Positions 1 to 64,000 of a stretch of 64,000 nucleotides of DNA are shown piece by piece. The translations under genes and the position numbers were made by a program. Under the pieces are notes generated by a model that did not search any database, was not told the origin of the DNA, and saw only the letters and a list, made by a program, of their open reading frames with translations. Each line of letters begins with the position of its first letter. Positions within the stretch are counted from its first letter, which is position 1. The stretch is from Mytilus trossulus (taxonomy: Eukaryota), in NCBI RefSeq assembly GCF_036588685.1, contig NC_086380.1:44826001-44890000 (forward strand), written 5' to 3'.

Positions 1-90
1 TAGCCGTATTTGGCACAATTGTTTGGAATTTTGGGTCCTCAATGCTCTTCAACTTTGTATTTGTTTGGCTTTTTAACTGTTTTGATCTGA

Positions 91-134
91 GCGTCACTGA
101 TGAGTCTTATGTAGACGAAACGCGCGTCTGGCGT
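91..134 (+). ncRNA. Minimal type I hammerhead ribozyme
   Basis: GCGTCA-CTGATGA-GTCT(TATGT)AGAC-GAAA-CGCGCG-TC^-TGGCGT: stem I, core, stem II, palindromic stem/loop III (ACGCGCGT); cleavage predicted after 128. Confidence 0.88.
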
Positions 135-445
135 ATTAAATTATAATCCTGGTACCTTTGATAACTGTTTACACCACTGGGTCGATGCCACTGCTGATGG
201 ACGTTTCGTCCCCGAGGGTATCACCAGCCCAGTAGTCAGCACTGTGGTGTTGACATGAATATCAATAATATGGTCATTTTTATAAATTTTCCGTTTACAA
301 AACTTTGAATTTTTCAAAAACTAAGGATTTTCTTACGCCCAGTAGTAGATTACCTTAGCCGTATTTGGCACAATTATTTGGAATTTTGGGTCCTCAATGC
401 TCTTCAACTTTGTATTTGTTTGGCTTTTTAACTGTTTTGATCTGA

Positions 446-489
446 GCGTCACTGATGAGTCTTATGTAGACGAAACGCGCGTCTGGCGT
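446..489 (+). ncRNA. Minimal type I hammerhead ribozyme
   Basis: Identical to 91-134; cleavage predicted after 483. Confidence 0.88.
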
Positions 490-1204
490 ATTTTAAAAAT
501 TATAATCCTGGTACCTATGATAACTGTTTACAGTACTTTTTTTTTATCATTATGTACCAATTTCAACATTGATTTTAAAAAAGTCGATACTTGATAAAAT
601 AATACACAAAACAGTGACCTTACATAGATCCACAGTTTTTGACATGAACACGATCTATGTATCTGACAGCCTATAAAGAAAGTAAGAATTTCTTAAGATA
701 ATATAAATTTATTTTCAAACAATTTTTAACAAACAAATTATAGATCATAAATTCATTAATTGAATGTATTCGTTGTAAATAAATATGAATACACTTTGTC
801 TACATATAAACACTGAAATTACAAGACGAATACCTCTGATATGTCAACATTAGAGGCAGAAATTTTAATCCACCATATCGATAATTAAGGGCATATGTTA
901 CAGTTTCGATCTTATGGAGATTTGTTTTAAAAAAATGCAAACAAACAATTTTCACTTGGTAATTTCTAATGTGTTTTAAAATTTGATTGGTAATTTTTTA
1001 CTTAAATTGGAATAAATAATATCCATACAGTATCATATTAAATTACATTTAAAAATTAGGGTTACAGGTAACTAGGGAATATCAGCCCTCGAAAAATGCA
1101 TAATTTTCTGAAATTTCGCAATTTAGGTTAGCAACGTCATAGCACCCCTTGAAACTGTATTGTATGCCCTTGATGTCTCTCCAGATATGCTCATTGGAAT
1201 AACG

Positions 1205-1695
1205 TTTGTGACTTGATTAACTTCACTAATGTCTTGTGAATGAATGTCACTACATGAATATATTGTTTTTGTGAATAAATATGACTTAATTTGTAAACGA
1301 GTGTCACTAAGTTTGTGAATGGATGTCACTACATTTGTGAATTGATGTCACTGCATTTGTGAATAGATATTACTTTCTTTGTAAACGAGTGTTACTTAAT
1401 TTGTGAATGGATGTCACTACATTTGTAAATGGATGTCATTACATTTGTGAATGGATGTCACTACATTTGTGAATTGATGTCACTGCATTTGTGAATAGAT
1501 ATTACTTTCTTTGTAAACGAGTGTTACTTAATTTGTGAATGGATGTCACTACATTTGTAAATGGATGTCATTACATTTGTAAATGGATGTCACTACATTT
1601 GTGAATGGATGTCACTGCATTTGTGAATAGATATTACTTAATTTGTAAACGAGTGTTGGGTACTTTGTGAATGAATGTCACTTAATTTGTGAATT
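1205..1695. repeat. 22-bp minisatellite with a 132-bp higher-order repeat
   Basis: Consensus TTTGTGAATGGATGTCACTACA; the order of unit variants recurs at +132 (e.g. 1341 and 1473). Confidence 0.9.
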
Positions 1696-3004
1696 CTTAC
1701 AAATACCTATAAAAAAATATAACGGTAACACATAGAAAACATAACCAATTTTCTTTCTTAAAACAACATGTAAAAAATTTGAGAACAGTAACATAAACCA
1801 TCATCAAAAAATTGTTTAATCTAGAAGGCAAATGAGTTTAAATATAAAGAGAGATACGCAACTTGAACTTCATTAATTCATAGTTTTAACAAATTCGATA
1901 CTTTAACGAGACACACATAAAAAAAATTAGAATAAAACAAATATTTGGAATCATTGGATAAATTACGAAAATCATGTTAATGCCGTATCCAAACGAACTT
2001 ATCAATATACAAGAAAAGCTTACACTCAAATCTGTGTAGTTGAAAATGATATGTTTATCTGTTACGTTTTTTGTTTCATATGGTTAACAAAACCCATCCA
2101 ATACAAATTGCTCATCAAAGACTTTCAATGAAGTTTTATAAAACGATGTTCACCACAAAAGCATTTAGATAGAAATAGTCTTTCATTTTACAAAATTTTC
2201 AGTGTTCTACTTTTCAATGAATAATCATTAATTGCATTTATATATTAAAACAAAGCTCAACGATATTGAAAAGAATGAAAATCAAGCTTTTTCTTTAATC
2301 AACTTTTTAATCTTATTGCAAAATTCTTTTTGTGAACTGGATATTCTATGATGATACCTATCATATACACACAATTTACATACACAAATGAACAACCTAT
2401 ATACAATGTCTTGAGAGCTTCATTATAAAAAATAATTATTATTTTCGCATTGTCATATTCATTTGGAAGCTCCTTACTATATCATGACTAAATTATCGCA
2501 CCTAGAATTCATGACGGTATAACATTTGTTCAAAACCTACATTTTACGAAATGAATTGGTTTATTTGAACAACATAATAAGCATCTAACAATGTGTGACA
2601 AAATATATCCAGAAAGGAACGGAAAAGTATGATAAAGCATTTTTTATTAACATCTTGTTCTCCAAAATCAAAATCTTGACAAAAAAAAACCCCACTGAAA
2701 ACAACACCTTAGATACTTTGTGCGTCTGAAACATGTCTAAATCATAGTTCCAATGATCATAGTTCTGCAAAACAATATGTAAGCTTTCAGTGTTTTATAC
2801 AAAACAAAGAAAAAACAGAGTGCTGTTATAAGTATGTGAAGATACGATGCGATATGAAAAGTATTTCAGAACAATATTATAATTATATATTGTATTCAGG
2901 ATAACACTAACTACATTTGAATTAATACATTCTTCAAACATCCTTTTTTCATTCCATTCATTGTACTTTGTTTGAACAATCCAACTAGAAATACACACAT
3001 TTAA

Positions 3005-3277
3005 GGTGGTACCTAACACTACAGGGAGATAACTCTGTAAAGTCAGCTAAACGTTTTAATTACATTGTGTTGTAAAGGGAATATTAAGCTTCTCAATGAT
3101 CAAAATTGGTGTTTGTCAAATTGCTATATAACCAGTGTAATTTTTCTGACAAAACGGTAGGTTCAAAATTTTAGAAATTTTTATATTTTTGTTTAAGAGT
3201 CAAAGTAAATACATTGTCCAAATTTTATGAAAATTAAACGAGCCAATTTAATTTTAGTGAAAGTGTTGGGTACCACC
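3005..3277. mobile_element. MITE with TTAA target duplication (Kolobok-like)
   Basis: TTAA|GGTGGTACCTAACACT ... AGTGTTGGGTACCACC|TTAA: 16-bp TIR with 1 mismatch and purine-purine termini. Confidence 0.8.
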
Positions 3278-4094
3278 TTAAATCAATCGATTTTAACCAA
3301 ATACAAATACACTGATTATCAAAATACATAGTATATACAGCAAATATATATCGTTTCCATTTACATGTTACATAAGTAATATTTAAAAAAAAACCAGTAG
3401 AAATTATATTAACATATCATATTTTTTTTAAAGTTTTAATAACTGCAAATTGAGCGTTTTCTCTGCTGAACAGAACATGTTGCTTCATACCGAGTTATCC
3501 TGATTATTTACATTCTTTAAGTGGTATTTTTAAAATTTTGTGTAACATACATGTTTCACTTTAATATGGATAAAATTAAAATCGATCGAAATGTTTATTG
3601 AGAAGACATACGCTGGAAAAGAAATCTTTGGCAAAGAGAAAACAATGGAAGACAAAAAGCTGATTCACAATAAAAAAAAAAACACAAGGAAGGAAAAAAA
3701 CTTCTGGCTAATTAGAATATACGCCAATATAATGTTAATTCAAATTTGACATTCTTGGTGAAAATCACTTTATAATGATCCTTAAAGTAATGCACTATAA
3801 ACAAAACCGAAGATACACGTGTCATTATGACACATGATGTCTAAATTGAAACCAACCAAAATCATGATTTTAGAGGTGATTTTAGAAGTGATTTCGATAA
3901 TGATATTTTCTTTGACTAATAAACGAAAAAAAACCTCTTCAATATAATTTGACACAAATTTTCTGGTTAAATATGTTACGGTGAAATAATTCTATTTTCT
4001 GTATGATATACAAAGGTCATTAAATATATATGGATGAATAAGACGAATCAGAAAGAATAACTGTTTACTAGAACAAGATAAATTCAGAAGTTTA

Positions 4095-4222
4095 TGTTGC
4101 GGTATGCTTTGCTCATTGTTGAAGGCCGTACGATAACCTACTGATGTTAATTTCTGTGTCATTTTGGTCTCTTGTTGAGAGTTGTCTCATTGGCAATCAT
4201 ACCACATCTTCTTTTTTTTTAT
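4095..4222 (+). repeat. Dispersed repeat family C (GTTGAAGGCCGTAC...GTTGTCTCATTGGCAATCATACCACATCTT)
   Basis: Related copies at about 16860-16970, 26090-26400, 39775-39940 (-), 40508-40685, 50790-50945, 55935-56060, 56420-56630 and 61070-61470. Confidence 0.75.
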
Positions 4223-4423
4223 AGTTACTTATTCCTCTTACTGGAAATATTGAATAAATACAAGTATGATAATAGAAAAAAACATAGGTGATTCGTCGTC
4301 ATGATTTGTTTGTAATAAGTTAGCAAATATAAATCTTAGGTCTAAGTAGGTTTTATGTCAATATTTCACTTGTTCATCATCCCATTCTAGTTCCAAATGA
4401 TCTATTTGTTGTTTTGACAATCA

Positions 4424-4678
4424 TCAGCTTGTATGAAGTAATCCACATTTGACTCCTTCAATTATGCTTCCTAAATACTTTTTAAGAATTGGACGAAATT
4501 TTTTGTTCAGCATAAAATAGATAAGGGGATTAACTACTGTTGAAAGTTTCGCAAACAGCACTGCAATAAGGGTAATCCTGACAGGTACCTCTCCTTTAAA
4601 ACCATAAGCAGTCCATAAACTAACCACTGCGTACGGAGACCAAAGTCCAACGAATCCTATACACATGGTTAATGTCAT
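4424..4678 (-). CDS. Opsin exon 5 (TM6, TM7, helix 8, stop)
   Basis: Acceptor TTTTACAG|ATG; encodes WSPYAVVSLW, the retinal-binding Lys in LFAKLS, and NPLIYFMLNKKFR; ends in TGA. Confidence 0.93.
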   Translation of the reverse strand: MTLTMCIGFVGLWSPYAVVSLWTAYGFKGEVPVRITLIAVLFAKLSTVVNPLIYFMLNKKFRPILKKYLGSIIEGVKCGLLHTS

Positions 4679-7600
4679 CTGTAAAAGATTTATTAGAAAA
4701 CTATTATAATGTTTCTACAACTCAAATCAATCGTAAAATTAATGTGTCACATCTAAATATTAGCAGAATGATTTTTACATACATGTTTGTTATTAATTAA
4801 ACATTATATTTCACAAACATATTAAATCACTATTGGTTTAAAATGAATTAAAAGAAATGTCAACTCGAATAACCTGTAATCATTCAAAGAATTTTACAAA
4901 TTTATATACAATTATCGAATATAAAATCTAATGACAGTTTAAATAGATTTTTCTCGTTAATTTCTAAGATCTCTCAAAAGCGATTCAGTAATCAGTTAAG
5001 TTCCTTTAGATTTAAAGTCGTTTTAGGATTAAATATCTAATGGCATATATATACTTAAAATAGACAAATGTGTTAAATCTCTTTCTGAAAATAAGTGCAT
5101 GAAAATCTCAATACATTTACTTCGATAAATAAGTTTTACAATGACACATGCGTACAATTGCAGATGAAGGTACGCTAAAAATCCTTTGTAAAACTAAAAT
5201 TACCAGACTTCAGAAACTTATGTTTGGCTATTTCAATGCTTTTTTATAAAAAGGATATTTGAAAAAAAACGTCAAACGTTGAAATTTACAAAGACTCTTA
5301 CAGACAAAACTTTGTTTTATGTGGAGCTATTGAATGCTTAGGTTAAACTGCAGTGGCACAATTTGTTCATTTATAGGGTCGCAAGAGGATTAAAACAGGT
5401 ATATTTGAACTCAATATGGATAAAGAGATATATCACGTTAACGCTTTTGGAAAAACAAGTCAACTATAAAATAAAATGTCAATCTCTTATGAATTTCGAC
5501 CAATCTCGAATTTGTTTTATTAACATCCAGAACCCTATAATTTGTCTTATGATGCAACATTTAAACCATGAATTAAAGTCCTACACTATTCTTTGCCAAA
5601 TACAAAAGAAAAATGAACATTAAAGAGCATTGCTAATGTATGGTGTTAATTTTTGCTCTAACTGATTAGTACTTTATTTAGTTGAATTTGTCCATGTTTA
5701 ACCATGTCCTTGCCTTCATTCATTTTATGAACAATTGATTTTATTTTGTACAAATCATCTCCTTATCCTCATACTTTGAGGTTAAACTTTATATATGTGT
5801 ATAACTGTTACCTTAATTAAGTACGAATCTCTTTTCTTCACAGATGGTTTAACAGTCATAATTGTTCTTCTTGTTCGTCGTCTTGATCTTCTTATGTGCA
5901 ATAAAATACGTCCATATGACACTTTCATTACAATCACTGGCACAATTACACATGCTATTAGGAAGAATGTAACAAAAATATGATGTCCATGCCAGGCTAG
6001 TGTACAAGATGTTCCATAAGGTTCAGGTCCGTAAGCACCAATTCCGAATACAGGCAAAAAAGCCCAAAAGGTAGCATAACAGTATATTCCAACGATGGAA
6101 AATTTTGTATGTAGAAGGATTTTTTGAGCTAAAATAAATGTTCAAAGTTAAGTAATGATTTCAAAACTTCAGGAATTTAAATATTATACTTATTTCTAAT
6201 ACAAGAGGTGTCCAATTATCTTTTTTTCAAAAACAATGAAAAATATTTAACCACATTTTATATACTAGTAAAAAAGTACCATTTACATTGGTAACGTTTG
6301 TTTAACTATGTTATATGCATGAGATGAAAGTTTCAAAATGATTGCTGACAGTTTTTCTTCTGTATAAAGCTTTCAGATGCATGCAGATTGTTATCGTCAG
6401 ATTGTGTTATTAATTTCATTAACCACCATGGTTGTTTAATGTTGCATCTATCAACAAGATAGCCCAAGGCTTAATATTAATGATAATTGTTTGTTATAGT
6501 AAGACAATTAACCGTATCAAGTTTATGGCACAAGATAAGGTTTTCGATAATAATTGCTATTTAATAATTCTGGACTCTCAAAGTATTTAAAAAAAAAATA
6601 TAATGTAAACGTTTAAGAGCTGATGACGCAAAAATTAAGACAACTTTCCTCCAGAGACCATATGAGGAGTATTGAAATTTACCAACGTCTATAAGAAGTG
6701 AATGTAATGTCATCTATATTTGATAATCTATAACGTATATAAATATCTTACTAAGTAAGTTACGCGCGCGCAATATGCAAGCTAAATTAACAAGTGTCTG
6801 TACATTATACTTAAACATCTTCACCTTAGTTTTAATAAATAAAACACGCCTGAAATCGACATGACAGATATTCACGTTCATCAGCATTAATTAGTTGATC
6901 AATACGCCGTGTCGGTATCTCATATATGTAACGACATGTTTTATTGGTCATAGATGTTATGATATCAACAAAGTCGTATGATCTGTAAGTTTTCCATTTG
7001 TGACATTTTAACCTCTTTTGTGTTTCGAGCGTCAGTGATGACGAAATGCACGTCTGGGGCCTATTTCAATCACGGTATTTATGATGAGTTTGTTTGAGTG
7101 ATGTCGTATTCCAATGAAGATATGACACACATAGTCTATCTGCTGTTGGAGTTCATACGATTTCCTCAGTTTTTGCTTGTAACCATGATTTTACTTTTTT
7201 AAACCATGTATTCATAATTATTTTCCTTGTTTTCAAGAAGATACTTCATCCTACTATAAGTAATAGATAAATAACATTTGCACTTAACTACTAGACATAT
7301 TTTTGTTGTACAATTTAAAAAAGTATTGCCATTACGTTCTCCCTTGTAAGTAAAGAGTTTACATAGAACCAAGACCGATTTGCAGAAAAATTTCTGCAAA
7401 GTGAATTATTGCCGCTGAAATGAAATGATATGAGTTTGAGAGTGAACCTGTTGACAAAGATTCATTTACGTGTTTATCTTTGTTAAGAACATTTTAATGC
7501 GCAAGGACACTCTTTTTGCTTGAATTATACAAACTGCATTCGATTTGATGACATATGCATATCATCAATGGATTATACATAAATAAGGTTCAAGGATTGT

Positions 7601-10600
7601 TCTCAACTACTTTTAATTACATTCTGAACGACCACTTCATATCAATTATTGATCGTGTTCTAATCGCAACATAACCTCTCATCTTTGTTATATGATTACA
7701 TTTGCTTGTGATAAAATCCGTTCTTACTATCAGTTTTAGCTAATTTTCTAGTAGCAGCCCATAACAAAGAAAGAACAAAATCACAATTGAAAAGAAACAT
7801 TTGAAAAATGAAAACATAATACTACAACATTATTTATTGGCACTAAATTTCATTTAACAAATTGAACTAATTGAAATAAATTAGACTTTACATGAATTTT
7901 GTCCTTGTATTACATTAACTCACCATGCTTAACCCCACACACTTTGATGTATCGTGCATAACTTATAGCTGCAAGGCTTGCTATGCTCACAACGCCACAG
8001 AAAAATCCTATGAAACCATAGGCTGCACAAACTGAAATACATCAGAAATTATATATAGTTCGGGACACTTCTCACTGAAATGTATCAATAATTCGCCAGA
8101 TGATGCATTGTGGAACAAAATATTTTATAATTTAGATTCAAAAGACCTTATGAATGATTTATCAAGAATTAATAATGATGGTAATCATCGGATACAACAT
8201 GGTTCACCAAAGTAAGCAATAAAATAGACTTGAAACTTTTCGCTGCAGTTATATATATTATCCAAATGTGCATGTAAGATTCAAATCGTATGTCTTCGCG
8301 TCCGAATAGAACTTCGTTGCTGGTTTAGTATTCTTTTTTATATTATTTGTGTAGTTTCGGTATGGTCATTTGTAGTATATGAATTGAATCTTTCTTCAAT
8401 TATTAAATTATACCTTCATTTGAAATTTCGAAAATCTTAATACTTAGGCTAGATGCGTATCATCTTCAAATAATGGAGGCTATACAATTTGAAGTATTAA
8501 ATGTTCGTCAAGGAAATTGTTTTGCTAAAATTTTGTCTGAAATGAACCATTCTACTGCCTAAAGAACGCAAAAAAAGTTCTACTCGGATTAACAATAAAA
8601 CACACTTACCAAAATAATACTTACGAAATTCCCCAATAATCCATTGATGATATACAGATGAATAGATTGTCAATGGAAATCCAAACAATGGCATGAACAG
8701 GTCGATGATTGCCAAGTTTAAAATATAAAAATCACACGAAACTAATGATTTCAGCTTGCGTATACACACACACAAGACAAGTCCATTCAAGACTGTTGAC
8801 AAAATACCTATAAAAATATAAAAAGTTGAAATTGTCAATCAATATCTACTGATACTACATGCTATTCATAGACTATGCACGTTAAGTATACTTGTCCAAG
8901 ACTTACTACGAATTTTTTTGGGGGGAAGGTATGTACGATTATAGTTATCAAAGGTACCAGGATTATAATTTAGTACGCCAGACGCGTGTTTCGTCTACAC
9001 AAGACTCATCAGTGACGCTCATATCCATATATTTATTTAGCCAAACAAGTAAAAAGTTGAAGAGCATTGAGGAAATTCGAAAAAACAAGTAAAAAGTTGA
9101 AGAGCATTGAGGAAATTCAAAAAATTGTGCCAAATACGGTTAAAGTAATCTATAAAATTGAGAATGGAAATGGGGAATGTGTCAAAGAGACAACAACCCG
9201 ACCTTAGAAAAAAATAACAGCAGAAGGGCACCAACAGGTCTTCAATGTAGCGAGAAATTCCCGCACCCGGAGGCGTCCTTCAGCTGGCCCCTAAACAAAT
9301 ATATACTAGTTCAGTGATAATGACGGCATCATAATTTTCTAATTGTACACAAGAAACTAAAATTAAAATAATACAAGACTAACAAAGGCCAGAGGCTCCT
9401 GACTTGGAAAAAAATGCGGCGGGGTTAAACATGTTTGTGATATCTCAACCCTCCCCCTACACCTCTAGCCAATGACGAAAAGTAAACGCATAACAATACG
9501 CACATTAAAATTCAGTTCAAGAGAAGTCCGAGTCTCATGTCAGAAGATGTAACCAAAGAAAATAAACAAAATGACAATAATACAAAAATAACAACAGGCT
9601 ACTAGCAGTTAACTGACATTCCAGCTCCAGACTTCAATTAAACTGACTGAAAGATTATGATTTCATCATATGAACATCAGGCACAATCCTTCCCGTTAGG
9701 GTTTTGTTTAGTAGCATACCATCATAACATATATGAAAAGAACATATGCCTGGGATAAGAAAATCCTTAGTTTTGTAAACAGGAAATTTGTAAAAATTAC
9801 CACATTATTGATATTCATGTCAACACAGAAGTGTTGAACACTGGGCTGGTGAAACCCTCGGGGACGAAACGTCCACCAGTAATGGCATCGACCCAGTGTA
9901 AATAGTTATCAAAGGTATCGGGATTATAATTTAGTATCCCAGACGCCGGTTTCGTCTACACAAGACTCACCAGTGACGCTGAAGAGCATTGATCATTAAC
10001 GAAGTTTTTTTTTTGGGGGGGGGGGGGGGGGATCATCGTTTTTAACACTGTCTTGGCCATCCATTCAAATGATATCAAATGATCAACCCAGAATAGCTTA
10101 TTTGATCATATCTGCTACTCAGCTTTATACTAACCTGATCGTGGTTCGTTGTTTGCAAAGGTAAAACTGTGCTTGTCTCAAGGACTAGTATGATTTACTG
10201 TCATTAGCATACGATATGCATCATTCCAAGACCCAAGAGAATTTAATAACTGTCTCTGGTCCAATATATTTTGACGAGAACAAAATAAGGATGGTTCATT
10301 TATATGCATTTACCTACACAATTTCATATCAATATAATAACGTAGTGTCTAGGTAAATTTGAAAATGTTATAACCGACAGTAACAAAGTAAATTAAATCA
10401 TTAATAAAGCAAATACAGTTGTAAGAGAAATTTCGCGACGCTATTGGTTTGGAAGGTCTTCACATTTGTCTAAATAATGCAGTCAATAATGCAGAAGATG
10501 ACTTTTAACACTTGTGCGTCAAAGCAAAAAGACTACGCCATGACAAAAACGGAAAATAACGAAAGACCAACAAGTCAAAGAAAATCTCAATAACGAACTA

Positions 10601-13600
10601 AATTTTTATCAACACGAACAACCTAAAAACTAAAGGAAACTCAGGTGTTTCCAAACTGTCTGTAGATCGTACTACACTAGTGAAACCCATCATGTTGTTC
10701 ACGATACGTATACATTTGCCGAAAAGTCTCGTTCGGTGATTTACCAGTCGAGTTTAAGACTTGAAAGAGCAAAGGAAATGAAAAGGTTGGTCAACTTGAA
10801 TGATGAGTCTTCAGTCGGCAAAATAATTAACGCATACTTATACTCAAATAGTACTTTTTGACTAAGGATATATGTTCTTTTAATTTCCAATTGAGTCATA
10901 TTCAATTTAATCAGATAGAAGTATCAAGAAAACTAACCACTTTTACTTGAGAAATATGTTAACCTAGTACGTAAGTTACTCGTAAGAATTGTTTCTTTAT
11001 CATGTTTGCTAAATTTACATACATAACTTAAAAAAAATTCTAAGGATTTTCTACCCTTAAAATATATAACTTAAACCTTATTTGGCTAAACCTTTTGGAT
11101 TTTTTTGGTCCTCAATGATTTTCAACTTTGTACAAGACAAATGTACTGGCTCTTTTGAATAGTTAGATTTGAGCATCATGGATACAGACAAAACGTGCGT
11201 CTATCTAATAAAGTTTTTCTCCTGGTATCTTTGATGAGTTTATCATTGTTTATATGTTAATGAAAGAAATGCTGACAAAGTCTGTCAGTTTTTTAAGAGT
11301 TGACTCTTTTTGGAGGATTGTTAGTGTACTATTTTTTTGTCTGCGTATAAAATATTTGAACATAAGAATAATAATTGCATTGCGATATATTAGTATTGCT
11401 TTTTTTCATTTTCATTTCTGTAGAAAATAACTATTGACACATTAGAACGCAGCTATCTTCTAAGTTCTTCTGTAATGATATGTTTATACTGTAACTTAAA
11501 CTTAATAATATATACCCAAATGGACGTTTATGCGAAACGTTGAGCTACATGTGCAATTTAATCACCTAAGTTATAACACTCAACAGTTTTTTTTATGTCT
11601 GAAAGAGAGAGATTATGTTAAGATCGCTACTAATAATTATTTTTTTCTTTACAATATTCTCCCTAGAACAATTATATCAATGTCATAATCCATTTATTAG
11701 TATTAACAGATATTTTTTACCATTGTCAGGCAAGTAAATTTCATTAAAGAATAATGTCTACATGCAGAGAAGTGAACTAACTTGGATATATCAGAAAACA
11801 GGTTTCCTGTAAATCAATCAGTATCTTAATGTTAAATTTTGCATTTGTTGTACTAAAAGGCACAAATACCAATGCTTGTCAACGAAATATCTAAATATTT
11901 TTAAGACAGCGATACCAAAAGTTGTCTCTTCTTAGACAATGAAATATCTTAATGTTTCTAAGACACCAATACCATTGGAGGTCTCATCTTAAAATCGGAA
12001 ATATCTTAATATTTCTAAGACTGATTGTCTTATCTTAAGCAAAACAATATTATTATGATATTTTTATCACCAATACCCATGGTTTTATCCTCTTGTCCTA
12101 ACATTTCTAATTTTGACATAAAAGCCAATAGCTGTCTCTTGCTTTTGACACGGAAAGGTCTAATTTGTTCTTGGTTTTGTTCCTTGAAATGGAATTCACC
12201 ATGTATATTAAACAATATATTGCGTTGGCTGATGGTGAGATGTTCAGCCAAATAGTATCACCATTTTTTAATACTACCCAGTTGCAACGTTAAATTAGAA
12301 CGTGTTTTGTCTCAACTTTGCATCTTACAGCTTTTATAGGGGGAACAATTAGTTAGGTAAAATTCTCAGAACTGAGTCCGGTTTTCAAACAAGTCATTTT
12401 TAGTTTTAAGCGTTCTTGGTTTAGATGGATCCATAAAATTTATTACGCGTTTTTCTTATATACAACCAATAAATAAATTCAAACATAGTTTTTATTTTGC
12501 TAATATCTCAAAGTAAATATTCGGCTTCATCACGGGGTAATGTTTTCTATATCATGATGAACGATAAGTTACACGTTAATTAGAAAACAAAATGATACAA
12601 CAAACCTTGATATTATTGTCAACAAGAACATCTGATGCAAACCACAATGAACATACATGATCATATGCATCATCAAGATACACAACCAAACGGAAAGAAA
12701 TAATTATCGCTAACTCTTCTTTAAATTCTTAAAATCTGGTAAAGATTTTCAACGAATCAAATCAGTCATACAGTGTTTCAAAGTTAAGTGTTGAAGAGAT
12801 ATTTTTTTACTGGAAGAATTAACGTCGTAACTAGCTCGCAAAAAATATCCTCCTGGGGAAAATTGTCGTTAATTATGCATTACTGTCGTCTAAAGAAGAC
12901 TTTTTTTGTCAAAGTGTGAATCCGAACAACCGAATCTTAGTAAAAGTAACATTCCAGTTTAAAAGGGATGATTTCTATATCATCAGAATAAAATCAAATA
13001 ACCAATTAGGTATTTTTAGATGTTGATCTACTCGTAGTACACTTTTATAGTTATCTGAGACACATATATTTGAGTGTTAATTTGATCTTTTAAGGTTTTT
13101 TGCTTACGGTGACTTTTGCCAAAAAAAACCTTTTAGGTTTCTGACTCAAAAGACGTTGAACCCGCTATATTGAATTATGTCATGATGTCACAGTGGTTGT
13201 CTTTTTAATAGCAAGTAATGTGTTTGAGAATTTTAGGTTGATTCAGACATTCGCCGTTTGTTAGACTTGAAACGAAATAGAACTTGATTTGCGGTAAAGA
13301 TAACTGTCTATGAATGAAAACCTTATGTTGACCTCTGAATACCTCCTTGGTTTTATCATGTTGAATTGTTCCTTTGACGTTGCCTTTCATTCCGATTAAT
13401 TATCAACATTATTCCTTTTAAACTATATTGAGTGCAGAAGTCCCTTTTATGATTTCACGTTAAACCATAAATATTGTTGTCGTGGTGGATTTTTCTCTTG
13501 TACTGAGGGTTGAAAATAATTGAAAGTATCTCAGGGCTTTAGGTATATGCTGATATAGATTTGATTTTGTAATCGGATTTTGGTTTTTGAAACAAGTATG

Positions 13601-16600
13601 TTTTAGTTACACCGCGATGTTGTGTAAATTATGTACATGTTACTTAATGTTGATGACAGAATTTTGACATTTCTTTATCTGACATTAAAAAAAGTTAATC
13701 ATAGATTCCAGGATTATATCTTTGTACGCCGGACCCTAATTTCGTCTACAAAAGATTTAAAGGAACTAGAAAGACAGAAGATTCAAAAGACAAGTAAATT
13801 TAAACTCATAAGTCAATGTCAACCCGACAACGCCATGGCATCAAGAAGAAAAATGACAAAATGAGAAACAGTTTAAAATCGCAAAAACAAACTCAACTGG
13901 TTCTCATTGTTACATAACAACTTTGGTAAATTTTTAACTGCTGAACGACTGAGAAAGCACGTAATTTGAGACAGAATCACAGCTATTAATTTTGTTCCTT
14001 TAATGTGTATTTCATTAAGCTGGAATTTTAACAACAATTATATCAATTGAAAGCTTAAAATGTATTGGTATTTGAATTAAATACAGCTTTAGCTTCATTA
14101 AATGATTTTTTCATTTTTTCAATAACTTTTTAAAGTTGTCTGTGTTCCGTCCTTTTCCAAGAACAGGTCAAAATCGAAACGCACAAAACGAGTTTCAAAT
14201 CAATCTTCTAACTTTAATCTACAAGCCGCTTCCTTTTTACAAACACAGACATGCTAATTTTAGAACCAGTTATAGTTTTTATTTAGTAGACAAGTTTTTA
14301 ATTGTATAACAAGGTAAAAAAATCCAATATTTATTGAAACTATTCAAATGTGCAATAGAATGCAAGGAGAAAGTGATAGTGTTGACTAAACCATACTTTC
14401 ATAATATGTATGCATTGGTCGATTAACATATCTTATAATTATTACAATGCTGTACGAACACTACAATGTAACGATTATAACACCTTATAATATAAATGTT
14501 GAATTAATGTATCGCAAACATCCGATTGATTTGAAGACTAAGCTGTGATTTATAACATCGGAAATAATCAGCAACTGTATGAGTTGATAATTAACTAGAA
14601 ATATTGAAAGTACAGGAAGTTCATGTATTTGATACGTCTTTACCGATGTGAAAGGTTTACATGCCTTGTATTAAAATCAAATTTAGTTGAGACTGCCAAA
14701 AAAGGGTGCCTAATTTTTTTTATCCATTCATCATTTACCTATTTAAAAAAATCCCATTTTTTTCTCCAAAACGTTTAACTAATGGTAGTTTTTAATTTTA
14801 ATTTTTTTTTTAATATTTAAGTACCCCATCATCTTTAATGATATTTGGATGCCCTAGTTGCATTTATTTTAACAATATATTTTTCTATTGTATGCATCCC
14901 ACCAAAAAAAATAATTAACAATTGAAATATATATGGCAATCCAGTGGAACGTCTGTCGTTATTGGGGTTTTAGTTATTGTTAAATAAACTCGAGAAAATG
15001 TACTACTATTTTGAACCAATAATTTTAATATATAGGAGAAAGAGAAAGTGAGACAAATATTGTTTGTTTCATTTTTGTTTTTTTTCAATAAAAGAAGATG
15101 AAAACAACACATTTTATCTTTTATGCATTCGAACAGAGCGTTCTTGATAAAATCTTTATCAGGAACGCTCAAAGACGAATATGTGTTATGCATGGATGTT
15201 TCAGCAATCTTTTAATACAATCATGGTTGTATATTTATATAAGACATTCAATTATAGATTTCTCAAAGGTTTTATTCTTACTATAGAAAATATTTGACAT
15301 TGCACAATTTTTGGTTTTCGAGATCTGTGTTACTTTGTTTTATTACTCATTTGTTTATTTAAACAAAAGTAGTTTCTAATTTCATACACCCTTTTCATCA
15401 TTTATATATAGATATATACCACGAGCCGTGGCATTGTCAGTTTAATCAAAGTTATTTATCTTGATTCCTACACAATCGGAAGACCTTAACCATTGAATTA
15501 TTAAAATATCAGTACACATCTATTTAAAGCATTCAAAAATTTATAATTCTGGTTCAGTTCGTAATATCTTTAACCTTTTGATTTCTTAATAGTAAGTTCT
15601 TGAAGACTAGAAGTCAATCAACAACGTACTTGAGATGACATATTTTTTTACGACAGGAATAAGCACCATCCTATCTCGTTAAAAATCACGTGACTGATAA
15701 AAAGTGGTTCTTGTCAGTTTAAAAACGCAGCACCAGAGTTAGTCGCAACAGGCCACAACAATCTCAGATTATGATAACGTGCTACAGAGACATTTTCCTT
15801 ATAAATCTGTACTACAGTTTATTAATAAATAATGATAAATTGATGATGTGGCTGTCAATATAATAGTTATATTCGTACAATTACTTATATAAATAGACTG
15901 ACAAACTTTGAGTTCATGTTATTTATCATTACAACAACAGAAATATGAAAACTATGAAACAGAAAAATTACAAAACAACAGTTTGACTTTTACTTAAATG
16001 CAAGGTTTAATGGGAGGGGGGGGGGGATCGTCTTGTCACGTTATATAATTTATTTTTTTAAAGTTAAACCGAGTAATGAGATATGTGTTATTTGCAACAC
16101 AACAATATCACTTTAAAATGTTACCGTAACTTATCCAATCAGTCCAATTTCTGAAACTTCATGAGTCTTTGTTCAAACAATTTGAACCCGCCATATTTTG
16201 TTGTGTCATGACCTCACAGTGGTTGTCTTTTTAATAACCACTAATTTGTTTGAGAATTTGATGTTGATTCAGAAATTCACCGTTGTTAGACTTGGAGCCA
16301 AATAGAACTTGGGATGCGGTAAAGATAACTGTCCATTAAAAAAAACGTATGTTGAACTCATAATGCCTTTTTGATTTATCATTTTATTCTTTGATGTTGC
16401 TCTAATCCACTTTTATTCCGAATAATTATATATCATCATTATTCCTTTCAAACTATGATTTATTTGTTACTGTAAGGGATCATACATTTGCTTAAATATT
16501 GAGTGCATAAGTCCTTTTTGTGATTCCACGTTGAACCATAAATATGTTTGTCGAAGTGTGTGTTTTCTTTTTGAGAAAAATACAAAACAACAGTTTGTCT

Positions 16601-19600
16601 TTCACTTAAATGAGAGGTGGAATGAAGGGAGCGTTTTGTCACGTGATATTCATATTATTTTGTAAATAAACAGAATTGTGTGTTTTGCTACGTGACAATA
16701 TCACTTTCAAATAGTCCCGTATCTAAATCATATTATAATAAGTACAATTTCAAAACTTTTCGAATCTTTGTTCAAACACTTATTATTCTACCTTAAAATG
16801 TTAATATACATATGAAAAAATTAACTAGGATGACAAAGGATAGAGGCATAACGATGGCAAGGCTCCATGTTGATGACCTTACTTTGACCGATGATGGTTT
16901 ACTTTTATAATCTGTGACTTGGATGGTTAGTTGTCTCATTGGCACTCAGACCTCATCTTCTTATATCTATTTAACTATAATTTGAGATAAGACGTGGCAC
17001 GGTACTTGTCTATCCCAAATTCATGTATTTGGTTTTCATGTTATATTTGTTATTCTCGTGGTGTTTTGTCTGATGCTTGGTCCGTTTCTGTGTGTGTTAC
17101 GTTTCGGTGTTATGTCGATGTTCTCCTCTTATATTTAATACGTTTCCCTCGGTTTTAGTTTGATACCCCGATTTTGTTTTATGTCCATGGATTTATGAGT
17201 TTTGAACAGCGGTATACTACTGTTGCCTTTATTTGGGAGATTATATACAAAGTAAAAAAGACATAAAGAACTATTAAAGAATACTTGTTAGATAACAAAT
17301 ACTTATCTCTTTAATTCAATCCGCGATATTTTTATTCAAGTTTATACTTCTGTTGTATAAGGTTTAGTTATGCAAATTAAAATCTGATTGTGCAAGCTTT
17401 TTGAACATATGTTCACGTTTTACCCTTCTATTTTACACTAACAAACACATTTCATGATCCTTATATTGATGGAGAGGTAACAAATTCATATACAAAGTTC
17501 CCTTGATAGTTTGTTATTGAATATTGGGTTGTTGAAGAGAGGTTATAGATTAGAGACTATGATTAAGGGTTCTATTCTAAAAACTTTTTGAAATGAAGAA
17601 GTGGCAAGCTTTTTTTACAATGGTATTTTTGATTAGCAGTTATTAAGTGAAATGTATGCATTCTTTTTTGTTTGTGTTGAATATTAGACAATATATTGTG
17701 GAGTTTGCACGTACATTTTTAATCATACATTATAATCCGAATGGTTACGAAATTTGATAAAGTATTGACAATTTACCCTAATCACAAGCTGAGGATGGTA
17801 ACACCAAATATCAAGTTCCCGGCGAATCGAAATTATACATTGTTTCTTGTAGATTTTTGAGTAATGTGTTCCAAGAGAATGCACTGAAATATTTTTGTTA
17901 GTGTAAACTAAGCAATATTTTGTTAAAAAAACCAACGAGAATAGATTAACAATTACAAAAGGTTGATAATTTCAAAGGGTTATCAATAACAAAAGATTAT
18001 TATTTACACAACGTTATCAATTACAAATTAAAGTGAAAAGTTCTTTGAATATTGCTTTTATTTGTACAAACATAGCTTTGGGTTTTCTTATTGATGAATT
18101 TAATCTAAATATGTTTTCAAATTTTGCTATCGTACAATTTATCAAATATATGTTGTGTAAGCTACGTTATAAAGGGTATGTGACTGTCTCAAGTCTAGAG
18201 AGCCTTTATTTTAGTGGTTGTTGTTGTTCGCTATCTTTATATATCATCAGTCAAAGTTTTTCAGTACAAAAATAAGACGTGAAATGATTGCCACTAAGAT
18301 AACTATCCATCACGGACCGAACGAAGTCTACTTATATACCTTGAAAAAATATCAGAAACAATACCGGATATTAAGCTTTCATTGCCCAGAAAATAATCGA
18401 AATTAAATCGAAAAAATACCAAAAACGCAACTGTCTGAATAAAGAAAAACAATAAACGAAAACAAAATTAATATGATAAACTGCGAGACACGATCTAATG
18501 CTATTGACACTAAGGGGTATTTACATTCCGAATTATTTAGGTTGGCTGATACATGCACAGAGAAGACCAATAAACCATATATTTGATAGAAGTCAAACAC
18601 TTTATCTCTTTTTTATTTCTCATTTGAAAACAATATTCAGAATATTGAATAGCAGTTTGACCATACAAAAATTGATTCAATTTATCCGTTAGTATTACCC
18701 AACTATTTTAGAGCTCATTTATGGACAATTAAAGGCAACGTAAGGGCTTGAATAGACTTTTAAAATTCTCTTAGCCATTCGTCATTTTTTTGAAACCTAA
18801 AATGTGAGCCATTCTCACGTTGTTCATTTCAATAGGAGGCGTTTGTGATTACTTCGAGGTTAAATTCAATTTTCTCAGACGTATAGAGTTTGTCATCGTG
18901 TTCGTAATAAAAAAAATAAATAAATACTCTTGTGGATTGACTTTCTACTATTACGCAATTTCTATCAGTCAACAAATCATGCTTCATTTATTTGAATAGA
19001 ATACATGATACAAGATACATAAACCGATGTGACCTTTACTGGGTATCTATATATCAGTGTGTTTAGATTGTTTATCTTATTCAATGCGTAGGAACTTCTG
19101 ATCTTTTAGAACGCTTCCTAAATCAACCTAAATTAAATCAAACGCGTTAGTATACCGGTATTTTACAATTGTCATGAGACTAAGAAACTATTATTGTTTG
19201 AGATTCGGAACAACTTAATTATATTTTAACATTATAGAGACATTCCATGCAAAACAATATAGAAATAATTAAAAACCAATTGTTCAGAGAACAATTGAAG
19301 GTCTTTCCACTGAAAACAATGTATTTTAATATGAAAGTTGTAAAATTAAGTTTAAAATGTCATTTCAATTGTCAACTGATAGATTATTGTACGCTGATTC
19401 CAGAAATATATGGTTTCTATACATTTTTTTTTAAATAAGGGAGATAATTTGTTACTTCCGGTTTGAAAAATGTTACTTCCGATAATATTTGAATATTTAA
19501 TTGACAGTGATTCCAAAAAGATTGGTTCTATATACTTTTTTATTTATAAAGTACAAAAAATAGCTACTTCCGGTTTACACAAGGTCACTTCCGGTTATTT

Positions 19601-22600
19601 TTTTCAAGGTTAAATGGTTTGATACCTTTCGCCAAAAGTCTCATGGCTATATCATGTATACATATGAGCTGAAAGCAAAGGTCAAAAACTAGAACGTCAA
19701 ATTAATCTATGACCTTGAGATCAATTTCAAGGTCATAAACCAAGGACCTAAAATCAAAAGACCATAGGTCTTAATTATATTTGGTTAATCAGTTATATCA
19801 CCATACGCGTATTTTTAAATACAAGAGGGGAGAAAACTCACTTTTAAGTTCAACGTACCCTTGCAATCAAAATTTACGTGTTACGACATGTCGCAACTTA
19901 CAATTTAGAAAAAATAATTTGTCGATATCTTATATGGTTTCTGGAAATTAGTGGAAATAAGTCAAATTCAAAAATTAGAATATGACCTTGACCTTTGACC
20001 TTGACCTATTTTTAATTTTTTTGGACCAAGGACCTCAAATCAAAAGATCCTAGGTCTCTATCACTTATGATTTATAAGATATAAATTCATATCACTTATA
20101 TCAGATGCATAAGGGGAAATAACTCTCATATGGAGCGGTCATATCGCTTCGGTCAAAATAGGACAAATCATGCGAAGGATATAACGAGCAATTTTGTAAA
20201 ATAAATTTGTCTTAATCTTTTACGGTTGCGAAGGAGATGCGCTAACAAGGAAAACAGTGTTTGGGGAGATAACTCCTACAAAGAAAAGTATTCGTTTACG
20301 CAGGGTAAATTTCAAAAGCGCATAAACTGTTCGATATTATATACCAAATATCTAAGCGACATATTGCGAAACAAATGTTTATCGCAAGAGCAAAATTAGG
20401 CGGAAGAAAAAAAAAAAAAAAAAAATAATCAGAAGAAAAACAATAGGTCTTTCCACAGAAAAGTGGAAAGACCTAATTAAAAAGAAAGAGGCAGAAGATA
20501 TCAACAGAACAATGAAAACATTGATTTGCCAATAAGTTTTATACTAACGGCAAGCAAGACATTCGTATATTTACTTTGGTTCCAGTTAATAAATAAACAT
20601 TAATTTTTGTTAATGAAGATGAATAACCTGATAGCAATCCGTGCGAACACTATAACATAGGTCATAAATGTAGTATGATGTTTCAGTACTGTGTGCTCAT
20701 AAATACATATTTATCCCTAAGAGCTGTTGATATGCTTACTACATATACTCTCTTGAATATGCAAATTATATGTCAGCAAATGATATAATAGGATGGTACA
20801 TACTAACCGGTCTATGTGGGTTGTTGACAATAAAACATGTAAAAAGGAAAGTCTCAAATGATGGGATCTTTCAATTAAAATGGGTATCATTTTAAGACAA
20901 ACGTTGGAAATAACCAAACATAAGTTAACCTTGTTTATTGTTGTAACAACCTTCTTATCTTTATTACAGTTAGTGTCCATTGATGGTGTGAAATTGATCG
21001 CCATTTAAACACAAGAGCATTCAGAGCATTGCATCACTCATCAGATCTTTTACAGTGTCATTCAATCAAATTTTCTAAACTTCGGTAACTCCACAGACTT
21101 GTCAATTCCTGTTTAATAAGAAGCACCCGTTGTGATACTTACGGTATGCAAATAAACTCATCGTTGAAATCAGGCTTTATCTTTGAAGGGCAGATGCGCC
21201 ATAATTTTATAACAGACTCACAAGCTACGGTTGAATAAAAAAGCAAAAAAAGACCGAACAAACTAAAAAGTTGGAGAGCATTTGGAATCCACATTCCCAA
21301 AAGGTTTTGTCAAATACAGCTAAGGTAGTATATTCCTTGGGACAAACAATCGAAAAGTAAAAATGCTACAAATCGGTGTTCTGTGTGTCATCTTCACTTT
21401 AGTTTTCTGTATGGTGTGTTGTCTACTTTTAAAAATGTTCTGTAAGAAAGTTGTTGTCTTTTTTGCGAAATATGATTTTTTATTGCTCCCTTGGTATCTC
21501 TTTACTACTCACGTTTTGCAAATATCAATGAAATAATTATACTACACATTTCTATTTAATTAAAGACAGGAAAAATAAAAGATGAGATATCTTCCGAACC
21601 TACTCAATCTTTTGCCTCGTCAATACATTAAAGATAATAATAAGAACACAAAAATGAGACAAAATACCTCTATTTGATTCCTTTAGCTACAGCTGTTTAA
21701 ATCATATTCACATTAAAAAAAAATGATCTGTCGTAAGAAAATTTGAAAAAAGTTGGAGATGCGATAAAGTGTTTTTAATTAGAAACAGGACCTGCCTACC
21801 TTTCTGAGACATGATTCTCAATCTGATTTGTGTTTATGTTGTGTTTTCAGAATTTGTAGGACATTTCGTTGTCTTTTGAAATTTGGCATTTTATTTTGAC
21901 TTATGAGCCTGAATGTCTCTTTTATATCTTCGACATCTGTTAACGTAAGTTACACAAAAACCGATTTGAAATGCTGGCCCCTAGAATATTCTCTGTTAAA
22001 ACTCGTATGTTAAGTTTATGAAATAAAATAAAATTAGGTGATACTCCATTTTTTATATCGAGTGTCGAAAACCTTGCTGTAAAAGTTAAATAACAAATAT
22101 ACTTTATTCAGAGGGAAATTAAACCCGAAAAATCTTTAATTGATTCAATGTTATCGTTAACTCATTCAATTAACTTCCAATTACAATTTATTTAAAGATA
22201 GGACTTTCTCTTACATTAAATATATTAAAAAAAAAAATTATAAAAAAAATAGTACAAGCCATTGTAGGTACAGTTTCAGTCCGGTGTTGACCTGAATATC
22301 AATAATGTGGTCATTTTTCTAAATTTAAAAAAAAATTAGAATTTTTCGAAAACACTTAGAATTTTCTCATCCCAGGCATAGAATACCTTAGCCGTAGTTG
22401 GCACAACTTTTTGGAATTTTGTATCCTCAATGCTCTTCAACTTTTTACTTGGTTGGCTATAAATATTTTGATATGAGCGTCACTAATAAGTCTTATGTAG
22501 ACGAAGCGTGCTTCTGGCGTACTAAATTATAATTCTGGTACCTTTGATAACATTTACACCACTGGGTCGATGCCACTGCAGGTGGACGTTTCGTCCCCGA

Positions 22601-25600
22601 GAGAATCACCAGCCCAGTAGTCAACACTCCGGTGTTGACATGAATATCAATAATGTGGTCGTTTTAAAAAATTTCTGTTTAAAAAACTTTGAATTTTTCG
22701 AAACACTATTGATTTTCTTATCACTGGCATAGATTACCTTTAAGTTAGCCGTATATGGCACAACTTGGTTGGCTTTATAAATAATTTGATATGAGCGTCA
22801 CTGATGAGTCTTATGAAGACGAAACGCGCGTCTGGCGTACTAAATTATATCACGAGTAGGTTGACCGTTTCACAAATGATATAGGATATGTTCCTTACGT
22901 CGTAACTACAATCCCCTTCACTGTCATGAATGTGACCTACCGAATTAGACTATTTACCGGATTTGATATCACATAAGCAACACGACGGGTGCCACATGTG
23001 GAGCAGGATCTGCTTACCCTTCCGGAGCACCTGAGATCACCCCTAGTTTTTGGTGGGGTTCGTGTTGTTTATTCTTTGGTTTTCTATGTTGTGTCATGTG
23101 TACTATTGTTTGTCTGTTTGTCTTTTTCATTTTTAGCTATGGCGTTGTCAGTTTGTTTTAGATTTATGAGTTTGACTGTCCCTTTGGTATCTATCGTCCC
23201 TCTTTTATAATCCTGGTACCTTTGATAACTTTCAGACGTCACACATATATCAAATTTGGTTATTCGTTATTTTAATTATCTGAAATTAGTAACGTCCTCA
23301 TGTCTGTATTGACTTTAAAAAAAAATGTCACTTAGTGTTAACTTCAGACCCAAATAATGACCCTTATCACATCATCCTTTGCTTATTTGCTAACCAAACA
23401 TTATTTCCTGATTGCTACAAAGACCTTTAAATACAAAGGATTTGCCTTTTTTTAAATTCTGTTGGTTGGTTGACTAATTTGCACATAACTTTGTTCAATA
23501 TTCTGGAGTATCAAAGTTGAAATTACATGCAGAAAACATACACGATGCTTCAAGATTGTTCATAACCAATTTGTAGTCAATTTAAAAAGAAATACAGTAT
23601 TTGGTTTCGAGTCCCCTTGTTATCTGGAAATCTGTACTCGAATATGCTATCAGGGTGTTTTGATGAGCGTGCGCATATCTAGAAGTTAAAACATTAGAAA
23701 AAAATGTGCTATCAGAACTAAACATTTATAACATGCTTCTGAAAGTTAAGTAAGAAACATTGCTTCCACAACGTGTTAATAATGTAACACAGATATAATT
23801 TTTTGTCTAACAACATGACGGAAACCGGATTGATCGTTAAATATCAACCAAGGACAGCAAAAGTTATAATTACGAATAACGAAGGTATTTCATCCAGTAT
23901 TTTTCCCATTTATAAGGCGTCTAATATTTATTATGATATTGATTAAAGCACCACAAAGTAATAAATAGAACAAGCGTACACACATTTAGAGAAACCCTAT
24001 ATCTCCTCTAAGACAAGTCGGTAACCTCATCTTAAGCTTCGTTTGTCTTTTTTTGTACCTTTATCGCACTTTGTGAATTTAGGCTTACACTGACTAGTAC
24101 CTTTTATCTTTGTTTTATAAATACTAGAGGAATTAAAATTTCTGTCGCAAGATTTAAAAAGATATTCAAATAAATTTCCATTACAAGTACGTCATTTTCC
24201 TTACGGTCAAACTGTTCAAGTGACATTTTACTGTGCATACATGTCCATATCAAATGGTAGAAATTCTAGACTCAGTGAGCATTTTTTATCTTGTTTCATG
24301 TCAATTGCAAATGAAGCTTCGATTTGAGACAATGTATTTTAAATTCCTTTATATTTTATGAATGAAATGCATTGAGAAGCAACATACGTTTTTGGACACT
24401 TAGTGGGGAAATATAATACATGCCGTGAGTAAAAATAACGCAGTTGCATTTTTATCCTTCGATTTCTCTTAGTTTAATTTGTCTCGTAATGTATCTATTA
24501 ACATTAACATCACAGTCTTTCCGTGACTTTGAACTTTTTAAATTGTAATTGATTGGATAAGTCAAATTTTGATTATTTTGCTTTTATTTAATTTGTAGGT
24601 ATTAAACAAATTGGTAATGTTATCCATCATTGTAAATCATGGATCGCTGGTGAGATTGTATAAGCATGCACACATTATAGTAATCATAATGGTAAGGTAA
24701 AAGTAGGTACATGATGCGGAATCTTCTGTCAGGGTGAATATGCTGGAATCTTTTGTGTATTCCCTGTTATATCAAGAATTTACTCTTTTTTTTTTAATGA
24801 AAACATGTTTGATCAATAATCTTTACTTTTAATATCATAGAAGGTATATCTGTGTAGAGTATAATAATCCTTTAATTGCGACTTTAATTACAATTTGATT
24901 TGATTGTCTTATATTTTTTTTTTTAGAATATACTCTCAACAAGAAGATAATTTCATGAATAATTTGTTATTTCCAAGAACGTGATATATTGTTTGATAAT
25001 CACTTAATTTCATTTGAGGTGACTTAACGGTCCATTGGGCCGGGTGTATTAGTATTTATCATATATTGTATATTTATAATCTATACATATTTACACATGT
25101 CACTATAAATAATAAATAATTTACTTACTTACTTACTCTCTATATCTGCACGACAAAATGATTAAACAGGGTGAAGTAACATGTATATTTCCCGTGAAGG
25201 TAATAACCACTAAGGTCAGGGGAGGGCTGTATGTGATGACTAAATTATGGATTCCTTATTGCCTGGTTAAAAGTCCTCGGTCAAACGATCTTTTTTTATC
25301 AGCGTTAATTTTCCTCCTTGCTATTACTAGATTTATTTTACTTGACTGGGCGGGGTTTAAAAAGTTCGCTTATTTCAAACCAGTCAATCTATACGCAGGA
25401 GTTTTGGGATTAACAATGAAGGGTCCAGTTATTCGTCCCATATCATGCACTCAGTTTATGCGTTTGGTGACACTGATAGGTGATTGAAATTCAATAAGAA
25501 TTATAACGGCAATCATCCTTATCACACACATCTTCAAATAAACTGTCCCTATGCAATTCAAGACATAAGCTTAGCCCGATCAGTTGAATTAATTTTGGTA

Positions 25601-28600
25601 ATATTTATACTAATTTCATGAAATTATGATTAATTTTTTACAACTTTACATAAAAATTTTGTAAATGGGTTCAGAAAGAAACAAAATATCAATCGACCAA
25701 TAGTTCATGCATCTGCCAGCTATAATTCCTACCAGTTAATTTGTGAACGCAGGTACATTTAGAATGACCTAATAATTGTTCTCTTATTTTAGCCATTTCA
25801 CCAACAATTATTTGTATATACTCAAAATCGAAACAATAACGAAGTTTGTATTATACATTGATTAGTGGCGAATCATCTTGCAGACCAAATGTACCATGTA
25901 GGATATAAGCATTTATACTCCACGGGTATGATCATTAGTAACGGCTGTGTTATTAAATTGGTTTTGGTAAAGTCAAGATTTCGAAACCTCAACATCAACC
26001 ATCAACTACACATCCTATGCATGTTTAAAGTGTGAACTAATGCTGTTCTGACGCATCACTGTCATACTTATATCAAGGTTGGACTCTCGCAGAACAGACA
26101 TGTTCAACTATGGGACATTCTACATGTGCCTGTCCAGATTCAGAAGCCTGTCATTCACTGATGGTGTTTGGTCGTTATATATAATGTTTGTATTTCTGTT
26201 TGATGTAGGTTACATAAATAAGGGCGTTGATTTCCTCCTCTGAATTGTTTTACATGTTTGTTAAGTCGGGACCCTTTTGTATTTGAAATGTTTTGGCATT
26301 GTTGATGGACAAAGTGTAACGTATAATTGTTGACACCTATCGTATGAGGTTTCTTGTCGATAGTTGCCTTATTGATAATTATAACGAATATTCCTTAGTT
26401 TTAATGACTGTTTAACGCATTGTTTTATTAAATTTAGCAAAATCATATAGCTTCATAACTTTAAATGGCATATATAAGTATCAAAGTAGAAAATGCATTA
26501 TATGTGGTATGATTGACAATGACACAACTATCAAGAAGAGTTCAAATGACGCAAATAGAAGTCATTTGTGACTTCAACTTATTTTAGTATGGTGTATGTT
26601 CAACCTATTATGCCACTCAAGACTCTCATATAAATAATTTGATTTCATTCGCATTAATTGTCACAAAATCATATTCAATTTTGTTATATTTTCCCCAAAG
26701 GAATAGTGTTACGTCGTTTCTAAATCATACATAGTATTACGAAGTTGAATATGATTTTCATGATCAACCTAAATTTTGTAGTCTCAACAGAGCGAAATGG
26801 GATGGGAGCATAAAAATTCTGACATCTTTGTGCATTAAAATTATTCAACATTTATCAATCAATTATGTTACGAGTTAATCTAACACATATATATAAATCA
26901 ATTCAGCTAGCACGTTTCCTTCACAAATATTGTCACAAAGTTTGACACATTCGCGTAGAGTTGATATACTGCTTGTATTGTTGGGTTGATTTTCCTCATA
27001 ACAATATGATTATATTTCTATTTCAAATTATATAAATTCAAATAAAGCAGCCCCAATGTTGTGTGACACTTAACATTCCTACTTAAGACAATCAACAGAA
27101 AGCTGATATGTCTATTAACACCCGTATCACTGGATGATAAACAACGCGTTAACTATTACATGCTTCATACAGCAATACTTGTAAAAAGTAATAAATGATT
27201 TATCAGAATGTCGAATACAATAACACACATTAACAACTGTTAATTCAGGATTTAATTTTGTCTAAGTGTTGATTCCTCGCGTTATATATCATGTATATAC
27301 GTCTCTTGTAAAACCAATTAATCAAGCATAGTGTAGATTCATTCTATTTCGTGGTATATCAATTTACCTGGACTTTGTTACATTGGAGAAGGTGAATTAT
27401 TCATTTACAAGTTCAATCAGTAGAAATGTATAGGCTTGCGAGCAGCTTTTTGTAGATTCATGAAAAAGATATAGATAACATACAATCCTTTTATCCACAA
27501 AAAGTCTTACCCACGAAAAAAAAATGAATCCAAAGTATAAGATCTCTCAGATGTGAGTAATCGTATGCTCAACATTAAGATAACCAGTTTTATTTGCTAA
27601 TTGAAAATTAAGCGGAATAAATAATTTAAGACAGCAGAGAAGATAATTCTGTTTAATTGGTTATTACTAACCGACTTAGATAAAAGAGTGAGCTATTATT
27701 ACTGTAAATGTATAATGTCTCTAGACTGGTCAAAGGGTCAGAGTGTCCTACTTAATTAAACGATAAATTGTTGAAAGTTTTCACGTGCAGAGAAATTTCT
27801 TTTATGACCAATGCATGACCGGATATCATCTTTCTTATTGGTCAATGGCATTGCGGGTCAGCACGAGTTCACGTATAAGTGAATTGTGGTCACTTCCTTT
27901 TATCATCAGCATTTGATGTGTTATCTTGTGATTCTTTTCAAACAATTTGTTCAAAATTCCCACCCACATACCGCCTTTTATATTATCTTTTGAAGTAGAT
28001 ATGTATATATGTTTATTTATGGGGCAGGTTTTTCTCCCCACCTTTGCTATTCTTTGTCATTTATTCAATTGACATGATATTAGTTGATGTAATTTCGTAG
28101 TAATTACGTATTATTATTTCATATTAAATATGAACTTTTATGTCAAATGTTTTATTTGCAAAATGTATTTTTTGCATTTAATGATTTTGAATAAATGACC
28201 TTTTTTCGTCAGTTTAGTTTTTATATCATATAGCAAATCAAGCTCAGACTCTGGCTTGTGTATACGTAGTATGTTAATGGTATCTAGCTGTCTGTCTTAA
28301 AAAAACAACTATTCATTGCTTTTGTAGATTTCTAAAATACTTTTTGTCATTAACACACTGTCGTTTATAATATTTTTATTGCATAAATTATATAATATAG
28401 TATTGTTCCTTAAAATTTATACATTGCCAATTAAGTATTCAAATTTTAAAATTTCTCATAAGAGATATTTTTCGGACATCTATAATACTAAAATTACGAG
28501 GTCCAATTTGTCAGCCGTCATCACGTAAAAACGACGAATCAAAGAATTCAACTTTATATATAACTAATATAGTACAAAGGTGTAGATTAAAAATTACACC

Positions 28601-31600
28601 ACTCCAGGCCCTTTTGTTTCCCACGTAATTAATATTGCCAATAATTAGGACGTTCCGGGTCGAGTCCGATACCGATACCAACGGTATATTTACCTGTTAC
28701 CTATTACCTTATCTGTACGTTCCGCATCTGACAGGCACAAAACCAAACGGTGTATTCATTATTAATATGCTATATTCACGAGTCGTAATCACGGGGTTGA
28801 CACTACTAAATTGTCAAATTGTAACTTATTGTATTATTTAATCAGTAAGACTTTCTAAGATAACAATACGAATACTAAAAATCTGGACTAAAAATAAGGC
28901 GTGTAGGTACAGTTTTCAATTTGTTAGTGGGCATGACGTAAAACAACGAATCAAAGAATTCAAATTTATTTATAACTAATACTAGGACAATGCTGTTGAT
29001 TAAAAAATTATATTCCATGACAGGACCTTTTGTTTTCCAAATAATCAGTATTACCAATAATTGATTCGACGGGTTAAAACAGAAAGATTTGAAAGCAGAG
29101 AAAACTGTGTATCTTATAATCGGCATGACTTGATCAGATGACAATACGACATGCAATACTAAAATAAGGCTTGCGCATAGTTATATACTTTAAATCAGTC
29201 ACGGACCCGCGATATCACGGGTGTTCTAGTATAATCTATAATTTGAATGGTGACTTTTTTCAAGCAGAAATCTTCTTACATACTCATCATATTTATGTGT
29301 TATAAAGTATTGATCTTTGTCATAACTTAACATTAAAGTAGAATTTTGAATACTAAAAACCGCTTACGAATTGTCATTTTGAATCAAATTAACGTCACTT
29401 GTTTAAGGATCTTCCTTGAAACAATTAACATGTTAATAGATTGTTTATGCACGTATACCATGTAGAGTAATGTTTCTTTCCATTAAAAAATGCATATTGA
29501 CATTTTTATTCTGTTACTGTTCCCATCGAGTTGTTCGTAGACAAACCAAAACTTAAACATCCCACTATAACGAAGCTTATGAAACAAAAAATTCCACAAA
29601 CAACCATAGTGAACTTTCATTATTACAAACAAATTTAGCTTCGCACATTCCATATGGGACTACTATCCGATGATTATCAATTTTTTCCTTTGAATCTTAT
29701 TGATTTTTCGTTTATTGTTTGATAAAAACTTCCTTTAACTTCACCTTATAAATTTAATATCTTCACATGAATTTAGGAAACCTGTAGTAAACATGACGCT
29801 GATTATTTATGTATATCAATAGTCAAAGAGCAGATACAGTCACATTCGTTTACAAAGATTAAGAATGTTTGTTACTGTAAAATGATTTCAATAAATAATA
29901 GTACCTGATAGTTTTAAAGCAGTATTATATTCATGTACGACGTATTGAAATATTACAGGAATTAAAAATTACAGTTATTGTATTATTTTCGTTTCATTAT
30001 AATTCTCAGGAAAGCAATACTTCTAAATAAATAATCGTGCAAGAAATGTATATCAAAACATAATCTGTAAGATTTATCAATGAGTTCTATTTACCTTTAT
30101 AACACGGAAATACAATCCCAGTCTTCTATAAAATGTTTGTTAACGTCATTTAAGACAACGTTGTGTCTGCCTTTAATTTTATGTTAAAAATATCAAAAAG
30201 TAAGACTAGTTTCCTATGAATTCATTGAAACAAGGGACATTTTCGAAACACCTTGTTATCTTTACTTAAATTCACAGCTCCACGTATAATCTTTGAGAGG
30301 TTCTACTTATATGTTTGGCTTACGTTTGAACAGATGACCAGGTCCTCAATATAGCTGAAAACTGCGTTTTAGACATTCTGAATAATTCTTTAAAAAGGGA
30401 TACAGATCAACGTTCTGAACCAACGTCAAAATTAAGTTAGGCAAAACTTTACATTCTCTTTCGAATACAATTGTTTCAATTTTATTGATGATCTCGCTCT
30501 ATGCAAATTTTACATAGGCATATGAATAGCAATCGCTTGTGACTGTTGAATAACATTTTGATTCTATGGAAACATGTAAATAAAGGCAGCAGTAGTATAA
30601 CGCTGTTCGAAATTTGCTGAAATATGAGTTAAGTGGACGTTAGTCCGTCTTTATCATTTAAATGCCTGTAAGATTATCAATCTTTAAGGTTTGGACACTC
30701 AGGATTGAAGGAAATACATAGGAAAATGATTTCATCACGACTTTAAAATAAAAACAACACGGTATATAAACGTCAGAAATAGCATTCAGTTTAGAAAAAA
30801 AACCTACTGGCCGTTAAATAGACGTATGGGAAAAAATAGTTAAAGGCCGGATGAATATATTACATTAAAAGTATAATGTTTAGTTTAGTTTAATTAAGTT
30901 TGTGAATTCTGTCGATTTGAGATGGGTGTGGTAATATAAAATGGAAGGTAGATTCACTGCATACCGCCATCTTTAATTGTACAATAGCAGTACACAGAAG
31001 TTATTTTTCCTAAATTTTCAAAATAGAGATATATTTGCAATTCATGTGTAAGACTGCTCGTTTGTATAAAGATACAAATAATTATAAACAAAATTAAATA
31101 TTTATGTTTTTATAATAAATTTTTCATCTTGCCCCTTCGGGAGATAACTGTTAAAATACAATTAAATACTGTCATAAAAGGGGAATTAATTTTTTTAACT
31201 TGTAGCAAGAAGACAAGTTCCGTGACAGCATATGTCTATTCATTTTCATTTAGCATCTTATAAAACATATCTTCCCATAAATTCTTTCAGATTTCTATCT
31301 CCTACATTTCTTTTAATTCACAAAAATTAGTTTCTTCATGAACAATGTATACACATTTTGGCAATTTTGCAGAACGTAAAGCTTGAAAAATAGCATGGTG
31401 ACCCATATGTCTTATATTATTGAAGAAAGCACGAAGAAATCTTAATTTTGTTTAAGAATAAAAAATATTTTATCCGAGATAATATAAACCGATCATCCAC
31501 CCTTAGGCAGCTTTCTTCAGATAACAATTAACCATTTTCTCATCATTAAAGTTCCGTACAAAACCAAAGTTAATAGAATATAAAATACCGTACAGCTTTT

Positions 31601-33759
31601 TGGTTAAAAAAAATATATGTGAGGTTTTTTTTATGTTTAACCGTATTAGTCTCCCTAGACGAAATATTTTAGTATTAGTTAATTCAATTTTCTATCTGAA
31701 TCTGCGATGAAAAATGTCATTGTGTTTTAACTATAGTTGATAAAGGTTTGTGTTTATTATTTTCTTTCTCTAATAATAAGAGTAATATTCTCATAGAATA
31801 CAGTAGATGACAATTGAAAAGATTTTTGTGTATGATGTTCATGTTTTTAAGAAAGTAAGAATACTTCACAATAGATACTAGGTTAATATTTTTGTAGGAC
31901 ACATGCATATTTCGTAGGCTGTGTTTTACAGCAAACGTTTGTCAGTCTATTAAATTATATTGTCATTACAACATTATGGTTTCGTTATCGTGTAAAGCAG
32001 ATGTTATCTGTAGGATCTGCATTACCGATTGTAGTTAATACACATAAGAAGGTAATCGTAAATGTTCGTAAATGACAACACTGTGTATATTTTTTTTCTA
32101 GATGCCCAACCCATGCATATTGCATACAAATACTTAAAATTAAAATTGATATATAACAGGACCCGGATAGATACATTTTTGCACGTGAATGTTGTATTTG
32201 CTAATTGAGCAACTACATTTTAAATTGTAAAATCTTATGATATAAAAATATAACTCAGTCAGAACGTATTTGCCACATAAAAAGGATGACATTGCGCATT
32301 ACTAAAAATAATTTTTGGAATACGGCATGTATGGTGCTGGCATTAAACGTAAAATACTCTTTCACATAATCGTTTAGGGTTCAGACAAGTGTTTCCACTA
32401 AACAAAAGTTGCAAAGAGCCTCGAATAGCTATATCTCGATTGTAGTTTTGACATCGCTTTTAGAAGATACCCGTCTATGTATCCCATTTTAATTGGCGAT
32501 GTTTAGATTGACGTACGATAACAAGGAATGCCTGTGTTTTAACGAGGTACATTAGGTCACTAAGTTCAAAGTAATGCTCTGTAGCATTATCTTTGATAGA
32601 ATGTTCTCAGCGGCATAAACTGATGTATTTCAGATTTCCCCCCTACTGTTGTACCGTAAAAGCGTGTCATTCGAATGGTAGCTTGTTTCCTTGGCAGCAT
32701 CGATACTTTTAAATTGTATATCTTGCTTCCCAGCCAAACATGTAACATTTAGGATTACACGAAAAGACTGCACAACTTTGAATCATAATAGAGTACGAAT
32801 TGTTATTTTATATACCTTGTGTGCTATCTCACCAAACTTCAACTCAACACACTATTTTGTGCGTATACTTTTACATCTTTCAAGTAATTTAAAAATGGCT
32901 AGACGAGAAAAAGTTGATTTGTAGCCTTATAAATTCCTGTTTTAAGTCTGAATCAAATAAAGGCAACAGTAGTATACCGCTGTTCAAAACTCGTAAATCG
33001 ATGGACAAAAAACAAAATCGGACGAACAAACTAAAACTGAGGGAAACGTTCTAAATATAAGAGGAGAACAATGACACAATAGATAAATGTAACACACACA
33101 GAAACGGACTAAGCATTAGACAAAATCCGATGAGAATAACAAATATAACATCAAAACCAAATACATAAATTTGGGATAGAAAAGTGCTGTGACACGTCTT
33201 ATGTGAATTCACACTCAAATATAAGAGAAACCAAACGACACAACAGAAACACAACGTTTCAATGTAACCCATACAGAAACAAACTATAATGTAACAATGG
33301 CCATATTCCTGACTTGGTACAGGAAATTTTAAAAGAAATAAATGGTGGGTTGAACCTTGTTTTGTAGCATGCCAAACCTCGCAATTTGACGGCAATGTTA
33401 AATATAACATTAAAATGACAACATACCATTACTGGACTACAATACAAATAAATCAAAATCAAAGTTGACAAAATTGGAAAATGTATTTTATTAAAGTTCG
33501 AAGTTTTACTGAACGCATGAAAATACAAATTAAAGCCGGAATGGCATGTGTTTACGTGATAAGATAAGTTAAGAAATTTTAACTTACCAATTGTTAATAA
33601 ATAAACTGCTACAACATAATCTTCCCATGTATGCAGCTTAGAAATGAGAGCTGTATTATCTCCAAACAAAGTTACGTTTTGATTCATAAGAATATCATGG
33701 ATCGTGCAGTTTGATTTGTACGGACAAATGTGCACTTGCTGAATTCCGATCTCTTCCAT
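4424..33759 (-). CDS. OPN5: Opsin gene, Opn5/neuropsin-like, 5 coding exons, 344 aa: join(33588..33759, 8625..8807, 7924..8031, 5812..6128, 4424..4678)
   Basis: Exons of 172+183+108+317+255 nt sum to 1035 nt in one frame, with GT..AG introns of phases 1,1,1,0. The 7TM protein has SKLHTWEDYVVAVYLLTIGILST (Opn5-like N-terminus/TM1), C110-x-x-Y113, YGPEPYGTSCTLAW (E181 equivalent), WSPYAVVS, LFAK(296)LS and NPLIY..NKKFR. Opsin identity is firm; the subfamily is inferred. Confidence 0.9.
5812..6128 (-). CDS. Opsin exon 4 (TM4 to ICL3)
   Basis: Acceptor TTTTAG|CT; encodes AQKILLHTKFSIVGIYCYATFWAFLPVFGIGAYGPEPYGTSCTLAW...DSYLIK; donor AAG|GTAAC is phase 0. Confidence 0.92.
7924..8031 (-). CDS. Opsin exon 3 (TM3; absent from ORF track)
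   Basis: Acceptor TTTCAG|TT; encodes LCAAYGFIGFFCGVVSIASLAAISYARYIKVCGVKH; donor G|GTGAGT. Confidence 0.92.
8625..8807 (-). CDS. Opsin exon 2 (TM1 to ECL1)
   Basis: Acceptor TTTATAG|GT; encodes GILSTVLNGLVL...NLAIIDL...HQWIIGEF; donor C|GTAAGT. Confidence 0.92.
8975..9018 (-). ncRNA. Type I hammerhead with intact core, sense to the opsin pre-mRNA
   Basis: Minus strand reads GCGTCA CTGATGA GTCT TGTGT AGAC GAAA CACGCG TC TGGCGT. Confidence 0.75.
9154..9744. mobile_element. Dispersed repeat family B (AAAATTGAGAATGGAAATGGGGAATGTGTCAAAGAGACAAC...) inserted in a retrozyme
   Basis: Splits a continuous retrozyme sequence, with a possible TAT duplication; copies at ~35255-35430, 36180-36912, 37097-37300 and 49900-50010. 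Confidence 0.8.
11040..11245 (+). repeat. Decayed retrozyme fragment
   Basis: TAAGGATTTTC...GGTCCTCAATG...TTCAACTTTGTA...CCTGGTATCTTTGAT; hammerhead core degenerate. Confidence 0.6.
11815..12060. repeat. Degenerate ~57-bp tandem repeat
   Basis: Recurrent GAAATATCTTAATGTTTCTAAGAC motif at ~11884, 11941 and 11998. Confidence 0.6.
13155..13495 (+). repeat. Local duplication, partner at ~16180-16560
   Basis: Shared TTGAACCCGC...CACAGTGGTTGTCTTTTTAATA...GCGGTAAAGATAACTGTC...AACCATAAATAT; 15970-16180 also resembles 16580-16780. Confidence 0.75.
16985..17235 (-). repeat. Dispersed repeat family D (AAATAAAGGCAACAGTAGTATACCGCTGTTC...)
   Basis: Reverse complement of 32955-33200; fragments at 30578 and 43630-43800. 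Confidence 0.75.
19273..20478. mobile_element. Helentron-type non-autonomous element (HINE-like)
   Basis: Left end has hairpin CAATTGTTC-AGA-GAACAATTG plus AGGTCTTTCCAC. Right end has a 13-bp hairpin TAGGTCTTTCCAC-AGAAAA-GTGGAAAGACCTA (20444-20475). Internal TGACCTTG repeats and an A-rich tract. Confidence 0.65.
22795..22838 (+). ncRNA. Type I hammerhead with intact core (antisense to opsin)
   Basis: GCGTCA CTGATGA GTCTT ATG AAGAC GAAA CGCGCG TC TGGCGT. Confidence 0.78.
22850..23204 (+). mobile_element. 3' fragment of a Penelope-like element
   Basis: Nearly identical to the reverse complement of 61878-62250; flanked by duplicated TTATA (22845-22849 and 23205-23209). Confidence 0.8.
28479..29229 (+). 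mobile_element. Non-autonomous Helitron
   Basis: A|TC start, subterminal hairpin ACCCGCGATATCACGGGT (29205-29222), CTAG|T end, no TSD; internal repeats of CGTAAAA...CGAATCAAAGAATTCAA. Confidence 0.8.
32955..33475 (+). repeat. Dispersed repeat family D, longer copy near the opsin exon 1 donor
   Basis: Matches 16985-17235; shares the ATTCCTGACTTGGTACAGG motif with 36143. Confidence 0.75.
33588..33759 (-). CDS. Opsin exon 1 (N-terminus and start of TM1)
   Basis: ATG at 33759; encodes ...SKLHTWEDYVVAVYLLTI; donor ATT G|GTAAGT is phase 1 and joins in frame to exon 2. Confidence 0.85.
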
Positions 33760-33762
33760 AAT

Positions 33763-33840
33763 TCATTTACACAACGAAGATGCATGATTAAGATCATACA
33801 TTTTTGTTAATTTCCTGGCATCTGAATTTGTTAATGTCAT
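33763..33840 (-). promoter_or_regulatory. Candidate in-frame upstream ORF (25 codons) before the opsin ATG
   Basis: ATG ACA TTA...TGT AAA TGA ATT ATG: same frame as the opsin, with the stop one codon before the main ATG. Confidence 0.4.
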
Positions 33841-34669
33841 TTCAAAGATTTTCGTAAAATTGACAATTAATTTCCGACTATGTTAAAATCATATAATCAG
33901 CGTTATCACCAATGGACAAATCCGATATGAAACTGATTACTTCACGTCGTTCATTTTCAATATATATACATGATAGTATATTTTAGAGGAAAGTCAAACT
34001 GTGATTGGCTTAATTTTCTGAGATTAATGTGGAAAGAGAATTGAATGAATGAAATGATCTCTCTCCGTGACTTTTTATTTTTTATCCTATTACCCAAGCG
34101 TGATATTGAGATTGAATTATCTTTTGCATTAGAGGACGAGGTCAATTAGAGGCAACATCAGTAAAGCGATGTACAAATCTCATAAAGAGATACAAATAAG
34201 GTGAAAACAATTAATAACCCAGGGAATCATATGAATTCAAGAAAGAACGAGACTGTAAGGATAAGCGTTATAAACTGATAAAACTTTTTTCTCAGATTTT
34301 GTTGTTGTCAGTTCTTTAGTATATGCATTATTTGCATTATTTGGTATTATTACATTGCAAGATTTTCAAAACTTTAAAGGATTTTATACGATTTCCTAAA
34401 TATTTAACTAATTTGAAGATGTATTATGCTAAAAGAAGGTAATGGAATTTCCTTGGAGTTCGGTTTTTTTATTTTACTTTTTTTGTGACAATTTCTTGTT
34501 GACCTTCTTAGTCTAATTGAAGTTTTGATTTTTTTTTCATAAGCGTTAAGAATACATTTATCTTACAGGACTTACAATATTTCCTTCTAGTATGTATAAA
34601 CATGGGAAGATATTGTATAATTGCCAAAGAGAATATATTCCTCCGGGGACTAAATGACATAGCAACTAA

Positions 34670-35050
34670 CAACTATAATTACACCTTATCTAAGAATGCT
34701 GGACTTTGATTGGTTGATAGCCAGTGTATTTTTCACCAATTAACTTTTGAATATCGTTCATTTTTTAACGGCGCCGGGGTATATGGAAAAAGGATATGCC
34801 TTTTTTACCCTCTCTGTCGTGGTATTTGCCAAAATATACTCTATCCGACTGGACGCTTGTAACGTCACGATCATCAGTGCGTTTTTCTACGTTAACATTT
34901 GATGTAATTTAACAGATATATCATGTTAAGGAGGGGTATTTGCAAAAAATACCCGTCTTGAGAATGAATTTCCATCCCCTTGCGGCTTATCATTCTCTCG
35001 ACTGGCATTTTCTGCAACTACACCTCCTCAACATGATACATTTGTATATC
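34670..35050. mobile_element. Unclassified element with a long terminal imperfect inverted repeat
   Basis: 34910-34960 pairs with 34990-35048; architecture resembles 63228-63726. Confidence 0.45.
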
Positions 35051-35544
35051 CGTTCATAAGTCATCGTACGGTATTTTATCATGTGCTTAACCAAAACTGC
35101 ATAGTCAGATATAAAAGGCCTCAGAAATGAGAAATGAAAAACAATTCAAAAGACAAAAGTAACGAACACCGTTTTAAAAGCACTTAAATTACTGAATTCT
35201 AGTTCAAAAAGAAATACCGACCATTCATGTGTATAATTCGGAGTCTAGTATGACGTCAATTATCTCTGAACTAGTATACATATTTGTTAAGGGGCCAGCT
35301 GAAGGACTCCTCTGGGTGCGGGAGGTTCTCGCTGCATTGAAGACCCATTGGTGGCCTTCCGCTGTTGTCTGCTCTATTGCCGGGTTGTTGTCTCTTTGAC
35401 ACATTTCCCATTTTCATTTTTAATTTTTTTAAATCATGTTTCTAAGACTAAACGATACATTAAAACATAACATTCAGGGGACTTAGTGGAAAGGCGTAAT
35501 AAACAGTCAGAGAAAAACATGAAATTGTGAATAATCAATACAAA

Positions 35545-35900
35545 TAAAAAGTAAAACCACAAAATACTGAAATCCGAGTAATATTCAAAACGGAAGGTTC
35601 CAATAAAATGGCAAAATCTAAGGATAAAACACATCAAACGAATGGACAACGACTGTCATATTCCTTACTTGGCACAGGCATTTTTAAATGTAGGAAATGG
35701 TGGATTGAACCTGGTTTGGAAGCGCTTAATCTCTCGCTTGTACCACAGTCGTGTCAAATTTGATAATATTGATAATGATGCGTGCACAAAACAAACAGAC
35801 ACAATCGGTAAAAATGCCATAAATAAAGGAAAAAAAGTCTTGAATCGGTATGTCACATTCGTGAAAAGGGAACAATATTGTAGATACGACATAAGAAACA
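35545..35900 (+). repeat. Dispersed repeat family E (AAAGTAAAA..ACAAAA.TACTGAA.TCCGAG...)
   Basis: Copies at 62261-62338, 43000-43078 (-) and 34445-34485 (-). Confidence 0.65.
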
Positions 35901-36078
35901 TATCCTATATCATCTATAAAACAGATATTCCATAACGGTGAACCAACTCGTCATGGCGTCCGTACCATTTACGAAGCGATGATTTCAGCTTCCCAAAACT
36001 TCACTATTGGGAAGCCGAAATCATCTCTTTCGTCGCAAAGTTTGTTTTCAACCGACTCTCATAGGATATTTCTAGATA
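35900..36078 (-). mobile_element. Internally deleted Penelope-like fragment
   Basis: TTCCATAACGG..AACCAACTCGT.ATGGCGTCCGTA..TTTACGAAG and AAATCATCTCTTT.GTCG match parts of 62220-62610. Confidence 0.7.
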
Positions 36079-36179
36079 TAAATTCTAATCAAGTGGCAAA
36101 TTCAAGTGCTCAAACATATCAAACGAAGGGCAAAAACTGTCATATTCCTGACTTGGTACAGGCATTTCGGCGGGCCTAG

Positions 36180-37362
36180 ACATGTTTTTTTTAAATTCAA
36201 ACCCTCCCCTCTACCTAGCTAATGTAGAAAAAACAAACGCACAAATGTACGCACAGTAAAACTCAGTTTAAGAGAAGTCCGATTCCGATGTCAGAATATG
36301 AAACAAAAGAAAATAAACAAAATGACAATAATACATAAATAACAACAGATTACTAGCAGTTCCTGACATGCCAGCTCCAGACCTCAATTAAAGGTTTTGT
36401 AAGCTTTTGACATTTTTGTGCTTTGTAAAGAACATTACCATAAAAGATTGGATGTGCAATAAAATTGAGAATGGAAATGGGGACTGTGTCAAAGAGACAA
36501 CAACCCGACCGTAGAAACACAAAGAAGGTCACCAACCGGTCTTTAATGTAACGATAAATTTCCGCACCCGGAGGCGTCCTTCAGCTGGCCCCTAAACCAC
36601 CATATACTAGCTAGTTCAGTGATCATGAACGCCATACTAGTTTCCAAATTGTACACAAGAAACTAAAATTATAATTATACAAGACTTACAAAGGCCAGAG
36701 GCTCCTGACTTGGGACAGGCGCAAAAATGCGGCGGGGTTAAACATGTTTGTGAGATCTCAACCCTCCCCTATACCTCTAGCCAATGAAGAAAATTAAACG
36801 CATAACAATACGAAACATTAAAATTCAGTTCATGAGAAGTCCGAGTCTGATGTCAGAAGATGTAACCAAAGAAAATAAACAAAATGACAATAACACATAA
36901 ATAACAACAGACAAAGTTTTAATCCTTAAATCTAAAATCAAATAATATCAACCAATAGAACATTTAAGAAACAACTTAAATATTCAATGATACATACATA
37001 TAAACTATTAAAAAAAATTACTAAATTTTATCATCGTTATAAGGAAACCATTCGTATATACAACTTAACATGCAAACATCTTATCCGTTCAGGTATATGA
37101 TGATATCATAATCTTTCAGTCAGTTTAATTGAAGTCTGGAGCTGGCATGTCAGTTAACTGCTAGTAGTCTGTTGTTATTTATGTGTTATTGTCATTTTGT
37201 TTATTTTCTTTGGTTACATCTTCTGACATCTTCCGACGTTTCTACGGTCGGGTTGTTGTCTCTTTGATACAGTCCCCATTTCCATTCTCAATTTTATTGC
37301 GCATCCAATCTTTTATGGTAATGTTCTTTACAAAGCACAAAAATGTCAAAAGCTTACAAAAA
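36180..37362. repeat. Nested inverted duplication of family B and Penelope-like RT C-terminal fragments
   Basis: 36394-36515 is the reverse complement of 37240-37362; 36849-36912 is the reverse complement of 37167-37231; 37000-37097 reads TKFYHRYK...CKHLIRSGI. Confidence 0.75.
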
Positions 37363-38977
37363 CAAGAGAAATGAAAGAATAATCGGTTTCAGACATATGA
37401 CATATTCAAATCTACGAGATTAATATTTTTATTTGTTTTTCAATCTGAAAGTGGTACAACGGTATATTTGATTATTAAAAGTCAAATTTCGCTGGGAATC
37501 CTCACGGACAAGCCTTATAATGCTAAAGGAAAATTTTCAATTCTAAAAGTGTATTTATAACTTGGATGAAAGGTTTTCAAATTGACTCTCATATCACATC
37601 TTATATCTATGTGTAGGGTTCTATAGATAGGCTTTGAAACACCAACTTAAACTACCGGTTAACCGGTTAATCGGTCGAACGATTATCCGAGTAACCGGTT
37701 AGGCAAAAGTGTACAATTTGACAACCCTAATTAAAAGGCAAAAATTCGATGTTTGAAGTCAAATATTTTGTTGAATTTGATGCCGTAACTTTCTATTGCT
37801 TCAAATACGCTAATAAGAGATCAACAACTATAATAAAAGCGACATATCAGGTTTTTCGAGTTCTTTCATACATTGTGGTTGATTAATGGAAAGTGGTAAT
37901 TACGGGAAGTTATATACAGAAGGAACAATTGAAAAGCGTTGAATCGTTAAAACAATACCACGAGCCTTGAAGGCGAATGATTTTTTTGTTACGATCTTAC
38001 TCTTATCCATCGTGTCTTTTATAAAAACTAGTTGAAAACTCTTTGAAAATAACAGTTCTTGCATTGTTAGAGCTAAGTATGAATGAGTTCAAGTAACAAC
38101 CTCATCATATTGAATTATGCACAAGAAACTGAACCATTGAGTAGAAGTAAACAGGTTGTAGATTTAAATCATTAAAAAGAATTTAAACAAGATTCTTTTC
38201 AATTTCAGTGGAGTGTTCTCGTTATAATGTCATATTAAAAAAATCATATTTGAACTAATTTTAAGTTGACAAACCATGTGTCATATCGAATTTCAAAAAA
38301 GATACAAAACTCAAGATAAATCACAATTTACATTTGTATAGTAATGCATCAATACAGAAACATATCGCTCTAAATGGGGAGAAACTGGACAAATTTACAA
38401 TATATAACTCTAAAAACACGTCAAATAGGCAGAAAAAAATGGATACAAAATAGAATTGGAAAAAATCGTTTTCATTTCGAAGATATCAACAATCTTCAAG
38501 CTACCGGTATTTAAACATGTTAAAAACCTCGAAAATGAAGACACAATGGGATAAAGGATAATAAGACGTTATCTCTACAACTCTACTTAATTACAATCAG
38601 GCTACCTTTGATAACTATTTACACCACTGCGCCAGATCATGGTAATCATAACACCGATTCAATTGAAAGTTTCTATATGAATGCCGAAAGACATTTTCTG
38701 AACTGGATAACCGATTTTGCATTTGGCAAAAACAGTGTGTGTTTTTCCTAAATATGAAAAAAGCAATGTCCAGTACGGTTTCAGTTGTTTTATGTCTTTT
38801 CTTTAGCTGTAATATTGGTAGAACTGTTTTAGAACTGCGTGTTGCAATATTTCTTATTTGCTTCTTTAGCTTTATTCAAATTTTAGCGTATCAAATTGAC
38901 AACTTCATGTGACATAATTTCCTTCGATTTTCCGTAATTCTTTATAATTATCAAAAGTACCAGGATTATGATTTAGT

Positions 38978-39021
38978 ACGCCAGACGCGCGTTTCGTCTA
39001 CGTAAGACTCATCAGTGACTC
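38978..39021 (-). ncRNA. Solo type I hammerhead (retrozyme fragment ~38945-39040)
   Basis: Minus strand reads GAGTCA CTGATGA GTCT TACGT AGAC GAAA CGCGCG TC TGGCGT; one stem I mismatch. Confidence 0.7.
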
Positions 39022-39944
39022 TCATATCAAAATAGTTATATTATTTGTTTGATATTTGTTTTTCCTACTCTTGTCCTTTATGCATATTTTGATTAAGACG
39101 ATAATGCACATTGTATATGAAAATCAATTTTAGTTCATTGAAAATATGCCCCGATTGTCAGAGTCTTCTATTTCTAGGTTACAAAAACAAAGTGATAAAA
39201 CACAATGATATTTAATACCAATGACAAGCATGAATTCCATTAAACACCATTCTGGAAAATGTGTACTGATTTTTAAAATTCATATGATACAACAGACGTA
39301 TTGCAATCTTTTATAATAAATGTGTCAAAATTATATTATATTTCATTTCGATTTCAATTTGTAGAACATAATGCAGTGTTATAAATCTCAGCGTTCTTAA
39401 AAAAAAAATATACAGCTAAAACATTAACGAGCCGAAAGCTCTTTTTTCATTGAGGCTTCATATCAGTTATCTCCTAATTGCTATAAATAATTATCAGCCC
39501 TGGGATAAAACTTTTAAGGTTAACCATCCGACAACCTTAAGAGAAAATTTGTTTAGGAAGTGTATTTTTGTTATCAAGTAACTCAACCATGAATGAAGCT
39601 AATGAAAATATAATATAACTTGCTTATTTGACCTTTGAAAGTTGAAAACGCACGCGTGTTAGTGCAAACCAGATCGGTATGTATTCAAATAGTTAATCAA
39701 ACTATTCCAGGTATCTCTAGAAATAAAAAGTTATAACAATTGTTTTAAAAGATATCTCAAATAATTAAATATAAAAAAGAAGATATGGTATGATTGCCAA
39801 TGAGACAACTACCACAAAAGACCAAAATGACACAAACATTAACAATTATAGGTAATCGTACGGCTTTCAACAATTAGCAAATCCCATATCGCATATAGTC
39901 AGCTATAAAAGGCCCCGATAAGACAATGTAAAACAATTTACTAT

Positions 39945-41530
39945 GCAAAGTCAATGCTTGACCACGGATAGTGCTTGGAAGGGTGTTTGAAGAGATGTCC
40001 TTATACTATTTATTGAAATTTAAGAATATATATCAATACATTGTATATATTAACTATTCTCTTTCCTCTCACGAGTTCCGGCTTTACAGACTTTCTGGTA
40101 ACACTGCATCAACCTTCTTAAGCCATCTGAGGACTTTGCCTAGTATGAATTGGATACCTTAACTTCAGAAAATTTATCCGTACAAAAAACTGTTATTTCC
40201 GGCTCATCTGCATCTTCTAAAAAGAAATTGTGTATTAGATTGACTACATTTCTGGCTGTAGTGAAAGACAGCCTTCAGAAATTTTGTGCAACTGACTCGC
40301 GCAGTGTTAACCATATGTGGATTATACAAAAACTTTAAAGGACTTTTTGATAATCTAACATCGCAAATCTTTTTCTGAAATGAATTCTATAAAAAAAAAT
40401 GTTAAAAAGAAATGCTGACATGAATATCAATTATATAGTAATTTTTATAAATTTCCTATATACAAAACTTAGAATTTTTCAAAAAAGTAACGATTTTCTT
40501 ATTCAAGGTTTTCCCGTTTTAATGGTTTTACACTAGTAATTTTGGGGCCCTTTATAGGTTGTTGTTCGGTGTGAGCCAAGGCTCTGTGTTGAAGGACGTA
40601 CTTTAACCTATAATGGTTTACTTTTTAAATTGTTATTGGATGGAGAGTTGTCTTAATGGCACCCACACCACATCTTCCTATATCTATAGATTACCTTAGT
40701 CGAATTTGGCATAATTTTTTGGAACGTTTGGTTATCAATGCTCTTCAACTTAGTACTTGTTTGGCTTACTAACTTTTTATCTGAGCGTCATTGATGAGTC
40801 TTATGTAGACTAGCGTATTCAATTATAATACTGGTACCTTTTATAACTACATGTAACTATAATAACTTCCAATGTAAAAAAAAAAAGCAGCATACGATAT
40901 AACGGTATTACTTTGGAATGCCATAATTTGTATGCTGTTAATAGTGATAAAAAAGATAAAAGCTCATTGACAACATATTTAAAAAAAATCCTTGTAGGAT
41001 TTTCAGCAAGTTGTCAGCATTCATATGGGAACGAACTGTGCACCTCACCTTGTCGACCTCTTCTTTATTTTAACGAGTGGTAGTTAGTTCAGAAAATTGG
41101 AAAAAATTGGAAAATCGCAGATTTTGTGATTTTATATTTAAATACTTTTTGTGCGTCGTGCATGTCCGAGTGGTCTCTTCTTTTTTTTTTTTATATAAAA
41201 CTCAAATAATATTGTGATGCCAATCAGACAGGAGATAATCATTCAATTTCACATTCAAACATATTGATGATGCTCTTTCCATTCTGATTTGGTTTTAGAC
41301 TTACATCTCGATTTACCCCCGAAGCGGTCATCTCAATACCAGAATCTATGACAAACGAGACGATTTCTATTTTGAAATAAAACATATTCTCTACTTTAGA
41401 AGTAATATTCCAACTTTTTATATGTGACATATATCTCCAAACTCATTCAGTATTCAAGAGTTTGGTGAAGCATCGGAAAATAACAAGACCTTGACGATGA
41501 ATGATTCCTAAAAACTTTCACATATAATAC
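39945..41530 (+). mobile_element. Decayed Penelope-like retroelement RT, interrupted by a retrozyme copy
   Basis: Frameshifted motifs LPSMxWIP, ISGSS..LQKFC..VNHMWII, MGTNCAPHLVDLF (~41025) and HIDDAL (~41260); retrozyme at ~40415-40850. Confidence 0.75.
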
Positions 41531-41756
41531 AAGATGATCGTGAAATATATATTCTAGGTACTGGCATTGTTTATCACCTTAATAACGTGTTCAAGATTCT
41601 ATATTTTTTTCCTTTAATATTTATCTATTTTTGATTATATATTTATGACACAGACACGCAATTGTGTATCCCGCCGTTGTGCTATTGTGCTATTGTCAAT
41701 TTCGAGTCTTTTTTGTTTTTCATTTTTGATTATATACTAAATAAATACTGTGTCTA

Positions 41757-42747
41757 TGTTCCGGACCATACGAGTATTTGGACCATACGCGTATGGTCAT
41801 GACCATATGGGTATATACTCATATAGTCCGACCATACGCGTATGGTCGGGATAGTTAACACTCTGTTACAGTTTACGTTTAATACTTCTAAACTCTTCTT
41901 ATGGTATAACAGTTAATTAAAAAGACGCTATCATGTAGGTAATTTTATTATTATATTATAATAAAAAGATAAGCTAAATAAAGATAAGAAGTTTCACATA
42001 GTTAATCTTACTTAATTGTCAAATTTATAGTAAAGACATTTTTTACCAATATGGTCATTACCGATGGTCATTACCGATTTTTTTATTACGAGTGAATGGC
42101 AATATGTAGACTAAAAAAAAAAAAAAAAAAATTCTTTATGAACTGTTACACGAGAAGTCACTGAAAAGTAACACAGTTTATTTAAGTTGTCTTGTGAATA
42201 TGGTGTATTGCAGTCATTTTACGATATTTGAGATCTAGAGCTTCTTAAAAAAAAACGTAGACCTCGGTATCACTGTTCGCGGCTGCAAAAAGGGTAGCTT
42301 TTCACTCGCAAGCAAAAGGTGTAAATGAAAAGGATCGTGCACAAAATTCTTGCAAATGCAAAAAAGTTATGATGCCGTGTGGAAGAGAATGTCACCTAAG
42401 CCTACGTGCAAGAATGTAACCAGCGATGAAAACTAACTATGGCATCAATATTTAATTTAAACGTAGTTTTCGTATTATAAAATTGATATATTGTCATGTA
42501 ATCATCACTGTTGTTTTTAGTTAACGTTTTTGTATTATTGAAACGTTTATAATGTAATTTGAAAAAAATACCTATATGGTCTAAATACTCATATGGTCCG
42601 GCCCGTTAATAACCAAACGAGTATTATACTCATATGGTCCGACCATACGCGTACGGTCGAACCATACGCGTATGGTCGGACCTGCGAGTATACGCATATG
42701 GTCATGACCATACGCGTATGGTCCAAATACTCATATGGTCCGGAACA
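41757..42747. mobile_element. Non-autonomous Ginger-like DNA transposon
   Basis: TCTA|TGTTCCGGACCATA ... TATGGTCCGGAACA|TCTA (TGT..ACA termini, 4-bp TSD); TIRs built from palindromic GACCATACGCGTATGGTC; decayed Cys-rich CKCKK..CGRECH..CKN remnant at ~42310-42420. Confidence 0.8.
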
Positions 42748-44097
42748 TCTATAAATGCCATTTTGTGTTTCTTTGTTGAAACAGTTATTTTTTTATTGTG
42801 ATTACATTACAATGTGTAATGCTGTACCCCACGTTTTTACGCTTTACCTATTGTATTTGTTTGAATTTCTTCGACTTCCATACAAGCGACAGGCTAATAT
42901 ATCTATACAACCAGGTTTAATATACTATTTTCCTATAAGGAAATGCCTGTACCTAATCAAGAATATGACAGATATTTTCTACGTCAGATGAGTTTGAGCT
43001 TTTGTTTTTACCATTTCATAAAGGACTATCAGTTTTGAATTTATCTTGGGTTTCGGTATTTTTGTTATTTTTACTTTTTGCCCCACATTTTGTATTAAAA
43101 TAGATATGTTTTATAGAAATTGCTAAGAAATTTAATCTGTTCGAAATGATGAACGTTTTTGTACATGAAATTCGCCTCGTTCTTTCTGATGTTCTTAAAA
43201 GCAGTTAAACATATAATCATATCCCATTGTTTGTTTGCCTTTCATAAAGATTATAAAAGATATTCTCTATAACAACACATTAACTATTATTGCTTATACA
43301 GATAATAAAGATATAAAGTATGACGAAAAATAAGAAAAACACAAACATTTAAGAACATAAAAACAAATATAATTAAACTATATAAATAATCTATTTTGTT
43401 GTTGTTGTCTATTTTATATCAGCAGATGATTACCCCGTCGACGCATTGTGTCTATACAATGTGATTCTTTTATATATACACTTTGTTTGTCATGCACGTC
43501 CCGGTAATCTCTTTTATATGTATATATAGATAATGTCGTCATGTCAATGAGACATCTATTCATAATAAATCGAACACCAAGATGTGAACAAGTGTACAGG
43601 CCTTCACCAATATGCAAATCACTTGTGACAAATAAAGGCAACAGTAGTAAAACGGTATTCATAAGTCATAAATCGATTGTGAAAAATAAAGCCGGGTTTG
43701 CAAACCAAAACCGTGGAAAGAACATCATTTATAAGAGGAAATCAAAGCAATATAAGGAACAACAGAAACACCGAAGTGCAACAAAAACAGACTAAAGAAG
43801 ACCATGTGCAGAGATAGCTATTCACATTAACCTCTGTTTTGGAAGGGATCAAGTATAATATTACAATATGCAAGTTCAATTTAATGATCAAACATTTGCT
43901 ATTCTGATTCAAAGGCAGTTTATGAATTAGGTATTGTTAAACTTATGAATATATATAGAAAGCCTTTTCTTGAATAAAAATAATTCAAAAATTGAAACGA
44001 AAACATTTCGATCATTACATACTGCTTTAAAAGATAGTATGAGACAAGGAACAATAGTTCACAGTTAATCGTATTTCATTTAATTATGTTACGATAT

Positions 44098-47071
44098 CAC
44101 TGGGGTAAAGCTGATGACCGTAACTGCATTCACGGTCATCCCAAGATGTCGGACGAAAAATTAGGTCAGTTTCTATATTGTCTGTTTAAGTGTTTCTAAA
44201 TCATTTTCTTTACAATTCATACATTGAAACGATGAAAATTTATGAAAGAATCACTCGGAAATCACTGATTACTTCCGAGAAATATGCATGAAACGGGAAA
44301 TTCGATTTGAAAAAATCGCTCAGATGACCGTAAATCACAATCGAGATGACCGTAACAGAATCAGCGATTCATAACAAGGGTGACCGTAATTGCTTTTAAG
44401 ATGACCGTAATTTGCAAAAGATGACCGTAACTTTTAAAGGATGACCCTCAATTCTAAGAAATATCCGTATTTATATAACTACCTTTTTGTAGCAAATGAT
44501 TAGTCGTGTTGGTATAAACATATTAATTTGAGAGTAATATCCAATAGGTAGAAGAAAATAAGTCGTGCTTCAAATGCAAAGATTACCATATGTATCTTTT
44601 TTACAGTAGAGGGTTCAATTTTTAAAATGACTTTGCAAAATGACATGCAATTGCTACAAAAGCGCGATAAAATGACACCTCACAAGTATAATGAAAAAAA
44701 TGCAGTGCACAGCCTCTAACTGCTCGACCAAAAATTGTTTTTATTTCTGGGATTCCTTTTAATGACATATAATAAATACACATTTTTAAAAATTTCAATG
44801 CATGTAAACCCATTGATCTTATATCGTCTTCCATTTTGTCGTACAAATAAAATACCAGAAATATTTTGAAAATATTATACGACTAAACTAGCGAAGGTGA
44901 GCTCCAGCAAAGAAGATCTTTAAAAAAGTCTTGTACGAATAGCGTATCACAAGGCGGGACATTGTCAATTTGTATATATACAGAAATGTTATTCATACAG
45001 TCAGGATTCTACTTCTTCAAAATTGTCTCAGTTCATGCTCACAATCGTAGAAATGGAAGCCATTGTAGGGATGGCGCTCTGCCAATTTTGCTCTTGAAAA
45101 CTGATAAATTTATCCACATAGTACCATTACGATCGATCGTTATATATCAGTAATATCTTAAAAGACAAATGTATCTACTAGCTAATGAGCATCAGTTAAT
45201 GATCTTGTCTGCATTGGTTTAACTTAAAAATACTGTCTGTTCGGATGTCAGGTGGAATTTTGGAAAATTCTTAAGCATTTAAAAAAATTAAAATTAAATA
45301 TGTCGTGCCGTGGAAGGGCCGACTTAACATTTTCAGTGGTTGAAGATTATAAACCCTAGTTATCACACACAAGAAAGTCATATTTTTTCGAAGATATCCA
45401 TTTTAATCATCCAAATTAAAAGACTGACGTCAAGTACTTTTAGAAAAAAAATAGCTATTCGAACACACCTACTCTGTTTTTGTGATTCATTAGATAGGTA
45501 TTTCACTTGACCCATATATTTCATCTTTTCGTTCTGTGATTTTTTGACGTTATAAAATCAACCTGTAGCTTTGATATATAAAAATGATAGAATCTGAAGT
45601 GAGATGCTATATCAAATACTCTTGCTTTGTAAGACAAAATATACACCAAACATGCCCTAACATAAAAAGGTGCAATTGACTTTTTCTTTCCGATACAATC
45701 GTTACCTATTTTGGGGATTTTTTTCATGATTCAGTCACATAATGGAAGGGCAGACACGAAAATTTTTGAACTAAAATATTGATATGTTCTCCGTCCGTGG
45801 TAAATTTTTTTAAATAAATCAGATTATGCATTTTCTACTTCCAACTTATAAATACCCATGTCGTCGACTTGATATCTTATTGTTTTGCATTACTATGTAA
45901 TAGATACATTAAAAACTTATGCAAATGGTGTTTTTAAAATAAAACACTTCGTAATTGAGAAGAAAATTGTCTTTTTATTTGTTTCTATTAACTTTTTAAA
46001 ATTTTGTTACTATATCAAACATTACAGTAAACATTTATCGCTTTCTCGATAAACAAAGAGCTTCGATTCTTTTGTTCTATTTCAAAAGCCTGCATATCAA
46101 GACAAATTAAGATTTTAATCTGCTGCCTCTGAAACCATACACATGGGCTCGATTACCAAATATTCGTATGTATTATTAATGTTTTTAATGCTCCTTGTTT
46201 TGGCATTATGTTTTTCTGGTCAGTGCGTACGTTCGTCCATTCGTCCGTGTGTTTGTCCGTTTGTCCAGCTTAGAGTTAAATAAAATTGAAACTTCGTACA
46301 CAATTTACCTATGGTATATTATTTTTAATTCTAATGCCAAATTACAGTTTTATCCCATTTTCACAGTCCACTAAACATAGAAAATGATAGTGTAGATGAG
46401 GCATCCGTGTACTAGGGACACATTCATATTTCTTCAAATTTTCGTTGTATCGCTGTCAATTTGTGTTAAAATGTTAACGTCATTTTCAATAAATATTTCA
46501 TTGTTTACGAGAAATATGCAAATTAACTATCATTGTCATAAATCCAAAATACGACCAATTATATTATAGTTTAAAAAAAGAAATTTATGAAACATATTTA
46601 TATCCGCTAACCGAGCCCCAATTGAGATCGACAAACTCAACAAAAAAGCTTTGAATACAATACGGATATTTCTGAGAATTGATGGTCATCCTATAAAAGT
46701 TGAGGTCGTCCTACATAAATTACAGTCAGTCTTTACAAATTACGGTCATCCTTTACAAGTTACGGTCATCTTTTTACCAATCACGGTCATCCTTGTTTTA
46801 TGTTACGGTCATCTTGAAAATATTTTGATTATGATTTACGGTCGTCTTAACGATTTTTTCAAATCGAATTTCCCGTTTCATGCACATTTCTCGAAAGTAA
46901 TTAGTGATTTCCGAGTGATTCTTTTATAATTTTACATCGTTTCAATGTATGATTTGTAAAGAAAATGATATAGAAACACTTTAACAGACAATACAGAAAC
47001 TGACCTAATTTTTCGTCCGACATCTTGGGATGACCGTGAATGCAGTTACGGTCATCAGCTTTACCCCAGTG
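44098..47071. mobile_element. Non-autonomous Transib-like DNA transposon with ~370-bp TIRs
   Basis: GATAT|CACTGGGGTAAAGCTGATGACCG ... CGGTCATCAGCTTTACCCCAGTG|GATAT: CAC termini and 5-bp TSD; repeated GATGACCGTAA motifs; no transposase ORF. Confidence 0.85.
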
Positions 47072-48129
47072 GATATATCCTTGGGCACTATAAATGTCGT
47101 TTTTAAAAACAATGATTCGTTTAAAGACTTTTGATATTTAAAAGAACAGAAAATGTTAACATGATGCGATAATGTAAAAGTAAATATGATTGTATGTTTA
47201 TTTCTTAGAAACGTTTGTTCGCAGATAAATGTAGATGAATATACCAATGGGAAATCAATTTCTTCCATGTTAAATGCGCGAAAATTAAGCCGGCTGCAAA
47301 ATTAATTAACATGTAGAAATATTTGCTAGAAAGAAGTCATTCAAATCGTTATGTATCGCTGATTTATTTGCTCAATTGACCATGCTAATAGTTGAAAGGT
47401 CTACGAATTTCTTAACCTGGAAATTCTTTTATGCTTTTGATGTAAAATCTATGCCATGTATTCTACTAAACATCAAACAATTTAGATTACGATTTTGTTA
47501 GACAAGGAATTCATGAATATCTTCATCTCATTTCTATATCTAAAGTATGTTGGAATTAATTAATTATTTTCTTCTGTTCAACTTGTAATCAACGCTCAAG
47601 GTTTTGTCCGCCGAGGTAGGGAGTTTACAATCACAATATGTTCTAAGCAAATCGTCTGATCTAGTTGACGAGTTAAAGACTTTGTTCTCGTTTATTCAGT
47701 ACTCTATAACTTTTTTCAATATTAAAACAAAATTTGCCTTTAAAGTTACTAAAATCACATACTGAACATTTTCAATTCATTTGATATTTCTTTTTTGGCA
47801 AATTTCAAAAATGTTCCCTTTTTAAAAATATAACTTCTAAAGGTTGGAAGTTACAAAGTTTTGTCAAGCAAAATTGTCTGCATCCATTTAACGAGCGTAT
47901 AAGTGGTCTATTGGCCTAACATTGTGATTTTCAAATGTTGTAAAATACGAAAAACGAGTATTGAATAATATTTTACTTTACTATTTACTTTGATTCGATG
48001 CTAGTGTTTCATAGATTTGTCATCTATAAATTGATAACGATTTCTTTCTTTGACGAACAAAGTTCGACCCTTTTATCAAAACCTCACATCCCCTCTCATA
48101 AAATAATGTAATAAATTCCTTACTTCAAA

Positions 48130-48842
48130 AAGGGAGGTCACAAGATACAAGAGGGTCATACAAACGACATTCATTAGTTAAAAATAAACTGTCAACGCCA
48201 TGGCTAAAATGGATATAGACAAACTGACAAACCATATGAACAATAGTACACAAAACTAAACATAGAAACCTAAAGACTTAGCAACACGAATCCCACTAAA
48301 AACTGGGGCTGTTTTGATGTTCCATAGAAGGGAAAGCAGACTCTGGTTCACATGTGGCACCGTTCGTGCTGATTATTTTGTACAAACCCGGTATTTAATA
48401 TAATTCGGTAGGTAGGTCGCATTCGGGAAAAGAGGACGGGATTCGACATTTGGAATACATCCATTATCATTTGAGTAACGGATATTCTGTAGCGGTCAGC
48501 CAATTCATTATGGCGTCCAAAAAACTTACGAAGAGATGATTTCAAGTTCACCACTTGGAACTGTTAGTTTCATAGCTTCCTTGTGACCAGCAACCTTCTA
48601 TCAAAGAGATAATGATAAAGAAATACGAACCCTGGAAAATTGTATCAACTGGGAGATATTTACTCCGTATTCAGGGTCTGTTGGAATGTTGCTACATCGA
48701 AAGGGAAGGTTCACAATTGGGACACAGAAATCATCTGTTTTGTTTGTAGCTAACATTCGTTGTCAAATTCTAGATATTAATCAAGATATTAGTCAGACTG
48801 TTTATCTGTTGTATCTTTACTCTCAAGTTTGATGGGATAAAT
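48130..48842 (-). mobile_element. Decayed Penelope-like element (RT C-terminus and 3' end)
   Basis: Encodes LKSSLRKFFGRH; homologous to 61878-62680. Confidence 0.8.
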
Positions 48843-50214
48843 GAGATTTTTTTTTTCTTTAAAGACAACGTAAATATATGATGGAAGATACAACGTTCTA
48901 GGTTATTGTAAATTTTAATTATGATTTTGATAAAACAGAATGCATATGTTTATATCAGCTTGAATCGCGTGATCTTTGAAAATTTCGCAAAATTCGTTCA
49001 AATAGATAATCTTGATATGCATACAACAGTATTTGTTTTTGTGAATTTCAAGATTTATATCAATTCAATTTTTCAATTCAAAGTTTTAATGCCATAAATA
49101 TTTTACAGTTTGTGACATAAAACAAGAACAAAAACAAATAAAGACAATAACTAAGTAACTCAATATATATAACCAAATTTAGATAAATGTTAAAGGGTCC
49201 CCTGTCCTCAGTAATGTAGTCAATAGATTTAGCTCAAGTCCTTTTTAAGAATCAAATATGCATAATTACATTTACTCATGTTTTCATGTTAACAATCGTG
49301 TATACACTTTTCGAAAAACAATGAAAATTTCATTGTTGGATAATGATCTTTTTCGATTAAAAATTAATTTAATAGATTAAATATAATCCAAATGCATGCA
49401 TTAAAAAAGAAACCTCTCTCATAATGGATACTAGGATAATGACTTTATCACACGATTCGTATTTCATTTACAAAAGACGAAATAAACAAAAATGAACTAA
49501 ACACTGGCTCCTCTGGGATTTCAGCGGTTCCCTTATGTTTTATAATTTTGTCTTGAATTTATTTTAATCTTAAAGAATTTATAAGCTTTGAACATCGGAT
49601 ACCTACTATTGCCTCTAATTTAATAAAACATAATATTTGTGTAGGTGGATAATGTTTTGTACAAATAAAGAAGTTATAAATGTGTAGCCTTTTCATTGCC
49701 ATTTTATCTTATAAGCCTGGTACTCTTAATTACTATTATCTAATTTGTGGTTTACTAATTGGATAGAGAGGTCGGACGTAGTTCAGCTCATTAGTGCGAT
49801 GACCTCTATAATATCTAGAAAATGTTGAAATGGCTAAATTTTGTCTTCATCAATCATTTGTATGCTGCACACGTTCAAGCATACAAAAGCTAGACATGTG
49901 TTTAACCTCCGGGTGCGGCATTTTCTCGCGGCATTGAAGACCCATTAGAGGTTGTTATCTGCTCTTTTGTATGATTGTCTCCTGGACGTATTACCAATTT
50001 TCCATTCTAAATTTCATATATATAAAATAACTTTTTTCATTTAATTTAAAGGGAATTGAAAAAAGTGCATAACGAATATTTTCGAATGTAATTACTGTCT
50101 CACTAATTAGCATAATTATTTTTGTTACTGTTTGGATCATACACAACTATAATTTAAATGTTGAAAATATCTCAAATTGTACATACATTTATGTCAATTT
50201 CACATTTTCCTCCT

Positions 50215-50484
50215 TCAAATTAATAAAATGAAATATTTAAAGAATGATAGATACAAAACGACCATATAGGAACCATAATCATTGATTGCACCACTGTTGA
50301 TATCGCTATCATTTGACTGCATATCACAAGTTCCAAATGTATTCCAACTACAGCTGCCATTTTGATCACGACCACAATATCCTCTGTATATTAAACATGG
50401 CTTATATAAAGGCATACACTCCTTGGAACTATTAAATGAAATTGATGTCATGTTAGTCGAGTCCACAGTTAAAGGTTCACGTAT
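50215..50484 (-). CDS. TIMP-like exon 5 (C-domain and hydrophobic tail)
   Basis: Acceptor TTCTTGCAG|ATA; encodes IREPL...ECMPLYKPCLIYRGYCGRDQNGSCSWNTFGTC...MVVLYLSFFKYFILLI then stop. Confidence 0.82.
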   Translation of the reverse strand: MREPLTVDSTNMTSISFNSSKECMPLYKPCLIYRGYCGRDQNGSCSWNTFGTCDMQSNDSDINSGAINDYGSYMVVLYLSFFKYFILLI

Positions 50485-53400
50485 CTGCAAGAAAAATGTT
50501 GAAATAATGTGACCGTAACACGTATGTGTCTAAAACATTTTTTTTGTTTAACGAATAACTAAATGAAGAAGTTAAAGTAAATGATGCAGAGGCTGCATTT
50601 TCTGCATTCAAGAAAATCCAATGAAAATTACTTGCGATCCGGATTATCATAAACAAATGTTTATTTATATATGTTTTAAACCCAATTAAACAGAAACAAG
50701 TTTTCGAAAGGCTCACGTAGTGCATTTAACCATATTTGAAAAAAAATCAATGTTTTCTTTTGTTTTTACTTATTTTATAAAACTTTATCGGGGCATTTTA
50801 TAGCTTTTTTATGCTGTATTGTTGGCTTCATTGTTGAAAGCCGTACAGTGCTTACCGTTATCAATATCTACGTCATTTTGCGTATATTAGATAGTTGTCT
50901 CATTAGTAATCATAGCAATCATTAAACATCTCCTTATTTTATATTTGAATTGAAATCCTGTTACTTTTGTTTAAATGAACAGATGTGTAACGTATATGAA
51001 TATTTAAGAATGATACTAATAAATACATATCCTTACAATTGATTCTTAACGACAAATAGTTCATGCATGTTAAGGATTATAACAAATTTCTTTTTCAATA
51101 CAGCTCATAGCATATAACTGATGGAAATTATACAAAGGCATAGTGACCTAATAACAGAAATCATTTTAGGATATTTATAGCGATGAATGACAATCATAAT
51201 TTAATGGTATATATAAATGTGTTAATATTGAGCTTGATTTATTGCTTTCTTAACGACAAATAAAACACAGGTTTCCGGAATTACACGGCAGCATCAATTA
51301 TATACACTGACAAAGTATTTTATCTAATTAAATCGATCAGATATGTTTATTGTTATGATGTATGCTTGTCTTCGTCTTAAACGTATGAACTAAGATGTGC
51401 AAATCTTACAAACTAATTCAAGTAACAATGTAACCGAGGTTATACGGCTTTAACTTTTGTATATTAAAAATATATTTGAAGCTCTTGCTATTTCTTCTTA
51501 ATATATATATATGATAGGTAAAGATTACTATAAATCATGTTTTCATATATAACCATATATAATCTCAAGGCTTTGCCAAAGATATAATGAGATGGAGGTA
51601 AGTCGTAACTACTTATGTGAAAACTGGTACCTAATCATATCTTCTCTGTCAATTTCTACTGCTGTATTTAAAAGTAAATATATGTATGTCCTTTGTTCAC
51701 TAGGTTACTGATTGGCAATCATGTCACAACTTTTTGCATAAATATATATATACACATTCTACCACTGCATCGAGACAGTTACAATTTCGATTGCAAAAAA
51801 ATATTGCCAACGTATATTCTTATCTTTCACTTGCAGTTGGTTAATACTTAACGCTATAGACATTGTCTTAATCGGAACATTTTGAAAAATAACTGAATTT
51901 TCCGGCAAATCATAGAAGACCTAACCTTGTCAGGTGTTATATAAAAAGGCAAGAAATTACTAATCATTTTCTAAAATGTCATGCCTGAAAAAAGATAGTC
52001 AATTTAATGTTAATAAAATGCATGAATCTTACAGACATGTAGAATTGTAACTATATTAGTATCAACAGATTATTATTTTTTATTAAGGTATTAGACGCAG
52101 ACTGATTTAAATTGTTTTTAGCTTTACAAGTTAAATACATGTCCTTAATATGAATACATACGATACCTGCACGACTTGATATGGATTATGAATCGTGACT
52201 CTCAATATTCAAAACCATCACAATAAGTCTTAATATGTGTGATAAGTATACATTAATGCACATCATTTCATATCGGTCAAAACGTAATGTCTATGTGTTT
52301 GCAGAAAGATTTGGTGTGCAATAGAGGAAATTCATAAGCATAGATGTGAAAACTGGTGTCTCGTAATATCTTTTCCATCAATGCCTGCTGCTGTGTTGTC
52401 AAAATGCATGTCATATTCGCAATCATATCAAAATGCCATATTACAAACATAGTTTTTGCTCAGTCTTTAGTTTTCTATGTTTACTGTTGTTTGTGTGTTG
52501 GTCTTTTTTTTTTAAGCCATGGTATTGTCAGTTGATATTTGACTGATAAGTTAGAATGTCACTTTGGTATATTTTGCCTCTCTTCTTTTAGGCGCAAACT
52601 GTTTACAATCCTTAACAGTTTATTCACATAAATATTTGAATACGTCATTAATCTTGATATAGACGCAACCTGTACGATTTCATATAAATTATAAATCATG
52701 ACTCTCGTCCGTTTTGATTACGATCAAATGAAAATTCATTCTGATATTGAATGTTTACGTCTATCCGGTCATTACATAAAAATTACATACAAAAGTATGA
52801 ATATCGTTTCTAAATGTACGAATGAAGCATTGCAACGTACAGTGCGGTGATAGTTTTACTATATATCTATATCAAACCGTTAAAGACTATGTGTTATATA
52901 ATGGTAAATTTCATTGTAAGTTTTCATTTGTGAGATGGTCATGGCTGACTCAAAAAAGGTGTTTGATGAGTTAAAGCGCTAGCCTTATTTCAGGTGGAGT
53001 TGCCCCGATGCCATTGGGGGATAGGACTGGAGGTATATATAAATTTGCGTTCTTACATTGGGACTTTTGTCTGGAAATAATCATAAACAGTATAATTATA
53101 ATGTTTCATACAAGTAAACATTCCAAGTATAAATAGTGAAAAAATAGCATTTATTCTTGGTAGTTATTTTTTTTAAATAAATCAATATGACTTTTAGCCT
53201 TTGGAACACACATTTCGATATCTCCTATAGACATTTTTTTCAAATATTACCCAATGAGGGTATCATTCTTTGGTTGGCGCTCTATTAGAGGAAAAACAGA
53301 TTAAACAGATATTTTTAGAAAAACTATTTAAAACACATTCATATAAATTCAAGATCACCTTTATATAAAGGATTTAAAAAAAAAAACGCTATCGAAAACG

Positions 53401-56400
53401 AAATAAAGGATATTTAGTGATGAATTTAAACCTGTTATTGTGACTTTTTAAACTTTCATCACTTTTTGTTTATACCAGAGCCGTATACGTATTATAAACC
53501 AGATTAATCACAAAAGCCATATATCAATTGCTTTATTTCCAGTGTTTTTATTGGATATAAATAATATATTACCGTTTTTTTCTAAAGGTAAACAACTGCA
53601 GAATCTTAGTTTTAAATCTGCTGACATTATGTTAAATGTTGTTATCGAACTTGTATATCTTGGAGTATCATTTCTAGGAACATGAACTTTCACAGCAGCG
53701 AAAAGACATAAGCTGAGAACGCAACAGTGGCTATAATTTTTATGAACAATATTTTAAAAAGCGGAGGTTACATAATTTGAACATTTTGAAATGTAATCTT
53801 GAATTATTTGACAGTAGTTAAGCCAATATTACTGTACATGTGTGAAGTCTAGGGAATGGGTAACACCTCTGTTACAGCACATGCTATAGCACATGTTCGT
53901 CTTAAATTTTCTGACATACTGCGTGATCTTAACAAATCAACTCTTGACTTTGAATTTGATCAATTCTCACTGGATATTATTTATCAAATTACGAATTATT
54001 GAGCAAAGCTAGTAATTGGAGAGGAAAAGAAACGTCCTTGTATTCTGTATACAATCAGCTGGTTACTGATAATTTCAATGGATGCATAGTTTGATGTAAG
54101 AATGTGCTTTATAATTGTAGTCTATCAACTATAATTTATTAACAAATTTATAAGTAAAAAATGATTGTATTATACTGTTAAATTACGATTAACTGACCAG
54201 TTCAGAAAGACATGGTATGCTACTCTCCAGAACTTCCCGTTAGCTCTTTTAAAAATATAGATTATTAAAAAAAAACAGTCTAAATTTCGAAACCTACTTT
54301 AAATATTTTAAATGACACAAAAAAGGTTGCTTCATTTTGTAGTTTAAGAACTTTGAATCACCAAAACATTCCATAGAAATTGGTTAATGGCAGAATATTC
54401 AGAGAGAAAAGTGTTTTTGTCTTTCTGTAATTCCTGTAATATTGGCAACGAATTTCATAAGGTTTAAATTCTTCGGTACTAGACGAAAGTAGACAAACGC
54501 TATACAAGTATTATTTTGTGTGCAGACCATATATGATGTGCAAATTTATACGAATAATTAATAAATGCTTAAAATTTTCTGGGTAACCACTTGTTTTCTG
54601 TATTTTACATTTTACTTAAGTTTTATACTAGGTGTTTTAATCTATTTGTGTATATCTCTTTATAATTTTACTTTTGATTCCGAGAATGATAATACTTATT
54701 ATAAAATCCTATCGGGCTGTCACTGGCTAATACAGGACTCTGTGAGGGGAAAATGGAAAAGGATCATAGAATATATGGTGTCGCACAAGCAATGCTCAGT
54801 GAAGAAAAAATACTAAAAAAATAGTTTAGAAATTACCATCCACACTGATCTCTGTCCACACTTGTATACAACATTCTTCCTTATAAAAAAATAAAATTGT
54901 GTACAAAACAAAAGGCATCCCTAATTATCGGTGTTCCTACCTGACAGCTGCAATCATAAAAATGTGTAATGTGCCGAACATCTTCTGATAAGGGCTCTGT
55001 GTATTCATATAGTACAGGAACATCCGTTGAGTTATCTTTGTTTGCTGAAAATAAATCCTCATTTACTACTGTCTAAATAAGACAACAACTCTCTACGTAG
55101 AAATATAATGATAGGATATGCATACGATTTGTCGTAGTTGTACAAAACATTAAGAAATGAATATCAAGAAAGAAATGGGGTTTTACCATTTCACCTGAAC
55201 TTTATGCAATATTGATCTTATCTATATGTTTCGTGGTAGACAAGTGTCTCATGTTACAAATGCTAGCATACTTATCTCCAATTTGTGTTTAATCAAACTA
55301 ACCTCGTGAATTGTTTTGATCATACATACCATATATTAGGTACTTTTTACTGGGTTCCATACTCTGATTAAAGTGTTCACAAACACCAAAACATCTTATG
55401 GATCCACTGAAGTTCTTGAGGAGACTTGATCCATTCTATGTTTAAAAAAGAATATCGTATACATAATGTTTCCTGTTTTCTTTTATGTTGTATACAAAAC
55501 AAAATTGTCTTTCTAATAAGGGTCTTTTTTTGTGTCTGGTCCTACATTCAGTTGACGTTCTTTCATTTTGAAATGCATCACTGTTGCACTATCTAACCAG
55601 AAATGTACGTCTTTTCTGATATATCTGCATGGTAGCTTTTTGACAAGATATAGCGCTACATTTTTGTATAAAAACCATTCGTTCGTTGTCATGTTGAAAT
55701 TTATATGCAAATACTCTAAAGATAATAAGATTGCCTGATTTATATTTTTATTACGTTTTGAAGCTAAATGTAAGGGTCACCAGTCCAATTCGGTGTGTTT
55801 TCTCTGATCCCTAGAGTGATTTTTATAGAGTTTTTAACAGACGATCGTTTAGCAAAATATCGTTTCATAAACTGAACGATTAACAGCGGTCAGTAAAGTT
55901 TAAATTGACATGATTTGTAACATACTCTCCGGAATGGGTTTTGTGGTGTGGGTTTTGCTCATTCACGGTTGAAGAATGCACGGTGACCTATTACAGTTAT
56001 TTGTTCTATGTCAGTTGGTCTCAAGTGGTCTCATTGGGAATCATACCATACGATCTTATGTTCTTTGCTTGACTTCTCTGTTGACAAATCAAGAAATTAT
56101 TAAGAAACTAAGGTTCCAAATCCCTCAGCCGAAGTTGGCTTGTTTTTACTTTCAAGTATTATTTTTTTTCTGTGTTTCTTGTGAAGGTATACCAAGAAAA
56201 GCGTTTCTGGAGGCACGAAAATTTATAAAACATTATTTACATATAAGGTATATAAACAAAAGATACCTTATAAGTATGTAGTATATCAACTTTGTATGTT
56301 CTGTTCTCCATATTTTCCAAGCGCTCTTCATATGTCGCGTTTTCAGAATCTGTATTTGTCCACTTTATAACACGTGCCTCAAATACTACAACATACATTT

Positions 56401-57639
56401 CATATCTATAAATTTTCCTTTCATTTTTTGTACATAAATAATGCCATTAGTTTTCTCGTTTGAAATGTTTTATATGGTCATTTCGGGCCTTTTATAGCTT
56501 ACTATGCGATATTGGCTTTGCTTATTGTTGAAGGCCGTATGCTGACCTATAAATTTTAATTTCTGTGTCATTTTGGTCTCTTGTGGAGAGTTGTCTCACT
56601 GGCAATCATACCACATCTTTTTTTTTAATAGATATAATGTATTGCGTCAACTATCTTGCAATTTTCATATATTACAATCAGTAATCATGATTTTTCTGTG
56701 CCTAACATCATATTCTTTTTTAATTATTTGGAATTTAATCATTATTATTTCAAAGCAGTCAAATTGCAGAATAATTTGTGTACCAGGATACATTTCGTTA
56801 AGTATCACCAGTCTTGTTTAACAAACGATGTACTTGTACATGTATTTTCAAAACCTTAAATATACATGCATGTACTAAATAATTGCAGTAGAAACCTATA
56901 AAGCATATGAATGAATAAAAATCCATATTATGCATCAAATCAATTCTATTTTCGCATGCACCATGTGCATTTCTAAGCCTTATTGTCTCTGAATTATTTT
57001 TTACTGTCATAAACAATTTATTTTAATTTTAGTTTAGGAAACTTATTATGCAACAGGGTTTTGTTCTGGTAATTTAAGGAAAATCGTTTATATTAAATTT
57101 CTGCGGTTTAATCATATCTATGTTGCAAATTGTGTTTTGAATACATAAAAAATCCCCTCGGAAATCTCATTAATATTTTCATTTAATTTCAAAAAGAAAA
57201 AAAATATTTGAAAGATTTTGTTCATACAAAATAGACATAAAAAAATTTATGACATGAACGGATTGGACATATCCTCATTTTGCTGTTAGAATAACCTGCA
57301 TGTAAGGTAATAGTTCGTTAGTCTCCATTGTTTTTCGTCACCACAATAGGTGCAGATAAATTGTTCAGATCTTCATCCTTTGATCTACACACTGTACGAG
57401 TAGCTGTCTCAATGGCAATTATACCACCGTGTGACTCTTTAAAAAAAAATGATCATTTTGTTATACAATGTTTTCAGTAACCGTTCAATATTAAATAAAA
57501 ATATCGTACCGAAATCTGAATGGCAGAATTTGCTCTGAGAATGAAGATATGTCGGTATGCATCCTAGAATTTGAGAAACTATAGTAAGGAAAAGAAATAA
57601 ATTCACAAAGACGGATAGTGGCTGAAGTAAGGACGACAT
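50215..57639 (-). CDS. TIMP: Divergent TIMP (NTR-domain) family gene, 5 coding exons, 242 aa: join(57510..57639, 56267..56385, 55330..55435, 54941..55044, 50215..50484)
   Basis: Exons of 130+119+106+104+270 nt sum to 729 nt in one frame, with intron phases 1,0,1,0 at TIMP-like positions. A signal peptide precedes CIPTYLHSQSKFCHSDFVFEARV (cf. CxCxxxHPQxxFCxSDxVIRAK). Further motifs are YKVDILHTYK, KKYLIY, YDCSCQI and YCGRDQNGSCSW. Confidence 0.85.
54941..55044 (-). CDS. TIMP-like exon 4
   Basis: Acceptor TTTTCAG|CA; encodes ANKDNSTDVPVLYEYTEPLSEDVRHITHFYDCSCQ; donor CAG|GTAGG. Confidence 0.82.
55330..55435 (-). CDS. TIMP-like exon 3
   Basis: Acceptor CATAG|AAT; encodes NGSSLLKNFSGSIRCFGVCEHFNQSMEPSKKYLIY; donor G|GTATGT. 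Confidence 0.8.
56267..56385 (-). CDS. TIMP-like exon 2
   Basis: Acceptor TTGTAG|TA; encodes VFEARVIKWTNTDSENATYEERLENMENRTYKVDILHTYK; donor AAG|GTATC. Confidence 0.85.
57510..57639 (-). CDS. TIMP-like exon 1 (signal peptide and N-terminus)
   Basis: Encodes MSSLLQPLSVFVNLFLFLTIVSQILG|CIPTYLHSQSKFCHSDF; donor G|GTACG is phase 1. Confidence 0.85.
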
Positions 57640-59994
57640 ATTTAATAGTGTATTTAGGTACGTATGAGTATACAATCAAAAATGTGCATAAAATGCCCTT
57701 AATGCTAAAAACATAAAAACATTAATAAACCTCTGTATTACGTTTCTTGTAAACAACCTCCAGCAAATGACTTGTCCATCTTTACTAAACAACAAACCAC
57801 ATACCATAAGGTGAATTAATGATTTAAAGGATTGGTATTAAAATAAACATGTGTGGGTAATATATATAAATAAAAGGAGATGTTGTATTAACGAGACAGA
57901 AATCCGTAAACACTTATAAGGGAATCAACAATCACAATATCACACAGAAAGAATGTGGAATAATTTTTTTTTTAAACAATGTCAATTTCAAGTGACCAAT
58001 ATCAGGAAAACTTAAAAATACAAGTTTGCTTCCATTAAAGTATGCTTCATAAAAATCATAAAAATTTATATATAAGATCTTATTTAATTTCCGACAAGCC
58101 CTATCATGAAAATTAGCAATTAAAAAACTGGCAAACGGATACATTGAATAATTGAGTATTTGTGATAATTGTAACGTTTCAGTTGGGAGAATTATATAGT
58201 GATGTCCATAACTTAGATACGCGTTACCAAGTTCAGAGATTTTCTAAAATGGATACGATCTCGAGAGACATAAAGAAGGGTCCATAGTCACTGAAAAAAT
58301 AAGTGAAAAATTGGTTAATGGTCGTACACCAGGTCACATATTAAGAATGTAGCTTAAATGATCTGAGGTAAGATTAAACAAATCAAGATTTCAAAATCAA
58401 TACTTTAAGCTGAAAGAGTATTAGCTAAGGATCAAAATAAACTAAACATATTGATGGGTCTTCGATCTCCTTTTCGATATATTTGATTCATAAAATATGG
58501 TGGGAAAAGGCTGACTCGGACCTTTACCTTATATTTGCTTTGATATTACTTGGGTCTTAAATCAATAATCTGCTTAAATTTTGTCACACGACCTTTTATG
58601 GGCTATTTAGTCTTATGTTAAAAGTTAATAGGTGTTATGGGGCAAAATATTTTACATTGTATCATAATATGGAAAACACCAAGGAGTCCGTACATTTGAC
58701 ACTAATTTCAAAACCCCACCTAAGTACATCCTAAACAATTCTGGGCCACAATTCTATAGTGTTGATGCACAGATTCTTTCATTGCTAGGTTAGACGTATT
58801 TTCAGCGTGTAAGATTGCCCTTCGAGAGAATAGTTTGTGACACTTTAGATGTCAAAACACCAATTAATTTCTCTAATTTTGAACGTATCCCTTCTCTGAC
58901 ACAAAATAGTGCTTTTAATGTCATTGTTTACTTAAACTAACCAAAAAATTTGAAGAAAATTATTGTGAAAGAAAAATATATTTATAACATTTTGAGCCAA
59001 AATTTACATGTCTATGAGTTAGCATAAAAAAAATCAGGTTAAATGTGCTCTATGGTATACTAATTTAAGATTTACAGAAAAGTAGGAGTTATTTTCAAAT
59101 TGGTAGCACCTATGTTCCCAGGGTCACGTTTTTCTTATACGACTTTATAGGTAGGTTGAAAATTTGCATAAAGAAAGATGATATATGTACAATTCAGGAT
59201 ATTCCTGGTTTCTATGAAGTTAATCTTAAGATGAAATATTTAGATAACTGTGAAAATTGCAAAATTTGGTTGAACATGCAGATCGGATTTTTAATTGGTT
59301 GTCTAACACCTATATAGATACTACAGGAGCACCTGAAATGCCGATTTTTGGTAGGGTGCATATTGCTGAATCTAAATTGTCTTTGTAATGAGTTGTTGTC
59401 TTTTCGTCATTTTTCCTTTCATGGTTATATTGTTTTCAGCTTTTGAGTTTGCAATCTTTAGTCTTTTTTATATTACTATCAAAAGAGGAACATGTTCAGC
59501 TTATTAAAAGACGAAAATATAATAGTTTAATTAAAGCTATACCATGTCATAGAATACTTATTCAGCATTATTTCAATAGATATAAAAGTACACATTTTAA
59601 CTGACAACACGGTTGAACTTTTGCTCTCGGTCTCATCTCGCTAGAGACAGCTTGATTGGTCTATTCCAAATCTACTGACGAGTTAATATAACTACTGTTG
59701 CCTCTAATTTCTCCCTTAAATTATAGTTGTCTTGAAATAATTTGACATAAAAATACATAACTGATCTAGGGTTCCTATACATTATTGACAAATGAAATAA
59801 AATGGATTTGTATACTTGTTCTATTAACAACTAAACAAGAGGCTCCTAAGATTCTAAATAACTAAGCTGGATATTTTTGTAGATCTTGTATCGATGATAT
59901 TTGGCTGTTTAATGTTTATTAATGCATGTTTGTTACGTGCTATTTAAAATCTCTCTGTCTATTATAGTTTTTGCAAAACTGTAAACATCTGTTT

Positions 59995-61635
59995 TCAAGA
60001 GTGAACATGCTGAAATGTCTCGCCTGCTTTCTGGCCATTGATTTTAAGTTGAAAGTCCTGAATGCGAAACTTCACTACAAGTATCACATAATCTTAACCA
60101 GTAACATATAGTTTGATAAATTGTTCACATTGAGTCTTAACATGATCCAAGAAATAAGGTAAAGGTCAGACAAACAAAACAGGAAATGCTTGTACACCTT
60201 ACAATCCTTCTCAACACCAAGTATAGTTGACCTTATGCTTAGTTTCTTAGAATTAAACTAAACCAGAAAACTTAACATTCACCAATGAACCCTGAAAATA
60301 TGGTCAAGGTTTAGATAAACAATGACAGGCAGACATGCCCACCTTACAATCAATCTATGCATTAAATTTGGTTTACCTGTTGCTTATAGTTTATAAGAAA
60401 CAAACTTAAACATTAAAACTTAATATTGACTACTGAACCATGAAAATGAGGTCAAGGTCAAATGATACCTGGCAGACAGACATATCACTTAATATGGTTT
60501 TAGAAAAACATACCAAAACACAAAAAACCAAACACTCAGGGATGAACCATGAAAATGAGTTCAAGATCAAATAAAACCTGTCAGTTGGACATTTACACCT
60601 TACTTTCATTCCATACACCAAATATAGTAGACTGTTTGTTTATAGTAACTAATATATGGACTTGAACAAGACTGGCAAGTACATCATAAAATATTTCCAT
60701 ACACTAAATATAGTTGACCTATTGCATATTGTATTAGAAAAACGACAAAACACAAAAACTAACCACTGAACCATGAAAATTAGGTCAAGTTCATATAGTA
60801 CTTTTCAGTTGGACATGTACACCTTACAATCATTCCATACAACAAATAAAGTAGACATTAAATTTGCTTATAGTATCAAATATATATGGACTTGAACACG
60901 AAAAAAATACCTGTTCACTGATCCATGAAATGAGGTCAAGGTCAAATAAAACGGTCTGATGGGCATGAGAACATTGAAAGGTACAATGTACACTCATACT
61001 AAGTACATATATATTTATCCATAGTGAGAAAACTAAGCAAATGAGGTCATGGACATATACCAGGTCAGGTTCACTCTTTTTCAGTTAGATGAATTCAGCC
61101 TTTTTCAACTGATTTTTATAGTTCGTTCTTATGTTGTACTGTTACACCACTGTCCCAGGTTAGGGACAGTTTGGAATCCCACTAACATGTTAAACCAAGC
61201 CACATTCTAAAATGTATGTATGTGCCTGTCCAAAGTCATGACACTGTTATTCAGTGGTTGTCGTTTGTTAATGTGCTACATATTTGTTTTTCGTTACATT
61301 TTTGTACATAAATTAGGCTGTTAGTTTTCTCGTTTGATATATGACTATGCGGTATGGGCTTTACTTAGTGTTGAAGGCCATTCGGGTGACCTATAGTTGT
61401 TATCTTCTGTATCATTTTGGTTTCTTGTATAGAGTTGTCTCATTGGCAACTATGCCATACTTTTTTATATATAAATATGACAGACTGACACTTCATAATA
61501 TAAGGAATCTATAAACAAAGAATGAAGCATCCAGGTTTTTCACCTTCTAAAATATAAAGCTTTCTACACGGCCACTCTGCTGACAGATCACTGTTCCTAT
61601 GTCTAATTCTCTGCAACAAAAGTCATAGGATTGAC
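59995..61635. mobile_element. Helentron/HINE-like element with internal tandem repeats and a nested family C copy
   Basis: Repeated TGAACCATGAAAATGAGGTCAAGGTCA...ACACCTTACAATC...ACCAAATATAGT units over 60130-60990. Confidence 0.6.
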
Positions 61636-61877
61636 TAAAATGAAGAAGAAAAAAGTTGAAACAATTGAAGAGTCTTAAATCCTATTAGAGGTCAACTGAC
61701 AATTTTGGTCATGTAGACTTTTTGTAGATCTTGCTATGCTGAACATTTTGAAACTCTCAAATTTCTGTCTATCTTTCATAATTGCTGAAATAAAGTTATT
61801 TGGCAAAATTTTAACACCCAATGAAATAATTTTCAGATCTCATTTTGCTAGGTATTTTATTGTTTCTCATCATTGTA

Positions 61878-63006
61878 AAAGAGGGACGAAAGATACCAAA
61901 GGGACAGTCAAACTCATAAATCTAAAACAAACTGACAACGCCATGGCTAAAAATGAAAAAGACAAACAGAAAAACAATAGTACACATGACACAACATAGA
62001 AAACTAAAGAATAAACAACACGAACCCCACCAAAAACTAGGGGTGATCTCATGTGCTCCGGAAGGGTAAGCAGATCCTGCTCCACATGCAGCACCCGTCG
62101 TGTTGCTTATGTGATTACAAATCCGGTAAATAGTCTAATTCGGTAGGTCAAATTCATGAAAGGGAAGGTGATTGTAGTTACGACGTACGGAACATATCCG
62201 ATATCATTTGTGAAATGGTTATTCCATAACGGTCAACCAACTCGTGATGGCGTCCGTAAAAAGTAAAATCACAAAAATACTGAACTCAGAGGAAAATCAA
62301 TTTGGAAAGTCCATAATCACATGGCAAAATCAAAAAACAAAATTTACGAAGGGATGATTTCAACTTCACCATTTGGAACTCTTGATTTAAAAGCTTCCTT
62401 GTGAGCAGTAACCCTCTATCAAGAAAATCATGATAGGAAATGCAAGCACGGGAATATCGTATCAATTGAGAGATATATACCCCGTATGCAGGTGCTGCTG
62501 GAATGTTGCTACTTAGAAATGGAAAGTTCACAATTAGAAAGCTGAAATCATCTCTTTTGTCGTAAAGTTTTGTCTTCAACCGACCCTCATTGTCAATTTC
62601 TAGATGTAAGTCAAGATATGAAGCTGACTTAACTCTATCTGTAGTATCCTTTATCTCCAATTCGATGGGATAGATGCGTTCCACATAGTCACCAAATTTT
62701 GAATTGTTTAGTGAAAGAACGTCATCTATATAGCGGAAAGTAGAGTTAAAGGATATTGCTAACTTCTTATCTTTCTTCCTAAGAAGTTCCTGCATGAAGT
62801 CAGCCTCATAATAATAAAGAAACAAGTCAGCAAGTAGAGGGGCACAGTTTGTTCCCATTGGGATGCCGACAGTCTGTTGAAAAACACGTCCTCCGAACGT
62901 AACAAATATGTTGTCAATCCATCTTGATAATATCGGTTTCAGAGAATTTTTTGTTTGAATCAGAGTGATTCTTTACAAAGTAGGATTTATCCCTCCCTAA
63001 GACAAG
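61878..63006 (-). mobile_element. Penelope-like retroelement, 5'-truncated, RT disrupted
   Basis: ORF 62286-62858 has GTNCAPLLADLFL, FRYIDD, YLDL, YDKRDDF and SNIP..AYGVYISQLIRY; an ~80-bp family E insertion at 62261-62338 breaks the C-terminus. Confidence 0.88.
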
Positions 63007-63227
63007 TAATATATATGTAAATGAATGTGTATGCTTAATCCTGTTTGTTGTTTATCAGTAGTGATTATCAAGATAAAATATTGAAAAAATTAGTAAGAAA
63101 TTGTCATTCAAGGGTAATTACTAATTTAATGAGTTGTTTTTTCAGTAATATTGGCCTTTCTGTGGATCTATTTTGCTGTTTTTAAAAATGAGTTTCAAGA
63201 TACTAGAACAAGGCAAAGACTTTTATC

Positions 63228-63726
63228 TTACCTCCTATATATTTGTAGGAGTATGATTGGTTAAAAGCGTCCTCGTGGAAACCGTGTATATGTAATATTA
63301 GATTAGTTGGGAGGCGGGGCTTATTTCATAAACGGTTAGTAGTGGAGTCCCTTTAGAAAAACAAAACAGTACTGAGAAAAAATCTTAAAAGTTTCAACAA
63401 ACGAAGAAAGTGATGATAAAGTGAAATAAATTCATAAAACACATTTAAATCTAACAAGTTGTCATTGTTGGCATCTGTTTTTTAGGATCAAAGGAAGTAG
63501 TTTCTTAATCATGTTAATGCTAACTGTACTGAAGACTTGCTCATTCTGATAGGTCACTAGTCGAAAATTTTACACGTTAAGATAGTTGGTAAGATATATT
63601 TGTTACATAGTGTGCTAGTGACCTAATACGGTATATATGGGGTCAGTAAATTCCGAATGGGGATTCGAGCTTCGCTCTCACCCCATATATACAGTATTAG
63701 GTCACTAACACGCTATGTAACTAATA
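63228..63726. mobile_element. Unclassified element with a ~45-bp terminal inverted repeat
   Basis: GTTACATAGTGTGCTAGTGACCTAATACGGTATATATGGGGT pairs with ACCCCATATATACAGTATTAGGTCACTAACACGCTATGTAAC. Confidence 0.55.
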
Positions 63727-64000
63727 ATACTGATCAATTGGGTTTAACTCCTTTATAGAACAGATGGTTTCAATCATATTAGTATATGATCTTGTGTTAC
63801 AGATCATTTTTTTTCTTCGCAGTATTGTTTTAAGGAAGATGGCAAAAACTCTAAAATTGATCAACAAATGCACAGAGGAATCTGATTCTGATTATTTTGT
63901 TAAAAATTAGAAGAGTACCTGTAAGAGGTAGACTTGAAAATTTGAACAACTGTAAACCAGCAGAATTTCTGTTTATACAATGATTTTCAATATGGGACAA

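What the first reader, a model, noticed from the sequence alone, without database searches (positions are those of the whole stretch)
1..531. Intact retrozyme unit: two hammerheads 355 nt apart that could release a circularisable RNA
Seen: two identical minimal type I hammerheads with predicted cleavage sites at 128 and 483, each with self-complementary ACGCGCGT in stem/loop III. Established: such minimal hammerheads act as dimers, and tandem hammerhead repeats of this size give small circRNAs in animals, including mussels. Inference: this copy is potentially active. The class is known, but it is usually unannotated.
Basis: partly seen in the sequence, partly recalled or inferred. Interest (0 to 1): 0.7.

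Follow-up and report, generated by a model that had tools for sequence, protein, structure and literature searches.

The report
Mussel retrozyme array with Naiad hairpin
This is the end of a four-ribozyme tandem repeat of a known, very abundant kind in a genome that is likely a mussel's; it shares a predicted RNA hairpin with Naiad jumping genes and its copies stop just before that hairpin, so the Naiad enzyme likely copies its RNA into the genome.

Summary
Observation confirmed: two identical type I hammerheads (91-134, 446-489), predicted cuts after C128 and C483, 355 nt apart. The 'unit' is the 3' part of a 1,229-bp array of four hammerheads that starts 697 bp before the window. The exact core occurs 11,823 times in the genome. 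It fits the published mussel non-LTR retrozyme. The hammerhead is canonical, not minimal, and a single mussel repeat is reported to cleave. The family is transcribed (4 of 4 runs), but nothing shows that this locus is. Added value: bases 173-235 are 86% identical to a hairpin in the 5' UTR of the ribozyme-less Naiad retrotransposon, with compensatory pairs. Of 39 insertions, 37 end at +38 to +51 after the cut, at the foot of this hairpin; a second retrozyme family and Naiad itself end at the same place despite different tails. Naiad reverse transcriptase therefore likely starts there, probably on a circle. Not found in the papers searched; this scan noted it before at other loci of this genome, and I re-tested it.

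The parts
1..128 (+). 3' part of the 330-nt second unit of the array; the array begins 697 bp before the window (L011 8304) and holds two more hammerheads there
91..134 (+). Type I hammerhead no. 3 of 4; predicted cut after C128; palindromic helix III ACGCGCGT at 120-127
129..483 (+). 355-nt cut-to-cut monomer (third complete unit), non-coding
166..174 (+). Family-wide 3' end point of insertions (+38 to +46 after the cut); inferred start of reverse transcription
   Evidence: 37 of 39 ends at +38..+51; 285-355 reads per run leave the repeat at 166 into mixed flanks
173..235 (+). 63-nt motif with a predicted bulged hairpin (stem 176-233), shared with the Naiad 5' UTR and two other retrozyme families; this copy has 197 G>A, which breaks one G-C pair
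235..254 (+). Predicted 8-bp hairpin; loop is UUCG in upstream units, UGUG here (244-245 changed)
446..489 (+). Type I hammerhead no. 4 of 4; predicted cut after C483; palindrome at 475-482
484..532 (+). Terminal tail: +1 to +44/45 of a further unit (with a 4-nt insertion), ending at the foot of the hairpin motif; no target-site duplication seen at this locus

Best explanation
This is the 3' part of a four-hammerhead tandem array of the mussel-type non-LTR retrozyme, likely inserted by the reverse transcriptase of the Naiad retrotransposon, which would dock on a hairpin that both RNAs share. Steps: (1) read-through transcription of arrays (shown for the family by reads, not for this locus); (2) hammerhead cuts give 355-nt monomers (shown in vitro for a mussel repeat in PMC7229834; predicted here); (3) a host RtcB-type ligase closes circles (published, in vitro); (4) Naiad protein binds the hairpin at +45 to +107, nicks AT-rich DNA and starts cDNA a few bases 5' of the hairpin (inferred from end positions and from the Poseidon experiments in PMC11167929); (5) it runs about 3.5 times round a circle and stops at random, giving a fixed 3' end, a ragged 5' end and near-identical units (inferred); (6) units then mutate separately (seen).
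For: Retrozyme; size and layout as in PMC7229834. Expression: 1,356-6,964 reads laid per run in 4 of 4 runs, 5-12-fold strand bias in the three runs that look stranded, even depth across the cut site. Polarity: 37 of 39 closed 3' ends at +38..+51, while 40 5' ends scatter, at most 6 in any 14-nt window. Shared motif: 63 nt, 85.7% identical, E 1.7e-15, in 4 of the 8 long-ORF Naiad loci fetched, 15 nt before the ATG; same predicted fold; 98.6% of cells paired, changes on both sides at columns 16/47 (C-G to U-A) and 31/36. Naiad ends: 7 of 7 ends inspected stop at CCCTCTTT(TA), just before the hairpin; 5,352 exact tail hits against 107 exact hairpin hits. A second family with a different tail: 9 of 10 terminal tails stop at TTTTATT before the same hairpin. 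One template per array: unit divergence median 0.85% within and 2.5% between loci; 15 of 20 arrays share rare letters in all units, control mean 0.6, max 4. A cut linear monomer offers only about 45 nt 5' of the start point, so longer inserts need a circle or an uncut multimer.
Against: No binding or reverse transcription was tested. Only one Naiad family was examined, and other Penelope-like clades in this genome were not surveyed. The covariation rests on six rows from four lineages, and the structure came from these same sequences (warns of both). Loci for the end counts were the best matches to this unit, not a random draw, and two (L078, L080) may be one duplicated insertion. Reads cannot tell circles from uncut multimers. 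The hammerhead fold is never the lowest-energy fold (cost 3.3 kcal/mol alone, 6.3 in the nascent unit, 9.6 in the circle), and the monomer folds no better than shuffles (z 0.24). No reads on this locus's 3' flank. In PMC11167929 initiation lay within a stem-loop, at two sites, and ribozyme cutting was not needed. I could not compare the sequence with the published mussel clones.
Confidence: 0.72

Rival explanations
1. Same Naiad helper, but the template is an uncut multimeric transcript, not a circle; the ribozyme and circles are a side product.
For: Reads run through the cut site without a dip or end pile-up. Hammerhead cutting was dispensable for Poseidon insertion in vitro (PMC11167929). 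Naiad itself sits in tandem without a hammerhead (L087; 0 cores in 30 loci). Long homogeneous arrays exist as sources.
Against: Circles are the main form in mussel tissue (PMC7229834). Arrays of only 2-3 units share rare letters in all units. The hammerhead is kept, with a covarying palindrome, in a family only 71% alike.
Confidence: 0.3
2. A retrozyme mobilised by another Penelope-like element or a LINE; the hairpin is only a relic of Naiad ancestry.
For: Ribozyme-bearing Penelope-like elements are the helpers proposed in print. I did not survey other clades. Naiads lack hammerheads.
Against: Three lineages with unrelated tails end at the same distance from the hairpin. The fold is kept by paired changes. 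Of the 30 loci, 20 were Naiad-type and 10 retrozyme copies, with no other autonomous carrier. No poly(A) tail or long duplication as LINEs leave (1 of 39 with 9 nt or more).
Confidence: 0.15
3. A satellite-like repeat spread by DNA-level recombination; this locus is an inert copy.
For: Very long arrays near a chromosome end. This unit has rare changes in both hairpins and no flank reads. 8 of 9 Xenopus dimers tested did not cleave. That this one locus is silent today is quite possible (about 0.6).
Against: A fixed 3' end with scattered 5' ends at dispersed sites on many chromosomes is not what recombination gives. Strand-biased RNA.
Confidence: 0.05

Closest known systems
Mytilus galloprovincialis non-LTR retrozyme (Cervera and de la Pena 2020, PMC7229834; read parts 1-4 of 6; supplement unreadable)
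   Same: Type I hammerhead in tandem repeats of about 350-390 bp, low GC, non-coding, thousands of copies, transcribed, related hammerhead families.
   Different: The parts read name no helper clade, no fixed 3' end and no shared motif; the 2020 review (PMC7761336 section 9) says animal retrozymes show no conserved motif that points to the helper. No direct sequence comparison with the published clones was possible.
Naiad Penelope-like elements (Craig et al. 2021, PMC8557442; read section 6 and word-search passages)
   Same: Shared 63-nt 5' UTR hairpin, same end point, 5' truncation, tandem layout, rarely a clear target-site duplication.
   Different: Naiad encodes a 995-aa GIY-YIG/RT protein and has no hammerhead; the retrozyme has a hammerhead and no ORF; tails and bodies are unrelated outside the hairpin.
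Poseidon of Anolis carolinensis, internal initiation (Frangieh et al. 2024, PMC11167929; main text read)
   Same: Reverse transcription starts inside the RNA at a structured site near the ORF start, a short way past a hammerhead cut site, and sets the genomic end.
   Different: Another clade; two start sites inside a stem-loop within the ORF; here one zone just 5' of a hairpin, and only inferred.
Xenopus retrozymes as derivatives of PLE pseudo-LTRs (Li et al., bioRxiv 10.64898/2026.07.22.740005; read parts 1-3 of 5)
   Same: Retrozymes as non-autonomous partners of Penelope-like elements, with similarity at their terminal repeats.
   Different: Vertebrate-centred, with Neptune and Poseidon the widespread clades; no mussel, no Naiad partner, no RNA signal or start site defined.

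Membership tests
Type I hammerhead (RF00163) | Conserved core CUGANGA/GAAA/NUH with helices I-III, helix I open | tested here: met
   (33 bits, E 2.6e-06, positions 1-45 of 45; 1 bit under gathering)
Type I hammerhead (RF00163) | Self-cleavage | not testable with these tools
   Reported for a mussel repeat in PMC7229834; reads show no end pile-up
Minimal PLE-type hammerhead | No helix III beyond the core; helix II 7-8 bp; helix I 4-5 bp | tested here: not met
   Here helix I 6 bp, helix II 4 bp, palindromic helix III: the canonical type of PMC4209133
Animal non-LTR retrozyme | Tandem units of 150-450 bp, one type I hammerhead per unit | tested here: met
   Four hammerheads, units 355/330/355
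Animal non-LTR retrozyme | Non-coding, GC under 50% | tested here: met
   No ORF of 100 aa over the array; GC 0.31 over window 1-2000. PBS and polypurine tract were not searched.
Animal non-LTR retrozyme | High copy number, dispersed and in arrays | tested here: met
   11,823 exact cores; loci on many contigs
Animal non-LTR retrozyme | Transcribed on the ribozyme strand | tested here: met
   Family level only, 4 of 4 runs; strand read from the usual library convention
Animal non-LTR retrozyme | Accumulates as circular RNA | tested here: inconclusive
   Reads cross the cut site and unit joints, which circles and multimers both give
Animal non-LTR retrozyme | Highly self-paired RNA | tested here: not met
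   Linear monomer z 0.24 against shuffles; the paper itself sets some mussel circles apart in their predicted fold. A descriptive trait, not the defining one.
Naiad (for the proposed helper, L087-L089) | N-terminal GIY-YIG, CxC, GxKY, DKA, C-terminal RT; Zn-finger with the mussel 5-aa insert; no hammerhead | tested here: met
   Pfam GIY-YIG 130-167 (weak, E 0.033) before RVT_1 640-849; CTC 426, GPKY 461, DKA 553, YIDD 839, CX9CxxC 84; 0 cores in 30 loci
Non-autonomous partner of Naiad | Shared RNA signal and shared insertion end | tested here: met
Non-autonomous partner of Naiad | Copied by Naiad protein | not testable with these tools
   Needs an in vitro assay

The most novel reading that the evidence does not exclude
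Mussel retrozymes are circular-RNA parasites of a ribozyme-less Naiad element: they captured its 5' UTR hairpin, which alone sets where the reverse transcriptase starts, and use the hammerhead to make the circle that lets the enzyme write tandem arrays by rolling round it. This names both helper and signal for an animal retrozyme and gives a 63-nt portable start signal for a Naiad enzyme.
Probability: 0.55. Interest if true: 0.72.

Novelty: new variant of a known kind. Interest (0 to 1): 0.5.

Why it matters
The locus itself is one of many thousands of copies of a published element. The link to Naiad matters: the helper of animal retrozymes is an open question (PMC7761336 section 9), and how Naiad proteins recognise RNA is not described in the passages I read. 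A shared 63-nt hairpin with a predicted start a few bases upstream turns both into one bench test, and would show a SINE/LINE-like partnership built on an internal signal rather than a shared 3' tail.

Tried and rejected
Rfam at gathering score: 0 hits in the window. Run search: no RNA holder listed among indexed runs; four raw-read runs with the same species label were laid instead, and they need not be from an individual with this insertion. Read ends at the cut site: none listed; fragmented libraries may hide them. The depth drop after 478 was rejected as a sign of cutting: it vanished on a stretch without the 4-nt insertion. A cluster of 5' ends at unit position 306-309 came from split alignments; merged alignments show scattered 5' ends. 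Target-site duplications: flanks share slightly longer words than controls (5.8 against 5.2 nt, sd 0.16) but only 1 of 39 reaches 9 nt; none at this locus. The 1,054-bp hammerhead spacing on C1 is a repeated segment, not an autonomous element. The LINE 3 kb upstream is not linked. A search for another autonomous carrier of the hairpin found none among 30 of 146 hits; RT fragments near 2 of 30 loci were not joined to the hairpin. The bacterial promoter scan is irrelevant and at chance level. Shuffle z-scores for the circular fold were lost when the script timed out and were not redone. Supplement of PMC7229834 unreadable, PMC4918200 supplements give only a label for a 375-nt Mytilus retrozyme, PMC5785218 not held: these may hold the published sequences or note the fixed end.

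Full report
Observation. The window opens inside a direct repeat of period 355. Rfam's type I hammerhead model matches 91-134 and 446-489 in full, 33.0 bits and E 2.6e-06 each; this is one bit under the curated threshold, so the default scan reports nothing. The cores are identical, with the palindrome ACGCGCGT at 120-127 and 475-482 and predicted cuts after C128 and C483.

The real extent. The window lies at G000:C8:44,826,001. The upstream DNA (L011) shows two more hammerheads. The array spans L011 8304-9532 (1,229 bp): a 140-nt partial unit, complete units of 355, 330 and 355 nt, and a 49-nt tail. The exact 32-nt core occurs 6,029 + 5,794 times in the 1.30-Gb genome, the reversed control 0 times. 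The genome is likely a mussel's: this is inferred from the repeat's fit to the published Mytilus element and from the Naiad zinc finger with the 5-aa insert that PMC8557442 ascribes to mussels.

What is known. PMC7229834 (parts 1-4 of 6 read) reports about 5,000 type I hammerheads in M. galloprovincialis in repeats of 350-390 bp, co-transcriptional cleavage of a cloned repeat at about 0.1/min, abundant circles in gonad and mantle, and ligation by RtcB (about 30%) rather than by the ribozyme (about 1%). Its supplement could not be read, so membership rests on anatomy, not on alignment to the published clones. By PMC4209133 (part 1 of 4 read) this motif is canonical, not minimal. The review PMC7761336 (passages and section 9) says most invertebrate motifs cleave as monomers. 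Computed on the bare cores, a double hammerhead is more stable than two monomers (-29.5 against -11.4 kcal/mol), and the active fold costs 3.3 to 9.6 kcal/mol over the best fold, most in the circle. Dimer help is plausible, not required; a closed ribozyme in the circle would suit a stable circle.

Expression. Four raw RNA runs with the same species label were laid on 179-900 and on 1-355. In one search, 3,245, 4,015, 6,964 and 1,356 reads were laid from 7.3-12.7 million records read per run. In three runs first mates on the minus strand outnumber the others 5- to 12-fold (bin 193-204), which by the usual convention means RNA of the ribozyme strand; the fourth run is symmetric. Depth is level across the cut (X23: 2,718, 2,609, 2,571) and no pile-up of ends is listed: circles and uncut multimers both fit. 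Against this locus: depth is 0 over the unique flank 554-900 in 4 of 4 runs, and at 197 the reads have G (625 of 630, 906 of 912, 1,556 of 1,565, 72 of 72 on the minus side) where this unit has A. The animals differ and one locus among thousands would be rare, so this neither shows nor excludes activity.

Insertion ends. I fetched 40 further loci (36 best matches, 4). Of 41 loci, 39 had a closed 3' end and 37 of these end at +38 to +51 after a cut site; the exceptions are one at +107 and one at +11 that resumes after a deletion. The 40 closed 5' ends scatter over the unit, at most 6 in any 14-nt window. Reads agree: 285-355 per run leave the repeat at 166 (+38) into mixed sequence. This array ends at +44/45. 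Clear target-site duplications are rare (1 of 39 with 9 nt or more). A fixed 3' end and ragged 5' end is the mark of target-primed reverse transcription from a set start (established knowledge).

The helper. Earlier notes of this scan pointed to a Naiad hairpin; I tested it. An RT fragment at window 62,286-62,972 led to long-ORF copies. L087 holds two tandem 995-aa ORFs with endonuclease before RT and the Naiad motifs. Retrozyme +45 to +107 (window 173-235) matches the 63 nt that end 15 nt before the Naiad ATG: 85.7%, E 1.7e-15, in 4 of 8 loci fetched; the other four have shorter or broken 5' parts or no hit. Both fold into the same bulged hairpin. Seven of 7 Naiad ends inspected stop at CCCTCTTT(TA), two or three bases before the motif; genome-wide the tail has 5,352 exact hits and the hairpin's first half 107 (patterns differ, so the ratio is rough). 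No hammerhead core of this family's pattern lay in 30 Naiad-hairpin loci; a looser pattern hit 2 of 20 such 3-kb loci, not examined further. A second retrozyme family (350 nt, 71% alike over 324 nt, palindrome ATGCGCAT) has the same hairpin behind another tail, and 9 of its 10 terminal tails stop at TTTTATT just before it. On six rows from four lineages, 98.6% of cells pair; three pairs change on both sides, one of them into a G-U and one at the loop where alignment is uncertain; slid controls give 37-50%. The rows are few and related and the structure came from them, so this is support, not proof.

Template. With a start near +42, a cut linear monomer gives only about 45 nt of cDNA. Longer inserts need a circle or an uncut multimer. 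Among 89 complete units from 37 loci, divergence is 0.85% (median) within and 2.5% between loci; 15 of 20 multi-unit arrays carry rare letters in all units, against 0.6 (max 4) in 500 random sets. This array has one such letter. That fits one monomer copied round and round, but a homogeneous source array or later conversion would also give it. In PMC11167929 (main text read) a Poseidon protein starts inside its RNA at a stem-loop, the starts match genomic ends, and ribozyme cutting is not needed: precedent for internal initiation, and a caution on the circle.

This unit. The 129-483 monomer has intact cores but 197 G>A (2 of 89 units), which breaks a hairpin pair, and changes at 244-245 in a UUCG loop. 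It could still be cut out; it is likely a poorer template than typical units.

Novelty. The element is of a known kind. Six paper searches found no statement of a Naiad-retrozyme hairpin; the 2026 preprint (parts 1-3 of 5 read) links Xenopus retrozymes to PLE terminal repeats and finds Naiad only in a coral. Subscription papers and unread supplements may bear on this. The scan has noted the same link at other loci of this genome; those notes are not independent evidence.

Verdict. Retrozyme copy: about 0.95. Naiad as helper through the hairpin: about 0.72. Circle as template, given that: about 0.6-0.7. This locus active today: about 0.3-0.4. Interest 0.5.

Noticed in passing
window 8943-9152 (-), 9760-9980 (-), 22283-22849 (+), 38948-39038 (-), 40413-40848 (+): Further, older pieces of the same retrozyme family in the window, three with a recognisable hammerhead core.
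   Followed up: partly
window 22850-23208 (+): A 5'-truncated Naiad 3' fragment sits inside the tail of a retrozyme copy, between AAATTA(TA) and TAATCCTGGTACC: insertion at an AT-rich site or a template switch.
   Followed up: partly
window 61877-62972 (-): 5'-truncated Naiad copy with an RT fragment and the full 3' UTR; very abundant family (46,017 candidates, 150 scored).
   Followed up: yes
L116-L120 (G000:C5:60.42 Mb): About eleven tandem 78-bp copies of the Naiad hairpin alone, in front of a Naiad ORF start.
   Followed up: partly
L125-L154, e.g. L143: Second retrozyme family, 350 nt, hammerhead with CUGAAGA and palindrome AUGCGCAU; a third family (tail GGTATCTATGATGAG) shows in reads and in L127, L135, L145.
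   Followed up: partly
L027-L029 (G000:C1:160-165 kb): A 1,054-bp repeated segment near a contig start in which the retrozyme's 5' end is joined to TTAGGG-like repeats.
   Followed up: no
G000:C1:269-294 kb and 113-118 kb: Very long retrozyme arrays (about 70 and 15 units) near the start of C1.
   Followed up: no
L011 1913-5694 (+), about 2.6 kb before the array: Endonuclease-RT LINE in several frames, L1/Tx1-like by recalled motifs.
   Followed up: no
window 1268-1694: 22-bp minisatellite, 19 copies, with a 132-bp higher-order period.
   Followed up: no

What the first reader, a model, noticed from the sequence alone, without database searches (positions are those of the whole stretch)
50215..57639. 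Hidden TIMP-family gene predicted to be membrane-tethered (GPI-like tail) and heavily glycosylated
Seen: five in-frame exons give a 242-aa protein with a signal peptide and TIMP motifs. After the C-domain comes a polar spacer (DMQSNDSDINSGAINDYGSY) and a terminal hydrophobic stretch (MVVLYLSFFKYFILLI-stop). There are ten N-x-S/T sequons (NAT, NRT, NGS, NFS, NQS, NST, NMT, NSS, NGS, NDS). Established: classical TIMPs are soluble or matrix-bound with few glycans. Inference: this is a cell-surface TIMP class with an omega site near N-S-G, acting as a surface protease regulator or receptor-like protein.
Basis: partly seen in the sequence, partly recalled or inferred. Interest (0 to 1): 0.8.

Follow-up and report, generated by a model that had tools for sequence, protein, structure and literature searches.

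The report
Mussel TIMP with a GPI-like tail
This is a real, transcribed mussel gene for a divergent metalloproteinase-inhibitor (TIMP) protein that, unlike known natural TIMPs, ends in a conserved sequence that looks like a signal for lipid anchoring to the cell surface, though that anchoring is still only predicted.

Summary
Five minus-strand exons (57639..50215) with GT-AG borders give 242 aa. A spliced contig in public run X1 joins E5/E4 and E4/E3 exactly as predicted and runs on into E2. The gene is not hidden: each exon translation is an exact piece of RefSeq 'uncharacterized protein LOC134681936' of Mytilus trossulus (P0007). That protein scores 43.3 bits on Pfam TIMP (cut-off 23.1), although single exons score nothing. 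It lacks the C-x-C motif (C-I-P) and the partner cysteine. The spacer plus hydrophobic tail keeps frame and stop in M. edulis and M. galloprovincialis, with Ser-Gly-Ala at the likely omega site. Nine of ten N-glycan sequons are kept there; shuffling expects 2.8. The closest oyster homologue and four paralogue last exons end at or just after the last cysteine, so the tail is a lineage-specific addition. No GPI predictor or experiment was available, so anchoring is inferred (about 0.6). Four literature searches showed no natural GPI-anchored TIMP; the GPI-TIMP rows I could judge are recombinant or designer constructs. Verdict: a new variant of a known kind, of moderate interest. The scan noted the same stretch once before (s1-821137).

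The parts
57510..57639 (-). Exon 1 (phase 1 at its 3' end). It holds the start codon, a signal-peptide-like stretch (residues 1-26, 57562-57639), then Cys27 (the TIMP 'Cys1' place) followed by I-P instead of x-C, an H-S-Q motif and F-C-H-S-D.
   Evidence: exact substring of P0007 residues 1-43. The donor is GT.
56267..56385 (-). Exon 2 (residues 44/45-83), N-domain strands, with sequons N59 and N71.
   Evidence: The loose end of the X1 contig behind 55437 reads this exon's 3' end.
55330..55435 (-). Exon 3 (residues 84-118/119), with sequons N84, N91 and N106, Cys98 (private to this assembly), Cys102 and K-Y-L-I-Y.
   Evidence: Joint 55044/55330 in the X1 contig.
54941..55044 (-). Exon 4 (residues 119/120-153), with sequon N123, no Cys at the place of the Cys3 partner, and D-C-S-C at the domain border.
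   Evidence: Joints 50484/54941 and 55044/55330.
50215..50484 (-). Exon 5 coding part plus stop (50215-50217). It holds the C-domain with five Cys (residues 154-206), the polar spacer and the hydrophobic tail.
   Evidence: It is 79% identical to the C-terminus of the M. edulis protein P0001 over all 89 residues.
50266..50325 (-). Polar, small-residue spacer (residues 207-226). The candidate omega triplet Ser217-Gly218-Ala219 lies at 50287-50295.
   Evidence: S217 and G218 are invariant in all five rows of alignment A1.
50218..50265 (-). Terminal hydrophobic stretch of 16 residues (227-242) that runs to the stop codon.
   Evidence: Mean hydropathy 2.23. 13 of 16 residues are identical in M. galloprovincialis and M. 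edulis, and the three changes are M>L, S>I and K>T.

Best explanation
A single-copy, transcribed Mytilus trossulus gene (RefSeq LOC134681936, so far 'uncharacterized protein') encodes a divergent two-domain TIMP. After signal-peptide removal the protein would start with the zinc-binding Cys1. It has lost the Cys3 / Cys99-101 disulfide as a pair, leaving five of the six canonical disulfides. In the Mytilus lineage it has gained 9-10 N-glycan sequons and a 36-residue C-terminal extension. That extension has the four regions of a GPI-attachment signal: a flexible polar linker, a small omega triplet Ser-Gly-Ala, a short spacer, and a hydrophobic end with no cytoplasmic residues. Most likely the tail is exchanged for a GPI anchor in the ER. 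The heavily glycosylated TIMP fold would then sit on the outer leaflet, where it binds or inhibits membrane-proximal metzincins. Shown here: the gene model, transcription, family membership, and conservation of the tail and sequons. Inferred: signal cleavage before Cys27, GPI attachment, glycan occupancy and protease inhibition.
For: Splicing is shown in an X1 contig. No second genomic copy exists that could be a retrocopy. The protein is identical to P0007, and the contig that carries P0007 has the same length, 80,675,551, as contig C8. Pfam TIMP gives 43.3 bits against a cut-off of 23.1. The orthologue P0005 also gives 43.3 bits. The A2 profile against the PDB matches 7 of 7 TIMP-1/2 sequences, best E 0.0021, aligned 21-193 to TIMP-2 2-177. 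The ESM Atlas's own model has TM 0.67 to a 'metalloproteinase inhibitor 4' cluster (a lead only). The tail keeps the same frame and stop in P0007, P0005 and P0001, and its substitutions keep or raise hydrophobicity (2.23 to 2.88). The X1 and X2 contigs cover the E5 coding part, and no left-out or put-in letters are listed inside it. My rule set passes P0007, P0005 and P0001 with omega at S-G-A, and only 3 other frames of 558 in the window. P0004, 42% identical, has the same order of C-domain, small/polar spacer with S-G, and hydrophobic end. Nine of ten sequons are kept in both orthologues.
Against: No GPI or signal-peptide predictor was available, and there is no experiment. The tail is encoded by AT-rich codons of the kind that non-coding DNA here also yields. 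It evolves about as fast as the C-domain: 13/16 against 43/53 identical to P0005. It holds a Lys in M. trossulus. P0004/P0006 fail my crude rules because they carry Gln-Lys near the end. The oyster homologue P0010 lacks the tail. Inhibitor function is doubtful. The C-x-C motif is absent, one ridge disulfide is missing, and sequons lie just before the Cys102 and Tyr-for-Cys loops. Single exons give no Pfam TIMP hit (0 of 5), and the six-frame PF00965 scan of the genome misses this locus (25 matches, none here). Both AlphaFold models are poor, with pLDDT 34.8 and 41.3. RNA evidence is one contig in one run whose RNA label is a guess.
Confidence: 0.55

Rival explanations
1. Secreted, soluble TIMP-like protein. 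On this reading the C-terminal extension is a tolerated read-through into former 3' UTR, or a propeptide removed for another reason, and has no anchoring role.
For: The oyster homologue, and 4 of 4 paralogue last exons I could recognise, end 0-6 residues after the last Cys. The tail is AT-rich and no better conserved than the C-domain. P0004's tail fails the crude rules.
Against: Frame, length and stop are kept in three species and in the X1 transcript. All three tail substitutions go to hydrophobic or neutral residues. S-G at the omega place is invariant down to 42% identity. Only 3 of 558 other open frames in the window look like this.
Confidence: 0.2
2. Type I membrane protein. On this reading the 16-residue hydrophobic end stays as a transmembrane helix without any cytoplasmic tail.
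For: There is a signal-like N-terminus and a hydrophobic C-terminus. Both AlphaFold models draw residues 223/224-241 as a helix, at low confidence.
Against: Sixteen residues is short for a bilayer span (established knowledge). There is no positive stop-transfer flank. A Lys sits inside the stretch in M. trossulus. A small-residue triplet lies 7-10 residues upstream, as in GPI signals.
Confidence: 0.12
3. Whatever its anchoring, the protein is not a protease inhibitor. On this reading it is a TIMP-fold binding or structural protein, as proposed for other atypical bivalve TIMP-like proteins of byssus or shell.
For: C-I-P replaces C-x-C, and Pro and Tyr/Pro sit at the places of Cys3 and its partner. 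This loss is shared with the oyster homologue, which has C-Q-P. The protein is densely glycosylated. A scallop byssal 'atypical metalloproteinase inhibitor-like protein' exists (PMC5975577; search listing and start of abstract only).
Against: Cys at the predicted mature N-terminus, the H-x-Q motif and F-C-x-S-D are kept in Mytilus and in oyster. A hydrophobic residue 2 (Ile/Val) would fit an S1' pocket (my knowledge of TIMP-MMP complexes, not tested).
Confidence: 0.35

Closest known systems
Vertebrate TIMP-1 to TIMP-4 (Pfam PF00965; PDB 1bqq, 1br9, 7s7l and others)
   Same: Two-domain layout. The Pfam model is matched over positions 5-183. The profile aligns to TIMP-2 residues 2-177. Cys sits at the mature N-terminus, with H-x-Q, F-C-x-S-D, Y-L-I, the C-x-C at the domain border and the C-x-R-x-x-x-G-x-C-x-W motif.
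   Different: There is no N-terminal C-x-C, and the partner Cys is also gone. It has ten (here eleven) Cys instead of twelve. It has ten sequons, against none to two in human TIMPs as I recall. It carries a 36-residue extension with a GPI-like signal, whereas the vertebrate proteins are secreted or matrix-bound.
Crassostrea virginica LOC111128126 (P0010), the closest non-Mytilus full-length homologue found
   Same: 29-32% identity over 81% of the query. It has C-Q-P instead of C-x-C, the same ten Cys, F-C-S-S-D-F-V-F, K-Y-L-I-Y-A, Y-D-C-H-C and R-G-Y-C-S-R.
   Different: It ends at the last Cys with no spacer and no tail. It has one sequon by my reading.
Engineered TIMP-1-GPI and other designer membrane-anchored TIMPs
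   Same: A TIMP fold joined to a GPI signal to focus it on the cell surface. This is the architecture predicted here.
   Different: Those are laboratory fusions of human TIMPs (PMC3338742, PMC4156787, PMC9680204, PMC6359047; search listing and starts of abstracts only). This one is a natural gene.
RECK, the known natural GPI-anchored MMP inhibitor
   Same: It would work alike: a GPI-anchored, glycosylated inhibitor of metalloproteinases at the cell surface (PMC11809362, search listing and start of abstract; the rest is my knowledge).
   Different: The fold is unrelated (Kazal-like and Cys-knot motifs) and there is no homology to TIMPs.
Atypical bivalve and echinoderm TIMP-like proteins
   Same: Invertebrate TIMP families are expanded, and some members lack the C-x-C and/or the HPQ site (PMC8467561, section 3.1 read; PMC4860685, passages).
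   Different: Neither paper's text that I searched mentions a C-terminal anchor on a TIMP. In PMC10755359 'GPI' and 'transmembrane' occur 0 times. In PMC4860685 'GPI' occurs 0 times, and 'transmembrane' refers only to N-terminal signal regions.

Membership tests
TIMP (Pfam PF00965) | Whole-protein score above Pfam's gathering cut-off | tested here: met
   P0007, identical to the exon translations, scores 43.3 bits, E 4.4e-11, against a cut-off of 23.1, with residues 27-200 on model positions 5-183. P0005 also scores 43.3 bits. P0001, which lacks exon 1, scores 22.1 bits, just under the cut-off. Exon by exon, 0 of 5 hit.
TIMP (Pfam PF00965) | N-terminal C-x-C motif right after the signal peptide | tested here: not met
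   The sequence reads G26|C27-I-P. M. galloprovincialis has C-V-P and the oyster has C-Q-P. The first Cys is present and the second is replaced by Pro, which aligns to Cys3 of TIMP-2.
TIMP (Pfam PF00965) | Twelve conserved Cys forming six disulfides | tested here: not met
   P0007 has 11 Cys, and P0005 and P0010 have 10. The Cys3 place and its partner's place (TIMP-2 L-C-D-F) carry no Cys. Cys98 reads Gly in runs X1, X3 and X4 and in both orthologues. The pairing itself is inferred from the canonical pattern, which I recall.
TIMP (Pfam PF00965) | TIMP fold: an OB-type N-domain plus a C-domain | tested here: inconclusive
   The AlphaFold models are poor, with pLDDT 34.8 and 41.3. Foldseek with the second model gave 0 matches at E<=0.001, but 9 of the first 10 rows are TIMP-1/2, best E 1.3e-3 and TMq 0.30. 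The ESM Atlas's own model (pLDDT 0.62) has TM 0.67 and 0.59 to TIMP-4-named clusters.
TIMP (Pfam PF00965) | Inhibition of metzincin proteases through the free N-terminal Cys | not testable with these tools
   This needs recombinant protein and enzyme assays.
GPI-anchored proteins | Cleavable N-terminal signal peptide | tested here: inconclusive
   Read from the sequence only. There is a hydrophobic core at residues 8-21, with Ile at -3 and Gly at -1 before Cys27. The oyster homologue has Ile at -3 and Ser at -1 before its Cys. No SignalP was available.
GPI-anchored proteins | Hydrophobic C-terminal segment that reaches the C-terminus with no cytoplasmic residues | tested here: met
   The last 16 residues have mean hydropathy 2.23 in P0007 and 2.88 in P0005 and P0001.
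GPI-anchored proteins | Small residues at omega and omega+2, a 5-10 residue spacer, and a polar linker upstream | tested here: met
   S217-G-A passes my rule set in P0007, P0005 and P0001. P0004, P0006 and P0010 do not pass. The background is 4 of 559 open frames, this one included. The rules are my own crude version of published descriptions, not a validated predictor.
GPI-anchored proteins | Positive call by a trained predictor, or PI-PLC release | not testable with these tools
   NetGPI, PredGPI and big-PI were not available, and there is no experiment.

The most novel reading that the evidence does not exclude
This is the first natural membrane-tethered TIMP. In the mussel lineage a soluble C-x-P-type TIMP gained a GPI signal from its own 3' end, together with a dense N-glycan coat. 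That made a cell-surface protease shield or protease-docking molecule. Nature would thus have arrived at the same design that bioengineers built as TIMP-1-GPI.
Probability: 0.5. Interest if true: 0.6.

Novelty: new variant of a known kind. Interest (0 to 1): 0.45.

Why it matters
TIMPs are textbook secreted inhibitors. Membrane targeting has been added to them only by design, to focus inhibition on MT-MMPs and ADAMs. A natural GPI-anchored, heavily glycosylated TIMP would show that this solution also exists in animals. It would offer a natural scaffold that tolerates loss of the Cys3 disulfide. It would also give a simple case of how a GPI signal can arise by C-terminal extension, since the oyster homologue and the paralogues end at the last cysteine. 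For mussel biology it points to pericellular protease control in tissues still to be identified. The claim is directly testable with standard expression, PI-PLC and PNGase F assays.

Tried and rejected
- **Pfam exon by exon:** 0 of 5 exons hit TIMP at E<=10. The six-frame PF00965 scan of the genome gave 25 matches, none in this locus. Taken alone this would have denied the family. It reflects short exons and divergence, because the full-length database protein passes.
- **Word search with E5:** it was blank. This was expected from the length limits and says nothing.
- **P0002 and P0003:** these two hits of the big search are a 3,022-aa tunicate protein and a lungfish receptor tyrosine phosphatase. 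They match through 15 and 9 short repeated stretches. I set them aside as motif-level similarity multiplied by repeats.
- **P0005 alone against the PDB:** the top row was a pilus protein at E 0.055, and TIMP-2 came only at E 0.66-0.87. The A2 profile did better.
- **AlphaFold, two runs with 5 and 8 rows:** both were poor. The Foldseek rows are therefore weak support only.
- **The alternative in-frame donor at 55303:** it would keep Y-L-I-Y-G. I rejected it because the X1 contig and three RefSeq models use 55330.
- **The 'odd cysteine count':** I rejected it as a family trait. Cys98 is Gly everywhere else.
- **Paralogue tails:** I fetched 8 loci. The tool cut each to 10,000 bases. In the four minus-strand loci (L001-L003, L008) this left out the first 1.6-2.4 kb downstream of the PF00965 exon, and no last exon was recognised there. 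Those four were dropped. In the other four a last exon was recognised by position and by the C-x-R...G-x-C-x-W motif, and all four lack a tail. Pfam did not name these short exons, so their identity is inferred.
- **Origin of P0004:** it therefore stays unknown.
- **The search of earlier findings by words:** nothing came back.
- **Supplements of papers:** I did not ask for them. The TIMP catalogues in the supplements of PMC10755359 and PMC8467561 may hold domain or anchor predictions that I could not see.
Full report
**What is in the sequence**

The region is AT-rich (GC about 0.29-0.32). With the flanking bases printed and located, the exons are:

- E1 57639..57510
- E2 56385..56267
- E3 55435..55330
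- E4 55044..54941
- E5 50484..50218, with the stop at 50217..50215

All introns start GT and end AG. The intron phases are 1, 0, 1 and 0, and the total is 726 nt, or 242 codons. A second in-frame donor exists at 55303.

**Transcription and splicing**

The sequencing-run search listed one run guessed to be RNA (X1, holding 0.06 of the sampled words) and four runs of another study that hold about a quarter of the words. I laid 49800-55799, which is 6,000 letters.

- One 749-letter X1 contig lies on 50209-50484, 54941-55044 and 55330-55437.
- Its joints are 50484/54941 and 55044/55330, with ends CT..AC.
- Its loose end behind 55437 reads the 3' end of E2.
- So three of the four junctions are seen, and donor 55330 is the one used.
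- The E1/E2 junction lay outside the stretch.

Every exon is single-copy in the 1.30-Gb genome. E2, E3 and E4 find only themselves. E5 finds itself plus one match at E 0.5. E1 finds itself plus five matches at E 0.155-7.8. The spliced contig is therefore not a retrocopy of this assembly. The caveats are that X1's RNA label is a guess, it is one contig in one run, and contigs cannot show level or strand.

**Identity**

- Exon by exon, Pfam gave no TIMP hit (0 of 5).
- The PF00965 six-frame scan of the genome gave 25 matches, none in this locus.
- The word search with E5 was blank.
- The exhaustive HMMER search with E5 gave four proteins at E<=0.001.
  - P0001 is M. edulis XP_071179384.1, 208 aa, 79% identical, with residues 120-208 aligned to all 89 E5 residues.
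  - P0004 is a 95-aa Logan open frame, 42% identical.
  - The other two match only through 15 and 9 short repeats and were set aside.
- The cluster look-up added P0005, M. galloprovincialis LOC143076111, 225 aa.
- A word search with P0005 returned P0007, 'uncharacterized protein LOC134681936 [Mytilus trossulus]', 242 aa.

All five exon translations are exact substrings of P0007. The contig that carries P0007 has the same length as contig C8 of this genome, 80,675,551. The window is therefore M. trossulus, and the gene is already modelled in RefSeq, though unnamed.

**Family**

- P0007 scores 43.3 bits (E 4.4e-11, cut-off 23.1) on Pfam TIMP, with residues 27-200 on model positions 5-183. It scores 23.0 bits on NTR against a cut-off of 21.9.
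- P0005 gives the same TIMP score.
- P0001, which lacks exon 1, gives 22.1 bits.
- A profile of four homologues (A2) matched seven PDB sequences at E<=10. All are TIMP-1 or TIMP-2, the best at E 0.0021, aligned to TIMP-2 residues 2-177.
- P0005 alone against the PDB was weak. Its top row, a pilus protein at E 0.055, is probably chance.
- Two AlphaFold runs were poor, with pLDDT 34.8 and 41.3.
- Foldseek with the second model had no match at E<=0.001, but 9 of the first 10 rows are TIMPs.
- The ESM Atlas holds this sequence. Its own model has TM 0.67 to a TIMP-4-named cluster. This is a lead only.

**Departures from the family**

- The mature N-terminus would read C-I-P, not C-x-C.
- In the alignment to TIMP-2, Pro sits at Cys3, and no Cys sits at the place of its partner.
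- The Mytilus orthologues (C-V-P) and the closest non-Mytilus homologue, oyster P0010 (C-Q-P, 29-32% identical), share this and have ten Cys.
- The eleventh Cys of the window (Cys98) reads Gly in X1, X3 and X4 and in both orthologues.

**The tail**

After the last Cys (C206) come 20 polar or small residues and then 16 hydrophobic residues up to the stop.

- Mean hydropathy is -1.09 for the 20 residues and 2.23 for the last 16.
- P0005 and P0001 keep the frame, the length and the stop. 13 of 16 tail residues are identical, and the changes M>L, S>I and K>T raise hydropathy to 2.88.
- The tail is not better conserved than the C-domain (43/53) or the spacer (16/20).
- Of the 18 differences in E5 between the window and the X1 transcript, 16 are listed. 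They make 8 residue replacements and 6 silent codon changes. None lies in the tail codons, and all Cys are kept. The two unlisted differences are unknown.
- S217 and G218 are invariant in all five rows of A1, including P0004 and P0006, which also end in a hydrophobic stretch after a small/polar spacer.
- A crude rule set of my own passes P0007, P0005 and P0001 with omega at S-G-A. It requires a polar linker, small omega and omega+2, a 5-10 residue spacer, and a hydrophobic end with at most one charge.
- The same rule set fails P0004, P0006 and P0010. It passes 4 of 559 open frames of at least 40 aa in the window, one of which is this exon.
- No trained predictor was available, so GPI attachment remains an inference.

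**Is it a class?**

- The profile of A1 finds only this gene's five exons in the genome.
- The oyster homologue ends at its last Cys.
- Of eight PF00965 paralogue loci fetched, four gave a recognisable last exon, and all four end 0-6 residues after the last Cys. Pfam does not name such short exons, so their identity rests on position and motif.
- The other four loci were uninformative, because the tool returned only the first 10,000 bases of each region I asked for.
- The extension is therefore a lineage-specific addition, seen in three Mytilus species and one unnamed relative.

**Glycosylation**

The mature protein has ten sequons, against 2.80 +/- 1.47 in shuffles (P about 1e-4). Nine are kept in both orthologues. 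The oyster homologue has one, by my reading. Occupancy is untested.

**Literature**

Four searches found no natural GPI- or membrane-anchored TIMP.

- TIMP + GPI + bivalve gave 2 papers, which were irrelevant. I checked passages of one, PMC7853314.
- 'tissue inhibitor of metalloproteinase' + GPI-anchored + invertebrate gave 10 papers.
- Six phrases such as 'GPI-anchored TIMP' gave 19 papers.
- TIMP + glycosylphosphatidylinositol + hydrophobic C-terminal + mollusc gave 7 papers, of which 6 were listed.
- The GPI-TIMP papers whose titles or abstract starts let me judge are recombinant or designer constructs. I saw the search listing only.
- In PMC10755359 the words GPI and transmembrane occur 0 times in the main text.
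- In PMC4860685 GPI occurs 0 times, and 'transmembrane' refers to N-terminal signal regions.
- In PMC8467561 the passages shown to me (8 of the places that hold the terms) put transmembrane and GPI remarks on MMPs. Section 3.1 on TIMPs, which I read, mentions TIMP-like proteins without C-x-C but no anchor.
- Subscription journals and supplements were not searched.

**Verdict**

This is a transcribed, divergent TIMP with a conserved, lineage-specific C-terminal extension that has the sequence anatomy of a GPI signal, and with conserved dense sequons. Anchoring (about 0.6), glycan occupancy and inhibitor function (about 0.4-0.5) are inferred. It is a new variant of a known kind, of moderate interest.

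Noticed in passing
window 55391-55393 (codon of Cys98): The window reads TGT (Cys). Contigs of X1, X3 and X4 read GGT (Gly), as do the M. edulis and M. galloprovincialis proteins. The eleventh cysteine is a private allele or an assembly-specific base.
   Followed up: yes
window 50209-50484 versus 54941-55437: Between the window and the X1 transcript, E5 has 18 differences in 276 letters, while E4 has 0 in 104 and E3 has 1 in 108. Of the 16 differences I could translate, 8 codons change the residue and 6 are silent, and several replacements match the M. edulis/galloprovincialis state. The C-domain and spacer evolve much faster than the N-domain.
   Followed up: partly
window 49800-49999 and 54800-54999: Summed contig depth in the DNA-like runs X2-X4 is 190-400 here, against about 1-5 elsewhere, and many loose ends occur at 49905/49946 and 54834/54866. 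These are high-copy repeats just 3' of the gene and inside intron 4, close to E4.
   Followed up: no
window 49800-50093: A second X1 contig (666 letters, minus strand) covers this stretch and runs on below 49800. It may be the 3' UTR of the gene or a transcribed repeat. It is not joined to the coding contig, which starts at 50209.
   Followed up: no
window 8497-8838 (-): An open frame of 113 aa matches Pfam 7tm_1, the rhodopsin-type receptor family, at 33.2 bits against a cut-off of 30.5. It is probably an exon of a GPCR gene.
   Followed up: partly
window 62286-62858 (-): An open frame of 190 aa has no Pfam hit at E<=0.01. From memory its Y-I-D-D-like stretch recalls reverse-transcriptase fragments common in mollusc genomes. 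I did not test this.
   Followed up: partly
G000:C8:79084838-79198133: A group of PF00965 N-terminal-exon matches (79084838, 79098664) and weak matches to this gene's E1 (79176689 at E 0.155, 79198026 at E 1.26) lies about 34 Mb away on the same contig. It may be a TIMP-like gene cluster.
   Followed up: no
L001:2457-5159 (-), i.e. within G000:C1:42948000-42957999: A 901-aa open frame lies downstream of a TIMP paralogue exon. By eye it looks like a retrotransposon reverse-transcriptase polyprotein. I ran no family scan on it.
   Followed up: no
P0003 residues about 350-850: A lungfish receptor tyrosine phosphatase carries at least 9 repeats of a C...G-Y-E-P...C-x-R-N...G...W...C unit. These align with the three last-exon cysteines of the TIMP C-domain. 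I took this for motif-level resemblance. It is unexplained.
   Followed up: partly
ESM Atlas, query P0007: The nearest cluster by language-model features (score 0.92) is a 293-aa 'hypothetical protein' cluster without a Pfam family, commonest in Cnidaria. It ranks ahead of the clusters named TIMP. It may be another unnamed TIMP-like group.
   Followed up: no
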